From the NCBI GenBank assembly GCA_023404495.1, contig JAEYBE010000004.1, positions 735-64,734 of the forward strand: a stretch of DNA of 64,000 bases, given 5' to 3'. Within the stretch, counting starts at the first letter, position 1; every line of letters begins with the position of its first letter. Of this stretch, positions 1-64,000 are shown one piece after another. Both the position numbers and the translations under genes were made by a program. The stretch comes from Actinomycetes bacterium. Lineage in GTDB: Bacteria; Actinomycetota; Thermoleophilia; Solirubrobacterales; JACPNS01. Under the pieces are notes generated by a model that worked only from the letters and a program-made list of their open reading frames with translations, searched no databases and was not told the origin of the DNA.

Positions 1-366
1 GCGGCCGAAGGCCATCTTGCCGGTGGCGCAGAAGGTGCAGGTGAGCGGACAGCCGGACTGACTGGAGACGCATATTGACCTGCGCCCGTCGCGATAGCGC
101 ATCATCACCGACTCGACCGGGCGGCCGTCCTCGGTGTGGAAGAGCACTTTGACCGTGCCGTCGCGAGATTCGGCCTGATCGACCAGCTCGAGAGACATGA
201 ACGGCACACGCACGGCAAGCTCAGCGCGCAGCTCGGAGGGCACATTGCGCATCTCGTCGTAGCCGAGCGCCCCGCGAGCGGTCCACTCCCACACCTGCTT
301 GGCGCGGTAAGCAGGCTCGCCAAGCTCCTCAAGCACGCTCCGAAGCAAAACCAAGTCCATCGCCAT
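1..366 (-). CDS. rlmN: Radical-SAM 23S rRNA/tRNA adenine-C2 methyltransferase RlmN, N-terminal 122 codons only (continues off the window start)
   Basis: Not in the ORF track because it runs off the edge. Reverse-strand translation from ATG at 366-364 gives MAMDLVLLRSVLEELGEPAYRAKQVWEW...RSICVSSQSGCPLTCTFCATGKMAFGR. The CxxxCxxC radical-SAM motif sits in the GCxxxCxFCATG context typical of RlmN/Cfr. Confidence 0.85.
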   Translation of the reverse strand, partial: MAMDLVLLRSVLEELGEPAYRAKQVWEWTARGALGYDEMRNVPSELRAELAVRVPFMSLELVDQAESRDGTVKVLFHTEDGRPVESVMMRYRDGRRSICVSSQSGCPLTCTFCATGKMAFGR

Positions 367-384
367 ACGGTACGCACGCCCACC

Positions 385-470
385 CAACACCCCGCAGTTT
401 CCGCATCACCTTTGGCACCAGGTGCCAAAGGTTGGTCGCAAATTGCGGGTTTTGGGGCGCGTAGGCTTTT
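385..470. repeat. Intergenic hairpin element, copy 1 of the AAATTGCGGGTTTT family
   Basis: Perfect 12-bp palindrome ACCTTTGGCACC-A-GGTGCCAAAGGT at 408-432. It is flanked by CCGCAGTTT (left) and AAATTGCGG (right), an 8/9 inverted pair. The right side CCAAAGG..GCAAATTGCGGGTTTTGGGGCGCGTAGG closely matches 5197-5235. Confidence 0.6.
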
Positions 471-474
471 GGAT

Positions 475-1233
475 GTGCGCCTGGCCAAGTACATCGCCCA
501 TGCAGGAATTGCTAGTCGTCGGGCTTCCGAGCAGCTGATCTTCGATGGGCGGGTGACCGTCGACGGCAACACCGTGACCGATCCGGCGCGCGATGTCGAT
601 GACGGCAACACGATCACGGTCGATGGCGATCGCGTCGCGGCCGAGCAGACCGTGGTCTACGCGGTGAACAAGCCGCTCGGCGTGATCAGCACCGCCAGCG
701 ATCCCGAGGGCCGGCGAACCGTGGTCGATCTCGTCGGCACCGAAAAGCGCTTGTACCCGGTCGGGCGGCTTGACGCGAATTCACACGGCCTGATGCTCGT
801 CACAAACGACGGCGACCTTGCCAACAAGCTCAGCCACCCGCGCTACGGAGTGCCAAAGCGCTACAAGGTGCGCGTGCGCCGCGGCGCGCCGCTCTCGACC
901 GCAGAGATAGACCACCTGGCACGTGGCGTCGAACTCGAAGACGGCAAGACCCGGCGCGCGGAGGTCACCAAAACCGGCCAGCGCGAGTTCGAGATCGTGA
1001 TCAGCGAGGGCCGCAACCGGCAGATTCGCCGGATGTGCGAGGCGATCGGTCGCGACGTCGGCGATCTCCAGCGCATCGCCTTCGGTCCACTGGAACTCGG
1101 CCGGCTCAAAGCGGGCACCGCGCGCCGGCTTTCAAACGAGGAGATCGAGACGCTCTGGCAGAATGTCCAGCTTCCGACCAAGCCGCCGCGCAAGGGACCC
1201 AAGTCGCGCAGCGCACGCGGGAGATCACGATGA
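475..1233 (+). CDS. rluB: Pseudouridine synthase, RluB/RsuA family, with N-terminal S4 domain
   Basis: S4-like N-terminus VRLAKYIAHAGIASRRASEQLIFDGRVTVDG, then the RsuA/RluB core (YAVNKPLGVIST, GRLDANSHGLMLVTNDG, REFEIVISEGRNRQIRRMC). I chose GTG 475; the track ORF start at 136 is an unsupported upstream extension. Confidence 0.85.
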   Translation: MRLAKYIAHAGIASRRASEQLIFDGRVTVDGNTVTDPARDVDDGNTITVDGDRVAAEQTVVYAVNKPLGVISTASDPEGRRTVVDLVGTEKRLYPVGRLDANSHGLMLVTNDGDLANKLSHPRYGVPKRYKVRVRRGAPLSTAEIDHLARGVELEDGKTRRAEVTKTGQREFEIVISEGRNRQIRRMCEAIGRDVGDLQRIAFGPLELGRLKAGTARRLSNEEIETLWQNVQLPTKPPRKGPKSRSARGRSR

Positions 1234-1616
1234 GCGAATCGATCGAGAACCAGAAGCTGTTCGCGTTGCGCGGGGCGACCACCGTGGGCGCCAACGACGC
1301 GGCGCAGATCGTCGAGGCGACGGAAGAACTGCTCGTCGAGGTCCTCAAGCGCAACAACCTGACTCCGGCCGCGCTCGTCTCGTGCCTTTTCACCACCACG
1401 GCCGACCTGAACGCGCAGTTCCCCGCGGTTGCCGCGCGCAACATCGGCATGAACGCCGTCCCGCTGCTCTGCGCCCGCGAGATCGACGTACCGGATTCGC
1501 TGCCGCTGGCGATCCGCATCATGCTGCACTACTACGCGCCGGCGGACCACGAGGCAAAGCACGTGTACCTGCGCGACGCAGTCACCCTGCGCACCGATCT
1601 GACCGCGGCCCAGTAG
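1230..1616 (+). CDS. aroH: Monofunctional chorismate mutase, AroH type
   Basis: MSESIENQKLFALRGATTVGANDAAQIVEATEELL...FTTTADLNAQFPAVAAR...LRIMLHYY matches the AroH-class fold signature (RGATT). The ATG overlaps the rluB stop (ATGA at 1230-1233). Confidence 0.85.
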   Translation: MSESIENQKLFALRGATTVGANDAAQIVEATEELLVEVLKRNNLTPAALVSCLFTTTADLNAQFPAVAARNIGMNAVPLLCAREIDVPDSLPLAIRIMLHYYAPADHEAKHVYLRDAVTLRTDLTAAQ

Positions 1617-1625
1617 GAGCGAACA

Positions 1626-2702
1626 ATGCCGTTGAAGATCAACGAGACGATCGCTGCGATTCCCGTCTACCCGCAGGCCGCCACCTACGCGTTCGGCGGC
1701 CCGCTGGTGAAGATGTCCTCCAACGAGTCGCCGCACCGCCCGCACCCGGCCGTCGCCGAGGCGATCGCCGGCGCCGCCAAGGACGCCAACAGATACCCGG
1801 ACCCGACCGGCACTGCGTTTCGCGAGAAGCTCGCCGAAGCCTACGACATGGCCGCAGAACAAATCGTGCTCGGCAACGGCTCCTGCGAGATCCTGCTCGC
1901 CGGCGCGCAGGTGCTGCTTGAGCCGGGGGCCGAACTCGTCTACGCGTGGCCGAGCTTCTCGATGTATCCGCATCTCGCGGCGATGACCGGCGCCAAAGCA
2001 GTCGAGGTTCCGCTGACAAGCGATCACCGCCACGACCTCGACGCCATGGCGGCCGCAATCACGCCCGCCACGAAGATGGTGCTGATCTGCAACCCGAACA
2101 ACCCGACCGGCACGTTCGTCGATCACGACGCGATCAACGAGTTCGTCTACGAGGTGCCCAAGGACGTCTGTGTGGTGATCGACGAGGCCTACATCGAGTT
2201 CGTCGAAGGTGCCGACCGCGATGCGCTGCTGCCGCTGGTGATCGAACACGACAATGTGGTGATCACCCGCACGTTCGCGAAGATCTATGGTCTTGCCGGT
2301 CTGCGCGTCGGCTACGGCTTCGCGCCGGTCGAGTTCAAGCAGGCGATCGACCTCGTGCGCCAGCCGTTCAGCGTCAATCTGATCGCGCAAGCCGCTGCGA
2401 CCGAGGCGCTCAATCACCCTGACGACGTCAAGGAGCGCGTGCTCTCCACGATCGCCGAGCGACAGTGGGTCGAGACCGAGCTGCGCGACGCCGGCTTCCA
2501 GACCGCGGAGACTCAGACCAACTTCAGCTGGATCGACCTCGGTGGCCTCGACGAGACGGAAGTGATGGAGTCACTGGCAAAGCAGGGGATCATCGTGCGC
2601 GCGGGCACCGCACTTGGTGCACCTGGGTTCATCCGTGCGAGTTACTGCGACCACGAGGACAACGAGCGCTTCGTCACCGCGATGCGTGCATTGATCGCCT
2701 GA
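1626..2702 (+). CDS. hisC: Histidinol-phosphate / aromatic aminotransferase (class II PLP aminotransferase)
   Basis: 358 aa with NPNNPTG, the PLP-lysine region TRTFAKIYGLAGLRVGY, and an overall HisC layout. Lies within an aromatic biosynthesis operon. Confidence 0.85.
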   Translation: MPLKINETIAAIPVYPQAATYAFGGPLVKMSSNESPHRPHPAVAEAIAGAAKDANRYPDPTGTAFREKLAEAYDMAAEQIVLGNGSCEILLAGAQVLLEPGAELVYAWPSFSMYPHLAAMTGAKAVEVPLTSDHRHDLDAMAAAITPATKMVLICNPNNPTGTFVDHDAINEFVYEVPKDVCVVIDEAYIEFVEGADRDALLPLVIEHDNVVITRTFAKIYGLAGLRVGYGFAPVEFKQAIDLVRQPFSVNLIAQAAATEALNHPDDVKERVLSTIAERQWVETELRDAGFQTAETQTNFSWIDLGGLDETEVMESLAKQGIIVRAGTALGAPGFIRASYCDHEDNERFVTAMRALIA

Positions 2703-2882
2703 TCGCGTATCCTTTTGCGGTCGCTTGCAGCGGATTTGCCAGCTGCGCGGCGTATACACACCAAAGAAGTTTGCCCTCAAGAACTTTGGTGCGGCTCTGC
2801 CCCCGTTGGCAGCGCTGGGACACATCCCAAAACCGCAGACGCTCAAACCAACACTCGAAGAGAGAAACGCAGGCAACCCAAA

Positions 2883-3917
2883 ATGATGATCGTGATGCAA
2901 GAAGGCGCAACCGAGGAGCAGATCCAGGGCGTCATCGACCGCATTGAGAAGGCCGGCGCAAACGCCCACGTCTCGCGCGGCCAGTTTGTCACCGTCATCG
3001 GCGCAGTTGGCGATGCAGACAGTCGCGTGCACGAGGCCGGCCTCGAGCTTGCCGACGGCGTCGACCACGTCGTGCCGATCATGAAGCCGTACAAGCTTTC
3101 GAGCCTGCAATTCACAAAGGGCGAGCGCACGACCATCGACATCGAAGGTCGCAAGATCGGCGGCGGTACTTTCGCGCTGATTGCGGGACCTTGCACGGTC
3201 GAGAGCCGTGAGCAGGTCTTCACGTCGGCCCAGCAGTGCAAGGACGCCGGTGTCCCGTTCTTCCGCGGCGGCGCCTACAAACCGCGCACCTCGCCGTACT
3301 CCTTCCAGGGCCTGGGCGTCGAGGGTCTGCGGATCCTCGGCGAGGCCAAGCAAGAGTTCGGCATGCCGATCGTCACCGAGCTGATGGACGTGCGCGACGT
3401 CGAGCATGTCGTCGAGTACGCCGACGTGATTCAGGTCGGCGCGCGCAACATGCAGAACTACAACCTGCTGACCGAGATCGGGCGCTCGGGCGTGCCGGCA
3501 CTGCTCAAGCGCGGCCTCTCGGGAACGATCGAGGACTTGCTGATGGCCTCCGAGTACATCCTCAAGGAGGGCAACCAGGACGTCATGCTCTGCGAGCGCG
3601 GCATTCGCACGTTTGAGCCGGGCTACCGCTTCACGCTCGACCTGCTCGCGGTGCCCGTGCTCCAGCAGCTGACGCACCTGCCGATCGTCGTTGACCCCTC
3701 GCACGCCGCAGGCCGGCGCGACTTGGTGCTCTCGATGTCTCTGGCAGCTGCGGCGGCGGGTGCGGACGGCATCATCGTCGAGACGCACCCCGACCCTGAG
3801 AACGCGGTCTGCGACGGCCCGCAGGCGATCGTCGGCAGCGAGTTCGGCGAGTACGCCGCGCAGGTCAACCGCATCGCCGAGATGGTCGGTAAGACGGCAG
3901 AGGTGATCGCGGCCTAG
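2883..3917 (+). CDS. aroF: 3-deoxy-7-phosphoheptulonate (DAHP) synthase, type I-beta, with an N-terminal ferredoxin-like/ACT regulatory domain
   Basis: From ATG 2883: MMIVMQEGATEEQIQGVIDRIEKAGANAHVSRGQFVTVIGAVGD (regulatory domain). This is followed by the KDO8P/DAHPS-I-beta core (IAGPCTVES, FRGGAYKPRTSPYSFQGLG, VDPSHA). Confidence 0.9.
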   Translation: MMIVMQEGATEEQIQGVIDRIEKAGANAHVSRGQFVTVIGAVGDADSRVHEAGLELADGVDHVVPIMKPYKLSSLQFTKGERTTIDIEGRKIGGGTFALIAGPCTVESREQVFTSAQQCKDAGVPFFRGGAYKPRTSPYSFQGLGVEGLRILGEAKQEFGMPIVTELMDVRDVEHVVEYADVIQVGARNMQNYNLLTEIGRSGVPALLKRGLSGTIEDLLMASEYILKEGNQDVMLCERGIRTFEPGYRFTLDLLAVPVLQQLTHLPIVVDPSHAAGRRDLVLSMSLAAAAAGADGIIVETHPDPENAVCDGPQAIVGSEFGEYAAQVNRIAEMVGKTAEVIAA

Positions 3918-3960
3918 CGTTCCGCCGCGAGCCGTCCCGGCCGGACGGTAGAAATGGCGT

Positions 3961-5130
3961 GTGCGCAACCCCTTTTCACGCCAACCGGAGCCCGAATCCG
4001 GTGAAGTAGCAGGACCTACCTACGTGGCGCTTGACCCACGCGCGATGGACAGCATGTTCGTCGCGCCCAAGTGGCTGCGGGACATCGGCATCACCTCGTG
4101 GTTCGCGCTGGGCGCGGCTTTGCTGCTGACCGCGATGATCGGCCTGCTTGCCCTGACGGCGACGATCGTCGTACCCGTGATCGTCGCTGCGGTGATCGCT
4201 GCAGTCGCGTCTCCGATCGTAAGTTGGCAGCAACGCAAAGGCATTCCGCGTGGACTGGCCACGATCCTGTTCGTGCTCCTCTTCCTCGTGGTCGCCGGAC
4301 TTCTGGCCTACGCAGTGATGTCGGGAATCGTCAGCCAGGCCGGCGAAGCGAGCAAGGAGCTCAAGCACGCGTCGAACGAGATCACCAGCTGGCTCTCGCA
4401 GCATGGGATCAACGCGGGCAAGGCCCAGAGCGCGCAGCAGAGCGTTGAGCAGGGCTCGACGAAGTCAGTCTCGACGCTGCTGAACGGCCTGGTCAACGCG
4501 ATCGGCGGACTCTCAAGCATCGTCTTCGGGCTCGCGATGGTGCTGATAAGTCTGATCTTCCTGCTCAAGGACGGCCCGATGATCCGCGCTTGGACCGAGC
4601 GCCACATGGGCGTCCCGGACCCGGTCGCACACGTGATCACTGGTCGATTGATCGGGTCGCTTCGCGGCTACTTCCTTGGCGTGACGATCATCGCTGTCTT
4701 CAATGCGGTGGTTGTGGGCGTCGGCGCCGCGCTGCTGGGTGTACCGCTGGTGGCGACGATCGCACTCGTCACGTTCATTGGTGCGTACATCCCGTTTCTC
4801 GGCGCTTGGGTTGCAGGAGCGTTTTCGGTTTTGATCGCGTTCGGCGCCGGCACCGAGACCGCGGTTATCGGCATGATCGTTATTCAGCTTCTCGCCAACG
4901 GCATGCTCCAGCAGCTCGTGCAGCCAATTGCTTACGGCGCCGCGCTCGGGATTCACCCGCTCGCGGCGCTGATCGCCACGATCGGCGGCGGATGCCTTTT
5001 CGGCTCGATCGGATTGATCCTCGGCGCGCCGATGGTCTCGGCGGCGGTGCGGATTTCGTCAGATCTCGCGAATGCACGCGCTGACGCGGCAGAGACGACC
5101 GATCTTCCGCCCGATTCCGCTCCCGCATAA
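3961..5130 (+). CDS. AI-2E family (PerM/UPF0118) membrane transporter
   Basis: 389 aa with multiple TM segments and the family-typical central region FLLKDGPMIRAWTERHMG...GYFLGVTIIAVFNAVVVGVGAALLGVP. The GTG start is uncertain. Confidence 0.8.
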   Translation: MRNPFSRQPEPESGEVAGPTYVALDPRAMDSMFVAPKWLRDIGITSWFALGAALLLTAMIGLLALTATIVVPVIVAAVIAAVASPIVSWQQRKGIPRGLATILFVLLFLVVAGLLAYAVMSGIVSQAGEASKELKHASNEITSWLSQHGINAGKAQSAQQSVEQGSTKSVSTLLNGLVNAIGGLSSIVFGLAMVLISLIFLLKDGPMIRAWTERHMGVPDPVAHVITGRLIGSLRGYFLGVTIIAVFNAVVVGVGAALLGVPLVATIALVTFIGAYIPFLGAWVAGAFSVLIAFGAGTETAVIGMIVIQLLANGMLQQLVQPIAYGAALGIHPLAALIATIGGGCLFGSIGLILGAPMVSAAVRISSDLANARADAAETTDLPPDSAPA

Positions 5131-5159
5131 CGGTCCAGGGCACCGTTCGCAAGCCCATC

Positions 5160-5240
5160 GACGCAAAATGCGCACTTGGCCTCACACCAAGTGCGAGGCC
5201 AAGGGCGGAAATTGCGGGTTTTCTGGGGGGGTAGGGAGCG
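5160..5240. repeat. Intergenic hairpin element, copy 2 of the AAATTGCGGGTTTT family
   Basis: Hairpin CGCACTTGG-CCTCACA-CCAAGTGCG at 5171-5195, followed by GGCCAAGGGCGGAAATTGCGGGTTTTCTGGGGGGGTAGGG. It shares an exact 14-mer and its flanks with 438-465. It lies just upstream of the tyrA RBS. Confidence 0.6.
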
Positions 5241-5243
5241 GGT

Positions 5244-6377
5244 TTGTCCATGCGTGCGCAAGTAGGCTCTCCAGCGATGTCACCGGACCGCCAGGAAGGC
5301 TCACGCATTGCGATCATCGGCGTCGGCCTGATCGGAGGATCGATCGGGCTGGCCGCGCGCGGGCGCATCCCTGAGATCGGAGAGATCGTCGGTTGGGATC
5401 CGAGTCCCGAGGCACTCGCCGGAGCAGTGCGGCTTGGCGCGATCGACCGCGCGGCAGAATCGCTCGAAGACGCCTGCGACGGTGCTCGACTGGTGGTTCT
5501 CGCGAGTCCGGTCGCGACGCTCGCTGATAACGCTCGCAAAGTTCTGGAAGTTGTCGGCGAGGACGCTGTCGTGACCGACGTCGGCTCGACCAAGCGCGAG
5601 ATCGTCGCCGAAATCGACGATCCACGCTTCATCGGCGGGCACCCGATCGCCGGCGCGGAGACTTCCGGAGTCGAACACGCTCGCGCGGATCTTTTTGAGG
5701 ACTCGACCTGGTTCGTGACGCCGACGCCGAACACGATCGGGGTCGGGCTTGAGCGGTTGATGCGCTTTGCGAAGAACCTCGGCGCCCAACCCCAAGCCGT
5801 CGGCGCGGCCGATCACGACCGCCTGCTCGCTGACATCAGCCACCTTCCGCACGTGCTCGCAAACGCACTGGTCACACAAGCGGCGGGAACAATCCGCGCC
5901 GAGGACGGCTCGATCGCCGTTGTTGGCCCGAGCTTCCGCGACGCGACGCGCGTCGCCGGGGCAAACAGCGCGATCTGGCGCGATATCTACCTCTCCAACC
6001 ACGACGCGCTGGTGCCGGCGATCGACTCTGTGATCGGCCGCCTGACGCAGTTTCGCGACGCGCTGTCGACCGGCAACGGAGACGAGATCGTTCGGCTGAA
6101 CGAGCAGGCTCGTGCCGACCGCGAAGAGCTGCTCGAGCGCGACCTGGTCGGTGAGGACGTGCATGAGCTGCGCGTCTCCGTGCCCAACGAGCCCGGCGTG
6201 CTGGCGAACATCACGCTGGCGCTCGGCAGGGCCGGCGTGAACATCGTCGACATGGCGCTCTTCCCGGCGGCCGACCGTCGCAGCGGTGCGATCAGCCTTT
6301 GGGTCGCCGGCGAGGACGCCGCGACGCGCACCGAGGCCCTGATCGGCGAACTCGGCTTCCCGGTGGCCAGGGCCTGA
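5244..6377 (+). CDS. tyrA: Prephenate dehydrogenase with C-terminal ACT domain
   Basis: Rossmann motif IAIIGVGLIGGSIGLAA, HPIAGAE, and a C-terminal ACT-like region LRVSVPNEPGVLANITLALGRAGVNI. Alternative starts are ATG 5250 (GGGAG 11 nt upstream) or TTG 5244. Confidence 0.85.
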   Translation: MSMRAQVGSPAMSPDRQEGSRIAIIGVGLIGGSIGLAARGRIPEIGEIVGWDPSPEALAGAVRLGAIDRAAESLEDACDGARLVVLASPVATLADNARKVLEVVGEDAVVTDVGSTKREIVAEIDDPRFIGGHPIAGAETSGVEHARADLFEDSTWFVTPTPNTIGVGLERLMRFAKNLGAQPQAVGAADHDRLLADISHLPHVLANALVTQAAGTIRAEDGSIAVVGPSFRDATRVAGANSAIWRDIYLSNHDALVPAIDSVIGRLTQFRDALSTGNGDEIVRLNEQARADREELLERDLVGEDVHELRVSVPNEPGVLANITLALGRAGVNIVDMALFPAADRRSGAISLWVAGEDAATRTEALIGELGFPVARA

Positions 6378-7675
6378 TGCGCGCGAACTTCCAACCTTCC
6401 GGGCCGCTTAAGGGCTCGATCCGCCCGCCGGCCGACAAGTCGATCTCGCACCGCGCGGCGTTGATCGCCGGGATGTGCGATTCGCCGGTCACGATCCGCA
6501 ACTACCTCGATTCGGCCGACACCAACAGCACGCTGGCAGCGGTCGAGGCCCTTGGCGCTGGCATCGAGCGCCGCGACGACGAAATCGTCGTGCGCGGCGT
6601 AGGACTGCGCGGAGCACAAGAGGCCGCCGGCGTGATCGACGTCGGCAACTCGGGAACGCTGATTCGTCTGCTCCCGGGCTGGCTCTGCGGGCAGCCGACC
6701 GGCGACTGGGAACTCGACGGCGACGAAAGCATCCGGCGCCGGCCGATGCGCCGAATCGTTGAGCCGCTTCGCGCAATGGGTGCGCACATCGACGCAAGCC
6801 CCGACGGCACGGCGCCGATCTGCGTCGAGGCGGCGCCCCTGACCGGGATCGATTACACGATGCCGGTCGCCAGCGGCCAGGTGAAGTCGAGCATTCTCCT
6901 GGCGGCGCTGGTTGCCAGCGGCACCACTCGAATTCGCGAGCCCGAAGTTTCGCGTGATCACACCGAGCGGATGCTCGCCGCGGCGGGTGTTCCGATCCAC
7001 CGCGATGGTGGCTCGATCGTGATCGATGGCGGTACCGACGAACTCGAACTCGGGACGATCGACGTGCCTGGAGATCTCTCGTCGGCGGCCTTCATGATCG
7101 TGGCCGGCGTGTTGGTCAAGGGCTCGCGACTGGTGATCAAAGACGTCGGGCTCAACCGTACGAGGATCGGCATCTTGAAGATCCTCGAGCGCATGGGCGC
7201 CGTGGTGCTCGCCGACCCCGAGCGACCGAGCGACGATATTCCTGGATACGAGCCGGTCGGAGACCTCGATGTCGCGTCGGCGCCGCTGGTCGGGACCGAA
7301 GTCTCCGGCGACGAAGTGCCCTTGGCGATCGACGAGTTGCCGCTTGTTGCGCTGCTGGGTGCATTTGCTGAGGGGCAGACGGTTGTGCGCGGCGCCGAGG
7401 AACTTCGCTTCAAGGAATCCGACCGTATCGCGACCGTCGTTGACGGCTTGGCCGGTCTTGGCGCTGACATCGAGGCGACAGACGATGGATTCGTGGTGCG
7501 AGGGACGGGAAGCCTGCGCGGCGGCGCAATCTCGTCGCACGGCGACCATCGCTTGGCGATGCTCGGCGCGGTTGCCGGACTTGCCAGCGACGAGGGCGTT
7601 ACGGTCGATGGAATGGAGGCGGCGAGTGTCTCGTTTCCGACCTTCGAGCGGGATCTGCGGTCGCTTTTCGGCTGA
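6377..7675 (+). CDS. aroA: 3-phosphoshikimate 1-carboxyvinyltransferase (EPSP synthase)
   Basis: MRANFQPSGPLKGSIRPPADKSISHRAALIAGM..., LDVGNSGTLIRLL-like motif (IDVGNSGTLIRLLPG), and KESDRI. The ATG overlaps the tyrA stop (TGATG at 6375-6379). Confidence 0.95.
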   Translation: MRANFQPSGPLKGSIRPPADKSISHRAALIAGMCDSPVTIRNYLDSADTNSTLAAVEALGAGIERRDDEIVVRGVGLRGAQEAAGVIDVGNSGTLIRLLPGWLCGQPTGDWELDGDESIRRRPMRRIVEPLRAMGAHIDASPDGTAPICVEAAPLTGIDYTMPVASGQVKSSILLAALVASGTTRIREPEVSRDHTERMLAAAGVPIHRDGGSIVIDGGTDELELGTIDVPGDLSSAAFMIVAGVLVKGSRLVIKDVGLNRTRIGILKILERMGAVVLADPERPSDDIPGYEPVGDLDVASAPLVGTEVSGDEVPLAIDELPLVALLGAFAEGQTVVRGAEELRFKESDRIATVVDGLAGLGADIEATDDGFVVRGTGSLRGGAISSHGDHRLAMLGAVAGLASDEGVTVDGMEAASVSFPTFERDLRSLFG

Positions 7676-7712
7676 TGTCACAATCAGGGGGACGATCAAA
7701 CGAACTCCCTGA

Positions 7713-8867
<1,155 letters not shown>

Positions 8868-8869
8868 CG

Positions 8870-9487
8870 ATGATCGTCGCGATCGACGGTCCCGCCGGGG
8901 CCGGGAAGAGCACCGTTTCGCGTGCGGTTGCGGCCGCGCTGGGAGCCACCTATCTCGACAGCGGCGCGATGTATCGCGTCGTCGCGCTGAAGGCGCTTGG
9001 CGGTGAGACGGCAGAGGAGGCCGCGCGCTCGACGCAGATCGGGCTGGGGGAGACGATCACTGCTGATGGGATCGATGTCACGAGTGCGATCCGCACGCCG
9101 GAGGTTTCTGAGAAGGCGTCCGAAGTGGCCGCGCTGCCCGCAGTCCGCGAGGCGCTGGTCGAACAGCAACGCGCTCTGCTCCACAACGGCGGCGACTGGG
9201 TCGCCGAGGGCCGCGACATCGGCACCGTCGTCGCACCAGACGCAGAGCTGAAAATCTTCCTGACGGCGTCGATCGAGGAACGTGCGCGCCGCCGCGCGGC
9301 CGAGCTCGGCCTTTCGGTCGGCGAGGTGCTCGCCCAGCAGGTCGAGCGCGACCACCGCGACTCCACGCGAGAGACGTCGCCGTTGACGGCGGCCGATGAT
9401 GCGGTCGAGGTCGACACGACGGGGCTCACGGTCGATCAGGTCGCCCGGCAGATTGCGAATCTGGCTCGCGAACGGACAGCAAAATGA
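8870..9487 (+). CDS. cmk: Cytidylate kinase
   Basis: [21 protein letters not shown] (P-loop), [17 protein letters not shown]. Confidence 0.95.
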
Positions 9488-10911
9488 ACGAAGAGCAAGA
9501 CTTCATCGAGATTGAAGTCGTCGAGGAGGGGGAGTTTCCGCTCGGTCTTGACGAGCAGGAGGTGGAAGCCGCGCCCGAGCCAGAGGGCCCGCCGCGCCGC
9601 CACGCCACCGTCGCGATTGTCGGGTATCCCAACGTCGGCAAGTCCAGCCTGATCAACCGCTTGACCGAGTCCAAGGAAGCCGTCGTGCACGAGCGAGCGG
9701 GCGTGACACGCGACCGCAAGGCGCTCCACACCGACTGGAACGGGGTGGACCTGACTTTGATCGACACCGGCGGCGTCGACATCACCGAGGACGACGACAT
9801 CGCGCGCGGCATTCGCTTTCAGGCCGAAGTTGCGATCGAACTGGCCGACATCGTGCTGCTCGTGGTCGACGGCCGCGCCGGCTACCGCCCGGGGGATGAG
9901 GACATCGTCCAGATCCTGCGCCGCGGCAAGAAGCCGGTGATCGTTGCGGTCAACAAGATCGATTCCGCGGGCTCGATACCCGAGGCCGCCGAGTTCCAGC
10001 GCCTTGGGATGGGCGAGCCGTCGCCGGTCAGCGCGGCGCAGGGTCTGGGCACCGGCGACCTGCTCGACCGCATCGTCTCGATGGCGCCCGACGCGCCGCG
10101 CGAGGCCGACAGCGGCGCCATGCAGCTGGCGGTGCTCGGCCGCCCGAACGTCGGCAAAAGCAGTCTCGTCAATGCGATCACCGGCGAGCAGCGGGTGATC
10201 GTCTCCGAGGTCAGCGGCACGACGCGCGACTCGATCGACACCCGGATCGATGTCGACGGCGAACCGATCGTGTTGATCGACACGGCCGGACTGCGCAGGC
10301 GCAGCAAGCAGGCCGACGAACTCGAGTACTTCTCGTCGCTGCGATCGCAGCTTGCGATGGAGCGCGCGGATGTCGCGCTGATCGTCTGCGACGTCACCGC
10401 CGGGATCACATCGGAAGACCTGCGCATCGCCGAGATGGCGATGAAGGCAGGCTGCGCGACACTCGTGGTGCTCAACAAGTGGGATCTTCCGCACGAGGAG
10501 CTCGACCTCAAGCACGAGCGCGCGCGGATCGCTCGAAAGCTCCGGCTGCGCCCGAAGATCGTCACCAGCAGCGCCGTCAACGGCCGTAACGTGCCCAAGC
10601 TTCTCCAGGAGGCGCTTGACCTCGCCGAGCGCTCCGCGGGGCGGATTCCCACCAAAGAGCTGAACAAGTTCATCAGCGATGTTCAAGGACTGCGCCAGCC
10701 ACCCAACGTTCGGGGCAAGCGACTGAAGATGTACTACATGACGCAGTTCCAGGAGCGTCCGCCGCGCTTTGCGATCCAGGTCAACTCGCGCCGTGCGATC
10801 GCCCGCGACTACGCGTACTTTGTCGAGAACCAGCTACGCGAGCGCTATGACCTCGACGGGGTACCGCTGATCATCGATTTCAAGGCCTCCAAGGGCCGGT
10901 ACGACGACTGA
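9484..10911 (+). CDS. der: Ribosome-associated GTPase Der/EngA (two tandem GTPase domains plus a KH-like domain)
   Basis: Two G1 motifs ([10 protein letters not shown] and [10 protein letters not shown]), DTGG/DTAG and NKID/NKWD. The C-terminus [10 protein letters not shown]...PPRF is characteristic. The start overlaps the cmk stop (ATGA). Confidence 0.95.
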
Positions 10912-10928
10912 CGTAGGATTCGGCCCCC

Positions 10929-11849
10929 GTGCCGGACTCTGCCGTATCAATCAAAGGGCTGACCAAGTCGTACGGCGACTTTCAGGCCCTCAAAGGCGTC
11001 GATCTGGAGATCCCGACCGGCCAGGTCTTTGCGATCCTCGGTCCCAACGGCGCGGGAAAGACGACGACCGTCGAAATCCTCGAGGGCTATCGCGAGCGCA
11101 CTGCGGGTGAGGTCACCGTGCTCGGAGTCGATCCGGCGAATCCGACGCACAACTGGCGTCAACGCATTGGGATCGTGTTGCAGGAGTCCGAACCGACGAC
11201 GCTGCTCACCGTCCGCGAGACGCTTGCGATGTATGCGGGCTACTACGACCGTCCGCGCAGCGTCGGCGAAACGATCGAGCTCGTCGGGCTTTCGGCCAAG
11301 GCCGACACCCGTGCCGGCCGGCTGTCCGGCGGGCAGAAGCGTCGTCTGGATGTTGGGCTTGCGCTGATCGGCGACCCCGATCTGATCTTTCTCGACGAAC
11401 CGACGACTGGCTTTGACCCTGAGGCGCGCCGTGAAGCGTGGAAAGTGATTGCCTCGATGCGCGACCTCGGCAAGACCGTCCTATTGACCACGCACTACAT
11501 GGAAGAGGCGCAGATCCTTGCCGACCAGATTGCGGTTTTCGCGGGCGGCGAAATCGTCGCCCGCGGCACCCCGGATGAGATCGGCGGGCGCAAGGAGTTG
11601 CCGAGCCGGATCGAATTCCGGCTGCCGGTGGGCGTTGCCTCAACCGATCTCCCGCCGGATTTTCGCGCCGCCGTAGCTGATGACGGCAGCGTCTCCTTGG
11701 CGACCCTCGATCCGACCCGCAAGGTGAATGAGATCACCGGATGGGCGCTCGATCGCGGGGTCAACCTCGAAGAGCTCGCCGTTGCGAGGCCGTCGCTGGA
11801 GGACGTCTATCTGGATCTCACGAGCGAGGACGTCGAGGTGGTCGAGTGA
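10929..11849 (+). CDS. ABC transporter ATP-binding protein (ABC-2/DrrA-like exporter)
   Basis: Walker A GPNGAGKTT, signature LSGGQKRRL, Walker B LIFLDEPTTGFD. Confidence 0.9.
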   Translation: MPDSAVSIKGLTKSYGDFQALKGVDLEIPTGQVFAILGPNGAGKTTTVEILEGYRERTAGEVTVLGVDPANPTHNWRQRIGIVLQESEPTTLLTVRETLAMYAGYYDRPRSVGETIELVGLSAKADTRAGRLSGGQKRRLDVGLALIGDPDLIFLDEPTTGFDPEARREAWKVIASMRDLGKTVLLTTHYMEEAQILADQIAVFAGGEIVARGTPDEIGGRKELPSRIEFRLPVGVASTDLPPDFRAAVADDGSVSLATLDPTRKVNEITGWALDRGVNLEELAVARPSLEDVYLDLTSEDVEVVE

Positions 11850-12619
11850 GCCTGCTCTGGCATCAGTTTCGTTTCGAGTGGAAGCTCTTCTGGCGCAATC
11901 CGGCATCGGTCTTCTTCTCGGTTGGGTTGCCGTTGGTGTTCCTCTTCCTGCTTGGCGCCGTCTTCGGCAATGCAGACGGGAAGGCCTACGCCTACGGACT
12001 ACTCGCCGACCAGTACCTCGTGCCGGCGATCATGACCCTCGGGATCGTCAGCGCATCGTTCGTGAACGTCGCGATGACGATCACCTACCAGCGCGAGATG
12101 GGAGTGCTCAAGCGCCTGCGGGGTACGCCGCTCCCGACGACGACCTTTGTGTCCGCGCGGACCGCGAGCGCCGTCGTCAACTCCCTGCTGATCGCGTTCG
12201 TAATCCTGATCGCCGGGCATGTCGCGTACGGAATCGACATCGACGGCTCGCGACTCGTCGGGACGCTCCTGATCACCGTCTTCGGGGCTATCTCCTTCTG
12301 CGCCCTGGGCTTCGCGCTCACGATCGTGATCCCGAACCAGGGTGCGGCGCCCGCGATCACGAACATGATCACGCTGCCGCTCTATTTCATTTCGGGCGTC
12401 TTCGGCGACACCGCGAATCTTCCGACGGTGCTCGCGGACATCGGCAAATTCTTTCCGATCTCGCATTTGGGGGCGTGCCTGTTTGAGACCTTCAGCCCCG
12501 AGGCTCACGGGGTCTTCGCCTTCTCCTGGACGGATTTCGGCATCGTGCTGGCGTGGGGTGCGGTGGGGATGGCGCTCGCCGCGTGGAAGTTTCGCTGGGA
12601 GCCGCAGGAGAGCCGCTGA
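11846..12619 (+). CDS. ABC-2 type transporter permease
   Basis: GTG 11846 overlaps the ATPase stop (GTGA). The product VSLLWHQFRFEWKLFWRNPASVFF... has about 6 TM segments, typical of ABC-2 permeases. Confidence 0.8.
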   Translation: MSLLWHQFRFEWKLFWRNPASVFFSVGLPLVFLFLLGAVFGNADGKAYAYGLLADQYLVPAIMTLGIVSASFVNVAMTITYQREMGVLKRLRGTPLPTTTFVSARTASAVVNSLLIAFVILIAGHVAYGIDIDGSRLVGTLLITVFGAISFCALGFALTIVIPNQGAAPAITNMITLPLYFISGVFGDTANLPTVLADIGKFFPISHLGACLFETFSPEAHGVFAFSWTDFGIVLAWGAVGMALAAWKFRWEPQESR

Positions 12620-12734
12620 CCCCTTCAAACCCGTAAATCGGATCGGGTTTAGTAAGAATCGGCTTGGCTGGGGCTATCATTCAGCCCACTTGAACTTGCA
12701 CGCCCCGACCCCAATCTGGAGCAATCTTTAGGCC

Positions 12735-13970
12735 ATGAGCATCACCGGCTTCGCTGACAACGAATTCCTTTTCACTTCCGAGAGCGTCTCGGAGGGCCAC
12801 CCCGACAAGATCGCCGACGCGATCTCCGACGCTGTGCTCGACGCGGTCCTCGAGCAGGACCCATTCGGCCGCGTCGCCTGTGAGACCTTCGTCACGACCG
12901 GCCTGATCGTCGTCGGCGGCGAGATCAGCACGAGCGCCAACTTCGACGTGCAGGAGCTCGCCCGCGAGACTGTGCGCGAGATCGGTTACGACCACTCCGA
13001 CAAGGGCTTTGACGCCAACACCTGCGCCGTGATGGTGACGCTGGACAAGCAGTCGCCCGACATTGCGCAGGGCGTCGATCAGTCGCACGAGGTGCGCGAG
13101 GGCGAGAGCCAGACCGACGACCACGGCGTCGCTGGCGCTGGCGACCAGGGAATGATGTTCGGCTACGCCTCGAACGAGACCGAGTCGCTGATGCCGCTGC
13201 CGATCCACCTCGCACACCGCCTGGCCGAGCGCCACGCGAAGGTGCGCAAGGACGGCACCGTTCCGTACTTCCGCCCGGACGCCAAGACGCAGGTCTCAGT
13301 GCGCTACCAGGACGGCAAGCCGGTCAAGATCGAGCAGCTGCTGATCAGCACGCAGCACGAGGACGGCAAGACCGTCGCGGACGACATCAAGCCCGACCTC
13401 TGGGAGCACGTCGTCAAGCCGATTCTTCCTGGTGATCTCTATGACGAGAACGAGCTGCTTGAACGCTTCCTCGTGAACCCCACCGGCAAGTTCGTGATCG
13501 GCGGTCCGATGGGCGACGCAGGCCTGACCGGCCGCAAGATCATCGTCGACACCTACGGCGGTATGGGCCGCCACGGCGGCGGCGCATTCTCAGGCAAGGA
13601 CCCGTCGAAGGTCGACCGCAGCGCCGCCTACGCCGCTCGCTACGTGGCCAAGAACATCGTCGCGGCTGGACTTGCTGACCGCGCCGAGGTTCAGGTCGCC
13701 TACGCGATCGGCAAGGCCGAGCCGGTCTCGATCGCGATCGAGACCTTCGGCACCGAGAAGGTCGGCCGCGGCAAGATCACCGAGCTGGTCTTCGAGCACT
13801 TCGACCTGCGTCCGGGCGCCTTCCGCCAGTACCTCGACCTGCACCGCCCGATCTACAAGAAGACGAGCGCCTACGGCCACTTCGGCCGCGACGACGCCGA
13901 CTTCACCTGGGAGAAGACCGACAAGGCCGAGGCCCTCGCCGAAGCCGCCGGCGTCGCTGCCCTCGCCTAA
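12735..13970 (+). CDS. metK: S-adenosylmethionine synthetase
   Basis: [55 protein letters not shown]. Confidence 0.97.
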
Positions 13971-13996
13971 CCCCGCGCGTACAGCCTGACCTGTCA

Positions 13997-14028
13997 CCGA
14001 AGGGTGGCCCGATCGGGCCACCCTTCGG
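13997..14028 (+). terminator. Perfect 14-bp stem hairpin downstream of metK (terminator-like, weak U tract)
   Basis: CCGAAGGGTGGCCC-GATC-GGGCCACCCTTCGG, followed by CATTTAAG. Confidence 0.55.
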
Positions 14029-14079
14029 CATTTAAGTGCGCGACCGGCGTGGGCGAGCGGCGTGCGCGAGCGGTGAATC

Positions 14080-14115
14080 TTCCAACGGCCTGCCCGGTGG
14101 GGCAGGCCGTTGGAA
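14080..14115. repeat. Second perfect 16-bp stem hairpin between metK and priA
   Basis: TTCCAACGGCCTGCCC-GGTG-GGGCAGGCCGTTGGAA. No U tract on either strand. Confidence 0.5.
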
Positions 14116-14169
14116 CTATCGTGGCGTACCCACGGGAAGCTGGCGGCGGCCCTGCCTAGGCTCCTCTCC

Positions 14170-16353
14170 GTGACGAAGATCGCGAAAGTTGAGCCGCTCA
14201 CTAATTCCCGTGCGCTGCGCGGGCCATTTGACTATCGCGTACCCGATCGGATGAACGGCGAAGTCGAGGTCGGGTCGATCCTTGCCGTCCCGTTCGCGCG
14301 ACGACAGATCCTCGGCGTCGTCACGGCGATCACCGATCACAGCGATCTGTCTGATGAGAAGCTCGCTGAGCCCACCCGCGCGCTGCCCGACGGCGTCCCC
14401 CCGAAGCTGATCGAGCTGGGTCTCTGGGTCGGCGAGCAGTACTGCTCAACCCCTGCGCGGGGTCTGGCGCTCGTTACGCCGCCGGGGACCGGCACCGGCC
14501 GGGCTGACCGGGCGACCAGGGCCAAGACTGTTCTCGTCGCCAAGATCACCGAGCATGGCCGCGCCTCGCTGGCCGACGAGTCGACTCGGCTGAGCGATGC
14601 CCAGCGATCGGCGCTGACGGCGCTCGCTGTGCTGCCAGAGGGCACTCCGACTCGCGACGCCAAGGAGCGCATCGGCGCGGATACGCCGTCGCTGCGCCGG
14701 CTGGAAGGGCGCGGACTGGTCGAGATCAGCGAGCAGGAACAACGCCGCACCGTCACCCACGAAGCCGTCGGCGCGCTCATCGATCGGCCGCCGCTGACGC
14801 CCGACCAGCAGAAGGCGCTGCGCGAGATCAACGCCGCGATCGACAGTGGATTCGACGATCTGTTGCTACATGGCGTCACCGGTAGCGGCAAGACCGAGGT
14901 CTACCTCGGCGCCGCCGAGCACACGCTGGCAAAGGGCCGCTCAGTGATTGTCATGGTGCCGGAAATCGCGCTCACTCCGCAGGTGGTCACCCGCTTTGCC
15001 GCCCGCTTCGGAGACCGAGTCGCCGTGATGCACTCGCAGCTGACGGCCGGCCAGCGTCACGACGAGTGGCTGCGCATCCGGCGCGGGGAGGCTGACGTGG
15101 TCGTGGGCCCGCGCAGCGCGGTTTTCGCACCGGTCGAAAACCTAGGCCTGTTGATCGTCGACGAGGAGCACGACGCCTCCTACAAGCAGGACGGCGATCC
15201 GCGCTACGACGCCCGCGATGTCGCGCTCGAGCGCGCTGCATCCGAGCGCGCGACGTTGCTCAGCGGCAGCGCAACGCCGCGAGCTGAAGGATGGGACCGC
15301 GCACGCCACATCAAGCTCCCAGAGCGCGTCGATGGCCGTCCGCTCCCGCCCGTCAAGCTGCTGGACATGAACGGCGAGCGCGGGGCGCTGCATCCGCTCA
15401 CAAGCTCGGCGCTCGCTGCGGTCGCCTCGCGCGGCGAGAAGGCGATCGTCCTGCTCAATCGCCGCGGGTGGTCGAACTTCCTCTCCTGCCAGGACTGCGG
15501 GCACACCTGGATCTGTCCCAACTGCGACGTAACGCTGGTCTTGCACATGGCCAGAGCGGAGATGCGCTGCCACCACTGCGGCCACCGCGAGCCGGTGCCC
15601 GAGACCTGCCCGGAATGTCAGAGCGTCTCGATCTCCCGGCACGGCACTGGCACCGAGCGCCTGCAGTCGGATCTGGCCGCGGCGATCGGGCAGAACGCGG
15701 AGATCTTCCGCCTTGACGCCGACACCGCCGCCCGGCGCGGGGTCGCCACGGTCCTACGTGAATTCGAATCTGCGAACTCCGGGATCCTCGTGGGGACACA
15801 AATGGTCGCCAAGGGGCACGACTTCCCCGATGTGACGCTCGGCGTCGTGATCGACGCCGACTCGACGCTCAACTTTCCAGACTTTCGCGCCGAGGAGCGG
15901 ACGTTCGCGCTCGTCGCCCAGCTCGCGGGGCGCAGCGGTCGTGGCGGGGCTGATGGCCGAGTGCTGGTGCAGACACGATCACCGGAAACGCGTGCGCTGC
16001 GCTTTGCCGCCAGGCACGACGCCGAGGGATTTGTGACCGAAGAACTCGAGCGCAGAGCGGCCTTCGGCTACCCGCCGTACGGGCACATCATCAAGCTCCA
16101 GACCGCCAGCGAGGACTATGCGCGCGCTCAGACTGCCGCCGACGCGCTGGCCGCCGCGATCGAGTTGCGCGATCTGCGGCTGCTCGGTCCGACCCCGTTG
16201 TTCAAGCGCAAGGGGCTCGAGCGGTTCCAGATCGAGTTGAAGATCACCGAGCGGGAAGCGGCGGTCGAGGCCGTGCGCGAGGCGGTCGAACTCGTCTCGG
16301 CATCGCGCGCCGGCCGCGATGTGAAGTTCGCCGTCGATGTCGATCCCCAATAG
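14170..16353 (+). CDS. priA: Primosomal protein N' (replication restart helicase PriA)
   Basis: N-terminus VTKIAKVEPLTNSRALRGPFDYRVPD, Walker A GVTGSGKTEVY, DEEHD, and cysteine-rich zinc insertions CQDCGHTWICPNCD...CHHCGH...CPEC. Start GTG 14170 is preferred over the track start at 14110. Confidence 0.9.
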   Translation: MTKIAKVEPLTNSRALRGPFDYRVPDRMNGEVEVGSILAVPFARRQILGVVTAITDHSDLSDEKLAEPTRALPDGVPPKLIELGLWVGEQYCSTPARGLALVTPPGTGTGRADRATRAKTVLVAKITEHGRASLADESTRLSDAQRSALTALAVLPEGTPTRDAKERIGADTPSLRRLEGRGLVEISEQEQRRTVTHEAVGALIDRPPLTPDQQKALREINAAIDSGFDDLLLHGVTGSGKTEVYLGAAEHTLAKGRSVIVMVPEIALTPQVVTRFAARFGDRVAVMHSQLTAGQRHDEWLRIRRGEADVVVGPRSAVFAPVENLGLLIVDEEHDASYKQDGDPRYDARDVALERAASERATLLSGSATPRAEGWDRARHIKLPERVDGRPLPPVKLLDMNGERGALHPLTSSALAAVASRGEKAIVLLNRRGWSNFLSCQDCGHTWICPNCDVTLVLHMARAEMRCHHCGHREPVPETCPECQSVSISRHGTGTERLQSDLAAAIGQNAEIFRLDADTAARRGVATVLREFESANSGILVGTQMVAKGHDFPDVTLGVVIDADSTLNFPDFRAEERTFALVAQLAGRSGRGGADGRVLVQTRSPETRALRFAARHDAEGFVTEELERRAAFGYPPYGHIIKLQTASEDYARAQTAADALAAAIELRDLRLLGPTPLFKRKGLERFQIELKITEREAAVEAVREAVELVSASRAGRDVKFAVDVDPQ

Positions 16354-16403
16354 CTCGCCTGCGGCTGGCCGCGTGAGGCGCGATCTTCAAATAACATCTG
16401 GCG

Positions 16404-17024
16404 ATGAGCGACGAGCACCCACACGTGCCTGAGAGCGCCGCCGAGGCAGTCGACCCCGACGAGCAGGCGCTCGCCGACGCCGGCCTCTCCTCCGAAGAGC
16501 TCGCCGTACGCCGCGACGCGCTCTCGCAGATCCGCCAGTTTGGCGACCCCGTCCTGCGCAGCGAGGCTCGCTCGATCGAGAACTTCGACGAGCAGATTCA
16601 GGCTCAGGCCGCGCGAATGATTGCGCTGATGGATCGCTCCTACGGGATCGGCCTTGCGGCACCGCAGATCGGCATCTCGAACCGCCTTCTGGTCTACCGC
16701 GTGGGCGACTCGGCGCCGATCGTGCTCGCCAATCCGGTGATCGAGTGGAGCTCCGAGGATGAGGAGTCCTTCCAGGAGGGTTGCCTCAGCCTCGCCAACG
16801 TGCACGTAGATGTCGACCGTGCGATTCACGTCCGCGTCGTCGGCAAGGACGCGAGCGGCGACCGCATCAAGATTGAGGCCTCTGGCCTGAACGCACGCGT
16901 GATCCAGCACGAGATGGACCACCTGGACGGGGTGCTGATCCTCGATCGCGCAAGCAAGGACCAGCGCAAAGAGGCGCTGCGTGCGTTGCGCGAGGCCGAA
17001 GAGCGCACGGGCTTTGCCGCCTAG
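16404..17024 (+). CDS. def: Peptide deformylase
   Basis: GIGLAAPQIG, EGCLS, and HEMDHLDG motifs are all present. Confidence 0.95.
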   Translation: MSDEHPHVPESAAEAVDPDEQALADAGLSSEELAVRRDALSQIRQFGDPVLRSEARSIENFDEQIQAQAARMIALMDRSYGIGLAAPQIGISNRLLVYRVGDSAPIVLANPVIEWSSEDEESFQEGCLSLANVHVDVDRAIHVRVVGKDASGDRIKIEASGLNARVIQHEMDHLDGVLILDRASKDQRKEALRALREAEERTGFAA

Positions 17025-17032
17025 GCCCAGCG

Positions 17033-17956
17033 TTGCGCAACGTCTACTTCGGTACCTCGGACTTCGCGGCGACAGTCCTCGAAGCACTGCTTGATTCCCG
17101 ACACGCACCTTCGTTGGTCGTGACGCGCCCGGCGCGCCCGAAGGGCCGCGGCAAGAAGTTGTCGGATCCGCCTGTGGCCGTCCTGGCCAAGGAGCGCGGG
17201 ATTGCGATTCACCAGCCCGAGAACGTGAACGAGCCCGAGGGCTTTGAGCCGATCCTCGCGCAGGCTCACGAGGCGATAACGGTCTGCGCGTTCGGCGCGA
17301 TCGTCAAGGAGCCGCTGCTATCGGCCGCGCCGAGTTTCAACGTGCACCCGTCGCTGTTGCCGCGCTGGCGCGGAGCCGCGCCGATCGAACGGGCGATCGC
17401 GGCGGGGGACTCTGAAACGGGGGTGACGATCATGCGTTTGGTCGAGGAGCTCGACGCCGGACCGGTGTGTGCGCAGGAGCGCGTTCCGATCGGGGAGAAC
17501 GACGACTACGGGTTGATCTCCGCACAGCTCGCTCAGCTCGGAGGAACGATGCTGGTTGACGCGCTGACCGCGGCGCAGGAGGGGAAGATCCACTGGCGAG
17601 AGCAACTTGACGGCGCCGAACAGTCCGAGGTTACGTACGCGGAAAAGATCGTCCGGGAGGACCGCCGGCTCGACCCGCGCACTCGCGGTGCTGCCGAGCT
17701 GGCCCAAACGGTGCGCGCGCTCAATCCGCACATCGGGGCCTTTCTTGCGACCGCGTCTGGCGATCCGCTGCGCGTGCGTCGGGCGAGGGTCTCGCATGAG
17801 GCGGTCTCGCCCGGCGAAGTCGTGATGTTGGATGGCCGGCTCCTCGTGGGTACGACAGACCAGGCGCTTGAGCTGCTCGAAGTGCAGCCGGCAGGCGGAA
17901 AGGCGATGGACGTCGAAAGTTTCCTCAGGGGCAATGAGGCCCCGGAGCTGGAGTGA
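17033..17956 (+). CDS. fmt: Methionyl-tRNA formyltransferase
   Basis: VYFGTSDFAA, NVHPSLLPRWRGAAPIERAI, and a C-terminal OB-like domain. TTG start. Confidence 0.95.
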   Translation: MRNVYFGTSDFAATVLEALLDSRHAPSLVVTRPARPKGRGKKLSDPPVAVLAKERGIAIHQPENVNEPEGFEPILAQAHEAITVCAFGAIVKEPLLSAAPSFNVHPSLLPRWRGAAPIERAIAAGDSETGVTIMRLVEELDAGPVCAQERVPIGENDDYGLISAQLAQLGGTMLVDALTAAQEGKIHWREQLDGAEQSEVTYAEKIVREDRRLDPRTRGAAELAQTVRALNPHIGAFLATASGDPLRVRRARVSHEAVSPGEVVMLDGRLLVGTTDQALELLEVQPAGGKAMDVESFLRGNEAPELE

Positions 17957-17966
17957 ACCAAACGCG

Positions 17967-18218
17967 ATGAGCGAAGCGGCAGAAAACACAAGCGGATCGA
18001 GCTTTGAGGTGGGCATGAAGTGCCCGAGCTGCTCCGAGCCGTGGCTGCGTCCGACCGGCAACATGCCCGGCCGCTATCGCTGCGTGAACTGTCTGCACCG
18101 GTTCGAGTTGACGAGCTCCTGTCCGGACTGCGGCGCGCATGGCACAATTGCCCGGATGTCGCACACCTCAGACCTCCACTGCGCAAGCTGCGGCGCGTGG
18201 ATGCTGACCGAGATCTAG
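17967..18218 (+). CDS. Small double zinc-ribbon protein (83 aa), function unknown
   Basis: MSEAAENTSGSSFEVGMKCPSCSEPWL...RCVNCLHRFELTSSCPDCGAHG...LHCASCGAWMLTEI has four CxxC pairs. It is packed tightly between fmt (stop 17956) and rpe (start 18229). Confidence 0.6.
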   Translation: MSEAAENTSGSSFEVGMKCPSCSEPWLRPTGNMPGRYRCVNCLHRFELTSSCPDCGAHGTIARMSHTSDLHCASCGAWMLTEI

Positions 18219-18228
18219 GAGCCGTCCC

Positions 18229-18918
18229 TTGAGCGCTAACCCTCGCGCCAGCGAGCTTTTCGCAACCAAGCAGGTCCTGCCGTCGATCCTCTCGGCCGAC
18301 TTCGCCAAGCTTGGCGAAGACGTCGCGTTGGTGATGGAGGCGGGCGCGAAGGTGATCCACGTCGACGTGATGGACGGACACTTCGTCCCGCCGATCACGA
18401 TCGGGCCGCTGATAGTTGAGGCGCTGGCAGGCCAGGTGCACTCGGCAGGTGGCGTGCTCGACGTCCACCTGATGATCGAAAACCCGGACCGCCACGTCGA
18501 CGCGTTCACCGCCGCCGGGGCGGACGCCGTGAGCTTTCACGTGGAGGCGACGGCGCACGTCAATCGGGTCGCCAGTCAGATTCGCGAGGGCGGGGCGCTT
18601 GCCGGCATAGTGCTCAACCCCGGAACGCCCGTGGAGGCGATCTCAGCGGCCGCCGACGCTGTCGACTACGCACTCTGCATGAGCGTCAACCCGGGCTGGG
18701 GCGGTCAGCCATTCATTCCTGAGTCTGTTGAGCGCCTTGCGGCGATGCGCGCGATGCTGCCAGACGGTGTCGCGCTTGAGGTCGATGGCGGGGTCTCTGC
18801 CGCAACCGCCGGCGACGTCTCTGCTGCCGGCGCAAACCTCTTCGTCGCGGGGAGCGCCGTCTTTGGCGCGGATGATCCCGCGGCAACCTTCCGCGCGATC
18901 AGCGACGCAGTCGGCTAG
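18229..18918 (+). CDS. rpe: Ribulose-phosphate 3-epimerase
   Basis: PSILSADFAKLGEDV, HVDVMDGHFVP, and MSVNPGWGGQPF motifs. Confidence 0.95.
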   Translation: MSANPRASELFATKQVLPSILSADFAKLGEDVALVMEAGAKVIHVDVMDGHFVPPITIGPLIVEALAGQVHSAGGVLDVHLMIENPDRHVDAFTAAGADAVSFHVEATAHVNRVASQIREGGALAGIVLNPGTPVEAISAAADAVDYALCMSVNPGWGGQPFIPESVERLAAMRAMLPDGVALEVDGGVSAATAGDVSAAGANLFVAGSAVFGADDPAATFRAISDAVG

Positions 18919-18925
18919 GCGGTTT

Positions 18926-18996
18926 CAAGCCAAGAATCTTCCATCAGGCGACCCCTCGGGGTCGGCTCATGGAAGATTTGCCGCGTGTCTGCGCGC
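18926..18996. repeat. Intergenic hairpin element, copy 1 of the CAAGCCAAGAATCT family; probable bidirectional terminator between convergent rpe and a minus-strand operon
   Basis: CAAGCCAAGAATCTTCCATCAGGCGACCCCTCGGGGTCGGCTCATGGAAGATTTGCCGCGTGTCTGCGCGC. The outer 10-bp stem is AATCTTCCAT/ATGGAAGATT (18934-18943 / 18969-18978), with an inner GC stem. Confidence 0.6.
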
Positions 18997-19208
18997 TAGT
19001 CGATGAGATCGAAGAATCCGCCCCACCAGTAGTACGCGAGGACGATCAGCGCCAGCAGCGCCACGAACCCCGCCGGCGCAAAGCCGAGTGCAGCGATCCC
19101 CACGGACACAGCCAGCACCACCACGGCGCCGAGCAGCACCGCCGTGTGAAACGGGTTGAGTCGTCCGAGAATCTTCTTGACGCGGGTCACTGTCGCGGCG
19201 TCGCCCAC
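18996..19208 (-). CDS. Small membrane protein (70 aa, two predicted TM helices), unknown function
   Basis: MGDAATVTRVKKILGRLNPFHTAVLLGAVVVLAVSVGIAALGFAPAGFVALLALIVLAYYWWGGFFDLID. It overlaps the end of the flippase gene by 22 nt and is the last gene of the minus-strand operon. Confidence 0.45.
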   Translation of the reverse strand: MGDAATVTRVKKILGRLNPFHTAVLLGAVVVLAVSVGIAALGFAPAGFVALLALIVLAYYWWGGFFDLID

Positions 19209-20566
19209 TGGTAGAGCACAAACAGCATCGCGAACAGCATCAGCGAAGTCACCGGGTAGCCGATCGCCACGCGCTCAAGCGGATCGGCGACGAACCCGCC
19301 GTACTCCCAGACGACAAAGAACACCGTGGCAATCAGCCAGCACGCCACCGCGATCCCAGTCTTGCGGGCGGCGAGTGCGGTCTGATTGAGCGTTGCGGCG
19401 CAGAGGTAGATCCCCATACCGACCGTCACGGCCACCAGATCGGCGCGGTCGAAGACGTACTTCTTGCCGAAGACGATCTGCATGATCTCCGGGCCGGCGA
19501 CGAGCATCACCAATGCTGCCACCACCGCAAATCCGGCGATCGCCAGCAGCGTCACGCGCACGCTGTGTCGATACGTCTTGAAGTCTTCATCGGCGTGCAG
19601 TCGCGAAAGATGCGGCAGCAGGCTCGTTGCGACGGACTGGAAGAGCTGCATCGGCGCGCGTGCGATCACCAACAGATTGATCACCGCGGCCGCGGCGAAG
19701 GCCCCGCCGGCCGTGCGGTTGGTGGCGAAGGTTGCGACGTTCAAGATGGCTTGTTCGCAGGCCATGATCACCAGAGCCGCGATCGCAAAGCCGCCGCCCT
19801 CGGTCAACGTGAAATCCGCCTTCTCGATGCTCCCGCCGCCGGCAGCGGCGTCGAGCACCCGCTCGCCCTCGACGGCCTCTTCGGCCGCTTCGGCCGGCGT
19901 GCGCGTGTCGAGTGCCTGTTGCTGGGCGGAGCGTTTGCGGCCCACGAGCGCCAGCGGAACAACGAACAGGCTGATCACCGGACCGGCGAGGATTCCCATC
20001 GCGATCACGTCCTGCCCCGACGCGAGCCCGAGCACGACGGCCAGCGGGAACATGAAGCGCACGAGCGATTCGATCAGCACGAGCAGCCCATAGAGGCCGA
20101 AGCGCTGATTGCCGGCGAGCAGCCCGCGGCCGAAATAGCTCACGGCATAGGCGAGCACCGCGGCGAACATGATCCAGAAGAGCGTCTCGCTGCCGTGCAG
20201 CAGGTCGTCGGTGATCTGCGTCTTGAACGCCAGCGCCAGCGCCGCAAACAGCAGCCCCAACCCGAGCTGGATCGTCGCCGCAATCCGCAGCGGCCGAGCA
20301 AGTTCCTGATCGCGCGCGCGCCGCTCGGCGATCGTGCGCGCCATCAGCTGTTCGATCGGCCGGTAGAAGATCGGTGTGATCAGGAAGACCGCCGACCAGA
20401 GCAGGCCGATCTGTCCGTACTGCTCGCGCGGCAGGGAGTGAGAGGCCAGCGAGAGGTAGAGAAACGTGACCAGTCCGGTCACGCCGATGCCGACGGTCAG
20501 GAGCGCGGCACCGCGCCCGTAGTCGGAGGTCTTGGATCCGCCGTCTGCCGCGGGGTTAGCGGACAT
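19187..20566 (-). CDS. Polysaccharide/oligosaccharide flippase-like membrane protein (MOP/Wzx-type)
   Basis: 459 aa with about 12-14 TM segments and a polysaccharide-biosynthesis-protein-like layout. It is translationally linked to the upstream methyltransferase (11-nt overlap). Confidence 0.7.
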   Translation of the reverse strand: MSANPAADGGSKTSDYGRGAALLTVGIGVTGLVTFLYLSLASHSLPREQYGQIGLLWSAVFLITPIFYRPIEQLMARTIAERRARDQELARPLRIAATIQLGLGLLFAALALAFKTQITDDLLHGSETLFWIMFAAVLAYAVSYFGRGLLAGNQRFGLYGLLVLIESLVRFMFPLAVVLGLASGQDVIAMGILAGPVISLFVVPLALVGRKRSAQQQALDTRTPAEAAEEAVEGERVLDAAAGGGSIEKADFTLTEGGGFAIAALVIMACEQAILNVATFATNRTAGGAFAAAAVINLLVIARAPMQLFQSVATSLLPHLSRLHADEDFKTYRHSVRVTLLAIAGFAVVAALVMLVAGPEIMQIVFGKKYVFDRADLVAVTVGMGIYLCAATLNQTALAARKTGIAVACWLIATVFFVVWEYGGFVADPLERVAIGYPVTSLMLFAMLFVLYQWATPRQ

Positions 20567-21260
20567 CGACGAGCAGCATCGTCCACGGGAACGGCGACTT
20601 CGCCTCGACGACCTTGCCGATCGCCGAAAGTTCCTTGACGAACGCGCGCTTGGACCAGTGGTTCACGTGCCCGGGGGTGTTGCCGAGGTCCTTCCAGTAG
20701 GCGCCGCGCGCCATGTTCAGCCCGCGCCAGAGCGGCTCTCGCGGAACCGAGACAAGTACGTACTTGCTGGCGACGCGGCCCATCTCGGCGATCGTGCTGG
20801 CGGGCTCGGGCACATGCTCGAGCACCTCGATCGCGCTGGCCATCTCAAACTCATTGTCGGCAAACGGGAGGGTGGTGGCCTCGAGCACGCGGTACTCAAG
20901 GTTGTCGCGCTTGCGGTGCTCCCAGGCTGCCTGTAGTTCGGGCTCGTCGAGGTCGATGCCGACGATCCGGCCGTCGCCCAGGCGCTCGGCCCACTTGTGC
21001 GTGAGCACGCCTTCGCCGCAGCCGACATCGAGAATCGAGTTGGGGGAGGCCTGCTTCCAGAGGTCGTCGAGCGTGTCCTCGAAGCCGGCCATCATCTTCT
21101 TGACCAGTGGGTTCTTCGACCCGTACTTGTCGTACGTGTTACCGGTGACGACGTCGGTTGCGTCAGCGTCGCCGGGCCGCGCCGCCTTGTGCAGGTCGTC
21201 GAGGTGGGTCTTGCCGACGTGGGTGGCGGCTTGGGTCGGGTTCTCGGTCGTGTCGCTCAA
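20556..21260 (-). CDS. Class I SAM-dependent methyltransferase
   Basis: Motif I ILDVGCGEGVLT, plus the post-I and motif II/III regions (GIDLD..., FEMASAIEVLEHVPEP). Confidence 0.8.
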   Translation of the reverse strand: MSDTTENPTQAATHVGKTHLDDLHKAARPGDADATDVVTGNTYDKYGSKNPLVKKMMAGFEDTLDDLWKQASPNSILDVGCGEGVLTHKWAERLGDGRIVGIDLDEPELQAAWEHRKRDNLEYRVLEATTLPFADNEFEMASAIEVLEHVPEPASTIAEMGRVASKYVLVSVPREPLWRGLNMARGAYWKDLGNTPGHVNHWSKRAFVKELSAIGKVVEAKSPFPWTMLLVDVR

Positions 21261-22315
21261 AGCTCCAGCGCCTCTCGTTCTTCGGTCTTTCCCGTGGCGT
21301 CGCCAGAGTCGGCGCCGGTGGTCTTGTGGTGGGTGCTGCCGGGCTGGCCGGGCTCGTAGTGCGAAGGTGCGACTCCGAGCTTGAGCTCGACGCGGCGGGT
21401 GCTCTCGAGCATGCGCTGCGTGAGCGTGCGTTGGGCGGCAAGCAGGTCACCGATCACGCCAAGCGCGCCGAGCAGCAGCGCGGCCATCATCAGCACGGCA
21501 CCGAGGATCAGCGACTGCACGTGACCGGCGCCTTCTCCTTGGGCGTAGGCGACGATGAAGCGGACCCAGATCGCGCCGGCGATCAGGCCGCAGACGATTG
21601 CCGCAGTCATGAAGACGCGCAGCGGCTCGTACATCGCGTAGATGCGACCGATCGAAACCGTGTTGCGGCGGATGTAGGCCCACATCGACGGGAAGAGACG
21701 CGACTCGCGCATCTTCTCGTTGGTGCGCACCGGGACGTGGGTCGTGGCGATCAGCGTCTTGCCGGCCAGGATGATCGTCTCAAGCGTGTAGGTGAACTTG
21801 CTGACGACCTGCATGCGCAGCGCGGCCTCGCGGTTGTATGCGCGAAACCCGGAAGTCGTGTCTTCAATGCCGGTCTCCGATGCGCGGCGCACGACGGCGC
21901 TGCCGAGCTTCTGCAGCCGGACCTTGAGGGCCGAGAAGTGCTCGATCGTGTGGACCTGGCGGTCACCCACGACCATGTCGGCGTCGCCCGCGAGGATCGG
22001 CGCGGTCAGGTTGCCGATGTCGCCGGCGTAGTACTGGTTGTCGGCGTCGGTGTTGACGATCACGTCGGCGCCGAGCTTGAGGCAGGCGTCAAGACCGGCC
22101 TGGAAGGCGACCGCGAGGCCCTTGTTGTCGGTCAGTCGGATGATGTGGTCAACGCCGTGCTCTTTGGCGACCTCGACGGTGCGGTCGGTTGAACCGTCGT
22201 CGATCACGAGCCATTCGACCTCATCGAAGCCTTCGACCTGGCGTGGCAGGTCGGCGATCGTGATCGGAAGGGTCTCTTCCTCGTTCAGGCAGGGGATCTG
22301 GATGATCAGTTTCAT
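21257..22315 (-). CDS. Family 2 glycosyltransferase with C-terminal TM helices (polyprenyl-phosphate glycosyltransferase-like)
   Basis: MKLIIQIPCLNEEETLPITI..., VIDDGSTDRT, NTDADNQY (DxD region), SGFRAYNREA, then two TM helices and a short cytoplasmic tail. Confidence 0.85.
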   Translation of the reverse strand: MKLIIQIPCLNEEETLPITIADLPRQVEGFDEVEWLVIDDGSTDRTVEVAKEHGVDHIIRLTDNKGLAVAFQAGLDACLKLGADVIVNTDADNQYYAGDIGNLTAPILAGDADMVVGDRQVHTIEHFSALKVRLQKLGSAVVRRASETGIEDTTSGFRAYNREAALRMQVVSKFTYTLETIILAGKTLIATTHVPVRTNEKMRESRLFPSMWAYIRRNTVSIGRIYAMYEPLRVFMTAAIVCGLIAGAIWVRFIVAYAQGEGAGHVQSLILGAVLMMAALLLGALGVIGDLLAAQRTLTQRMLESTRRVELKLGVAPSHYEPGQPGSTHHKTTGADSGDATGKTEEREALEL

Positions 22316-22505
22316 CTTGCGGTGAATATCTCGCCCAATGTTGCTGCAGCCCGTGGGCGTAAGGGAGGTGGGGGTGTGAATGCGCGCACAAGTGGGCGCG
22401 CGAAGCCGCGATCTTATCCGTTCTCTACACCGGATCGACGCGTGGGGTTACCAATTGCCTTGCGGGGATTGTGGGACTACTCTCGGCTGAGAGGGAGCAG
22501 GAAGC

Positions 22506-23639
22506 TTGACCACTCACACGATCACCGACGCCGACCAGGCACACCTACGCCGCACACTTGAGCTGGCCGAACGCGGCCGCGGCCGCACGAGCCCCAATCC
22601 GGTGGTCGGCGCCGTTGTCGTCAGCGCCGACGGCGAGGTGATCGGCGAGGGCTATCACCACGTCCTGGGCGGCCCGCACGCCGAGCGGGTGGCGATCGAA
22701 TCTTGCAGCAAGGACACGACCGGCGGGACGATCTACGTATCGCTCGAACCTTGCGCGCACACCGGCAAGCAGCCGCCGTGCACCGATGCGATCGTCGAGG
22801 CCGGCCTCGCGCGGGTCGTATACGCGTCCGACGATCCGACCGAGAAGGCGTCTGGCCGCGGTCCGGGGATGCTGCGCGACGAAGGCATCGAGGTGGTCGC
22901 CGCTCAGGGCGAGATCGCCGCCGCGGCGCGGATGATCAATCAGCCGTTTCGCAAACACGCGAAGACCGGACGCCCGCATGTTTTGTTCAAGAGCGCCCAG
23001 ACGCTCGATGGCAAGGTCGCAACCGCCTCCGGAGACTCGCAGTGGATTTCTTCTGAGGAGAGCCGTCAGCTGGCGCACCGCTTTCGCGCCGAGTGCGACG
23101 CGATCGCCGTCGGGATAGGTACGGCGCTGGCCGACGACCCGATGCTCACCGCGCGTGTCGAAGACGCGCCCGAAGAGCGCCACCCGCTCCGCGTGGTCTT
23201 CGATTCCGAGGCCCGTCTACCGCTTGACAGCGCGCTCGTGCAGTCGGCCCGCGAGGTGCCAGTGATCGTTGTGGCCTCCCGCGCCGCGCCGCGCGAGGCG
23301 CTCGCTTCGCTCGAGGCAGTCGGGGTCGACGTGATCGTCGCATCCGGCGAGAACGAGGCGGCCCGCGTGGTCAGCGCGCTCAACGAGCTGGGGCAGCGCG
23401 AGATCCAGTCGCTGCTGCTTGAGGGCGGCCCGCACCTTGCCGGTGCATTCTTCGAGGCAGGCGAAGTCGACTGGATGACGCTCTTCCTCGCCCCGATCGT
23501 GCTCGGCGGCAAGCAGGCTCGCGCAGCGGTCGAGGGCTCGGGCGTCGAGAAGGTCGCAGACGCCTACCGCGCCCTGCGCGTACAAAGCGACCGCATCGGC
23601 GAGGATCTGCTGATCAGCGCCTTCATGCGCGAGTGGTGA
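22506..23639 (+). CDS. ribD: Bifunctional riboflavin biosynthesis protein RibD (pyrimidine deaminase / uracil reductase)
   Basis: Deaminase zinc motifs HAERVAI and PCAHTGKQPPC, then the reductase domain (KSAQTLDGKVA...LLLEGGPHLAGAF). Confidence 0.95.
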   Translation: MTTHTITDADQAHLRRTLELAERGRGRTSPNPVVGAVVVSADGEVIGEGYHHVLGGPHAERVAIESCSKDTTGGTIYVSLEPCAHTGKQPPCTDAIVEAGLARVVYASDDPTEKASGRGPGMLRDEGIEVVAAQGEIAAAARMINQPFRKHAKTGRPHVLFKSAQTLDGKVATASGDSQWISSEESRQLAHRFRAECDAIAVGIGTALADDPMLTARVEDAPEERHPLRVVFDSEARLPLDSALVQSAREVPVIVVASRAAPREALASLEAVGVDVIVASGENEAARVVSALNELGQREIQSLLLEGGPHLAGAFFEAGEVDWMTLFLAPIVLGGKQARAAVEGSGVEKVADAYRALRVQSDRIGEDLLISAFMREW

Positions 23640-23649
23640 CCGCCGCGCT

Positions 23650-23730
23650 CCGCATAACCAAGCCAAGAATCTGCGCAAGTCTGCGCTTTCAGAGGAGACT
23701 TGCGCAGGATTGCCGCTTGGATGCGCGGCC
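23650..23730. repeat. Intergenic hairpin element, copy 2 of the CAAGCCAAGAATCT family, between ribD and ribE
   Basis: CCGCATAACCAAGCCAAGAATCTGCGCAAGTCT-GCGCTTTCAGAGG-AGACTTGCGCAGGATTGCCGCTTGGATGCGCGG. It has a 12-bp perfect core stem (CTGCGCAAGTCT/AGACTTGCGCAG) plus outer pairing CCAAGC/GCTTGG and CCGCAT/ATGCG(C)GG. Confidence 0.6.
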
Positions 23731-23757
23731 GACCTATGTCGCAATAGGCTTCTGAGC

Positions 23758-24348
23758 ATGTTCACTGGCCTGATTGAGCACAGCGGCACGATCGCGCGCG
23801 TCGACGAGAACGCCGACGGAGCGCGGATCGAGATCGCCACGGATCTGGCGCCCACCCTCTCGCTCGGCGACTCGGTGGCGGTCAACGGTGTCTGCCTTAC
23901 GGCGGCCAGCATCAGCGACACGAGTTTCACCGCGGATGTGATGCACGAGTCGCTGCGTCGCACCGCGCTCGGTGCGCTTGGCGCGAACGATCAGGTCAAT
24001 CTTGAGCTGCCGCTGGCGGTCGGAGATCGCCTCGACGGGCACATCGTCCAAGGCCACGTCGACGGCGTCGGCGAAGTCATCCAGACCAGCGATGACGGCT
24101 TCTCGCGCATCCTGCGCATCAAGACACCGGGCGATCTGGCCAAGTACGTCGTCGAGAAGGGCTCGATCACGATCGATGGCGTGAGCCTCACGGTCAGCGC
24201 GGTCGGCGATGACTGGCTCGAAGTGTCGCTCATTCCCGAGACCCAGCAACGGACTACCCTCGGAGATCTGCAGACCGGCGAACACGTGAACCTCGAGGCC
24301 GACATTCTGGCCAAGCACGTCGAGCGTCTGCTGAGCCACCCCACCTAG
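23758..24348 (+). CDS. ribE: Riboflavin synthase (alpha chain)
   Basis: MFTGLIEHSGTIARV..., two lumazine-binding repeats (SVAVNGVCLT and SITIDGVSLT). Confidence 0.95.
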   Translation: MFTGLIEHSGTIARVDENADGARIEIATDLAPTLSLGDSVAVNGVCLTAASISDTSFTADVMHESLRRTALGALGANDQVNLELPLAVGDRLDGHIVQGHVDGVGEVIQTSDDGFSRILRIKTPGDLAKYVVEKGSITIDGVSLTVSAVGDDWLEVSLIPETQQRTTLGDLQTGEHVNLEADILAKHVERLLSHPT

Positions 24349-24364
24349 GTAGAGAAGGCAGGCC

Positions 24365-25648
24365 ATGCCTGACGCAAAACCCCCATTCAGTTCGGTCGAG
24401 GACGCCCTCGAGGACTACAAGCAGGGCAAGATGGTGATCGTCTGCGACGACGAGGACCGCGAAAACGAAGGCGATCTGACGCTGGCGGCCGAGTTCGCCA
24501 CACCAGAGGCGATCAACTTCATGGCCAAGGAAGGGCGCGGCCTGATCTGCCTGGCGCTCAGCCCTGAGCGCTGCGAAGAGCTCGGCCTGAACCTGATGGC
24601 GTTGAAGAACGAGTCGGGTTTCGGCACCGCTTTCACGGTTTCGATTGAGGCGCGCGACGGCGTCACCACCGGCATCAGCGCCGCCGACCGTGCCCGCACG
24701 ATCCAGGTTGCGGTCGATCCTGAGTCGAGCCCGCGCGACCTTGTGCAGCCCGGCCATGTGTTTCCGCTGAAGGCCAAACCCGGCGGCGTGCTCGAGCGCA
24801 CCGGTCAGACCGAAGCGGCAGTCGATCTCGGGCGTCTGGCAGGCCTCACCCCAGCCGGCGTGATCTGCGAGATCATGAACGAGGACGGCACGATGGCCCG
24901 CGTCGACGACCTCGTCGAGTACTCCAAGAAGCACGACCTGAAGATGATCACGGTCGCCCAGCTGATCGAATACCGCCGCCGCCACGACAAGCTGGTCGAG
25001 CGCGTTGCCGAGGCGAAGATGCCGACGGACTTCGGCGAGTTCAACGTGGTTGGATACCGCGCGCTGGTCGACGGAAGCCATCACGTCGCGCTCGTCAAGG
25101 GCGACGTGCAGGGTGAGGAAGACGTGCTCGTGCGCGTCCATTCCGAGTGCCTGACCGGCGACGTCTTCCACTCGATGCGCTGCGACTGCGGCATGCAGCT
25201 ACACCTGGCTCTGGCCCAGATCGAGCGTGAAGGCAAGGGCGTGTTGCTCTACCTCGCGCAGGAGGGCCGCGGCATCGGCTTGCTCAACAAGCTCAAGGCA
25301 TACGCGCTGCAAGACCAGGGGCGCGACACTGTCGAGGCCAATCTCGAACTCGGCCTGCCCGCCGACCTGCGCGACTACGGCACCGGCGCCCAGATGCTCG
25401 TGGACCTCGGTCTGACCAGCATTCGGATCATGACCAACAACCCGAAGAAGATCATCGGCCTCCAGGGCTACGGACTGTCTGTCACCGCACAAGTGCCGAT
25501 CGAGACCGACCCCAACGAGCACAATCTCGACTACCTGCGCACCAAGCGCGACCGCATGGAGCACGCGCTGCACCACCAGGGTCTGAACTTCGACGAAGAG
25601 ATGATCCAGCAGGAACAAGAGCGCGACCGCGAAAAAGCCGAGTCATGA
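24365..25648 (+). CDS. ribBA: Bifunctional 3,4-dihydroxy-2-butanone-4-phosphate synthase / GTP cyclohydrolase II
   Basis: [16 protein letters not shown], then the cyclohydrolase II motifs [21 protein letters not shown] and [13 protein letters not shown]. Confidence 0.95.
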
Positions 25649-26103
25649 GCGATGTCACCGAGACCGGCCGCTGGGCGATCGTCGTCGGCGACTTCTACAA
25701 GGATCTCGCCGAACGCCTGATCAGCGGTGCCGACGAAGCCTTCAACGCCGCCGGCGTGAAGCCCGGAAACGTCGACAAGTTCACCGTGCCGGGTGCGTTC
25801 GAACTGCCGCTTGCGGCGATGTACTTGGCGGAGACCGGCAACTACGACGGGATTGCCTGTCTGGGCGCGGTGATCCGCGGCGAGACCGACCACTACGACT
25901 TCGTCTGTGCTGAAGCCGCGCGCGGCATCCAGGACGTGCAGCTGGACACCGGTGTGCCCTGCGCCTTCGGCGTGCTCACCGTGGACAACATGGACCAGGC
26001 GCTCGCCCGCAGCGGCGGCGGCAAGCGTGACCAGGGCGCGCACGCCGTTGAGGCGATCATCCACATGGCCCGGCTGCGCGACACGGTTGCGGTCTCCGAC
26101 TAG
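25645..26103 (+). CDS. ribH: 6,7-dimethyl-8-ribityllumazine synthase
   Basis: [25 protein letters not shown], and FGVLT motifs. The start overlaps the ribBA stop (ATGA). Confidence 0.95.
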
Positions 26104-26135
26104 CGAACACCGAGCCGCTACCATCACCCACCGTT

Positions 26136-26327
26136 ATGGCGAAAGTTTGTGTTTCATGCGGCCGTGGGCCGTCGTTCGGACAGTCGCGCAGCCACTCGAT
26201 GGTGGCCACCAAGCGCCGCTTCGACCCGAACCTGCAGAAGATCCGCATCGTGAAGGGCAACAGCTCTTCCCGCGAGTACGTCTGCACGCGCTGCATCAAG
26301 GCCGGCAAGATCGTCAAGGCCGTTTAG
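26136..26327 (+). CDS. rpmB: 50S ribosomal protein L28 (zinc-binding C+ form)
   Basis: MAKVCVSCGRGPSFGQSRSHSMVATKRRFDPNLQKIRI...CTRCIKAGK. Confidence 0.95.
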   Translation: MAKVCVSCGRGPSFGQSRSHSMVATKRRFDPNLQKIRIVKGNSSSREYVCTRCIKAGKIVKAV

Positions 26328-26471
26328 CGCCGCCTGACGCTCCAAGCCGTCCAGCCTTTCACAACGATCTTTGGACACCGGTAGCGACGGTCAGCCGCGC
26401 ATGCCGTTAGATTTCGCACGAGTAACTTCGCCGGAGTCGGAATCCGGCTGCATAGAAAGGTCACCCCACAC

Positions 26472-27395
26472 ATGACTGACAGCAACTCCGCCAGGGCTGC
26501 GCGACTGCGCGTCCTGATCGGCGCGATCGCCCTGGTCCTGCTCGCGTCGGTTCTCGCCGGCTGCGGCGACGACGACAAGACTTCGGACTCCGGTGCGACG
26601 GCAGAGACTGCCTCAATCGCCGGCGTCTTCAACCAGGCGGCTGCCGACAAGGTGCCCCAGGAGATCAAGGACAAGGGCACGATTGTCGTTGCTACCGACG
26701 CGTCGTATGCGCCCAACGAGTTCTTCGACGAGGACGGCAAGACGATCATCGGAACCGACGCCGATCTCGCCAAGGCGATTGGCAAGACGCTCGGCCTTGA
26801 GGTCGAGCTGAAGAACGCGACATTCGACTCGATCATCCCCGGCCTTGCTGCCGGCAAGTACGACATCGCGCTCTCGTCCTTCACGGACACCAAGGAACGC
26901 GAGCAGACGGTCGACATGGTCACCTACCTGACCGCAGGCACCGGCTTCTACACGACTGCCGACAACCCGACTGAGGTCGAGACCGTCGCCGATCTCTGCG
27001 GCAAGAAGGTCGCGGTGCAGAAGGGGACGGTGCAGCAGGACGATGTCGAGGCGCAGTCCAAGAAGTGCGACCAGCCGATCGATCTGCAGGTCTTCACGCA
27101 GCAGACCGACGTCGACCTCGCGTTGACGTCGGGCAAGGCGCAGGTTGCGATGGCCGACTCTCCGGTCGCGCAGTACGCGGTCAAGCAGTCTGAGGGCAAG
27201 CTCAAGTCGACCGGGAAGGACTACGACTCGGCTCCCTATGGCGTCGCGGTCAACAAGGACTCCGGTATGACCGAAGCGGTCCAGGCCGCGGTCCAGACGC
27301 TGATCGACAACGGCACCTACGCGGCGATCCTGGAGAAGTGGGGCCTCACCTCCGGCGCAATCGAAGAGTCGAAGATCAACGACGGCGTCGAGTAG
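26472..27395 (+). CDS. Amino-acid ABC transporter substrate-binding lipoprotein (family 3 SBP)
   Basis: Lipobox LAGCGDDD. Family-3 SBP features: TIVVATDASYAPNEF, FDSIIPGLAAGKYDIALSSFTDT. Confidence 0.85.
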   Translation: MTDSNSARAARLRVLIGAIALVLLASVLAGCGDDDKTSDSGATAETASIAGVFNQAAADKVPQEIKDKGTIVVATDASYAPNEFFDEDGKTIIGTDADLAKAIGKTLGLEVELKNATFDSIIPGLAAGKYDIALSSFTDTKEREQTVDMVTYLTAGTGFYTTADNPTEVETVADLCGKKVAVQKGTVQQDDVEAQSKKCDQPIDLQVFTQQTDVDLALTSGKAQVAMADSPVAQYAVKQSEGKLKSTGKDYDSAPYGVAVNKDSGMTEAVQAAVQTLIDNGTYAAILEKWGLTSGAIEESKINDGVE

Positions 27396-27446
27396 CCCGG
27401 CGCGACCGACCTGAATGACGGCATCCACCGGCACCGACCTCCGAGC

Positions 27447-28409
27447 GTGAACGACCAGAATCGCTCGATCGAGGCCGTGCCGGTGCGCCATCCCTGGCGA
27501 TGGATCACCGGCATCCTGCTGCTGGTGATCGTCGCCAACGCGATCTGGTCGATCGCCACCGAGGCGAACATCGACTGGGGCACGGTCGGGGAGTACCTCT
27601 TCTCGACGCGGATCCTGAGTGGTGTCAAATGGACGCTGCTGCTGACGTTGATCGCGATGGTGATGGGCGTTGGCCTTGGCGTGCTTTTCGCCTCGATGTG
27701 GCTTTCACCGAATCCCGTCGCGTCGAGCTTCGCGTGGTTCTACATCTGGGTCTTCCGTGGGACGCCGGTCCTTGTCCAGATTCTCTTCTGGGGTTTTCTC
27801 GGCGCGATCTATCCGCACCTCTCGCTCGGCGTGCCGTTCGGCGGGCCTGAACTGATCGGCGGCGAGACGAATTCGCTGATCACGGCGTTCATGGCTGCGA
27901 TCTTCGGACTCGGGTTCAATGAGGGCGCCTACATGGCCGAGATCGTGCGCGCGGGAATCAATTCGGTCGATGAGGGCCAGGAAGAGGCCGCCGCCGCGCT
28001 CGGAATGAGCCGCCTGCAGACGATGCGTCGGATAGTCCTCCCGCAGGCGATGCGCGTGATCATCCCGCCGACGGGCAACGAGACGATCTCAATGCTCAAG
28101 ACAACATCGCTCGCCTCCGTGATCGCCTTCCCGGAGCTCGTCTACCAAACCCAGCTGATCTACGCACGCAACTACAAGACGATCGAACTGCTGATCGTCG
28201 CCTCGCTCTGGTACCTGTTCTTCACCTCGATCCTGACGATCGTGCAGTACTACATCGAGCGCTACTTCAATCGCGGAACGCGGCGCGAGCCGCCGCCCTC
28301 GCGGATCGAGTACTTCGTGAAGAACTTCCTGCCCAAGCGCTCGCCGCGCGAAGAGGGAGGCTCGATGCCGCCGTTTCCGATGCGCCGTGACGAAAGCGGT
28401 GGTCGATGA
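27447..28409 (+). CDS. Amino-acid ABC transporter permease (His/Glu/Gln/Arg/opine family)
   Basis: EAA loop region [46 protein letters not shown]. Confidence 0.9.
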
Positions 28410-29170
28410 GCGCGCCGATGGTTGAAGCAGTCGGCGTGCGCAAGCATTTCGGCCGGCACGAGGTGCTCAAGGGCATCGATCTCTCCGTAGCCGCCGGCGA
28501 GGTGATGGTGCTGCTTGGGCCCTCGGGTTCGGGCAAGTCAACATTTCTGCGCTGCATCAATCACCTCGAGCGGGTCGATGCCGGCGAGTTGCGCGTCGAC
28601 GGTTCGCTGGTTGGCTACCGCGAAGCCAAGGGGAAGATCTACGAGCAGAAGGAGTCCGAGATCGCCGCCGATCGCACACAGATCGGCATGGTCTTTCAGC
28701 GCTTCAATCTCTTCCCGCACATGACCGCGCTGCAGAACATCATCGAGGCACCGACGCGCGTCAAAAAGGTCAAGCGCGCGCAGGCGGTCGAGGAGGGCAG
28801 GGCGCTGCTGGATCAGGTTGGCCTGCTCGACCGCGCGGACGCCTACCCCAACCAGCTCTCGGGCGGTCAGCAGCAACGGATCGCGATCGCGCGAGCACTG
28901 GCGATGAAGCCAAAGCTGATGCTCTTTGACGAGCCGACATCGGCGCTCGACCCGGAGCTTGTCGGCGATGTGCTTGACGTGATGCGAAACCTCGCCAAAG
29001 AGGGGATGACGATGGTCTGCGTGACCCACGAGATCGGCTTCGCTCGTGAGGTCGGCGACCAGCTCGTCTTCATGGATGATGGCGTCGTGGTCGAGAGCGG
29101 CGATCCCGCGGAGGTCATCGCCAATCCACAGAACGAACGCACCAAGGCTTTCCTCTCCAAGGTGCTCTGA
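28406..29170 (+). CDS. Amino-acid ABC transporter ATP-binding protein (GlnQ-like)
   Basis: [38 protein letters not shown]. The start overlaps the permease stop (ATGA). Confidence 0.95.
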
Positions 29171-29209
29171 ACTGGGCGCGCGGCCGCCGAGCTGATTTAG
29201 CATCCGGGC

Positions 29210-30103
29210 ATGTCCAAGCGAGTGCTCATCAGCGGCGCGGCTGGCTTCATCGGCAGCGCCCTCACAGACCGACTTCAGTCCCGCGGCGACCAGGTTGTGC
29301 GCCTCACCCGTGGATCCAAGTCAGACGGTGCAGTCCACTGGGATCCCAAGGCCGGCGAGATCGATTCCGACGCCCTGGAAGGAATTGACGCCGTCGTTCA
29401 TCTGGCAGGCGAACCGATCGCCGGCCTTTGGACCAAGGCCAAAAAGCGCGCGGTGCTTGAGAGCCGTCGAGATGGCACAAAGCTCTTGGCTGAGGCCGCC
29501 GCGACGGCTAGTCCGAAGCCGGAGTGCTTCGTCAGCTCAAGCGCGATCGGCATCTACGGCAACCGCGGAGATGAGACCCTGACCGAGGACTCCGGGGTCG
29601 GCGAAGGGTTCTTGGCGGATGTCGTCGAGCAGTGGGAAGCCGCAGCCGAGCCCGCCCGCGCGGCGGGAATTCGCGTCGTCAATTTGCGACTTGGTCTTGT
29701 GACGGCCGAGAGCGGCGGGATGATGGGACCGATGAAGCCTGCCTTCAAGGCCGGAGTCGGCGGCAAACTCGGCAGCGGGGAGCAGTGGTGGAGCTGGGTG
29801 ACACTCGACGACGTCGTTGAGGCATTCTTGTTTGCGATCGACACGCCGGCCGTCTCGGGGCCCTACAACGTCGCCGCGCCCAATCCGGTCACCAACGCGG
29901 AGTTCACGAAGCAACTCGGCAAGGCGCTGCACAGGCCGACGATTCTCCCCGCGCCGAAGTTCGCGCTGAAGCTGGTCGCCGGGGAGATGGCCGATGAGAT
30001 GCTGCTGACGAGCCAGCGGGTCGACTCAGCACGGCTGTGCGAGGCCGGATTCGAGTTCGGAGACACCGAGCTGGCCCCGGCGCTCGCTCGCATTTTCGAC
30101 TAG
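29210..30103 (+). CDS. TIGR01777-type NAD-dependent epimerase family protein (YfcH-like, with a DUF1731-type C-terminus)
   Basis: VLISGAAGFIGSAL Rossmann motif. Length about 297 aa. The C-terminus PAPKFALKLVAGEMADEMLLTSQRV is typical of this family. Confidence 0.75.
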   Translation: MSKRVLISGAAGFIGSALTDRLQSRGDQVVRLTRGSKSDGAVHWDPKAGEIDSDALEGIDAVVHLAGEPIAGLWTKAKKRAVLESRRDGTKLLAEAAATASPKPECFVSSSAIGIYGNRGDETLTEDSGVGEGFLADVVEQWEAAAEPARAAGIRVVNLRLGLVTAESGGMMGPMKPAFKAGVGGKLGSGEQWWSWVTLDDVVEAFLFAIDTPAVSGPYNVAAPNPVTNAEFTKQLGKALHRPTILPAPKFALKLVAGEMADEMLLTSQRVDSARLCEAGFEFGDTELAPALARIFD

Positions 30104-30109
30104 TCAGTC

Positions 30110-30529
30110 TCAGTCGCCAGCCGTGGCGTTGCCCAGCGCGCGGTCGACTTCAATGACGATCTTCACCCTTACTTCGCCCTCGGCGCGAAAGGGGTACGAG
30201 TCGGCGTCCAGGTACTTCTTCGCCAGCGCGTCGATGTGGGCGTCGGCGCCGTCGTGGGTCATCTCGATCACGCGGCCACGCAGTTCGACGTACATGTACG
30301 GGTTCTCATGATCGTTGACCTCGAGCGTGATCGCCGGGTCGGCCCGCAGGTTGTCGACCTTCGCCCGGCCTTCGGCGCTGTTGATCTGTACACGGTCTCC
30401 GTCGCGGTCGATCCAGACGGGATTTACCTGAATGGCACCGCTGGGAAAGCGGGTCGCGACGTGCGCGAAGTTCTTTCCATCGATGATCGCCTTCTGGGCT
30501 TCGCTCAGTTGCACTGACATGATCTTCAT
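30110..30529 (-). CDS. Pyridoxamine 5'-phosphate oxidase (PPOX) family / F420-dependent-enzyme-like small protein
   Basis: From ATG 30529 (AGGAG upstream): MKIMSVQLSEAQKAIIDGKNFAHVATRFPSGAIQVNPVWIDRDGDRVQINSAEGRAKVDNLRADPAITLEV.... The rest of the 386-aa track ORF overlaps yloV on the opposite strand and is rejected. Confidence 0.7.
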   Translation of the reverse strand: MKIMSVQLSEAQKAIIDGKNFAHVATRFPSGAIQVNPVWIDRDGDRVQINSAEGRAKVDNLRADPAITLEVNDHENPYMYVELRGRVIEMTHDGADAHIDALAKKYLDADSYPFRAEGEVRVKIVIEVDRALGNATAGD

Positions 30530-30608
30530 CTCCTGGCTCGGGTTCTCCGCATCAAGGTAACCGCTGGTCGATTGCGTCGTGCCGTGAGCCACGTGTAACC
30601 TCGTCCGC

Positions 30609-32279
30609 GTGTCCGACCCCTCACTGGTCAGATTTCGCCGCATCGTCGAATCCGCTTGCGAGGCGCTTGAAGCGCGCCGCGAGGAGATAAACGACCTCAA
30701 CGTGTTCCCTGTCGCCGACGGGGACACCGGTGACAACATGGCCAGGACGCTGCGCGCGGTGCTCGATGCGCTCGATGACATGAACGCCGAGGGTCGCACG
30801 ATCGACGCGATCGGGCGCGATGAGATCGTCCAAGCGGTTGCCCGTGCGGCACTACTCGGGGCCCGCGGCAACAGCGGGGTGATTCTTTCGCAGATCGTCC
30901 GCGGTCTCGCTGAGGAGCTCGCTTCTCGTCCGGGCCAGCGGATCGACCCGGCGCTGATCGCAGCGGCGCTTGGTCGCGCGTCGGATGCGGCATATGAATC
31001 GGTCCGCGAGCCGCAAGAGGGAACGATGCTCACGGTGATCAGGGAGATCGCAAGCCGGGTATCGCAGATGGTCGCCCACATGGAGGGCGCGAGCTTTCCG
31101 CTCGACATCGACGACGCCACCCAGGATGCTGCGCTCGCGCAGCTGATTGATGGCGCGGTGAGTGTCGGTGAGGAGTCGGTCGCTCGCAGTCCTGACCTGC
31201 TCCCGCTGCTGAAGGAATCTGGGGTTGTCGACTCCGGTGGATACGGAATGGTCGTGATCATGTCCGGCATCCTCGCCGCGCTCTCCGGCGACAGCGACGC
31301 ACCCGGACGAATCGCGCACTATGCCGCCCCGACTCACGCCGGGCCGCATCGGCACGAGTCCAGCGAGCACCGCTGGTGCACCAACTTCGCGGTGACCGGC
31401 AGCGAGCTCTCGGCCGCACATTTTCGCGCCGGGCTCGAGCGGTTGGGGGACTCCGTGCTCGTGGTCGGAGACGAATCCACGCTGCGCATCCACGTCCACA
31501 CCAACGATCCCGATGAGGCGATGTCGCTCTTCCAGGAGTTCGGCGATGTCGTCGACGTCGAACTTGAGGACATGCACGAAATGACCGCCGCGCGCAACGA
31601 GCGGCTCGGTGCGCAGCTTGAGGTGGTCAGCCCTGCTGAGACGCCGCGGGGCAACTGCGGTCTTGTCGCGGTCGTCAGCGCCGAAGGGATCGCCCAGCTG
31701 TTTCGCGAGCTCGGTGCGACGGTGGTCGACGGCGGTGAGACGATGAATCCTTCGACCGAAGAGCTGCTCGCAGCGATCGAGGCGGCCCCGGAGAGTGAGG
31801 TCGTGTTACTGCCAAACTCCGGGAACGTGATCATGGCCGCCGAGCGCGCCGTGGAACTCGCCGAGAAGACCGCTGCGGTGGTCGCTACGACCAGTCAGCA
31901 GTCGGGCCTCGCCGCGGCAGTGGCACTCAACCCCGCTAGCAACGCCGAGCTGAACGCCTCATCGATGGCCGGCGCGGCCGCGGTCGTTCGGACCGGGGGC
32001 GTCGCACCGGCAGCGCGCGACGACGCCGATGGACGCTTCGGCAAGGGCGAGGCCGTCGGCTTCATCGAGGAAGATTTGATCGCCTGGGGCCAGCCGACCG
32101 ACACGCTGCGCGCCGTGTTCGAATCCCTGGCCGACGGTGCCGAGCTGATGACCTGCATCACCGGCGATGCGCCGCCGCTCTCGATCGACGAGGTGCGCGG
32201 ATTGGCGCCACCGCAGGCGGAGTTAGAGTTGCTCGATGGAGGGCAACCAAACTGGTGGTGGCTGATCTCAGCCGAGTGA
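30609..32279 (+). CDS. yloV: DAK2 domain fusion protein YloV
   Basis: N-terminal Dak2 motifs (NVFPVADGDTGDNM) and a C-terminal DegV-like region. Classic position directly upstream of recG. Confidence 0.85.
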   Translation: MSDPSLVRFRRIVESACEALEARREEINDLNVFPVADGDTGDNMARTLRAVLDALDDMNAEGRTIDAIGRDEIVQAVARAALLGARGNSGVILSQIVRGLAEELASRPGQRIDPALIAAALGRASDAAYESVREPQEGTMLTVIREIASRVSQMVAHMEGASFPLDIDDATQDAALAQLIDGAVSVGEESVARSPDLLPLLKESGVVDSGGYGMVVIMSGILAALSGDSDAPGRIAHYAAPTHAGPHRHESSEHRWCTNFAVTGSELSAAHFRAGLERLGDSVLVVGDESTLRIHVHTNDPDEAMSLFQEFGDVVDVELEDMHEMTAARNERLGAQLEVVSPAETPRGNCGLVAVVSAEGIAQLFRELGATVVDGGETMNPSTEELLAAIEAAPESEVVLLPNSGNVIMAAERAVELAEKTAAVVATTSQQSGLAAAVALNPASNAELNASSMAGAAAVVRTGGVAPAARDDADGRFGKGEAVGFIEEDLIAWGQPTDTLRAVFESLADGAELMTCITGDAPPLSIDEVRGLAPPQAELELLDGGQPNWWWLISAE

Positions 32280-34372
32280 TCGGTGGCGGGCAGCGCTCGC
32301 GCGACGAACTGATCTCAGCTCCGATTCGCTGGCCCAGGCCTTCCCTGCTCAGGGCGCCGCTACCCGGCGGACCGAAGCTTCGCGGCTCGGCAGAGCGGCT
32401 GGGCATCCACGATGTCGGCGACCTGATCGAGCACGTCCCGGTTTCGCACGAATTTCGCGCCGGCAGGCAGGTGCGCCAGCTCAAAGCTGGGGAGGAGGCA
32501 ACCGTCGAGGTGGAGCTTCGCTCGATCTCCTTGCGGCCGACCCGCCGGCGCAATCTGCGAATCGTCGAAGCGCTTGTCGCCGACGAATCCGGCTCTATCA
32601 AGGCGGTCTGGTTCAACCAGCAGTGGCTTGCCAAACAGCTCGAGCCCGGGGTGCACTTGCGGCTGTTCGGAAAGTTCAAGGGCGGCGCTCTGCAAGTGCG
32701 CGAACACACGGTGATCCCCGCGATCGGCGAATCCGCGTCGGGCGAGGACGCCAGGGTTTCGGTCTACCCCGGTACCGAGGGACTCAAGTCGTCGCGGATC
32801 AGGGAACTCGTCGAGTCGGTGCGCGGGATCGAGCTTGAGGAGATTGAGGCGCTTCCGGCCGCGCTGCGCAGACGAAGCCGGTTGATGGCTCGCGCGGACG
32901 CGCTCGCGCAGATGCACTTCGCGGAATCACCCGAGGTCGAGGCGATCGCCCGGCGGCGTCTCGCGTTTGAAGAGCTGCTGATCCAGCAGCTGGCGCTGGC
33001 AATGCGGCGGCGACGTCGCACGGTCGGCAAGAGCGCGATCGAGCTTGCGGCAAGTGGCGAGCTGGTCGACCGCTGGCTGGAGCGACTGCCGTTTGAGTTG
33101 ACCGGCGATCAGCGCGCGGCAATCGGCACACTCGACCGCGAGATCGCCAGCGCACATCCGATGCAGCGCCTCTTGATGGGCGAGGTCGGATCGGGCAAGA
33201 CCGTTGTCGCGCTCTCGGCAATGCTCAGGGCCGCAGAGAACGGCGCCCAGGCGGCGTTGATGGCACCTACGGAGACGCTCGCGGAGCAGCACTTCGCGAC
33301 CCTCGACGCGATGCTCCCGGAAGTGTCGCTGGCACTGCTGACGGGGTCGACCCCGGCCGCTCGCAAGCGGGAGACCCTCGCGCGGCTCGCCAGCGGTGAG
33401 CTGCCGCTGATAGTCGGGACCCACGCGTTGATAGAAGATCCGGTGATCTTCCGCAGGCTTGCGCTGGTGGTCGTCGATGAGCAGCACCGCTTCGGGGTCA
33501 GGCAGCGCGCCGCATTGGACGCCAAAGCGCCGGGCGAGCACGTGCCGCACATTCTTCACATGACGGCGACCCCGATCCCGCGCACGCTCGCGCTGGCGGG
33601 CTGGGGCGATATCGACGTCACGCAGATCCGCGAGCTGCCCAAGGGCCGCAAGCCGATCGCGACGCGCATCGTGGGCGACGAACAGAGGGGAGAGGCCTAT
33701 GAGGAGGTGCGCCAGCAGTTGCTCGCGGGTCGCCAGGCCTATGTGGTGTGCCCGTTGGTCGCGGAGTCAGAGGTGCTCCAGGCGCGGGCGGCCACCGTTG
33801 AAGCCGAGAAGCTCGCGACTGGTGAACTGAAGGACTTTCGCGTCGGTCTGATCCACGGGCAACTCAGCTCGGCCGAGAAAGCGTCGGCGATGGAGCAGTT
33901 CGCGAGCGGCGAAACAGACGTGCTCGTCGCAACGAGCGTGATCGAGGTCGGTATCGACGTGCCCAACGCGACGGTCATGGTGATCGAAGACGCCGACCGC
34001 TACGGGATCTCTCAGCTGCACCAGCTGCGAGGGCGCGTCGGCCGCGGCGAGCATGCGTCGACTTGCCTGCTGTTCGGAAATCCAGCCTCGCGCAGGCTCC
34101 GCGCTGTCGCGAAAGAGCGCGACGGCTTCAAGCTGGCGCAGGTCGACCTCGAGCTTCGCGGATCCGGCGAAGAACTCGGCACACGCCAGAGCGGGCTGCC
34201 GCGATTCAAGGTCGCGGTATTGCCCGAGGACACGCCGCTGCTCGAAGAAGCCAACCTTGAGGCCGCGCGTCTGCTTGACGCCGACGCTGAGCTGGCCGGC
34301 CCGGAATACGTGCTGCTGCGCGAAGCCGTCACCGCTCAATACGGCCGCGAGGTCGATCCGATCCCCGCCTGA
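32276..34372 (+). CDS. recG: ATP-dependent DNA helicase RecG
   Basis: Wedge/OB N-terminus, Walker A GEVGSGKT, DEQHRFG, TATPIPRT, QLHQLRGRVGRG. GTG 32276 overlaps the yloV stop (GTGA). Confidence 0.95.
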   Translation: MIGGGQRSRDELISAPIRWPRPSLLRAPLPGGPKLRGSAERLGIHDVGDLIEHVPVSHEFRAGRQVRQLKAGEEATVEVELRSISLRPTRRRNLRIVEALVADESGSIKAVWFNQQWLAKQLEPGVHLRLFGKFKGGALQVREHTVIPAIGESASGEDARVSVYPGTEGLKSSRIRELVESVRGIELEEIEALPAALRRRSRLMARADALAQMHFAESPEVEAIARRRLAFEELLIQQLALAMRRRRRTVGKSAIELAASGELVDRWLERLPFELTGDQRAAIGTLDREIASAHPMQRLLMGEVGSGKTVVALSAMLRAAENGAQAALMAPTETLAEQHFATLDAMLPEVSLALLTGSTPAARKRETLARLASGELPLIVGTHALIEDPVIFRRLALVVVDEQHRFGVRQRAALDAKAPGEHVPHILHMTATPIPRTLALAGWGDIDVTQIRELPKGRKPIATRIVGDEQRGEAYEEVRQQLLAGRQAYVVCPLVAESEVLQARAATVEAEKLATGELKDFRVGLIHGQLSSAEKASAMEQFASGETDVLVATSVIEVGIDVPNATVMVIEDADRYGISQLHQLRGRVGRGEHASTCLLFGNPASRRLRAVAKERDGFKLAQVDLELRGSGEELGTRQSGLPRFKVAVLPEDTPLLEEANLEAARLLDADAELAGPEYVLLREAVTAQYGREVDPIPA

Positions 34373-34917
34373 TGCGAATCGTCGCCGGCAAGTACAAGGG
34401 GCGCAGGCTCGCTGCCCCCAAGGGCACGGGTACGCGCCCGACCGCCGACAAGGTGCGCGAAGCGCTCTTCTCGATCCTTGGCGACATCGAAGGCGAGGCA
34501 GTGCTCGACCTCTTCGCCGGCACCGGCGCGCTCGGCCTTGAGGCGCTCTCGCGAGGGGCGTCGAGCGCCGTCCTGGTCGAGCAGGATCGCAAGGTCTGCC
34601 GGGTCGCCAGCGACAACGTAGAGGTCGTGACCGGCGGCGACGGCTCGGCGCGCGTCGAGTGCGCCGAGGCGATCAGGTTTCTCGGACGTGCCCGTGAGCA
34701 GGCATTTGATCTCGTTTTCCTTGACCCGCCGTACGCCGAAATCCCGCGGCTGGACGAGCTGCTTGCGACAGAGTTGCCGAGGGTCCTTCGCCCCGGCGCG
34801 CGAGTTGTTGCCGAGTCCGATCGGCGGGCACCGCTTGAGCTTGCCGAATCTCCGCTTGCGCTCAGCTCCGAGCGCCGCTATGGCGATACGCTCTTGCGGA
34901 TCTTCAACGCCCCATGA
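34372..34917 (+). CDS. rsmD: 16S rRNA (guanine966-N2)-methyltransferase RsmD
   Basis: MRIVAGKYKGRRL..PKGTGTRPTADKVREALFSIL, DLFAGTGALGLEALSRGA, FLDPPY. Confidence 0.9.
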   Translation: MRIVAGKYKGRRLAAPKGTGTRPTADKVREALFSILGDIEGEAVLDLFAGTGALGLEALSRGASSAVLVEQDRKVCRVASDNVEVVTGGDGSARVECAEAIRFLGRAREQAFDLVFLDPPYAEIPRLDELLATELPRVLRPGARVVAESDRRAPLELAESPLALSSERRYGDTLLRIFNAP

Positions 34918-35441
34918 CTGAAGCCAACTCCAACGGATACGCCGGCCGCGTCGCGGTATGCCCCGGCTCTTACGACCCGGTCACCAACGGTCACCTCGAC
35001 ATCATCCGTCGAGGCGCGCGCGTGTTCGACAAGGTCGTGATCGCCGTCGTCAACGCCTCTGTGCGCAAGTCGCCGCCGCTGTTCAGCGCGGACGAGCGCT
35101 GCCAGTTCATCGAGGAATGCCTGGCCGACGTCCCGAACATCGAGGTACGCAAGTTCGACATTCTGATCGTCGACTTCGCGCGTGAAGTGGGGGCGAGCGT
35201 GATCCTCAAGGGCCTGCGCGCGATCTCTGACTTTGAGTACGAGTTCGAGATGAACCAGCTCAACAGCACGATGGCGCCGGACATCGAGAGCGTCTACATG
35301 ATGTCCTCGCCCAAGCACAGCTTCATCAGTTCCTCCGGAATCAAGGAGATGGCGCGCTTTGGCGGCGACGTCTCCGGTCTCGTTCCGCCGCAAGTTTCCG
35401 TACGCTTGGCCGAGGCCTTGAAGGCCCAGGCAAGCCACTGA
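34914..35441 (+). CDS. coaD: Phosphopantetheine adenylyltransferase
   Basis: VCPGSYDPVTNGHLDII, LRAISDFEYE, SSSGIKE. The start overlaps the rsmD stop (ATGA). Confidence 0.95.
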   Translation: MTEANSNGYAGRVAVCPGSYDPVTNGHLDIIRRGARVFDKVVIAVVNASVRKSPPLFSADERCQFIEECLADVPNIEVRKFDILIVDFAREVGASVILKGLRAISDFEYEFEMNQLNSTMAPDIESVYMMSSPKHSFISSSGIKEMARFGGDVSGLVPPQVSVRLAEALKAQASH

Positions 35442-35457
35442 CGAAAGGCTTATCCCT

Positions 35458-35925
35458 ATGGACGTCCTGGTACTGATCGACAAGCTCGATGACCTGATCC
35501 ACAACGCGAAGCAGATCCCGCTCACGGAGAACGTGCGCGTGGACCGCGAGGAGATCTACGACCTGCTCGACCAGATGCGTGCGACGATCCCCGAGGAGAT
35601 CAAGCAGGCGCGCTGGATCGTGAAGGAGCGTCAGGAGATGCTCGCCGAGGCCAAGCGCGAGGCCGAGCGCATCGTCAAGGAAGCCAACGACGAGCAGTTG
35701 CGCCTTGTTTCAGAGCAAGAGGTCGTAAAGCAAGCTGAGAATCACGCCGAGGACATCGTCGAAGAGGCACGCGCTCGCGAGAGAGAAATCCGCCTGGGCG
35801 CCGAGGACTACGCCGACGACATTCTCAACACGCTTGAAGTCAACCTTGAGAAGTTCCTTGCCGCCGTGCAGCGTGGACGCGACCGCTTGGCTGGCCGCGA
35901 TCACGACTCGGCTGACGTTCGCTAG
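35458..35925 (+). CDS. Coiled-coil protein (ATP synthase B-like / DivIVA-like heptad region), function unknown
   Basis: [77 protein letters not shown].... Charged heptad repeats and host-like codon usage. Confidence 0.55.
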
Positions 35926-35999
35926 CGCTCGCGGGCGGTGCCCGAGGGCCTAGGTCAAACGTCCCCGATCTGATCCGCCGGGGCGGCAACACTTACAAG

Positions 36000-36758
36000 G
36001 TGATCACCGACCACCTGGGCAGCCCCCGCATGATCGTCAACTCGGCAACCGGAGACGTCGCCCAGCAGATCACCTACGACGCCTTCGGCAAGGTCACCGA
36101 TGACACCAGCCCGGGCTTTACGCCGTTTGGCTTTGCTGGCGGGCTCTACGACAACTACACCGGCCTTACGCACTTTGGGGCGCGGGAGTATGACGCTGAG
36201 ACCGGGCGCTGGACGGCTACTGATCCGATCTCGTTTGCTTGTGGGGATGCGAATTTGTATGGGTATGTGTTCAGCGATCCGATCAATTTCTTGGATCCGG
36301 CCGGCACCGATTGGGTCAATAGCGCTGGACAAGCATTCATGGGATTCGGCGACTCCTTGACATGGGGGGCGTCTGCGAGGTTGCGGCGTATCGCCGGACT
36401 AAATGGCGTAGTGGATCGCTGTTCGGCGTGGTACTCCGCAGGTGGCTATGCGGGCACCGCGGCTTCATTTATCGGAGGCTACGGCGCCACGAGATCAGCG
36501 ATCGCATCAGTAGCCAAAGCGGAAAAGGCGGCTCAGAACTGGAAAGGTTTCGTCACAACGTTCGGGGGAGGTCCAGCGCGATGGGACGAACTAGTGGCGG
36601 AAGGAAGGGCCGTGGGGAACGGTCAGATTCGAAATGCGATGGCCGATGACATGCTGAGAAAGCTCTACACCGGAATGTTGCAGAATCAGTTGGCCCCGGT
36701 TATCGGGGGAGATGGAATCCCGGGGATTTCGTCAGCGGCTCCGGGATGTGGTTGTTGA
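36000..36758 (+). CDS. 5'-truncated (orphan) RHS repeat-associated core fragment fused to a ~150-aa variable C-terminal toxin-like domain
   Basis: [12 protein letters not shown]...ITYDAFGKV...[61 protein letters not shown] matches the RHS/YD core C-terminus up to the DPxG boundary (36294-36305). Everything N-terminal is missing. The only start is GTG 36000, without an SD. The reading frame stays open back to about 35950 (..GGNTYKV). Confidence 0.8.
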
Positions 36759-36973
36759 TGGCTCGATTCAGGAGGGAGCCTCCAACACCAGAGGCGCGAC
36801 GAGCTAACGACGACCGTCAACGAACCCTTGTGTTACGCGGTTCCACCGTTTTGCTAGTCGCCGGCGTGGTTTTGTTGCCGTTCTGGTCCGATATTGCCGC
36901 GCTGCTGTGCGGGCTTGGCCTCATGGGACTCGGTGCGATTTTCTTTTGGTTTCCGCCTGCCTCGGAAGACTGA
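36758..36973 (+). CDS. Putative cognate immunity protein (71 aa, two TM helices)
   Basis: The ATG overlaps the toxin stop (TGATG at 36756-36760). The product is [71 protein letters not shown]. The immunity role is inferred from position only. Confidence 0.45.
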   Translation: MARFRREPPTPEARRANDDRQRTLVLRGSTVLLVAGVVLLPFWSDIAALLCGLGLMGLGAIFFWFPPASED

Positions 36974-37172
36974 ACGGCCAGAGGATTCAAGCCGCCTTCA
37001 AGGCCAACCTGGAATTGATCCGCTTTCCGTGACACCTTGATCTTCCCCGGATGAAGCGGGTGAGTTCCACTTTGAAAGGCAGGTTCGAATGACAGATCTC
37101 AATCACCGAATAGCGGCCAGTAACCCGGCCTGGGGTCTGTCCTGCAAAGCGCGCGAGCTCGAATCCCCGCCC

Positions 37173-37526
37173 CTACGCCCAGCCCATCGGCTCGTAACCA
37201 CTCGTCCGCGGTGCCGAAATGATCAGCACCTCGCACGGCGTCTCGCCGATGTTGTCGACCGTTCGCTTGTGCTCGGGGTCCAAACGCACGTAGCTTCCTG
37301 GGTCTAGCGGGTACTCATCGCCGTCGATCACGATCGCGGGCGATCCGCTGAGGACGATGAAGACCTCTTCCTGGTCGCGGTCGACCTCGTCGTGCTCGGG
37401 AATTCGCTCGCCGGCATCGATCGTCACCAGATTGATGCCGAAGGACGAAACGCCCAATGAGCGCCGCGCCAGCGACCAGTTGCCGTTGGTCTCGAAGTCG
37501 TCCCGATGGATCTTGTCGAAGGCCAT
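37173..37526 (-). CDS. Cupin domain protein
   Basis: 117 aa; GERIPEHDE...EEVFIVLSGSPAIVIDGDEYPLDPGSYVRLDP fits the two-motif cupin barrel. Confidence 0.75.
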   Translation of the reverse strand: MAFDKIHRDDFETNGNWSLARRSLGVSSFGINLVTIDAGERIPEHDEVDRDQEEVFIVLSGSPAIVIDGDEYPLDPGSYVRLDPEHKRTVDNIGETPCEVLIISAPRTSGYEPMGWA

Positions 37527-37582
37527 CTGATTCCGCCTGGTCTAGTGAATTTGCAGTAGCCTGCCGTGCGCAGGTCAATCTA

Positions 37583-38020
37583 ATGGATATTGGACCCGAC
37601 AGCCCCGACGCCCTCGCGGCGATGATCGAGCGCTACAACGACGCTTGGAACGCCCACGACCTTGACGCGATCGTTTCGATGCACGCGTCAGACATGGTTT
37701 TCGAGAACCACACGGCCGGCGAGCGAGCCGAAGGTGAGGCTGTTCGCGGGCACATCGCGGGGATCTTCGAGAGCTGGCCCGACCTGCGGTTTGAGGCGGT
37801 CCGCATGTACGCCCGGGACGGATTGATCACGCAGGAGTGGAAGGCGTTTGCAACCCATTCACAGCCGGTCAAACGCGGCGACATCGAGCTGGCGCCGACC
37901 GGCCGTGAGATCAGCTGGTCCGGTGTCGACGTGATCCCGACGCTCGGCGGCCTGATCAAGCGCAAAGACGTCTACTCCGACTCCGTATCGATCCTGCGCC
38001 AACTCGGCCTGATGGACTGA
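37583..38020 (+). CDS. SnoaL-like / NTF2-fold protein (ester cyclase-like)
   Basis: From ATG 37583: MDIGPDSPDALAAMIERYNDAWNAHDLDAIVSMHASDMVFENH.... The YNDAWN..D.D....H.D pattern is typical of SnoaL-like polyketide-cyclase-fold proteins. Confidence 0.7.
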   Translation: MDIGPDSPDALAAMIERYNDAWNAHDLDAIVSMHASDMVFENHTAGERAEGEAVRGHIAGIFESWPDLRFEAVRMYARDGLITQEWKAFATHSQPVKRGDIELAPTGREISWSGVDVIPTLGGLIKRKDVYSDSVSILRQLGLMD

Positions 38021-38087
38021 TCGCCGTTTGACTCCTTGCCTGCTCCCGGGGGGAGCAGGCAAGGAGTATCCGGCGCTAGATTCGGGG

Positions 38088-38618
38088 GTGATGACGCCGG
38101 TTACTGACATCGTGGATCTGGGCCAACTGGGCCTCAAGCCTGGCGGCGCGATCCGCTTTGACGCGCGTGTGCCGGTTGGCGACTTCGTCTTCAGCGAGGA
38201 GCACTACAAGCTCGCGGAGGACCCGGTGCCGGCGAAGGTCGAAATCACCAGGACGACGAGTGGCAATGTCATTCGCGTGCAGCTTCAGACAACGCTCAAC
38301 GGCCCCTGCATGCGTTGCCATGCCGACTATTCATTCCCGGTCGAGGTCGATCACTCCGAGGTGCACGAGCCGCATCTGGACGAGGACCTGCGTTCTGAGT
38401 ACGTCAGCGGACTCGAGCTCAATCTGGCAGCGCTGATTCGCGACGCAGTTGGACTCAGCCTCCCGACCTCGATCTCGAGTCCGGCCGACGAAAACGGCGT
38501 CTGCACCGAATGTCCCGATGCGGCCGCACGGATCGCGCGTCTACAAGACTCTGACCCGGAAGCCGAAGAATCCGCGCCGGACCCGCGGTGGGCCAAATTG
38601 CGCGAGCTCGAACTCTAG
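38088..38618 (+). CDS. yceD: YceD/DUF177 family ribosome-maturation protein
   Basis: Conserved position immediately upstream of rpmF. CMRC...CTEC cysteine pairs and an acidic C-terminal tail. The start is GTG 38088 or ATG 38091. Confidence 0.8.
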   Translation: MMTPVTDIVDLGQLGLKPGGAIRFDARVPVGDFVFSEEHYKLAEDPVPAKVEITRTTSGNVIRVQLQTTLNGPCMRCHADYSFPVEVDHSEVHEPHLDEDLRSEYVSGLELNLAALIRDAVGLSLPTSISSPADENGVCTECPDAAARIARLQDSDPEAEESAPDPRWAKLRELEL

Positions 38619-38657
38619 GGCGAGATCGCGAATCTGCTGGTACCCTTCCGGCCTCTT

Positions 38658-38837
38658 ATGGCAGTCCCGAAGCAAAAACAGAGCCACTCGCGCACCAACA
38701 AGCGTCGTTCGCAGCACAAGATCACGAAGAAGACGTTGAACGAGTGCCCGCGCTGTAGTGCGCCCAAGCTCCCTCACCGTGTGTGCGGCGAGTGTGGCTT
38801 CTACCACGGCCGCGAAGCCGTGGACACCGACGCGTAG
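38658..38837 (+). CDS. rpmF: 50S ribosomal protein L32 (zinc-binding C+ form)
   Basis: Absent from the ORF track (59 aa). My own translation is MAVPKQKQSHSRTNKRRSQHKITKKTLNECPRCSAPKLPHRVCGECGFYHGREAVDTDA. Confidence 0.95.
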   Translation: MAVPKQKQSHSRTNKRRSQHKITKKTLNECPRCSAPKLPHRVCGECGFYHGREAVDTDA

Positions 38838-38844
38838 GCGCCTT

Positions 38845-39900
38845 ATGAAGATCGCCCTCGATGTTCAGGGCGCCGACAACGGCATCGAGGTCGTCGTCGA
38901 CGGCGCGCGTATCGTCGCCGCCGAGGGGATCGACGTCGTGCTCGTAGGGCCACCGGAAGAGATCGCGCGCTGCGGCGAGCTGCCCGCAAACGTCTCGGTG
39001 GCCGCCGCCAGCGAAGTTGTGACCAATCACGACGACCCGGCGACCGCTGTACGCAGCCGTAAGGATTCTTCGATAGTCGTCGGCGCAAAGCTAGTCGCAT
39101 CCGGCGAGGCCGACGCGCTCGTATCTGCCGGCCCCACCGGCGCGGCTCTGGCGGCGTCGCTTTTCAACATGAAGCGCATCAAGGGCGTGAAGCGCCCGGC
39201 GATCGCCGTGATTCTCCCCGATGGCCGCGGCGGGCGCTCCTTGTTGCTCGACGCCGGCGCCAATATCGACGTGCCGGCCGAGATGCTTGTCCAATTCGCC
39301 CACCTGGGCGCCCAGTTCTGCATTCGCGTTCTCGGCATCGCCGAGCCGCGGGTCGGCGTTCTCTCGATCGGCGAGGAGGACGGCAAGGGCAGCGATCGGG
39401 TGGTCGAAGCCGGACGCCTGCTCGCGGACCCGGAGAACTCGCACCACTTCAAGTACCTGGGCAACGTCGAAGGCCGCGACATCACCAACGGCGCCGCTGA
39501 CGTCATCGTGACCGACGGTTTCACCGGCAACGTCGCTCTCAAGTCGATCGAAGGCGCCGCCAAGGCGACGATGTTGGCGATGGTCGAAGCGATCAAGTCG
39601 ACCCCGACCTCCAAGCTCGGCGGCTTGCTCGCCAAACGCAGCCTGATGAAGATCCGCACTGAGGTCGATCCGAACACGACCGGGGGAGCCCTGCTGCTTG
39701 GGCTTCGCGGGGTGTCGGTGGTCGCGCACGGCTCCTCCAACCCAGACGGGATCGCCGCCGCATGTCGACTCGCGGCAAGGTCGGCCGAGGGCGATGTGAC
39801 CGGTGAGATCGCCGCCGCGATCGCCGAACTCAACGCTCACGTCGCCGAGACCCAAGCGCCCGAGGGCGCTGTTACGGTGGGATCTGCCGATGACGCGTGA
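38845..39900 (+). CDS. plsX: Phosphate acyltransferase PlsX
   Basis: From ATG 38845: MKIALDVQGADNGIEVVVDGA..., GDADALVSAGPTGA, DGFTGNVALKSIEG. Confidence 0.95.
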   Translation: MKIALDVQGADNGIEVVVDGARIVAAEGIDVVLVGPPEEIARCGELPANVSVAAASEVVTNHDDPATAVRSRKDSSIVVGAKLVASGEADALVSAGPTGAALAASLFNMKRIKGVKRPAIAVILPDGRGGRSLLLDAGANIDVPAEMLVQFAHLGAQFCIRVLGIAEPRVGVLSIGEEDGKGSDRVVEAGRLLADPENSHHFKYLGNVEGRDITNGAADVIVTDGFTGNVALKSIEGAAKATMLAMVEAIKSTPTSKLGGLLAKRSLMKIRTEVDPNTTGGALLLGLRGVSVVAHGSSNPDGIAAACRLAARSAEGDVTGEIAAAIAELNAHVAETQAPEGAVTVGSADDA

Positions 39901-40138
39901 CGAGATCTACGAAGCACTGAAGAAGACCCTGGTCGAGGAACTTGAGATCGACGGCGCCAAGGTGACGCCCGAAGCCGATTTCAAGGCCGATCTCGACGCC
40001 GACTCGCTGCATCTGGTCGAACTGGCGATGGAGCTTGAGGACAGCTACGGGGTTTCGATCCCCGACGAAGTGGCGCTCGAGCTGAAGACCGTCGGCTCGG
40101 TCGTCGACTACTTGCAAGGGAAGCTGGCCACGGCGTGA
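39890..40138 (+). CDS. acpP: Acyl carrier protein
   Basis: MTRDEIYEALKKTLVEELEIDGAKVTPEADFKADLDADSLHLVELAMELED; phosphopantetheine serine in DADSL. It overlaps the plsX 3' end by 11 nt. Confidence 0.9.
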   Translation: MTRDEIYEALKKTLVEELEIDGAKVTPEADFKADLDADSLHLVELAMELEDSYGVSIPDEVALELKTVGSVVDYLQGKLATA

Positions 40139-40836
40139 GCGATGGCTCGCGTCGTCTGCTTGAGCTGCTCGACGGACTCGCGCCCGAACTCAAATCGCGG
40201 GTCTTCACGCACAGCTCGTGGACCGAGGAGCGGGCCGACTCCTACGAACGCCTCGCCTTTCTCGGCGACGGCGTGCTCGGCATGGTGATCGCGGAGGTGC
40301 TGCTGCGCGAGAACGGCAGCGCGACGGCCGGCGACCTGACAAAGATTCGCGCCCAGGCGGCAAGTCGCGCGGCCTGCGCGCGAGTCGCCGAATCGCTCAA
40401 CGCCGCCGATCGGCTCGCTGCCGCCGCGCCGACCTCCGCAGAGCTGCCGATCGAGGACGTGATCTCCGCCCAGAGCGTGCTCGCCGAGGTTTGCGAAGCG
40501 GCGATCGGGGCTGTCTTTGAGCAGTACGGATACGAGATCACCGCGACGGCCGTGGCCGAGGCGTTTGCCGACGAAGTCGCCTTCGCTGAAGCCAATCCGG
40601 GCGACTTCAAGTCGAGTTTGCAGGAGTTTTTGGCCCGGCGCGGGCAGAAGCCCAGCTACGAGGTGATCGACTCCGAGGGACCGCCACACGACCGTCGTTT
40701 CGAGTGCGCAGTTGAGATCCGAGGCGATCGTTACGGTACGGGCATCGGACGCTCGAAGAAGGAGGCCGAGCAGGCCGCCGCGCAGGCGACGTTGGCGATG
40801 CTCCAAGCACCTACGACCGCGACCGACCAAGACTGA
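40135..40836 (+). CDS. rnc: Ribonuclease III
   Basis: Signature ERLAFLGDGVLG, and a C-terminal dsRBD (GPPHDRRFECAVEIRGDRYGTGIGRSKKEAEQAAAQ). GTG overlaps the acpP stop. Confidence 0.95.
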   Translation: MSDGSRRLLELLDGLAPELKSRVFTHSSWTEERADSYERLAFLGDGVLGMVIAEVLLRENGSATAGDLTKIRAQAASRAACARVAESLNAADRLAAAAPTSAELPIEDVISAQSVLAEVCEAAIGAVFEQYGYEITATAVAEAFADEVAFAEANPGDFKSSLQEFLARRGQKPSYEVIDSEGPPHDRRFECAVEIRGDRYGTGIGRSKKEAEQAAAQATLAMLQAPTTATDQD

Positions 40837-40839
40837 CGC

Positions 40840-43800
40840 ATGTATCTCAAAGCCGTACAGATGAAGGGGTTCAAATCGTTCCCCAGCAAGACTCGCCTGG
40901 ATTTCGGTCCGGGCGTGTCCGTGATCGTCGGACCCAATGGGTCGGGCAAGTCGAACGTCTCCGACGCGATCGTCTGGGCGCTGGGCGAGCAGAGCGCGTC
41001 GGCTGTGCGCGGACAGCAGATGCAGGACCTGCTCTTCGGCGGTGCAGACGGCGTGCCTTCGGCGTCGGCTGCGGAGGTCGAGCTGGTCTTCGACAACTCC
41101 GACGGCACGCTGGATTCGGGGTTTTCTGAGCTGTCGGTAACACGCCGGCTCTCGCGCGATGGTGAGGGCGAGTACCGCATCAACGGAGCACGCTGCCGGC
41201 TCGTAGATGTGATCGAGGTTCTCTCCGACACCGGTCTTGGTAAGGAGATGCACTCGGTGCTCAGCCAGGGCAAGGTCGACGAGATCGTCGCGAGCAAGCC
41301 GAAGGACCGCAGGCTCCTTGTGGAGGAGGCGGCGGGCCTGGGCAAGCACCGTAAGCGCCGCCGGCGTGCCCAGCTCAAGCTCGCAAAGACGCGCGACAAT
41401 CTCGACCGCGTGCTCGACGTCGAGCGCGAAGCGCGCTCGCGCTTGAAGCCGCTCAAGCGGCAGGCAGAAGCCGCCGAGACGCACGCGCGGCTGGAACTTC
41501 AATCCAATGAACTCCGCGCCGAGGAGGCCGCCGATCAGTTGCTGCGAGCTTCCGGAGAACTGCAAGACGCGACGAAGCTCGCCACCCAGTCGCGCGAAGC
41601 TCGGGCGGAGATCGAGCAGCAACTCGCCGAGGTTGCCAAGCAACGCGAGATCGCCGAACAGAAGATCGCCGCCGAGTCGGCCCGTCGTGAGAAGGCGACC
41701 GAATCGCTGTTCTCGGTGCGTTCGGTCAGCGAACGGATCGAAGGCGCGCGCGACCGGTCGTCCGAGCGCGTGCTGCGCCTGGAGGCAGAGATCGATCGTG
41801 CGCAGTCCGAACTCGGGCAGCTGACGCTCGATGTGCAGCCGGAGGTCGATACCTCGCGGATCGCCCAGCTTGAGTCCGAACTGACCGAGATCGAACGCCA
41901 GGGCCGCGCTGAACTTGAAGCAGAGCTCGTGGAGATGCGCGCCCAGCACGAGGCCGCCAAGGAGCAGCTCGCCGCGCTTGAAACCGAGTTCGCGACCGCC
42001 AAAGTTGCTGCCGAAACCGCCGAAACCGCCGCTGCAGACGCCCGCCGCGCGCTCGCCGAGGGGCAACGTGCACTGGCCGACGCGGGCCGAGAGCGGGGCC
42101 GGTTGGAGGGCGAGCTTTCGGCCGTGGAGCAGTTTCTGCGTGAGTCGGCGGGCGACGCTGGCGAATCGGCGCTCGCCCAGAAAGTCGGCGTCGAGGCCGG
42201 ATACGAACTGGCGCTCACGGCCGTGCTTGGCCGAAGGCTCCGCGCGGCGGTCGTCGGCGACATCGCCGAAGGCCAGAGCTTCCTCGATCGCATTGGCGAC
42301 GCTGGTGGCTCCGCGATGCTCGCTCCCCAAGCCGCCGCACAGCGTGGGAGCGTGCAGGTGCCGGGCGCTGAGCGACTGATTGAGAAGCTCCAGGCCGAAA
42401 GTTCGACCGAGAAGATCGTCGCTGCGCTGCTGGCCGACGTCTGGGTGGTCGAGTCACTGGACCGCTTGCCGGCTGGATTTGACGGCGTCGCCGTGACAAA
42501 AGCCGGGCGCGTCTTTTTCGCCCGCACCGGCGAACTGCGTCAGGCTGCCGGCGGCGGAGAGCAGCGCGTGCTGGCAGAGAAGAACCGCCGTGAGGACCTC
42601 ACTACGCGACTGACTGCCGCTCGCACGCTCGAGACCCAGGCGCAGAGCGCGCTAGTGGGCTTCGAATCGGCTGTCAAGTCGTCGGAGACCGCTCGCGACG
42701 AGGCCCACGCGGCTTCGCGCGCCAAGCGCATCGAACGCGACGAGCTCTCCGGCGCCGTTCAGGGCCAGTCGCGCGCGATCGAGCGCCGCATCGAGGCGGG
42801 ACTCGCGGACGGTCCGACCGCGGTCCGCCGGGCCGGCGTCGAGGCCGAACTGCGCAGCGAGCGCTCGCACGCCGAGCAGATGCAGCGTGCGGCCGAACTG
42901 CAGGCGCGCCGCCGCGAGGAACTCGAAGTGAAACTTCTGGCGCTGCGCGGCGCCGTGCCTCGCGCGCAGGACCTTTCCGCGGCACTTGCCGACGCGGCTG
43001 TCCAGGCCAACGAGCGAATCGCCGTGATTTCGGCCGCGCTCGACGGCGATCGTGCCGCCGGCGAGGCGCTTGCGCGCGAATTGCGCTCGCATGCCACCCG
43101 CGAGGCGGAGCTGCAGGCCCAACTCCGTGAGCAGGGCGAGCGCGTGACGACCGCCGAAGTGCGGGCGCAGCGCGCTCGGGACATGCACGCCGAAGCAGAA
43201 CTCGCCGCGCGTGAATTGGCGGAGAAGCTCGGCCGGCCGGTCGTGATCGCCGAAACCTTGCTCGACGAGGCGCGACGCGAGGAGGTCAGCGCAGGCCTTG
43301 CTCGCATTGCTCGCAGGCGAGAGCTGCTTGGTCCGATCAACCCGCTGGCTCAGGACGAATACGCCGAGGCGCTCGCGCACGTTGAGGAACTCGAGTCACA
43401 GCGCGACGATCTTGAGACCGCGCTCAAGGAGCTCGGCGAGCTGATCAAGGAGATCGACAAGACGATCCGCACGAGCTTCGAAGAGACCTTCGCTTCGACT
43501 AGCGCCCACTTCGAGGAGCTGATCGAGCGACTGTTCCCGGGCGGCAAAGGCCGCCTTGAGCTGGTGACCGACGAAAAGCCCAACGTCACGCCCGCGCTGA
43601 CGGCAGCCGGCGTTGACGCGGCCGAGGCTCAGGCGGCGGCCGATGCCGCCGAGGACGCCATGCCTGAGGACCCCGAAGAAGAGCAGGCAGCCAAGGAGAT
43701 CGAGCACGGCGTCGAGATCAAGGTGCAGTTGCCGGGCAGCAAGTCCGGACGGGCACTCACGCTGCTCTCTGGCGGTGAGCGATCACTGGTCGCCCTGGCG

Positions 43801-44076
43801 TTTCTCTTCAGCGTCTTCCTGACGCGCCCATGTCCGTTCTACATCTTCGACGAGGCTGAGGCTGCGCTCGACGACGTCAACATCGATCGCCTGGTCGCGC
43901 TCCTGCGCGAACACAGCGACAACAGCCAGTTCATCGTGATCACCCACCAGAAGCGCACGATGGATGCCGCGGACTGTCTCTACGGCGTCTCGATGGGCAA
44001 GGACGGGATCAGCAAGGTGATCACCCGCCGCATGACCGGCCGCGAGACCGAACACGGCGAACTGATCGTCGCCTGA
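40840..44076 (+). CDS. smc: Chromosome segregation protein SMC
   Basis: MYLKAVQMKGFKSFPSKTRLDFGPGVSVIVGPNGSGKSNVSDAI, long coiled coils with a central hinge, and a C-terminal LSGGERSLVALAFLFSVF...FYIFDEAEAALD. Confidence 0.95.
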   Translation: MYLKAVQMKGFKSFPSKTRLDFGPGVSVIVGPNGSGKSNVSDAIVWALGEQSASAVRGQQMQDLLFGGADGVPSASAAEVELVFDNSDGTLDSGFSELSVTRRLSRDGEGEYRINGARCRLVDVIEVLSDTGLGKEMHSVLSQGKVDEIVASKPKDRRLLVEEAAGLGKHRKRRRRAQLKLAKTRDNLDRVLDVEREARSRLKPLKRQAEAAETHARLELQSNELRAEEAADQLLRASGELQDATKLATQSREARAEIEQQLAEVAKQREIAEQKIAAESARREKATESLFSVRSVSERIEGARDRSSERVLRLEAEIDRAQSELGQLTLDVQPEVDTSRIAQLESELTEIERQGRAELEAELVEMRAQHEAAKEQLAALETEFATAKVAAETAETAAADARRALAEGQRALADAGRERGRLEGELSAVEQFLRESAGDAGESALAQKVGVEAGYELALTAVLGRRLRAAVVGDIAEGQSFLDRIGDAGGSAMLAPQAAAQRGSVQVPGAERLIEKLQAESSTEKIVAALLADVWVVESLDRLPAGFDGVAVTKAGRVFFARTGELRQAAGGGEQRVLAEKNRREDLTTRLTAARTLETQAQSALVGFESAVKSSETARDEAHAASRAKRIERDELSGAVQGQSRAIERRIEAGLADGPTAVRRAGVEAELRSERSHAEQMQRAAELQARRREELEVKLLALRGAVPRAQDLSAALADAAVQANERIAVISAALDGDRAAGEALARELRSHATREAELQAQLREQGERVTTAEVRAQRARDMHAEAELAARELAEKLGRPVVIAETLLDEARREEVSAGLARIARRRELLGPINPLAQDEYAEALAHVEELESQRDDLETALKELGELIKEIDKTIRTSFEETFASTSAHFEELIERLFPGGKGRLELVTDEKPNVTPALTAAGVDAAEAQAAADAAEDAMPEDPEEEQAAKEIEHGVEIKVQLPGSKSGRALTLLSGGERSLVALAFLFSVFLTRPCPFYIFDEAEAALDDVNIDRLVALLREHSDNSQFIVITHQKRTMDAADCLYGVSMGKDGISKVITRRMTGRETEHGELIVA

Positions 44077-44080
44077 GGCC

Positions 44081-45040
44081 ATGCGCGTTCTGGTCGCAGG
44101 CGGAATGGGGGCGATCGGGCGCCCGCTGATTCCGATGCTGGTAGGCGCAGGGCACGAAGTATTCGCCAGCACGCGCGCAGAATCCAGGGCCGCCCAGATC
44201 GAGACGACCGGCGCGACCCCGGTGGTCGCTGACTTCCTCGAGACCGGCGCGGCAGAGGCGGCCATTGAGGCCAGCAGACCGGATGCGGTTATTGATCTGC
44301 TGACGAGTCTGCCGCAGGATTTCGACCCGCGCAGGGCCAAGTCCGCATACGAAGCGAACGACCGCGTCCGCCGCGAAGGCACCGGGGCGCTGCTCGCCGC
44401 CGCAGCAGCCGGCGGCGTCAATCGCTATCTCTGTCAGTCCGTCGCGTTCCTATATCGGCCGGGCGGCGATGACCCGCGCTCTGAAGACGATCCGATCTGG
44501 AGCGACGCGCCAGCACCCTATGACAAGTCCGTCGCTGTGCTCGCCGAGAACGAGCGCAAGGTCACGCAGAACTCGGCGTTCACCGGCGTGGTTCTGCGTT
44601 ATGGCTTCCTCTACGGGCCTGGAACCTGGTTTGAGACTGGCGGCAGCACGTACAACTCGGTGCAGAAGCGCCAGTACCCGCTGATCGGCGACGGTGGTGG
44701 CATCAACTCGATGGTTCACGTTGCCGACGCTGCATCGGCAACGCTCGCGGCGCTCGAGCGTGGCGAAGGCATCTACAACATCGTCGATGACGATCCCGCG
44801 GCGATGAGTGAGCTGGTGCCGGCGTACGCCGAAATGATCGGGGCCGGGCCGCCGCGAAAGATTCCGTCGTGGATTGCGCGGATTGCGGTCGGCAAGTACC
44901 TCATCGCGGCGGCCACCACGCTTCCGGGCGCGAGCAATCAGAAGGCCAAGCGCGAACTTGGATGGACTCCCGCGATTCCCAGTTGGCGGACCGGGCTGCG
45001 CGATTTCCGCGACCGCGACCCAGCGCTCACCGGCCAATGA
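44081..45040 (+). CDS. NAD(P)-dependent epimerase/dehydratase family (atypical SDR) protein
   Basis: MRVLVAGGMGAIGRPLIPMLVGAGHEV Rossmann motif; 319 aa. Confidence 0.75.
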   Translation: MRVLVAGGMGAIGRPLIPMLVGAGHEVFASTRAESRAAQIETTGATPVVADFLETGAAEAAIEASRPDAVIDLLTSLPQDFDPRRAKSAYEANDRVRREGTGALLAAAAAGGVNRYLCQSVAFLYRPGGDDPRSEDDPIWSDAPAPYDKSVAVLAENERKVTQNSAFTGVVLRYGFLYGPGTWFETGGSTYNSVQKRQYPLIGDGGGINSMVHVADAASATLAALERGEGIYNIVDDDPAAMSELVPAYAEMIGAGPPRKIPSWIARIAVGKYLIAAATTLPGASNQKAKRELGWTPAIPSWRTGLRDFRDRDPALTGQ

Positions 45041-45432
45041 GCGAGAGCAAGGGCGACTCGCCGATCGTCACCGCGCTGATCTCCGCATTCGCGGCGATCG
45101 AACTGCTCACCTCGCTCTGGATGGTCGCGGCGCCCGGCTCGTTCTTCGAGAACATCGGCCCGTTCGGCCCTTACAACGCTCATTACCTGCGAGATGTGGC
45201 GGCATTTCAAGCGGGAATCGGGCTCGCCTTGCTGGCATCGATCTGGCTGCGCGCATTGCGGCCCGGGGCGGTCTGCGCGCTCCTGGCGGCGTCCGCGCTG
45301 CACGCGGTCAATCACATCGCCGACCTGAACGCCGTGGCGAATTCCAACGCCGATCTGATCGACGCCGTGCTTGTGACCCTCACAGCGATCGTGGCGGCCT
45401 GGTTGCTCAAAGCCACGCTGGAGAGTGGTTGA
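45037..45432 (+). CDS. Hypothetical 4-TM membrane protein
   Basis: The ATG overlaps the upstream stop (ATGA). The product is MSESKGDSPIVTALISAFAAIELLTSLWMVAAPGSFFENIGPFGPYNAHYLRDVAAFQAG... Confidence 0.5.
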   Translation: MSESKGDSPIVTALISAFAAIELLTSLWMVAAPGSFFENIGPFGPYNAHYLRDVAAFQAGIGLALLASIWLRALRPGAVCALLAASALHAVNHIADLNAVANSNADLIDAVLVTLTAIVAAWLLKATLESG

Positions 45433-45458
45433 CGAACACACGGGATATGTGTTACACT
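45429..45458 (+). promoter_or_regulatory. Candidate vapBC promoter with an overlapping palindromic operator
   Basis: TTGACG (45429-45434), 18-nt spacer, TACACT (45453-45458). The spacer contains the palindrome AACACA-CGGGATA-TGTGTT (45435-45453). A transcript would start at about 45465, i.e. at the GTG of vapB (leaderless). Confidence 0.45.
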
Positions 45459-45464
45459 GATCCC

Positions 45465-45713
45465 GTGGCGAACTTGACGATTGCAGTTGACGACGATCTC
45501 CTCAAGCGCGCGAGAGTTCGCGCAGCCGAGAACGGAACATCCGTGAACGCCGTGCTTCGCGAGAGGCTCGAGCAGTACGGCGGCGACGCCCGCGCAAGCG
45601 CGCTGGAGCGGTTCCTGGCACGCGACCACGGATCTCCCACGAATCGCGAGCCATACGTATGGAACCGAGAAGAGATCTACCGGGATCGCCTGAGGAAGGC
45701 CGCCGGCGATTGA
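45465..45713 (+). CDS. vapB: Antitoxin (ribbon-helix-helix/VapB-like)
   Basis: VANLTIAVDDDLLKRARVRAAENGTSVNAVLRERLEQY is an RHH-like N-terminus. An alternative start is ATG 45447. The stop overlaps the toxin start (TTGA). Confidence 0.6.
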   Translation: MANLTIAVDDDLLKRARVRAAENGTSVNAVLRERLEQYGGDARASALERFLARDHGSPTNREPYVWNREEIYRDRLRKAAGD

Positions 45714-46111
45714 AGGTCTTCGCCGACAGCAACGTTCTGATCTATGCGATCGACGACAGCGATCAGACCAAGCGACAGCGTGCGCGGCACCTGCTCGAAC
45801 AACACTGGTCACAGCTCGTGATCAGCACGCAGGTGATGCTCGAGTTCCACGCGGTGTGCAGCCGCAACGACGGAATCCACTCGAGTGCCATTTCGGAGAG
45901 TCTCAAGGATTTCGCGGCGCTGGATGTCATCCCGGCTGACGCGAGGGCCGTACTCACCGCGACGTCAATCGCCGACCAAATAGGCCTGTCGACTTCCGAC
46001 GCGATGATCGTTGAGGCCGCTACGCGCGGTGGTTGCGAATTGCTCGTCACGGAAGACGCGCAACTGCTGGCCGCGGACTTGCCCCTGGAGGCCAGAAACC
46101 CCTTCGCCTGA
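45710..46111 (+). CDS. vapC: PIN-domain toxin VapC
   Basis: LKVFADSNVLIYAIDD...TQVMLEF...SDAMIVEAA...LVTEDAQL carries the acidic PIN residues (D, E, D, D) at the expected spacing. TTG start. Confidence 0.8.
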   Translation: MKVFADSNVLIYAIDDSDQTKRQRARHLLEQHWSQLVISTQVMLEFHAVCSRNDGIHSSAISESLKDFAALDVIPADARAVLTATSIADQIGLSTSDAMIVEAATRGGCELLVTEDAQLLAADLPLEARNPFA

Positions 46112-46114
46112 GCC

Positions 46115-47173
46115 CTATTGCCCGAGCTCGGCCTTGTCGATCTGCTTGTTGTTGAGCTGCGACTCGTCGATCCCGACGAAGTTGCTGGCCTGCATCATCG
46201 CCGGGGCCTCGCCGCCGGTGGAGCCGTCGCCCTCGCGCCCGGCGAGCGCGATTGTGAAGTAGCTGCCGACCGGGCGGTCGTGACGGTGGGAGATGCCGCC
46301 GGCCATTTCGGTCAGCCGGGCGACCCGGTCTTCGGTGGCCGGGTGCGTCGCGAAGATCGTCGAGGTCTTGCCCTTGGCGTTCATCGACGGGGCGATCATC
46401 ATGTGCGCGATCGCCTCTTCAGGACGCTCAGTCGGGACCATGTTGCCGGAGATCTGATTGAGCGCCGACGCAAGGCCCTGCGGATAGCGGGTGAGCTCCG
46501 CGCCCGAGGCGTCTGCCACGTATTCGCGCTTGCGGCTGATCGACATCTGAATGATCGTCGCCGCGATCGGAGCGAGAATCACCGTCAGCAGCACGATCAC
46601 GAGCCCGATCCAGCCGCCGCCATTGTTGTTCCCGCGGCCGCCGCCGAACCAGAGGCTGTAGGAAATGATCTGCGCGATCAGCGCGATCGACCCGGCAAGC
46701 ACCGCCGCGTACGTCATCAGCTTGACGTCGAGGTTCTTGATGTGGGCCATCTCGTGCGCAAGTACCCCGTAGAGCTCCTGGTCATCGAGCACGTCGAGCA
46801 GGCCTTGGTTCACGCAGATCAGCGCTTGTTCCGGATTGCGACCAGCCGCGAAAGCATTGGGCGACGGGTCATGCGAGATGAACAGGCGCGGCATCGGCAG
46901 ACCCGCGGTGATCGAAAGGTTCTCGACCATGCGCCAGAGCTCGGGCGCCTCGGACTTGGATTTGACCTGCTTGCCGCCGGCAGCGAGCACGGCCATGTCG
47001 TCGCCGCCGAAGAGCGAGAAGAGGACCATCATCACGGCGATCGCCGCGACACCGATCGCGCCGATCGGGCCGACCCATAGGTAGAGCCCGTACCCGATGA
47101 CCGCATAGATCACCAGGAACCCGGCCATCAGCAGCCAGGACTTGCGCTTGTTGCTCGAGATCTGCTTGTACAT
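46115..47173 (-). CDS. htpX: M48 family zinc metalloprotease HtpX, with a ~70-aa C-terminal extension
   Basis: HEMAHIKN zinc motif, four TM segments, and ATHPATEDRVARL near the usual C-terminus. Confidence 0.9.
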   Translation of the reverse strand: MYKQISSNKRKSWLLMAGFLVIYAVIGYGLYLWVGPIGAIGVAAIAVMMVLFSLFGGDDMAVLAAGGKQVKSKSEAPELWRMVENLSITAGLPMPRLFISHDPSPNAFAAGRNPEQALICVNQGLLDVLDDQELYGVLAHEMAHIKNLDVKLMTYAAVLAGSIALIAQIISYSLWFGGGRGNNNGGGWIGLVIVLLTVILAPIAATIIQMSISRKREYVADASGAELTRYPQGLASALNQISGNMVPTERPEEAIAHMMIAPSMNAKGKTSTIFATHPATEDRVARLTEMAGGISHRHDRPVGSYFTIALAGREGDGSTGGEAPAMMQASNFVGIDESQLNNKQIDKAELGQ

Positions 47174-47179
47174 CTGCGA

Positions 47180-47866
47180 CTAGGCGGTCGGCGGACCCGG
47201 GGGGGCCGATCCCTCGCCGCCGGCAGGCGGGTTTGTCGGCGGCGCCGCTGGCGGCGCGGCCGGCGGGGCGGCAGGCGCGGCTCCAGCGGGAGGTGCCGCG
47301 AAGCTCGTCGCGTCGAACGAAACGCCCGGAACTTCCTTCTCGGCCGGGTCCTCGATCTCGAAGAACTCGTGCTCGGTGATCTTCGCGAAACCGGCGATGA
47401 TGCTGCTTGGGAACTGCTGAATCTTGATGTTCAGGTCGCGCACGTTCATGTTGTAGAAACGGCGGCTGGCCTGGATCTTGTCCTCGGTGTCTGTCAGCTC
47501 GTTCTGCAGCTGGAGGAAGTTCTGGTTGGCCTTCAGGTCCGGGTAGGCCTCTGCGACGGCGAAGAGGCGGCCTAGCGCCTGGCCGAGGATGCCCTCAGCG
47601 GCGGCCGACTGTTCCGGTCCGGACGCGTTGACGGCGTTTGTCCGCGCCTGCGTCACCGCGTCGAAGGTCTGGCGCTCGTGCGATGCGTAACCCTTGACGG
47701 TCTCAACGAGGTTCGGGATCAAGTCGTGTCGGCGCTTGAGCTGCGTCTCGATGTCTGAGAAAGCTTCTTCGGTGCGGTTGCGCAGCGAGATCAAGCTGTT
47801 GTACGTCGCTACGACGTAAATGATCAGCAGGACGACGATTACTGCGATAACGATCAGGGCGATCAT
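47180..47866 (-). CDS. lemA: LemA family protein with a Pro/Ala-rich C-terminal tail
   Basis: From ATG 47866: MIALIVIAVIVVLLIIYVVATYNSLISLRNRTEEAFSDIETQLKRRHDLIPNLVETVKGYASHE.... The tail is PPAGAAPAAPPAAPPAAPPTNPPAGGEGSAPPGPPTA. Confidence 0.9.
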   Translation of the reverse strand: MIALIVIAVIVVLLIIYVVATYNSLISLRNRTEEAFSDIETQLKRRHDLIPNLVETVKGYASHERQTFDAVTQARTNAVNASGPEQSAAAEGILGQALGRLFAVAEAYPDLKANQNFLQLQNELTDTEDKIQASRRFYNMNVRDLNIKIQQFPSSIIAGFAKITEHEFFEIEDPAEKEVPGVSFDATSFAAPPAGAAPAAPPAAPPAAPPTNPPAGGEGSAPPGPPTA

Positions 47867-47963
47867 CTGGGGCTGGTGCCTTTCTTGGGCGGTCGCGGTT
47901 GCGAGCGTTTCGTAGATTCTTACCGATCCGGGCGGCGTTCTTGTCGGCACATAAGCTTCCCGC

Positions 47964-48956
47964 GTGCCGCGCGAGTGGAATGAACTCTTCATCACCGGGG
48001 ATGACCCGGCCGAGACGCCCGTTCCCGAGGCCGCTCCCGAGCGCCGCCGCGGCATGTTCAATCGTCTGCGCGATTCGCTCGGGCGGACGCGGCAGGCGTT
48101 CTCAGCCGAGCTGCGCACGACGCTGTTTGACACTCTCGACGATCAGACCTGGGAGCGACTCGAAGAGCTCTTGATCTACGCCGATGTCGGTGCCCGCACC
48201 ACGGCGAAGGTCGTCGGTCAGCTCGAAACCGAGGTCGAAGAGGGCGACATCGCCGGCGGCGACGCAATACTCGCGCGGCTTGAGGAGCTGCTGGCGCAGA
48301 CCGCGACAACAGGCGAGGCGACGATCGACCTGCGCCAGAAGCCGACCGTGATCATGGTCTGCGGCGTCAACGGCACCGGCAAGACGACTTCGATCGGCAA
48401 GATCGCCTGGCACCTGCAGAAGGAGTTCGGCAAGAGCGTCCTGCTCGGCGCCGCCGACACTTTCCGCGCCGCTGCCACCGAGCAGCTGGGGGAGTGGGCG
48501 ACCCGCAGCGGAGCAGAGTTCGTAAGGGGAGCTCAGGGTTCTGATCCCGGCGCAGTTGCATTTGACGCGGTCGGCGCCGCCATCTCACGGGGCACCGATG
48601 TCGCGCTGATTGACACCGCAGGACGGCTCCATACGCAGGAAAACCTGCTCGAGGAACTCAAGAGGGTGCGCCGTGTGATCGAAAAACAGCTCCCAGGGGC
48701 GCCGCATGAGACGCTGCTCGTGGTCGACGCGACGACCGGGCAGAACGGTCTGCGCCAAGCGAAGCTGTTTGCCGAAGCGGTCGACGTCGACGGCATCATC
48801 CTGACGAAACTCGACGGCACTGCGAAGGGCGGAATCGCCCTGGCGATCACCGACGAACTGGGAATCCCAGTGAAGCTGATCGGGATCGGCGAGCAGCTCG
48901 AGGACCTGCGTCCGTTCGACCCCGCCGATTTTGCACGAGCCCTTGTCGCGGAGTAG
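47964..48956 (+). CDS. ftsY: Signal recognition particle receptor FtsY
   Basis: NG domain motifs: GVNGTGKTTSIGK, DTAGRL, TKLDGTAKGG. The start is ambiguous (GTG 47964, or ATG 48054 giving MFNRLRDSLGRTRQ). Confidence 0.95.
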   Translation: MPREWNELFITGDDPAETPVPEAAPERRRGMFNRLRDSLGRTRQAFSAELRTTLFDTLDDQTWERLEELLIYADVGARTTAKVVGQLETEVEEGDIAGGDAILARLEELLAQTATTGEATIDLRQKPTVIMVCGVNGTGKTTSIGKIAWHLQKEFGKSVLLGAADTFRAAATEQLGEWATRSGAEFVRGAQGSDPGAVAFDAVGAAISRGTDVALIDTAGRLHTQENLLEELKRVRRVIEKQLPGAPHETLLVVDATTGQNGLRQAKLFAEAVDVDGIILTKLDGTAKGGIALAITDELGIPVKLIGIGEQLEDLRPFDPADFARALVAE

Positions 48957-49018
48957 GCGCCGCTCAACTAGAACAGATCGCCACGCGCTCCGCCGCCGAC
49001 TCGGGAATAATCAGCTTC

Positions 49019-49477
49019 GTGGAAGACTGGATCTACTGGATGATCTTGGCTGTGGTGATGGCGGGCATCGAACTCGCTGTCTTCTCGATCTTTATTTTCG
49101 GCCCGCTCGCCGTGGCGGCGGCCGTGACGGCCGTGGTTGCCGGCTTCGGCGGATCGATCGAAGTGCAGCTCGCGGTGTTCATCCTGCTCGCGCTGGCCTC
49201 GATGTTCACGCTCTACCCGATCGCCAAGCGTCACCGCGAGTCCGATCCCGAGCACGCCACCAACGTCGACGCGCTGATCGGAAAAGAGGCGCGCACGCTG
49301 GAGGAGATCTCCGGGGAGTCGCTCGGCTTGATCCGCTTTGATAACTCCAACTGGACCGCTCGCACGAAGGACGGCGTCGGGCCGATACCCGCCGAAACGC
49401 GCGTTCGCGTCGTTTCGATCGCCGGCGCGACCGCCGTCGTCGAACCGTTCGAGCAAGCGACAACCTCCGACAACTAG
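49019..49477 (+). CDS. NfeD family membrane protein
   Basis: Three N-terminal TM helices plus a C-terminal OB-like region (GKEARTLEEISGESLGLIRFDNSNWTARTKD...VRVVSIAGATAVVEP). Lies upstream of an SPFH gene. Confidence 0.8.
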   Translation: MEDWIYWMILAVVMAGIELAVFSIFIFGPLAVAAAVTAVVAGFGGSIEVQLAVFILLALASMFTLYPIAKRHRESDPEHATNVDALIGKEARTLEEISGESLGLIRFDNSNWTARTKDGVGPIPAETRVRVVSIAGATAVVEPFEQATTSDN

Positions 49478-49486
49478 GAATCCCGC

Positions 49487-50371
49487 ATGGTCATCGTTCT
49501 GATCGCCCTCGTCGTTCTCGTCTTGTTCACCGCGATCAAGACGGTCCGGATCATTCCGCAGTCGAAGGCAGGTGTGGTCGAGCGATTGGGTCGCTATCAC
49601 CGCACGCTCTCGCCGGGACTGGCGGTCGTCATTCCGTACGTCGACAAGGTGCGCCCGCTGATCGACATGCGCGAACAGGTCGTGAGCTTTGCGCCGCAAC
49701 CCGTGATCACCGAGGACAACGTCGTCGTCCAGATCGACTCGGTGCTCTACTACACGATCAACGACGCACGCGCCGTGACGTATGAGATCGCTAATCACCT
49801 GCAGGCGATCGAGCAGCTCACGACCACCACCTTGCGAAACGTGATCGGTGGTCTGACGCTTGAAAAGGCGCTGACCAGCCGTGACGAGATCAACACAGCT
49901 CTGCGTGTCGTGCTCGACGAGGCGACAGGCAAGTGGGGCATCCGCGTCAATCGTGTCGAGCTCAAGGCGATCGACCCGCCGGTGACGATTCAGGACGCGA
50001 TGGAGAAGCAGATGCGCGCAGAGCGCGATCGTCGCGCGGCGATCCTTACTGCGGAGGGCGTCAAGCAGTCACAGATCCTCACCGCGGAGGGTCAGAAGCA
50101 GGCGGCGATCCTGACCGCCGAAGGAAATCGGCAGGCCCAGATTCTTGAGGCCGAGGGAGAGGCGCAGGCAATCGCCGCGGTGTTCGACTCGATCCACCAG
50201 GGCAACCCGGACCTGCCGCTGCTGGCCTACCAGTACGTCAAGGCGCTCGAGTCGCTGGCGGTCAACGACGGCAACTCCACCTGGGTGATCCCGGGCGAGT
50301 TCACCCAGGCCCTCTCAGGCCTTTCGGACAAGCTCGGCGGCCTCCCCGGCACGAATTCGGGAGCTGCCTAG
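49487..50371 (+). CDS. SPFH/band 7 (stomatin/QmcA-like) protein
   Basis: IIPQSKAGVVERLGRYHRTLSPGL..., RVELKAIDPP, then AEG-rich coiled repeats (ILTAEGVKQSQILTAEGQKQAAILTAEGNRQAQILEAEGEAQA). Confidence 0.95.
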   Translation: MVIVLIALVVLVLFTAIKTVRIIPQSKAGVVERLGRYHRTLSPGLAVVIPYVDKVRPLIDMREQVVSFAPQPVITEDNVVVQIDSVLYYTINDARAVTYEIANHLQAIEQLTTTTLRNVIGGLTLEKALTSRDEINTALRVVLDEATGKWGIRVNRVELKAIDPPVTIQDAMEKQMRAERDRRAAILTAEGVKQSQILTAEGQKQAAILTAEGNRQAQILEAEGEAQAIAAVFDSIHQGNPDLPLLAYQYVKALESLAVNDGNSTWVIPGEFTQALSGLSDKLGGLPGTNSGAA

Positions 50372-50373
50372 AG

Positions 50374-50829
50374 ATGCGCCGCCTACTAGTCGCGATCGCT
50401 CTGGTCGCCGCCTTCGCGGTCGTGGTTCCTTCCGTTGCGTACGGCGGATCGACCGGGACGACGGCTGCGAAGAAGAAAAAGAAGAAGTGCGCGCGTGGGT
50501 TCAAGAAGTCCGGCAAGAAGTGCGTTCGGCGAACGATCAAGCCAGCGAGCATCACACTCGTGATCGCCACAATCAAGGGCGGCCGCGTGAAATTCACCGG
50601 CTACTCCGAGTTCGGCAAGGCGACGACGGCGGACGCCTACTTGAGCGGGAAAGTCGTCGTCTCCGACGGAATCGGTATCGAGAAGATCAAGTTCAACCTC
50701 TTGGTCGCCAAGGGTCAGAACTTCACAAACTTCACCGCCAACTACAAAGTCGGGCTCAACAGTCCGAACATGACGGTGACACTGATCTGCAACGGCGTCG
50801 CTTCGAACAGCTACGCAGTCGCCAACTGA
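50374..50829 (+). CDS. Small secreted Lys-rich protein (151 aa), no recognisable family
   Basis: Signal peptide MRRLLVAIALVAAFAVVVPSVAYG, then TTAAKKKKKKCARGFKKSGKKCVRR and a beta-rich remainder. The ATG lies 2 nt after the SPFH stop. GC looks lower than in its neighbours. Confidence 0.6.
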   Translation: MRRLLVAIALVAAFAVVVPSVAYGGSTGTTAAKKKKKKCARGFKKSGKKCVRRTIKPASITLVIATIKGGRVKFTGYSEFGKATTADAYLSGKVVVSDGIGIEKIKFNLLVAKGQNFTNFTANYKVGLNSPNMTVTLICNGVASNSYAVAN

Positions 50830-50890
50830 CGGGCCGCGGGGCACCGCGCCCGTAGCCCCGTGATACCGAATATTCGTCTATCTGTGTCAC

Positions 50891-50919
50891 TTGACATCGC
50901 AACTTCCGACCGATAGGTT
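50891..50919 (+). promoter_or_regulatory. Near-consensus sigma-70/SigA-type promoter for the 2004-aa protein gene
   Basis: TTGACA (50891-50896), exactly 17 nt, then TAGGTT (50914-50919; fits TANNNT). It sits in an AT-richer 170-nt intergenic region. Confidence 0.55.
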
Positions 50920-50924
50920 GTTTG

Positions 50925-50943
50925 TACTGACACGATGTCAGTA
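50925..50943 (+). promoter_or_regulatory. Perfect 8-bp palindrome at the predicted transcript 5' end (operator or 5' RNA hairpin)
   Basis: TACTGACA-CGA-TGTCAGTA. A related half-site, CTTGACATC, overlaps the -35 box. Confidence 0.45.
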
Positions 50944-50999
50944 GGGGTGCAAGTTCCTGGGGAGGAGCTTGCGCAGGGACAACCATAGGGACAGGGATA

Positions 51000-53900
51000 T
51001 TGGTCATGACAGGTGGCTGCTTCGCTTCAGTTGGGCGCAGACTGGGACTCTCGCTCATTCTTTCGATCGCCGCGCTCGCGGGGATGTTTTCGCTCACGGC
51101 TCAGCCGAGCCACGCAACGGTCACGTTCACCGGGGGGACGCCGACAGTGACGATGGGCTCGAATGTCCCGGGCGCTCACTCGAGCATGACCGTGAACATG
51201 AGTCTTGGGGTGAACCCGAGCACGACCTATGCGCCGGGCGACGACGTCAAGCGCATCGTCGCCGACATCGCTCCGGGGATCATCGGCGATCCGACCGCTA
51301 TTCCCGCTGACCAGCGCTGCCTGAAGACCGACCCGACCCAGTACAAGGACTGTCCCGCCTCGGCGAAGGTCGGCACGATCACCGCGAGCGCGAACACGTG
51401 CGTGATGGTGATTCTGATCTGTGTCGACCTACAGCTCGACATCTCGGGCGACATCTACCAACTGAAGAACGGTCCCAATGGTCTGCCGACCACAAGCGCC
51501 GGCGCCAATGGCTTCCCGGAAGTGCCGACCTATCTCGGCATCAGCCTCAACGTGACAACTCCCATTCTTGGCAACCTCGCCGACCCGATGGGTCTGACCG
51601 GCAAGATCACGATCGCCAACAAGGACGATGCGCCGGTCGGTAGGGCAGAAGACTTCTCGATGCGGTTTGAGGTGGTGGAAGACGCTCCACGCACCGCCCA
51701 CACGGCGCTGGGTGACCAGGAGATCCGTCTCAATTCACTGGCGCTCACCTTCAACGCGTTGACGGCATCAGGCGTCCCCTTCATGACCAACCCGACGCGC
51801 TGCACGCCTTGGACCAGCAAGTTCTACGCGCGCGCCTACGACACCAACTCAAACGCCAACGCGGACATCGACCCGGCGGTCCCCGGAAACGATCACTACT
51901 CGGTCTCGCGCACGACCACGCCGAGTTGTGGGGGTGCGCTCGCGGCGTTCAACCCGAACGTGACGATGCAGACGTTCCCGTCCAAGACCGACGCGCCGGC
52001 GGCGCTGCGCGTGATTGTGACCAACGCCGAGGCGACCACGGCCGGCGGTCTCCAGAGTTCGCACATCAAGCGCATGGACATGACGATGCCCGACGGGTTC
52101 GAGATCAACCCGATGATGGCCAACTCGATCGCCGACCTCTCAAGTGTCTGCTCCTACGCGCAGTTCAACAGGACCAACCCGGACGTCACAAACACCTGCC
52201 CGGCATCGTCGAAGCTCGGCACGATCGTGCTCGACACGCCGATGATGTCCCAGCAGTTGACTGGTGGCCTCTATCTCGGACCTCCGGGCAGCACCGACAC
52301 CGACCGCTTCAAGCTCTTCTTCGCGCTCGACGATCCGAGCAACATCGTGAAGACCAAGGGGGAGGGGCGCGCGTTCGTCGACCACGACACCGGGCGTGTC
52401 ACGGCGACGCTTGGAGATCCGGCCTATGACGGCGGCAAGTCCTTGCCGGCATTCCTCTGGACGCAGATGCAGCTCGACTTCCAGTCGGGGCCCAACGCGA
52501 TGATGACCAATCCGCGGACGTGCGGAACGCACGCGGGTGAGGTGGTCTTCACGCCGTGGATGTCTCCGACCCAGGGAACTGTGACGCGCACCCCGTCGGT
52601 CACGGTTTCCTACGACGGGGCCGGCGCGCCGTGCCCAGAGGAGCCGTTCGAGCCGTTCGCCGAAGTTTCGCTCTCAGACACCACCGCGGGCGCGCATGCC
52701 GACGTGACCACGACCGTGAAGGTCCCGGCCCATAGTCAGGACCTGGCGCGCACGACGATGGCGATGCCGGCCGGCATGGGCGCCGCGATCGACCTGACGG
52801 CCAAGTGCACGCAGGCGAACGCCGCAAACGGCGCGTGCGCCTCGAACACGCGGATCGGCGATGTTGAAGTGAAGGTCGGCAACGACGAAGGCGACGCCGA
52901 CGCGCCGGGCTCAAACCTCGTGAAGATCGACGGCGCGATGTACAACACCGAGGTCACGTGGAACGAGGACCCTGCGCTGCGCAATCCGGCCCGATTCACG
53001 GCCGTCGTTCCGGCAGCCGTCGGGCCGTTCGACCTCGGCTATGTCGTGGTGCCTGTCGACATCACGCTGAACCCGGACATGAGCTTCAACGCCGTGACGC
53101 CGGAGGTCCCGACGCGCATGCTCGGCATCCCGGTACGTATGCGCAAGCTGAGCTTCACGCTCAAGTCGCACGTGGGCGGAACGCCGTTCATGACCAACCC
53201 GACAGTCTGCGGCACGCACGACGTCACGGCCAAGATGTGGTCCACGCAGCATCCGGATGAAGAGGACGCCGTGACTGCTCAGGCATCCTTTGATATCACC
53301 GGCTGCCCGAAGAACTTCAGCACCGAGAATCCGCCGACCTTCTCATTCGAGCCGACCAACACCGAGGTCGGTCGTCCGGTCGGTATTCGCGCCACCCTTC
53401 AGATGCCGGCCGAGTACGACCCGCCGGCCAGCGAGGTCAGCGTGCAGATGCCGCAAGGCATGCGGCTGAACCCCGCGCTCGCTTCCGGGATCGACTCGTG
53501 CGCCAAAGCCGAGGTCGACGCCGGCGCGGCTAATTGTCCCGAAGAGTCGAGGCTCGGCACGGTCGAGTTCACGACGCCATTGCTCTCCGGCACGTTCTAC
53601 GGAAAGATCTGGCTGGTCGAGCAAGGCCCGACAGCAGACGAGCGCTACCGCATCGCCTTTACGGTCCAGTTGCCGGGTCAGCTGCTTGTGGCGCACGGCG
53701 AGACGATCGTCGACGGTTCGAGCGAGCTGGTCGACGGTCTCGGAAACCGCGGCGGCTCCGGGCAGATCACCGTGACCTTCCGCAACATCCCGGCGGTCTA
53801 CTTCAACAGCTTCACGATGATCATGGAATCGGGCAGCAAGGCGATGCTCAGCAACGACTACGAGTGCGGCACGAGCACTGCGACAGCCACCGCATGGCCG

Positions 53901-56900
53901 CAGACAACCGGCGGCTCTCCGGTCACGATGACCGATTCCTACGAGACCTCGTGGGACGGCAACGGTGCGCCGTGTCCGACCTCGCGCGACCTCGATCCGT
54001 CGCTTGACGTCTCGCTCTCGAATTACCAGGCGGGTGCGGCGCCGGATATCGCGATGCACTTCCACCGCCCCGACAAGCAGCAGCATCCGAAGGTCATCCA
54101 GGTCGCGCTTCCCGCAGGCCTCGTCGGCTCCCCGGCGGCGGCCCCGGCCTGCGCCCAGAGTGTCGCGGCGCTCGGCAACTGTACGGATGCGAGCAAGGTC
54201 GGAGACTTCGACGTCACCGTCGGCCTCGACGACTCCAACTACACGGTCGCCGGTGGCGTCTTCAACACCGAGCCCGACTCCGATGAGCCCGCGCGGCTTA
54301 CCGCGATCATCGACGTCGAGATCGGACCGTTCGACCTCGGGAAGATCGTGCTTCCGATCTTCGTCGCGCTGGACCCCGACGACTATCGCCTGATCGCGAC
54401 CACTGACGAGATCCCGACGATGTATGAAGGTGTGCCTGTGCGCGCGAACGCGCTCGACCTGAATATTCGGGGTATTGCCGATCAGGGCACGCCGGGGACG
54501 GGAGACGACAAGCAGTTCCTGATCAACCCGCACCGCTGTGATCAGACTGGTGTCTTCACCGGGCACGTGACGTCGCACGAGGGTGGCGAGAAGACGCTGC
54601 CTGTGACGCTGCCGCAGAACTTCACAGGTTGCGCGGCGCTCAACTTCGACGGAGCAGGTAACGGCGTGACGATCGACAACGCTGTCGACACCGCATTCCG
54701 CCCGACGGCGCTCAACGCTGGGGTAACGCTTGGCTCGGGGGACACCCAGGCGACGCTGAAGGAGATGGAGCTCTCACTAAACGGCTTCCGGATCAACGCT
54801 GTCGCCGCGAAGGATGCCGTCGTCTGCAGCGACAGCGAACTCGACGCGGACAACTGCCCGAGCGGTTCGAAGGTTGGCGATGCCTGGCTCGACACGCCGC
54901 TGCTGGCGCCCGATGTCTCAGGTCACTCGCTGACCGGTGTCGTGCGGCTGCTCGAACCCGGGGCGACGGCCGATGACCGCTACCGGATCGCGATCGAACT
55001 CGACGGCCGTACGCGGATCGTGATGCGCGGAATCGCCGAGGTCGATGAGACGACGGGAGAGGTCGTTGCCCGCTTCTCGGACCTGCCAGACATTCCGTTC
55101 TCGGAAGTCAGTGTTCAGATGGACGGGCCGACTACGCCACTGCTGCTGAATCCGAGCACTTGCTCGCCAACCAGCGCGACCAGCGCGCGACTTGTCGCGT
55201 GGAGCGGCGCCGAGCGGACGTTCAACCCGACGGTTGTCGTCGACGGCTGCGCACCCGACCAGCCGTTCACGCCGGCGGTCGGTGTCGAGCTGAGCACGAC
55301 TCAGTCCGGCGCACACCCGAATGTCGACTTCACGATCACCAGGCCAGAAGATGATCAGAACGTCAAGTCGGTGAAGATTTCACTTCCGGCTGGCTTCGTC
55401 GGCAGCGCGGCAGCGGTCCCGCAGTGCTCGCTGGCGGCCGCGTCTGCGGGCACGTGCCCATCCGCGAGCAAGGTTGGAGACGTGAAGGCGAAGATCGGTG
55501 CCGGCGGTCAGACGGTCGATGGCGACGAGCTTGAGCTCAATGGGGAGATCTTCCTGACCGCGGGAGTCGGCGGCGACATCGCCGGGCTCGCAGTGCGCCT
55601 GCCGGCCGTCGCCGGTCCGTATGACCTTGGGGTGTTCACGCTCCAGGGCCGCGTCACGCTTCGCCCGTCGGACCACGGGATCGACACCGAGTTCGACGGC
55701 CTTCCGAAGATCTTCAAGGGCGTGCCGACACCGATTCGCGAGATGAAGGTCAAGCTCTACGGCGTCGCCCAATCGACCGGCAAGCCTTTCATGTACAACG
55801 CCACGTCGTGCGCACAGATGCAGATCGACAGCGCTTTCGGCGCTCACGAGGGCGGGGCGTTCTCGCCCGCAGGTGTCGACTACGCGGCAACCGGCTGCGG
55901 CGCGCGCTCGTTTGCGCCGACGATGTCGATGACCGCCACCGGCGGGGACGATGTGAATTCGCCGGCCTGGGACATCCTGCTGCGCAGGCCCGCGGGTGAC
56001 GCCACGCTCAGGAGCACGCAGCTCCTGCTGCCGACCTCGCTGACCGTGAACGTCGCCGGAATCGGCAACTCCTGCACGATTCAGGACGCCCAGGCTTGGA
56101 GCTGTCCGCAGATCTCGCGAATCGGCAGCGTTTCAATCGAGACACCGCTCCTGCCAACAGCCGTCAGCGGCGATGTCTACATGGCCAAGACGACAGGCGC
56201 CGGGACGCTGCCCGACATGTTGCTCCAGCTGGGCCCCCCGGTGAACATGCAGATCCGCGGAGTCAACAGCTTCGTGAACATCAACCAGATCCAGAGCGTC
56301 TTTGGTGGTCTTCCCGACTTCCCGTTTGACGCGATGCGAATGCGCCTTGACGGCGGTCCCAAGGGGATCCTCAAAGCGCGCAGCGGCAACTGCGGAGTCG
56401 GCAATGCCGACTACGGCAGTCACAGCGGTCAGAGCGCGTCCGGCCCGGTGTTGATCACCGGGGTCTGGAGTTGCGGTACGGCCTTCGGCGCCGGGACCTG
56501 CACCAAGCCCGCCGTTTCGATCAAGTCCAAGGGCGCGCGCAAGCTGAGGAACAAGAAGTCGACGACCGGCGTGAAGATCTCGCTGCCGGCCGGCTGTCCG
56601 GGCTTCAAGGCGGTGCAGGTGACATACCCGAGGGGGACCAAGGTCAACTCGCGCAACCTCAAGTACAACAAGAAGAAGCGTGCGACGCGCAAGAACCTGA
56701 AGAACGTCACGGGCAAGGCCGGGTCCAAGAAGCTGACGGTCGCCGATTTCAAGGCGGTCAAGGGCGGACTCAAGACGCGCAGGCCGCTCGCCGTCGGCAC
56801 GCGGTCGATCTCGATCGATACGCGCAAGTCGACTGTGCTGCTGCCGGCCAAGTCGCTCTGCGCGACGCTCAAGAAGGGCTCGCGCGGGTACGCCAAGAAG

Positions 56901-57014
56901 CTCAAGAAATGCCGCGCCAAGAAGATGTCGCTGACCGTCCGGCTGACGCGCCACGACGGCAGCATCGTGAAGTTCACCTACAGCTTCAAGGCAGGTCAGA
57001 AGACCCTGCGCTGA
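51000..57014 (+). CDS. Giant secreted repeat protein (2004 aa): signal peptide, eight tandem four-cysteine modules, and a polycationic C-terminal domain; family unknown
   Basis: Signal peptide ...LAGMFSLTAQPSHA/TVTF. The motifs C-x9-16-C-x3-[ST][KR][VLI]G and [FML]xxN[PDA]xxC recur with about 200-280 aa periodicity. Third-position GC is host-like. The probable start is ATG 51006 (AGGGA 8 nt upstream); the track start is TTG 51000. Confidence 0.85.
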   Translation: MVMTGGCFASVGRRLGLSLILSIAALAGMFSLTAQPSHATVTFTGGTPTVTMGSNVPGAHSSMTVNMSLGVNPSTTYAPGDDVKRIVADIAPGIIGDPTAIPADQRCLKTDPTQYKDCPASAKVGTITASANTCVMVILICVDLQLDISGDIYQLKNGPNGLPTTSAGANGFPEVPTYLGISLNVTTPILGNLADPMGLTGKITIANKDDAPVGRAEDFSMRFEVVEDAPRTAHTALGDQEIRLNSLALTFNALTASGVPFMTNPTRCTPWTSKFYARAYDTNSNANADIDPAVPGNDHYSVSRTTTPSCGGALAAFNPNVTMQTFPSKTDAPAALRVIVTNAEATTAGGLQSSHIKRMDMTMPDGFEINPMMANSIADLSSVCSYAQFNRTNPDVTNTCPASSKLGTIVLDTPMMSQQLTGGLYLGPPGSTDTDRFKLFFALDDPSNIVKTKGEGRAFVDHDTGRVTATLGDPAYDGGKSLPAFLWTQMQLDFQSGPNAMMTNPRTCGTHAGEVVFTPWMSPTQGTVTRTPSVTVSYDGAGAPCPEEPFEPFAEVSLSDTTAGAHADVTTTVKVPAHSQDLARTTMAMPAGMGAAIDLTAKCTQANAANGACASNTRIGDVEVKVGNDEGDADAPGSNLVKIDGAMYNTEVTWNEDPALRNPARFTAVVPAAVGPFDLGYVVVPVDITLNPDMSFNAVTPEVPTRMLGIPVRMRKLSFTLKSHVGGTPFMTNPTVCGTHDVTAKMWSTQHPDEEDAVTAQASFDITGCPKNFSTENPPTFSFEPTNTEVGRPVGIRATLQMPAEYDPPASEVSVQMPQGMRLNPALASGIDSCAKAEVDAGAANCPEESRLGTVEFTTPLLSGTFYGKIWLVEQGPTADERYRIAFTVQLPGQLLVAHGETIVDGSSELVDGLGNRGGSGQITVTFRNIPAVYFNSFTMIMESGSKAMLSNDYECGTSTATATAWPQTTGGSPVTMTDSYETSWDGNGAPCPTSRDLDPSLDVSLSNYQAGAAPDIAMHFHRPDKQQHPKVIQVALPAGLVGSPAAAPACAQSVAALGNCTDASKVGDFDVTVGLDDSNYTVAGGVFNTEPDSDEPARLTAIIDVEIGPFDLGKIVLPIFVALDPDDYRLIATTDEIPTMYEGVPVRANALDLNIRGIADQGTPGTGDDKQFLINPHRCDQTGVFTGHVTSHEGGEKTLPVTLPQNFTGCAALNFDGAGNGVTIDNAVDTAFRPTALNAGVTLGSGDTQATLKEMELSLNGFRINAVAAKDAVVCSDSELDADNCPSGSKVGDAWLDTPLLAPDVSGHSLTGVVRLLEPGATADDRYRIAIELDGRTRIVMRGIAEVDETTGEVVARFSDLPDIPFSEVSVQMDGPTTPLLLNPSTCSPTSATSARLVAWSGAERTFNPTVVVDGCAPDQPFTPAVGVELSTTQSGAHPNVDFTITRPEDDQNVKSVKISLPAGFVGSAAAVPQCSLAAASAGTCPSASKVGDVKAKIGAGGQTVDGDELELNGEIFLTAGVGGDIAGLAVRLPAVAGPYDLGVFTLQGRVTLRPSDHGIDTEFDGLPKIFKGVPTPIREMKVKLYGVAQSTGKPFMYNATSCAQMQIDSAFGAHEGGAFSPAGVDYAATGCGARSFAPTMSMTATGGDDVNSPAWDILLRRPAGDATLRSTQLLLPTSLTVNVAGIGNSCTIQDAQAWSCPQISRIGSVSIETPLLPTAVSGDVYMAKTTGAGTLPDMLLQLGPPVNMQIRGVNSFVNINQIQSVFGGLPDFPFDAMRMRLDGGPKGILKARSGNCGVGNADYGSHSGQSASGPVLITGVWSCGTAFGAGTCTKPAVSIKSKGARKLRNKKSTTGVKISLPAGCPGFKAVQVTYPRGTKVNSRNLKYNKKKRATRKNLKNVTGKAGSKKLTVADFKAVKGGLKTRRPLAVGTRSISIDTRKSTVLLPAKSLCATLKKGSRGYAKKLKKCRAKKMSLTVRLTRHDGSIVKFTYSFKAGQKTLR
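51117..56498 (+). repeat. Internal tandem coding repeats: 8 modules arranged as 4 alternating A-B di-modules of about 440 aa
   Basis: Cys-loop anchors start at nt 51318, 52149, 52806, 53499, 54150, 54825, 55425 and 56073. Module-end Cys residues lie at nt 51801, 52521, 53208, 53865, 54537, 55161, 55809 and 56391. Confidence 0.75.
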
Positions 57015-57100
57015 TCGCCCTGACGGAGCAGCGGTTCGCGGCGTGCGCCCGCCATGTGCACGCCGTGTCCGCGCGGTCCTGCCACTAGAGTCAGCGCCGA

Positions 57101-58447
57101 ATGTTTGACGCCCTCTCAGAGAAGCTCCAGGAAACGCTTTCCGATGTCCGCGCGCACGGAAAGCTGACCGAAGAAGACGTAAACAAGGCGATGCGCGACA
57201 TCCGCCTCGCGCTGCTCGAGGCGGACGTCAATTTCCGCGTGGTCAAGGACTTCACTGCGCGGGTCAAGGCACGTGCGCTCGGCGCCGACGTGCTCGAATC
57301 GCTGAACCCCGGCCAGCAGGTCGTCAAGATCGTCGACGAGGAGCTGACCGAGCTGATGGGCGGCTCCGGTCGTGAGATCGTCTTCGCGCAGAGTGCGCCG
57401 ACAATCATCCTGATGGCCGGGCTGCAAGGTTCCGGTAAGACGACCAACTGCGGAAAGCTCGCCCTGATGCTCAAGGGCAAGGGCAAGAAGGTCGGTATCG
57501 CCGCCTGCGATGTCTACCGGCCAGCGGCGATCGACCAGCTGAAGGTCGTCGGCGACCAGGTCGGCGCCCGGGTGTATGAGCAGGGCCAGGGCGACCCGGT
57601 GAAGATCGCCAAATGGGCGCTCGGGGAGTCGATCCAGAACCTCGACGACGTGTTGATTGTTGACACCGCGGGCCGTCTGCACGTCGACACAGACCTGATG
57701 GAAGAGCTGGCGAAGATCCGCAAGGAGATCAAGCCGCACAACGTGCTGCTGGTCGTCGACGCGATGACCGGTCAGGACGCGGTCAATGTGGCCGAGCAGT
57801 TTTCCGAAGCCGCGAACTTCGACGGCGTGATCATGACCAAGCTCGACGGCGACGCCCGTGGTGGTGCGGCGCTCTCGATCAAGACGGTGACCGGCAAGCC
57901 GATCATGTACGCCTCGGTCGGCGAGAAGCTCGACCAGTTCGAGGCCTTCCATCCAGACCGCATGGCCGACCGAATCCTTGGCATGGGCGACGTGATGACC
58001 CTGATCGAGAAGGCCGAGCGGGAGATCGACGAGGACAAAGCGCTCGACATGGAGCGCAAGATCCGCAAGAACGAGCTGACCTTCGACGACTTCCTCGAAC
58101 AGATGAAGATGATGCGCAAGATGGGCTCGCTCTCGAGCATCCTTGGGATGATGCCGGGGATCGACAAGAAGGCCCTGAAGAACGTCAACATCGACGAACG
58201 CGAGCTCGACCGCATCCAGGCGATCGTCCTATCGATGACGCCTGAAGAGCGCTCGAAGCCTCAGATCATCAACGGCAAGCGCCGCAAGCGCATCGCCGAC
58301 GGCTCCGGCACAAGCGTCCAGCAGGTGAACAAGCTGATCAAGCAGTTCTCCGAGATGAAGAAGATGATGAAGCGCATGAGCGGCAAGGGCGGCAAGGGCA
58401 TGCGCGGGATGCCGGACATGTCGCAGCTTATGGGCGGGGGCCGATAA
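57101..58447 (+). CDS. ffh: Signal recognition particle protein Ffh
   Basis: MFDALSEKLQETL, GLQGSGKTT, DTAGRL, TKLDGDARGGAALS, and a Met-rich M domain. Confidence 0.97.
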   Translation: MFDALSEKLQETLSDVRAHGKLTEEDVNKAMRDIRLALLEADVNFRVVKDFTARVKARALGADVLESLNPGQQVVKIVDEELTELMGGSGREIVFAQSAPTIILMAGLQGSGKTTNCGKLALMLKGKGKKVGIAACDVYRPAAIDQLKVVGDQVGARVYEQGQGDPVKIAKWALGESIQNLDDVLIVDTAGRLHVDTDLMEELAKIRKEIKPHNVLLVVDAMTGQDAVNVAEQFSEAANFDGVIMTKLDGDARGGAALSIKTVTGKPIMYASVGEKLDQFEAFHPDRMADRILGMGDVMTLIEKAEREIDEDKALDMERKIRKNELTFDDFLEQMKMMRKMGSLSSILGMMPGIDKKALKNVNIDERELDRIQAIVLSMTPEERSKPQIINGKRRKRIADGSGTSVQQVNKLIKQFSEMKKMMKRMSGKGGKGMRGMPDMSQLMGGGR

Positions 58448-58477
58448 GGCGTTTTCGCGCTGGTACTCTCCTTCCCC

Positions 58478-58744
58478 GTGGTACGCATCAGACTTACAAG
58501 AGTTGGCAGCAAGAAGAACCCGATCTGGCGTGTTGTGGTCGCTGACAAGCGCTCGCCTCGCGACGGTCGGATCATCGAGAATGTCGGCACCTACAACCCG
58601 CAGACGGATCCTTCGACGGTCACGTTGAAGCAGGACCGCCTGGAGCACTGGATCGACAAGGGCGCACAGCCCACCGATCAGGTGCTCAAGCTGATGAAGA
58701 CCCAGGCTCTCGGCGCCGACGGCAAGCCGCTCGCCGCCAAGTAG
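58478..58744 (+). CDS. rpsP: 30S ribosomal protein S16
   Basis: [40 protein letters not shown]. Confidence 0.95.
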
Positions 58745-58759
58745 TCCTCACCTGACGCT

Positions 58760-59041
58760 GTGACGGAAGAATCCACCAGCGCCGAAGCCGGTTTCGAGGG
58801 TCCCCAGATGGAGGATCTGCTCGAGAACCTGGTCAAGGGTCTCGTCGACAAGCCGGAAGAGGTCACCGTCGAAGGATTCGACGAGTCCGACGGCTCGGTC
58901 ACGCTTGAGCTGCGCGTCGCCGAGGACGAGGCCGGCAAGGTCATCGGTCGCGGCGGTCGCACGATCAACGCTCTGCGTCAGGTCGTTCGCGCGCACAAAG
59001 AGGCGCGCGGTCGCAAGGTCGTCGTCGACCTCGTCGACTAG
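58760..59041 (+). CDS. KH-domain RNA-binding protein (YlqC/UPF0109 family)
   Basis: LELRVAEDEAGKVIGRGGRTINALRQVV contains the GxxG KH loop. It occupies the conserved slot between rpsP and rimM. Confidence 0.85.
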   Translation: MTEESTSAEAGFEGPQMEDLLENLVKGLVDKPEEVTVEGFDESDGSVTLELRVAEDEAGKVIGRGGRTINALRQVVRAHKEARGRKVVVDLVD

Positions 59042-59053
59042 TCCGGCTCGCTC

Positions 59054-59551
59054 ATGAAGCCCGAGGACCGCATCCAGATCGGGGTGGTCGGCAAGCCGCA
59101 TGGCGTGCGCGGCGGCTTTCACTTGGACGGCTGCATCGACGCGCCCGCGCTTGTACCCGGGCTCGCGCTGCAGATCGGCAAGCAAGGGTTCGAGCTCGCG
59201 TCCCGCGGCGGAACCGACAAGCGGCCGATCGTCGCCCTGCGAGGGATTGATGATCGCGACGCGATCGCTGAGTTTCGCGGCGAGCCGGTGACTGCCGCGC
59301 GCGGGGATCTGACGCCACTCGCGGACGGCGAGTGGTACGCGGACGATCTGGTCGGGCTGCCGGTTGAGGATCGCAGGGGGCGTGCCCTGGGCTTGGTGCA
59401 GCGCCTCACCAATCTTCCGTCGGTTGACGTTCTCGAGGTGGGGTCCGGGGAGGACGCAGCGCTTCAGGTTCCGATGGTGCGCGACGCAATCGTTTCGATC
59501 GACGCGGAACGCGGCGTGGTGGTCGATGCCGAGTTCCTGGATCTAGGCTGA
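59054..59551 (+). CDS. rimM: 16S rRNA processing protein RimM
   Basis: IQIGVVGKPHGVRGGF N-terminus and a PRC-barrel C-terminus, in the operon position expected for rimM. Confidence 0.9.
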   Translation: MKPEDRIQIGVVGKPHGVRGGFHLDGCIDAPALVPGLALQIGKQGFELASRGGTDKRPIVALRGIDDRDAIAEFRGEPVTAARGDLTPLADGEWYADDLVGLPVEDRRGRALGLVQRLTNLPSVDVLEVGSGEDAALQVPMVRDAIVSIDAERGVVVDAEFLDLG

Positions 59552-59557
59552 AGCTCC

Positions 59558-60247
59558 ATGCAGATTGACGTTTTCACGCTTTTTCCCGAATGGTTTGACT
59601 GGTTTCGCGAGCAGCGGCACATGAAGAACCTGATCGAGGCCGGCCACTCGCTGGAGACCGTCGATCTGCGCGCGACCACTCCGATCGCCAACAACCGCGT
59701 TGACGACACGCCCTATGGCGGCGGCGCGGGCATGGTGATCCGAGTCGATGTGGTCGAGGCCGCGCTTGCGGCTCGCTACGACCGCGACCCCGCTGAGGTA
59801 GGCGCCGAGCGGCGCGTGATCGTGCTCTCACCGACTGGCCGCCGGCTTGACGATGCGATGACAGAAAATCTCGCTGCCGGGGGCGACCTGACGATCCTTT
59901 GCGGGCGCTACGAGGGTTTCGACCAGCGCGTTCACGACCATTTCGCAACGGACGTCGTTTCGATCGGCGATTACGTGCTTTCCGGCGGCGAACTCGCTGC
60001 AATGGTGCTCGTGGACGCGGTGACCCGCAAACTCCCCGAAGCACACGGCGACGAGCGCAGCGCCCAGGAGGAGTCGTTCTCAGCCGCGCTCGATGGCGCG
60101 CCGGAGTACCCGCACTACACCCGACCTGAGGAGTGGCGCGGCTGGCGAGTGCCGGACGTGCTGCTCTCCGGCCACCACGGTGAGATCGAGCGCTGGCGGC
60201 GCGAGCAGAGCGAGTTGCGCCGGATCCAGCGCGACTCGAGCGATTAG
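59558..60247 (+). CDS. trmD: tRNA (guanine37-N1)-methyltransferase TrmD
   Basis: [47 protein letters not shown]. Confidence 0.95.
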
Positions 60248-60269
60248 CTACCATCAGCACGCTTTATGC

Positions 60270-60299
60270 GGCACGGGCGGGCGCTCGTGCCTGATTTTT
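60270..60299 (+). terminator. Intrinsic terminator/attenuator between trmD and rplS
   Basis: 9-bp stem GGCACGGGC / GCTCGTGCC (one G-U pair), loop GGGC, followed by TGATTTTT. Confidence 0.65.
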
Positions 60300-60367
60300 G
60301 CCCCGGACCCGAAAACTGGTCCGAAGAACTTTTCTCGCAGCACGAAACAGTCACGACAGGTAGACCC

Positions 60368-61099
60368 ATGAGCACGATCATCGACAAGCTTGAGAAGGCG
60401 CAGATCAAGCGTCACCCGCACTTCGACCCGGGAGACCGTGTCCGCGTCCACTTCCAGGTGATCGAGGGCAGCCGCCGTCGTACGCAGGTCTTTGAGGGCA
60501 TCGTGATCAAGCGCCAGGGCAGCGGCGCTCGTGAGACGTTCACCGTGCGCAAGCAGTCTTTCGGTGTCGGTGTCGAGCGAACTTTCCCGGTGCACTCGAC
60601 CAAGATCGAGAAGATCGAGGTCGCGGCCCGCGGCGAGGTGCGCCGCGCCAAGCTCTACTACCTGCGCGACCGCGTCGGCAAGCGCGCGCGTGTTCGCGAG
60701 CGTGCGTGGACGCCGCAGGAGCAGGCACGTCTGGACGCTGAGGCGGCGGGCGCTTACGACGCTGAGGGCTCCCAGGCGGAGGCCGAGCTTGTGGCGCCGG
60801 CTGAGGAGGCCGTCGACGAGGTTGTTGAGACGCCGGCGGAGGAGTCCTCCTCCTCGGCTGGCACGCCTGCGGGGGAGGACTCCTCCACCGGCGGAGATGA
60901 GGCGTCGGCGGATGCATCTTCGGCTTCTGAGGGTGATGACGCTGTGGCTGCTGATGAGGCGCCTGCGGAGGCTGAGGCTGCTGCTGAGCCGGAGGCCGAG
61001 GCGGCTGCTGATGAGCCGGCGGCGGAAGCTGAGGCGGCTGTTGAGGCTGAAGGCGACGCCGACGCTGCTGACGGCGACACTGCTGCCGACGAGAGCTGA
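60368..61099 (+). CDS. rplS: 50S ribosomal protein L19 with a ~125-aa acidic Ala/Glu/Asp-rich C-terminal extension
   Basis: From ATG 60368: [85 protein letters not shown].... The tail is ...[44 protein letters not shown]. Confidence 0.9.
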
Positions 61100-61117
61100 T
61101 CCGGGCGCGACGCCCGA

Positions 61118-61837
61118 ATGGCTGGCTCAAGTGATCGCTCGGACGCCGGCGGGGGCGACGGCGAGAACGACAGCTCGCAATCGCTGATCGAAGTTGTCGT
61201 GATCGTCGCTGTGGCGGTCGGACTCGCCCTGCTGATCCAGGCTGTGCTGGTCAAGCCGTACCGCATCCCGAGCGGATCGATGCTGCCGACCTTGAAGATC
61301 GGCCAGAGAATTCTTGTCAATCGCGTCGAGGGACGCTTTGGCACGCCGCAGCGCGGCGACATTGTCGTCTTCGATCCGCCGTCGGGCGACGGAGAACCCG
61401 AATGCGGCGCGCAGAGCGGGGAGGAGTACGCCCCGGGCAAGGTCTACCGGGACGGCTCAGAGGACTACTCCGACGTGAAGATGCCCTGCCCGGTGCCAGC
61501 GCCCGGCAAGTTCGACGAGGCCTACGTCAAACGCGTGGTCGGGCTTCCCGGGGATTCTCTGGCGGTGAAGCAAGGACGCGTCTTCATTAACGGGAAGCAG
61601 CTCGACGAGCCGTATCTCCCTTCCAACGATGACTGCCGCGACGACACCGACATTGCGACCGACTGCAACTTCCCGACGGCGATCACGGTTCCCTCGGGGC
61701 ACTACTTCGTGATGGGCGACAACCGCAACGACGGCGCCAGCTACGACAGCCGCTTCTGGGGGCCGGTGAACGAATCGTCGGTGATCGGCAACGTTTTCTT
61801 CACGTATTGGCCATTGAAGAAGATTGGCGTTCCGTAG
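61118..61837 (+). CDS. lepB: Signal peptidase I (paralog 1)
   Basis: IPSGSMLPTL (catalytic Ser), KRVVGLPGD (catalytic Lys), GDNRNDGASYDSRFWGPV. Confidence 0.9.
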   Translation: MAGSSDRSDAGGGDGENDSSQSLIEVVVIVAVAVGLALLIQAVLVKPYRIPSGSMLPTLKIGQRILVNRVEGRFGTPQRGDIVVFDPPSGDGEPECGAQSGEEYAPGKVYRDGSEDYSDVKMPCPVPAPGKFDEAYVKRVVGLPGDSLAVKQGRVFINGKQLDEPYLPSNDDCRDDTDIATDCNFPTAITVPSGHYFVMGDNRNDGASYDSRFWGPVNESSVIGNVFFTYWPLKKIGVP

Positions 61838-61882
61838 GTCGAATCGGGCTACTGTCGCAACTCACCTTGAGACTGGACGGAC

Positions 61883-62596
61883 TTGAACGAGCAACAGCAG
61901 GGCGCTGACGAGAAGAAGCTGAATCCGGTGGTCGAGACGATTCTGATCGTCGCCGCCGCGCTGATCTTCGCGTTCTTGGTGCAGTGGTTGCTGATCAAGC
62001 CGTACAAGATTCCAAGCCTCTCGATGTATCCCCTGCTCGAGGTCAAGCAGCGGGTTCTGGTCAACCGCATCGAGGGCCGCTTCGGCACTCCCGAGCGCGG
62101 CGACGTAGTGGTGTTCCATCCGCCTCCCGGGGCCGAACTGATGGAGTGCGGAATCGAACCCGGACAGACCTTCGGACCGCCCGAGCAGGTGTACGTCGCA
62201 CACCCCGAAGTCGCGGACATCGCGGCTGATCCGAAGACCGGATCGATGGCTTGCCCGCAGGCAAACGCCGGAAGCCAGAGCCAGGCGTTCATCAAGCGTG
62301 TGATCGGACTGCCTGGCGACCGGATCAAGATCATCCGTGGCAACGCGTACATCGACGGCAAGAAGCTCGACGAGCCGTACGTGAGCACCGTCGACTCGTG
62401 CGCGGACCCAAAGACTTTCCGCCCGACCTGCACGTTTTCGAGGGAGTTCACGATCCCGCCGAACAAGTACTTCGTGATGGGCGACAACCGCAACAACAGC
62501 GACGACAGCCGATTCTGGGGTCCGGTGGACAAGAAGTACATCGTCGGCGAGGCGTTTGCGACGTACTGGCCGATCAACCGCATCGGCGGGCTCTAA
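61883..62596 (+). CDS. lepB: Signal peptidase I (paralog 2)
   Basis: IPSLSMYPLL, KRVIGLPGD, GDNRNNSDDSRFWGPV. TTG start. Four Cys residues sit at positions equivalent to those in paralog 1. Confidence 0.9.
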   Translation: MNEQQQGADEKKLNPVVETILIVAAALIFAFLVQWLLIKPYKIPSLSMYPLLEVKQRVLVNRIEGRFGTPERGDVVVFHPPPGAELMECGIEPGQTFGPPEQVYVAHPEVADIAADPKTGSMACPQANAGSQSQAFIKRVIGLPGDRIKIIRGNAYIDGKKLDEPYVSTVDSCADPKTFRPTCTFSREFTIPPNKYFVMGDNRNNSDDSRFWGPVDKKYIVGEAFATYWPINRIGGL

Positions 62597-62636
62597 GAAG
62601 GCTTGCCGCCGACGCCAGGGCTAGTTTGAATGCCCG

Positions 62637-63272
62637 ATGGCCGGATCCTCACTCATTGAATTCGACCGCACGCGCGGCAGGCGCGTGGCCGGTACGGATG
62701 AAGCTGGTCGCGGTTGCCTTGCCGGGCCGATCGTCGCCGCCGGCGTCGCGTTCGACTACGAAGCGATCAGTGATCAGGATCTCTCGGTGCTTTCGGCACT
62801 CAATGACTCGAAGAAGTTGTCGGCCGACCGCAGGATCGAGCTGTTCGGCGAGATCACGCGGATCGCGGGCGCCGTCGCGGTGATATCGCGGTCCGCGGCC
62901 TACATCGACAACTACGGGCTTCACCGCACCAACCTGCATTGTCTTGGCACCTCGCTCGACCGGGTGCGGACGGACGAGACAGCGCTGCTCAGCGATGGCT
63001 ACATGCCGTTCGGAGTGGACGCGCCTTGCGAGGCGGTGGTGAAAGGCGACGCCACGAGCGCGGCGATCGCCGCCGCATCGATCATCGCGAAGGTCTCGCG
63101 TGATCGCTACATGCAGAGCATCGCCGAGCGCTACCCCGAGTACGCGTTCGAGAAACACGTGGGCTACGCGACGCCGGTGCACCGAGAGGCGATCATGCAG
63201 CACGGACCGACGCCGATCCACCGGCAGTCGTTTGCCTCTGCGGCCTACGAGCAGTTCCAGCTGGTCGCCTGA
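62637..63272 (+). CDS. rnhB: Ribonuclease HII
   Basis: VAGTDEAGRGCLAGPIV, LNDSKKLS, SAAIAAASIIAKVSRD. Confidence 0.95.
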   Translation: MAGSSLIEFDRTRGRRVAGTDEAGRGCLAGPIVAAGVAFDYEAISDQDLSVLSALNDSKKLSADRRIELFGEITRIAGAVAVISRSAAYIDNYGLHRTNLHCLGTSLDRVRTDETALLSDGYMPFGVDAPCEAVVKGDATSAAIAAASIIAKVSRDRYMQSIAERYPEYAFEKHVGYATPVHREAIMQHGPTPIHRQSFASAAYEQFQLVA

Positions 63273-63280
63273 GCGCGCAT

Positions 63281-63694
63281 TCAGAACGCGTCCTCCAAGT
63301 GTTCGATGCTCGTGACCGCTCCGTCGCGGTCGAGTATCACCGCGAACGCATCGAAGCGCAACCCGGTGAAACGCGTGTTGACCGATCCCCTGATTCTGCG
63401 CACGTCATCGGAAATCCAGCGCCTGGTGAGTGATCGAATCTGATCTTGCTTGCGCGCCCCGATCGACTCGAAGGGCGAGAAGGCAGGCGAACCGTCTGCC
63501 GCGCGCCCGACCAAGGTCTTGACCTCGGCCACAACCAGCGTCGCGCCGTCCACCGCGATCAGATCGAGTTCCCCCTCGCGCCAGCGCACATTGTGATCGA
63601 CGATTTCCCAGCCCAGCGACTGCACATGCGCGCGCACAGCTGCTTCGCCGATCGCGCCGGTTCGCTGCCGAGAGTTCTCGGGTCCTGAGTTCAT
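63281..63694 (-). CDS. yraN: YraN family (UPF0102) endonuclease-like protein
   Basis: From ATG 63694: ...GAIGEAAVRAHVQSLGWEIVDHNVRWREGELDLIAVDGATLVVAEVKT.... This is the PD-(D/E)xK-like core typical of UPF0102. Confidence 0.85.
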   Translation of the reverse strand: MNSGPENSRQRTGAIGEAAVRAHVQSLGWEIVDHNVRWREGELDLIAVDGATLVVAEVKTLVGRAADGSPAFSPFESIGARKQDQIRSLTRRWISDDVRRIRGSVNTRFTGLRFDAFAVILDRDGAVTSIEHLEDAF

Positions 63695-63717
63695 TGGGAG
63701 ATCTTCCCGAGCCGCGT

Positions 63718-63834
63718 GTTGCGATTCAAGACCCGTTCGCAACGATTTGGCGACGACTTTCAAACGATTCAGGTCGCGGGTCAATTGTTCGAAACCCGGC
63801 ACGGAATCGTTGCAATCCGGTCTTGAATTGCAAC
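63718..63834. repeat. Nested 30-bp imperfect inverted repeat (26/30) with a 57-nt spacer, in the yraN/comM divergent region
   Basis: Left arm GTTGCGATTCAAGACCCGTTCGCAACGATT (63718-63747). The reverse complement of the right arm (63805-63834) is GTTGCAATTCAAGACCGGATTGCAACGATT. Each arm is itself a palindrome (GTTGCGA..TCGCAAC; GTTGCAAT..ATTGCAAC). Confidence 0.6.
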
Positions 63835-63859
63835 ACGGCAAACGCCATCGTGTGGCGCA

Positions 63860-64000
63860 GTGCTGGCAAAGACGACGACATACGCGATCGAGGGTGTCTC
63901 CGCCAGGCGGGTGACGGTTGAGGTCGATATCCGGGCGGGTCTCCCCGCGTTCTCGGTGGTCGGTCTGCCCGACACCGCGGTCCGAGAGTCACGAGAGCGA
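63860..64000 (+). CDS. comM: YifB/ComM family Mg-chelatase-like ATPase, N-terminal 47 codons (continues off the window end)
   Basis: Own translation from GTG 63860: VLAKTTTYAIEGVSARRVTVEVDIRAGLPAFSVVGLPDTAVRESRER. This is the characteristic N-terminus of the family. Confidence 0.8.
   Translation, partial: MLAKTTTYAIEGVSARRVTVEVDIRAGLPAFSVVGLPDTAVRESRER

Follow-up and report, generated by a model that had tools for sequence, protein, structure and literature searches.

A secreted protein of eight four-cysteine modules with a basic Ig-like end domain in a Thermoleophilia genome, a candidate sortase-independent surface fibre

The locus

The window analysed is a stretch of 64,000 nucleotides, and the gene described here lies on its forward strand upstream of ffh. 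The following features were assigned.

50891..50919, +, putative promoter read by eye: TTGACA (50891-50896), 17-nt spacer, TAGGTT (50914-50919)
50925..50972, +, conserved structured 5' leader: palindrome and second hairpin
51006..57014, +, ORF of the secreted repeat protein: start ATG 51006, stop 57014, 2002 aa, ~206 kDa
51006..51119, +, Sec-type signal peptide in the translation, MTGG...AQPSHA / TVTF
51120..51929, +, module 1 (aa 41-310): divergent A-type; aa 124-146 form an additional hydrophobic insert that contains two Cys
51930..52634, +, module 2 (aa 311-545): B-type
52635..53306, +, module 3 (aa 546-769): A-type, modelled
53307..53975, +, module 4 (aa 770-992): B-type, modelled
53976..54632, +, module 5 (aa 993-1211): A-type
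54633..55250, +, module 6 (aa 1212-1417): B-type
55251..55898, +, module 7 (aa 1418-1633): A-type
55899..56474, +, module 8 (aa 1634-1825): divergent B-type, net charge 0
56475..57014, +, polybasic Ig-like domain (aa 1826-2004), then stop codon: net +46, pI 11.6, four invariant Cys

A preliminary description of this DNA had reported a secreted ORF of 2004 aa at 51000..57014 on the + strand. The ORF exists, but its length had to be corrected, as the gene callers and the closest relative agree on ATG 51006 as the start, giving 2002 aa. The reported position between two SRP blocks was confirmed, with the gene order ftsY - nfeD - SPFH - 151-aa gene - repeat-protein gene - ffh. This placement is lineage-specific; a 60%-identical orthologue is located elsewhere and the gene context differs between orthologues, one of which adjoins Wzy, polysaccharide-synthesis, nucleotidyltransferase and Fe-ADH_2 genes. 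The gene at 50374-50829, which had been suggested as a co-occurring partner, was found by comparison of the orthologue loci to be a strain-specific insertion and is not a conserved partner. No sortase is adjacent to the repeat-protein gene at this locus, and dedicated secretion or sorting machinery is not encoded nearby.

The gene's own promoter, which had been proposed, is putative. The TTGACA/TAGGTT pair keeps its position upstream of the orthologues, but a consensus promoter scan called nothing upstream of the gene. The pair is followed by the palindrome TACTGAC-N5-GTCAGTA at 50925-50943, which has a single copy in the window (0 expected by chance) and recurs upstream of all close orthologues, among them one whose genomic context differs. 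The second hairpin covers positions 50949-50972 and has a loop region with the invariant CUGGGGAGG. The leader folds with z = -5.3, and 7 of its 19 predicted pairs have both sides changed with the pairing kept, six of these being in hairpin 2. A search of Rfam with the leader gave no match.

Signal peptide and export

The translation begins with a basic n-region followed by an h-region, which is the top Kyte-Doolittle window, and has small residues at positions -3 and -1 of the cleavage site. The orthologues carry AQA/N or ADA/N at the same cleavage place, that is, the signal peptide is kept in kind. These properties agree with the Sec signal peptide, and hence the secretion, that had been proposed. 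When the orthologues were compared, no lipobox was found and a twin-arginine was not conserved. A motif scan of the repeat protein likewise found neither LPXTG nor a Tat motif, as the preliminary description had noted when it saw no familiar anchor. Furthermore, the protein has no C-terminal TM helix or hydrophobic segment and no thioester motif, and no SLH or SLAP wall-binding domain was matched in Pfam.

Eight modules with four cysteine columns

The mature chain consists of eight homologous modules of ~200-270 aa in A-B-A-B order without spacers. The tandem periodicity was confirmed by pairwise BLASTP of the modules together with a nine-way alignment showing four Cys columns. Modules 3, 5 and 7 match each other with E-values of 1e-25 to 1e-32 and modules 2, 4 and 6 with 1e-17 to 1e-22, while module 8 matches the even class at ~1e-7 to 1e-8 and A versus B pairs give 1e-4 to 1e-7. 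The repeating unit is the A-B di-module, as previously suggested, and a di-module profile gives four full-length matches in the window protein. The alternation of odd and even motifs is complete only in modules 3, 5 and 7 and in modules 4 and 6; in modules 1, 2 and 8 it is partial.

Every quoted position of the cysteines and of the two sequence elements that had been described was reproduced using regular expressions. Element 1, a short Cys loop followed by x3-[ST][KR][VLI]G, is present in all eight modules. Module 1 has A for S/T before K-V-G and is covered by a relaxed pattern only, and the strict pattern gives 7 matches, compared to 0.001 on average over 2000 shuffles. Element 2, [FML]xxN[PDA]xxC, is found in modules 1-7 and has the degenerate form ILKARSGNC in module 8. 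A fourth Cys does occur 27-42 residues past the third in each of the eight modules, and the count of 38 Cys in the mature chain is correct, the total being 39 with one within the signal peptide.

The A-B di-module was predicted by AlphaFold2 to be all-beta (pLDDT 84.5, pTM 0.76), in agreement with the tandem beta modules proposed earlier. An alignment of 31 di-modules from 19 proteins shows the four Cys columns to be either invariant or conserved to at least 90%. According to this alignment and the model, the Cys pairs bracket a short helix-loop and the terminal beta-hairpin, and their conservation and placement probably reflect two disulfides per module.

For the di-module, Foldseek ranks highest the tandem Ig-like domains found in adhesins and pilins of Gram-positive bacteria, together with transglutaminase barrels and integrin legs. 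The pilins BcpA, EbpB and 3lso are among the fold matches, as are two matrix proteins, BslA for the tail and RbmA for the di-module. These matches are generic, with TM of 0.2-0.3 for the di-module and 0.3-0.55 for the tail, and a confident full-length match to a described adhesin, S-layer or pilin family was not obtained. Compared to DEv-IgG/CnaB folds, the two-domain model gives a Foldseek probability of at most 0.99, with TM 0.19-0.31 and rmsd 17-20 A.

The basic C-terminal domain

The composition given in the preliminary description for the last 170 aa (34 K, 15 R, 3 D and 0 E) is correct. The loose polycationic tail that it suggested is instead a conserved Ig-like domain, folded confidently by AlphaFold2 (pLDDT 88.6, pTM 0.82), which from the alignment is probably a degenerate ninth module. 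Its motifs are conserved across 11 homologues, its dN/dS ratio is 0.13 and the tail profile scores 240 bits against the window ORF. The four Cys and several tail motifs are common to P0002-5, P0021-23, P0027 and P0038. No anchor family in Pfam was matched by this domain.

The net charge is -79 for the stalk ahead of the basic domain versus +46 for the domain itself. Two sequence-distinct subtypes of the tail, one with four Cys and one Cys-free, both keep the high positive charge, which suggests that the charge itself is the selected property. Of 33 members with at least three di-modules, 25 carry the basic domain, versus 5 of 137 with two. In limited searches all proteins with this domain were of the (A-B)n type and no other passenger turned up; this does not support its use as a portable anchor.

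Family and selection

That no family could be recognised holds for the curated libraries, as Pfam, NCBIfam and PDB sequence searches found nothing in the repeat protein. It does not hold overall, because the di-module is the hallmark of a family that is very large and uncharacterised. An exhaustive profile search gave 9,727 clusters (50% identity) at E <= 1e-3 and 3,566 at <= 1e-30. All members that were looked up are annotated "hypothetical", and those having an organism name are from MAGs of Thermoleophilia or other Actinomycetota. The window protein belongs to this family by its di-module profile match and conserved Cys columns, and to the multi-repeat subfamily by its polybasic C-terminal domain.

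The homologues carry 2 to 16 copies of the di-module, with members of up to 7,161 aa, and paralogues occur in tandem. The central repeats of the giant homologues are 50-80% and up to 100% identical, which points to tandem amplification in the recent past, of the kind known from stalk regions. In none of the five orthologous genomes that were examined is the ORF broken, so the disruption in related genomes that would have spoken against the gene is not seen. Purifying selection on the gene is strong, the dN/dS versus the closest relative being 0.056 and uniform along the modules.

Interpretation

The reading that we prefer is a sortase-independent surface fibre, stabilised by disulfides and anchored electrostatically, to which we assign a probability of about one half; the disulfide pairing, the surface location and the anchoring with its ligand are the inferred parts of it, as is any adhesive role. 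In this model the ~206 kDa protein would be exported by Sec and fold outside the cell into eight beta-sandwich modules forming four rigid A-B di-modules. Each module would have two disulfides, one closing a loop of 10-16 residues and the other closing the terminal beta-hairpin, and these would be introduced by MdbA-type oxidative folding machinery, as in Actinomycetota. By non-covalent binding to the membrane surface or to an anionic polymer of the envelope, the basic domain would hold the C-terminus at the cell. The acidic stalk would be repelled outwards, projecting the divergent N-terminal module, possibly in an adhesive role, and across the family the number of tandemly amplified A-B units would determine how long the fibre is. 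The charge dipole and the association between basic domain and repeat amplification are the observations that suggest surface retention and electrostatic anchoring. The anionic ligand presumed in the envelope of this uncultured Thermoleophilia lineage is hypothetical.

The signal peptide, the tandem Ig-like modules and the folded basic domain would fit equally well with a released scaffold of an extracellular matrix or biofilm, whose long stalk cross-links external polyanions (eDNA, acidic exopolysaccharide, or the surfaces of minerals and clays) bound by the basic domain. The matches to BslA and RbmA and the absence of a covalent or membrane anchor also agree with such a scaffold, and computationally it is indistinguishable from self-anchoring. 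However, a fibre that is anchored to the cell and projects outwards would need just such a combination of acidic stalk and basic end, and the basic domain is C-terminal, where Gram-positive anchors are normally found (PMC8286594); we consider the scaffold rather unlikely. It is improbable that the protein is the protomer of an S-layer or sheath, self-assembling into a regular layer of the envelope that the basic domain attaches to the wall, as in Lactobacillus S-layer proteins. In favour of this, the repeat protein is large and acidic and has a basic region set apart that resembles a wall-binding one (compare PMC3666127). The good -35 box and the strongly structured conserved leader, which could stabilise an abundant mRNA, and the strong purifying selection point the same way. 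A variation from 2 to 16 di-modules among homologues is nevertheless a poor fit to a fixed lattice geometry, the paralogues are in tandem, and neither SLH, SLAP nor another S-layer domain was found. Additionally, S-layer proteins are usually Cys-poor, whereas the repeat protein has 38 cysteines.

A discrete, conserved and folded beta-sandwich at the extreme C-terminus could also be a sorting or secretion signal for an unknown machinery, being removed or used for covalent attachment; the T9SS C-terminal domain is similar in kind, a C-terminal beta-sandwich. This has little to recommend it, as Por_Secre_tail (PF18962) and other sorting-signal families were not matched, no machinery is encoded nearby in a context that varies between orthologues, and the extreme charge is kept in both tail subtypes. 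Least credible, to the point of being very nearly negligible, is a role as a protease trap like alpha-2-macroglobulin or as some other multi-domain protein with enzymatic or inhibitory function. Foldseek does list A2M, complement and TEP proteins with MG domains, but with probabilities of 0.08-0.2 and TM of 0.1 or less; the tail matches the A2M receptor-binding domain in the fold search. The CxEQ thioester motif was not found in the repeat protein, no catalytic domain was recognised, and the MG/A2M matches in Pfam are within noise, the only MG match being MG4 with E = 0.1 in one tail homologue.

Going beyond the single protein, we tentatively suggest, though with more doubt than belief, that the four-cysteine A-B di-module and the polybasic Ig-like end domain constitute an undescribed class of surface fibres in Thermoleophilia and other Actinomycetota. 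Such fibres would be sortase-independent and disulfide-stapled, their length tuned by a copy number of 2-16, and the basic domain would be a new anchor binding polyanions or the wall.

Significance

Thermoleophilia are abundant Actinomycetota of soil and groundwater, and to our knowledge next to nothing has been described of their cell surfaces. Pfam, NCBIfam and PDB do not cover the di-module family, large as it is; with two new domain models, one for the di-module and one for the basic end domain, thousands of proteins could be annotated. A charge-based anchoring role of the basic Ig-like domain would, if true, make it a new module for surface display and help to explain how many LPXTG-less adhesin-like proteins stay on the cell. 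The "no known anchor" gap for fibrillar adhesin-like proteins would then be closed in part.

Comparison with known systems

The start of module 7 and the tail give weak sub-threshold Pfam matches to DUF1775 (PF07987), of 15.3 and 13.2 bits versus a gathering threshold of 25 bits, and membership was rejected. YcnI is among the fold matches of the tail (TM 0.36-0.49). Mature YcnI has a copper-binding N-terminal His, which has no equivalent in an internal module, and the resemblance is probably one of shared Ig-like topology only.

Lactobacillus S-layer proteins bind teichoic acids via a dedicated region (PMC3666127). By analogy with the wall-binding regions of SlpA and CbsA, the basic domain is a separate region of an acidic protein for which non-covalent attachment to anionic wall polymers may be proposed. 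Unlike these it is a Cys-containing Ig-like sandwich with no sequence or Pfam relationship to them, and the remainder of the protein is a modular stalk, with no lattice-forming domain. Oxidative folding of exported actinobacterial proteins is catalysed by MdbA (PMC9974433), and the sortase pilins SpaA and FimA folded in this way (PMC9974433, PMC5478893) are likewise exported actinobacterial Ig-like domains dependent on disulfides. The repeat protein differs in being a single giant polypeptide and not a polymer of subunits, having neither a pilin motif nor a sortase signal.

Fibrillar adhesins combine tandem stalk domains, an anchor and an adhesive domain that mostly lies distal to it, about half of them being without a known anchor (PMC8286594). 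The tandem stalk domains are represented here by eight modules without spacers (Monzon et al. 2021, PMC8286594); neither an adhesive domain in Pfam nor a known anchor (LPXTG, SLH, LysM, GW, choline-binding, TM helix) was found in the repeat protein. The Gram-positive fibrillar adhesins (MSCRAMM/Cna, the C-terminal region of SpaP/AgI-II, SdrD and SasG/Rib-type) give the best Foldseek matches. By sequence, membership of the MSCRAMM/Cna families was rejected, as Collagen_bind, SdrG_C_C, Cna_B and Big_8 were not matched by the whole protein (E <=10) or the di-modules (<=1), and a profile search against PDB sequences gave none of these families. Unlike the fibrillar adhesins, the repeat protein has no LPXTG/sortase signal and no stalk, adhesive or anchor family of Pfam, and the structural likeness is generic (TM 0.2-0.3). 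Each of its modules, ~200-270 aa long, has two pairs of conserved Cys in place of isopeptide bonds, its repeat unit is the A-B pair, and its C-terminal domain is folded and polybasic. In common with them it has a Sec signal peptide, a long chain of tandem Ig-like beta-sandwiches with divergent terminal units, and a repeat number that varies among homologues through tandem amplification.

Reading frame and constraint

The predicted reading frame at 51000-57014 (+) was recovered intact, and its translation agrees with every string quoted in the preliminary description. Residue numbers follow the 2004-aa count; gene callers and the nearest relative place the start at ATG 51006, giving 2002 aa. 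The GC content of the gene is 0.60-0.66, the same as that of its flanks. Orthologues are intact in the relatives, at 94% identity in a Thermoleophilaceae MAG (locus L009), 76% in loci L007 and L008, 75% in a Solirubrobacterales MAG (L001) and 60% in L005 and L006. Against L009 the dN/dS ratio is 0.056 for the whole gene, 0.04-0.10 for the individual modules and 0.13 for the tail. These values indicate a protein that is translated and constrained over its full length. Its rate of evolution is higher than that of the neighbouring housekeeping genes ftsY (0.034), SPFH (0.012) and ffh (0.023).

Module architecture

A self-BLAST of the whole protein returned the identity match only and no internal repeats, and module-against-module BLASTP was used instead. 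The A-type (odd) modules M3, M5 and M7 match one another with E-values of 1e-25 to 1e-32, M1 being a divergent member of the class. The B-type (even) modules M2, M4 and M6 do so at 1e-17 to 1e-22, and M8 more weakly at 1e-7 to 1e-8. Matches between the two types (1e-4 to 1e-7) point to a single ancestral module for both. In a nine-way alignment the four cysteines of each module fall in identical columns, and the C-terminal 179 aa align as a degenerate ninth module. The alternating arrangement of eight modules in two classes, proposed from the sequence alone, is thereby established. The A-B pairs, or di-modules, of this protein are 25-34% identical to one another, and as repeat units they are old.

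The protein has 39 cysteines, one of which (C7) lies within the signal peptide, leaving the 38 previously counted for the mature chain. The Cys loop followed by x3-[ST][KR][VLI]G occurs seven times in its strict form and eight times when the pattern is relaxed to take in module 1, compared to a mean of 0.001 in 2000 shuffles. In module 1, aa 124-146 (51369-51437) form a hydrophobic insert, TITASANTCVMVILICVDLQL, that adds two cysteines and is exceeded in hydrophobicity only by the signal peptide. At this site the hydrophobic insert of the orthologues is a different one, and the insert may be a functional tip.

Export signal, charge and predicted fold

At the N-terminus a basic n-region is followed by a hydrophobic h-region, and S-H-A precedes the cleavage site. 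Orthologues carry AQA/N or ADA/N at the matching position and do not keep the two arginines. Judged by these sequence features, the signal is of the Sec and not the Tat type, in line with the earlier assignment. A motif and hydropathy scan of the protein gave no lipobox, LPXTG, C-terminal hydrophobic segment or thioester motif, and the reported absence of LPXTG and twin-arginine signatures thus holds. The stalk (aa 41-1825) has a net charge of -79 and a pI of 4.6, while the last 179 aa have a net charge of +46 and a pI of 11.6.

One di-module (module 3 together with module 4) was modelled with AlphaFold2 from an alignment of 31 di-modules and compared to known structures with Foldseek, as the preliminary description had suggested. 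The model is all-beta with two domains (pLDDT 84.5, pTM 0.76). In each module the first cysteine pair flanks a short helix-loop and the second flanks the terminal beta-hairpin; this placement, together with the invariance of the cysteine columns throughout the family, fits two disulfides per module, a pairing that we infer from the model. The PDB entries closest to the di-module are tandem Ig-like regions: SpaP (3opu), a C. diphtheriae membrane-anchored protein (3lso), Cna, Cnm, ClfA, ClfB, SdrD and SdrG, transglutaminase C-terminal barrels and integrin alpha legs. They are matched with E-values of about 1e-4, yet TM-scores are just 0.15-0.3. The model would thus place the modules in a broad Ig-like adhesin or stalk fold space, without a specific homologue being identified.

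The basic end domain

The last 170 aa contain 34 Lys, 15 Arg, 3 Asp and no Glu. The composition reported for a polycationic tail is therefore correct, but the tail is modelled by AlphaFold2 as a folded domain, a beta-sandwich with short helices (pLDDT 88.6, pTM 0.82). The tails of 11 homologues have four invariant cysteines in common and the conserved motifs YPKGTKVNKKLLK, KNLKNVTGKAG, LKKC and DGS..Y.Y..KAG.K.FR. Foldseek gave generic Ig-like matches only, with TM-scores of 0.3-0.55 (DUF4466, YcnI, BcpA, SdrD, BslA, EbpB and the A2M receptor-binding domain), and sequence searches of Pfam and PDB with the 11 tails gave nothing. Other homologues have a second, Cys-free tail subtype that is equally basic, and charge is thus the property conserved across both.

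A search with a narrow tail alignment hit four GTDB MAG loci, in each case on a di-module protein, and none in the JGI metagenomes. A word-indexed search with the tail profile missed even the proteins from which the tails came, probably because of low complexity.

A large di-module family

Searches of Pfam, NCBIfam and PDB sequences with the whole protein, the 31 di-modules, the 11 tails and 8 typical members returned only noise. The hmmscan check proposed earlier accordingly gave no match to a described family. The statement that no family is recognisable holds for the curated libraries, but not overall, as an exhaustive HMMER search of 1.84 billion representatives with a di-module profile found a large uncharacterised family.

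Size of the di-module family at three thresholds
E <= 1e-3: 9,727 proteins
E <= 1e-10: 6,726 proteins
E <= 1e-30: 3,566 proteins

All retrieved names, including those from cluster look-ups, are "hypothetical protein", and the organism-named sources are Actinomycetota, Solirubrobacterales or Thermoleophilaceae MAGs. A tblastn search against plasmids gave no match. The typical member has about 900-1500 aa and two di-modules, and stops with its last module. Proteins of a multi-repeat subfamily contain 3 to 16 di-modules and reach 7,161 aa. Of the 33 members with at least three di-modules, 25 carry the basic end domain, versus 5 of the 137 with two. Several multi-repeat members without it finish a few residues past the last module, possibly because of truncated gene calls. 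Central units of the giant members share 50-80% and up to 100% identity, and the terminal units are divergent, a pattern of stalk amplification like that of fibrillar adhesins.

Members with two di-modules often have three partners beside them in a conserved cluster (L003 6723-15033, L004 5967-15850, L013 2571-10951, L014 7001-10549). One partner, encoded upstream, has 1,100-1,500 aa, and its stop overlaps the start of the family member. Another is a secreted protein of about 250 aa with the same Cys-loop...S.IG motif, and the last, of about 235 aa, combines a hydrophobic N-terminal segment with GAVT..KI repeats. For these two proteins, identity is 69% between the two loci compared. None of the three has a Pfam match or is found in the window.

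Genomic context and flanking elements

The gene order in the window is smc, epimerase, PIN, M48(-), LemA(-), ftsY, nfeD, SPFH, 151-aa gene, the large gene, ffh, ..., rimM, trmD, rplS, lepB, rnhB, which agrees with the position described between ftsY and ffh.

Features near the large gene
45659-46111, +: PIN-domain gene, between smc/epimerase and ftsY
46115-47173 and 47180-48133, -: divergent M48 peptidase / LemA pair, also between smc/epimerase and ftsY
50374-50829, +: 151-aa gene for a secreted protein with a K6 run and a basic Cys loop, CARGFKKSGKKC
50925-50972 (leader 50915-50985): conserved, structured 5' leader, between a putative -10 box and the start codon
57037-57067: GC-rich 12-bp hairpin after the stop codon, 34 nt ahead of ffh, without a U-tract

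The M48-LemA-ftsY arrangement is kept in L007 and L009, L007 being without the PIN gene. The position between SPFH and ffh is kept in the three closest orthologue groups. The 60% orthologue (L005 223-18996) adjoins Wzy_C, Polysacc_synt, NTP_transf_3 and Fe-ADH_2 genes, possibly a wall-glycopolymer cluster, and is followed by a tandem paralogue of the same family (>1,562 aa). A 34% relative sits in yet another context. Since these two are located elsewhere, a functional tie to the SRP genes was rejected.

Partnership with the 151-aa gene was likewise rejected. The gene lies in an insertion of about 490 bp (50372-50864) that is absent from the 94% relative, and the co-occurrence that had been considered fails, as the gene is missing from L009, L007, L001 and all other orthologous loci. 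Its product shows weak similarity to the C-terminal 45 aa of the large protein (E = 6e-4 without composition correction), is not detected by the tail profile, and has neither a Pfam match nor a homologue in any of the loci examined.

A perfect palindrome, TACTGAC-N5-GTCAGTA, lies in the leader together with a second hairpin, which shows compensatory changes and in which CUGGGGAGG is invariant. The leader stays with the gene when the genomic surroundings change (L009 4451-4469, L007 7920-7938, L001 3792-3810, L005 7882-7900); the RNA has no match in Rfam or in the JGI metagenomes. The leader might act as a repressor operator, or as a hairpin with an mRNA-stabilising or regulatory role. The stability of the 3' hairpin is not significant against shuffles (z = -1.65), which leaves room for read-through, and the gene may be co-transcribed with ffh.

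Interpretation

The anatomy given in the preliminary description is accurate in translation, motifs and modules. Its interpretation is reasonable and demonstrated in part, with surface location, ligand and any adhesive role being inferred. The best supported model has four steps. The protein would be exported by Sec and folded oxidatively, in Actinomycetota via the MdbA pathway (PMC9974433), to form a rod of four rigid A-B units. The polybasic Ig-like domain would then bind an anionic envelope component and retain the protein at the cell, with the acidic stalk projecting outward.

The rival readings are less likely. The protein could be a released matrix scaffold or an S-layer or sheath protomer, the tail could act as a C-terminal sorting signal, or, very improbably, the whole could be an A2M-like trap.

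Under the four-step model, retention by the tail has an analogy in the S-layer proteins of Lactobacillus, which attach to the surface non-covalently and bind teichoic acids (PMC3666127). The protein falls within a known kind, that of surface or extracellular proteins with tandem Ig-like domains, and a specialist would rate it useful and not startling. What is distinctive is the large undescribed module family, the di-module as repeat unit and an end domain that is a candidate for a new, charge-based type. A second analogy is with fibrillar adhesins, for about half of which no anchor is known (PMC8286594).
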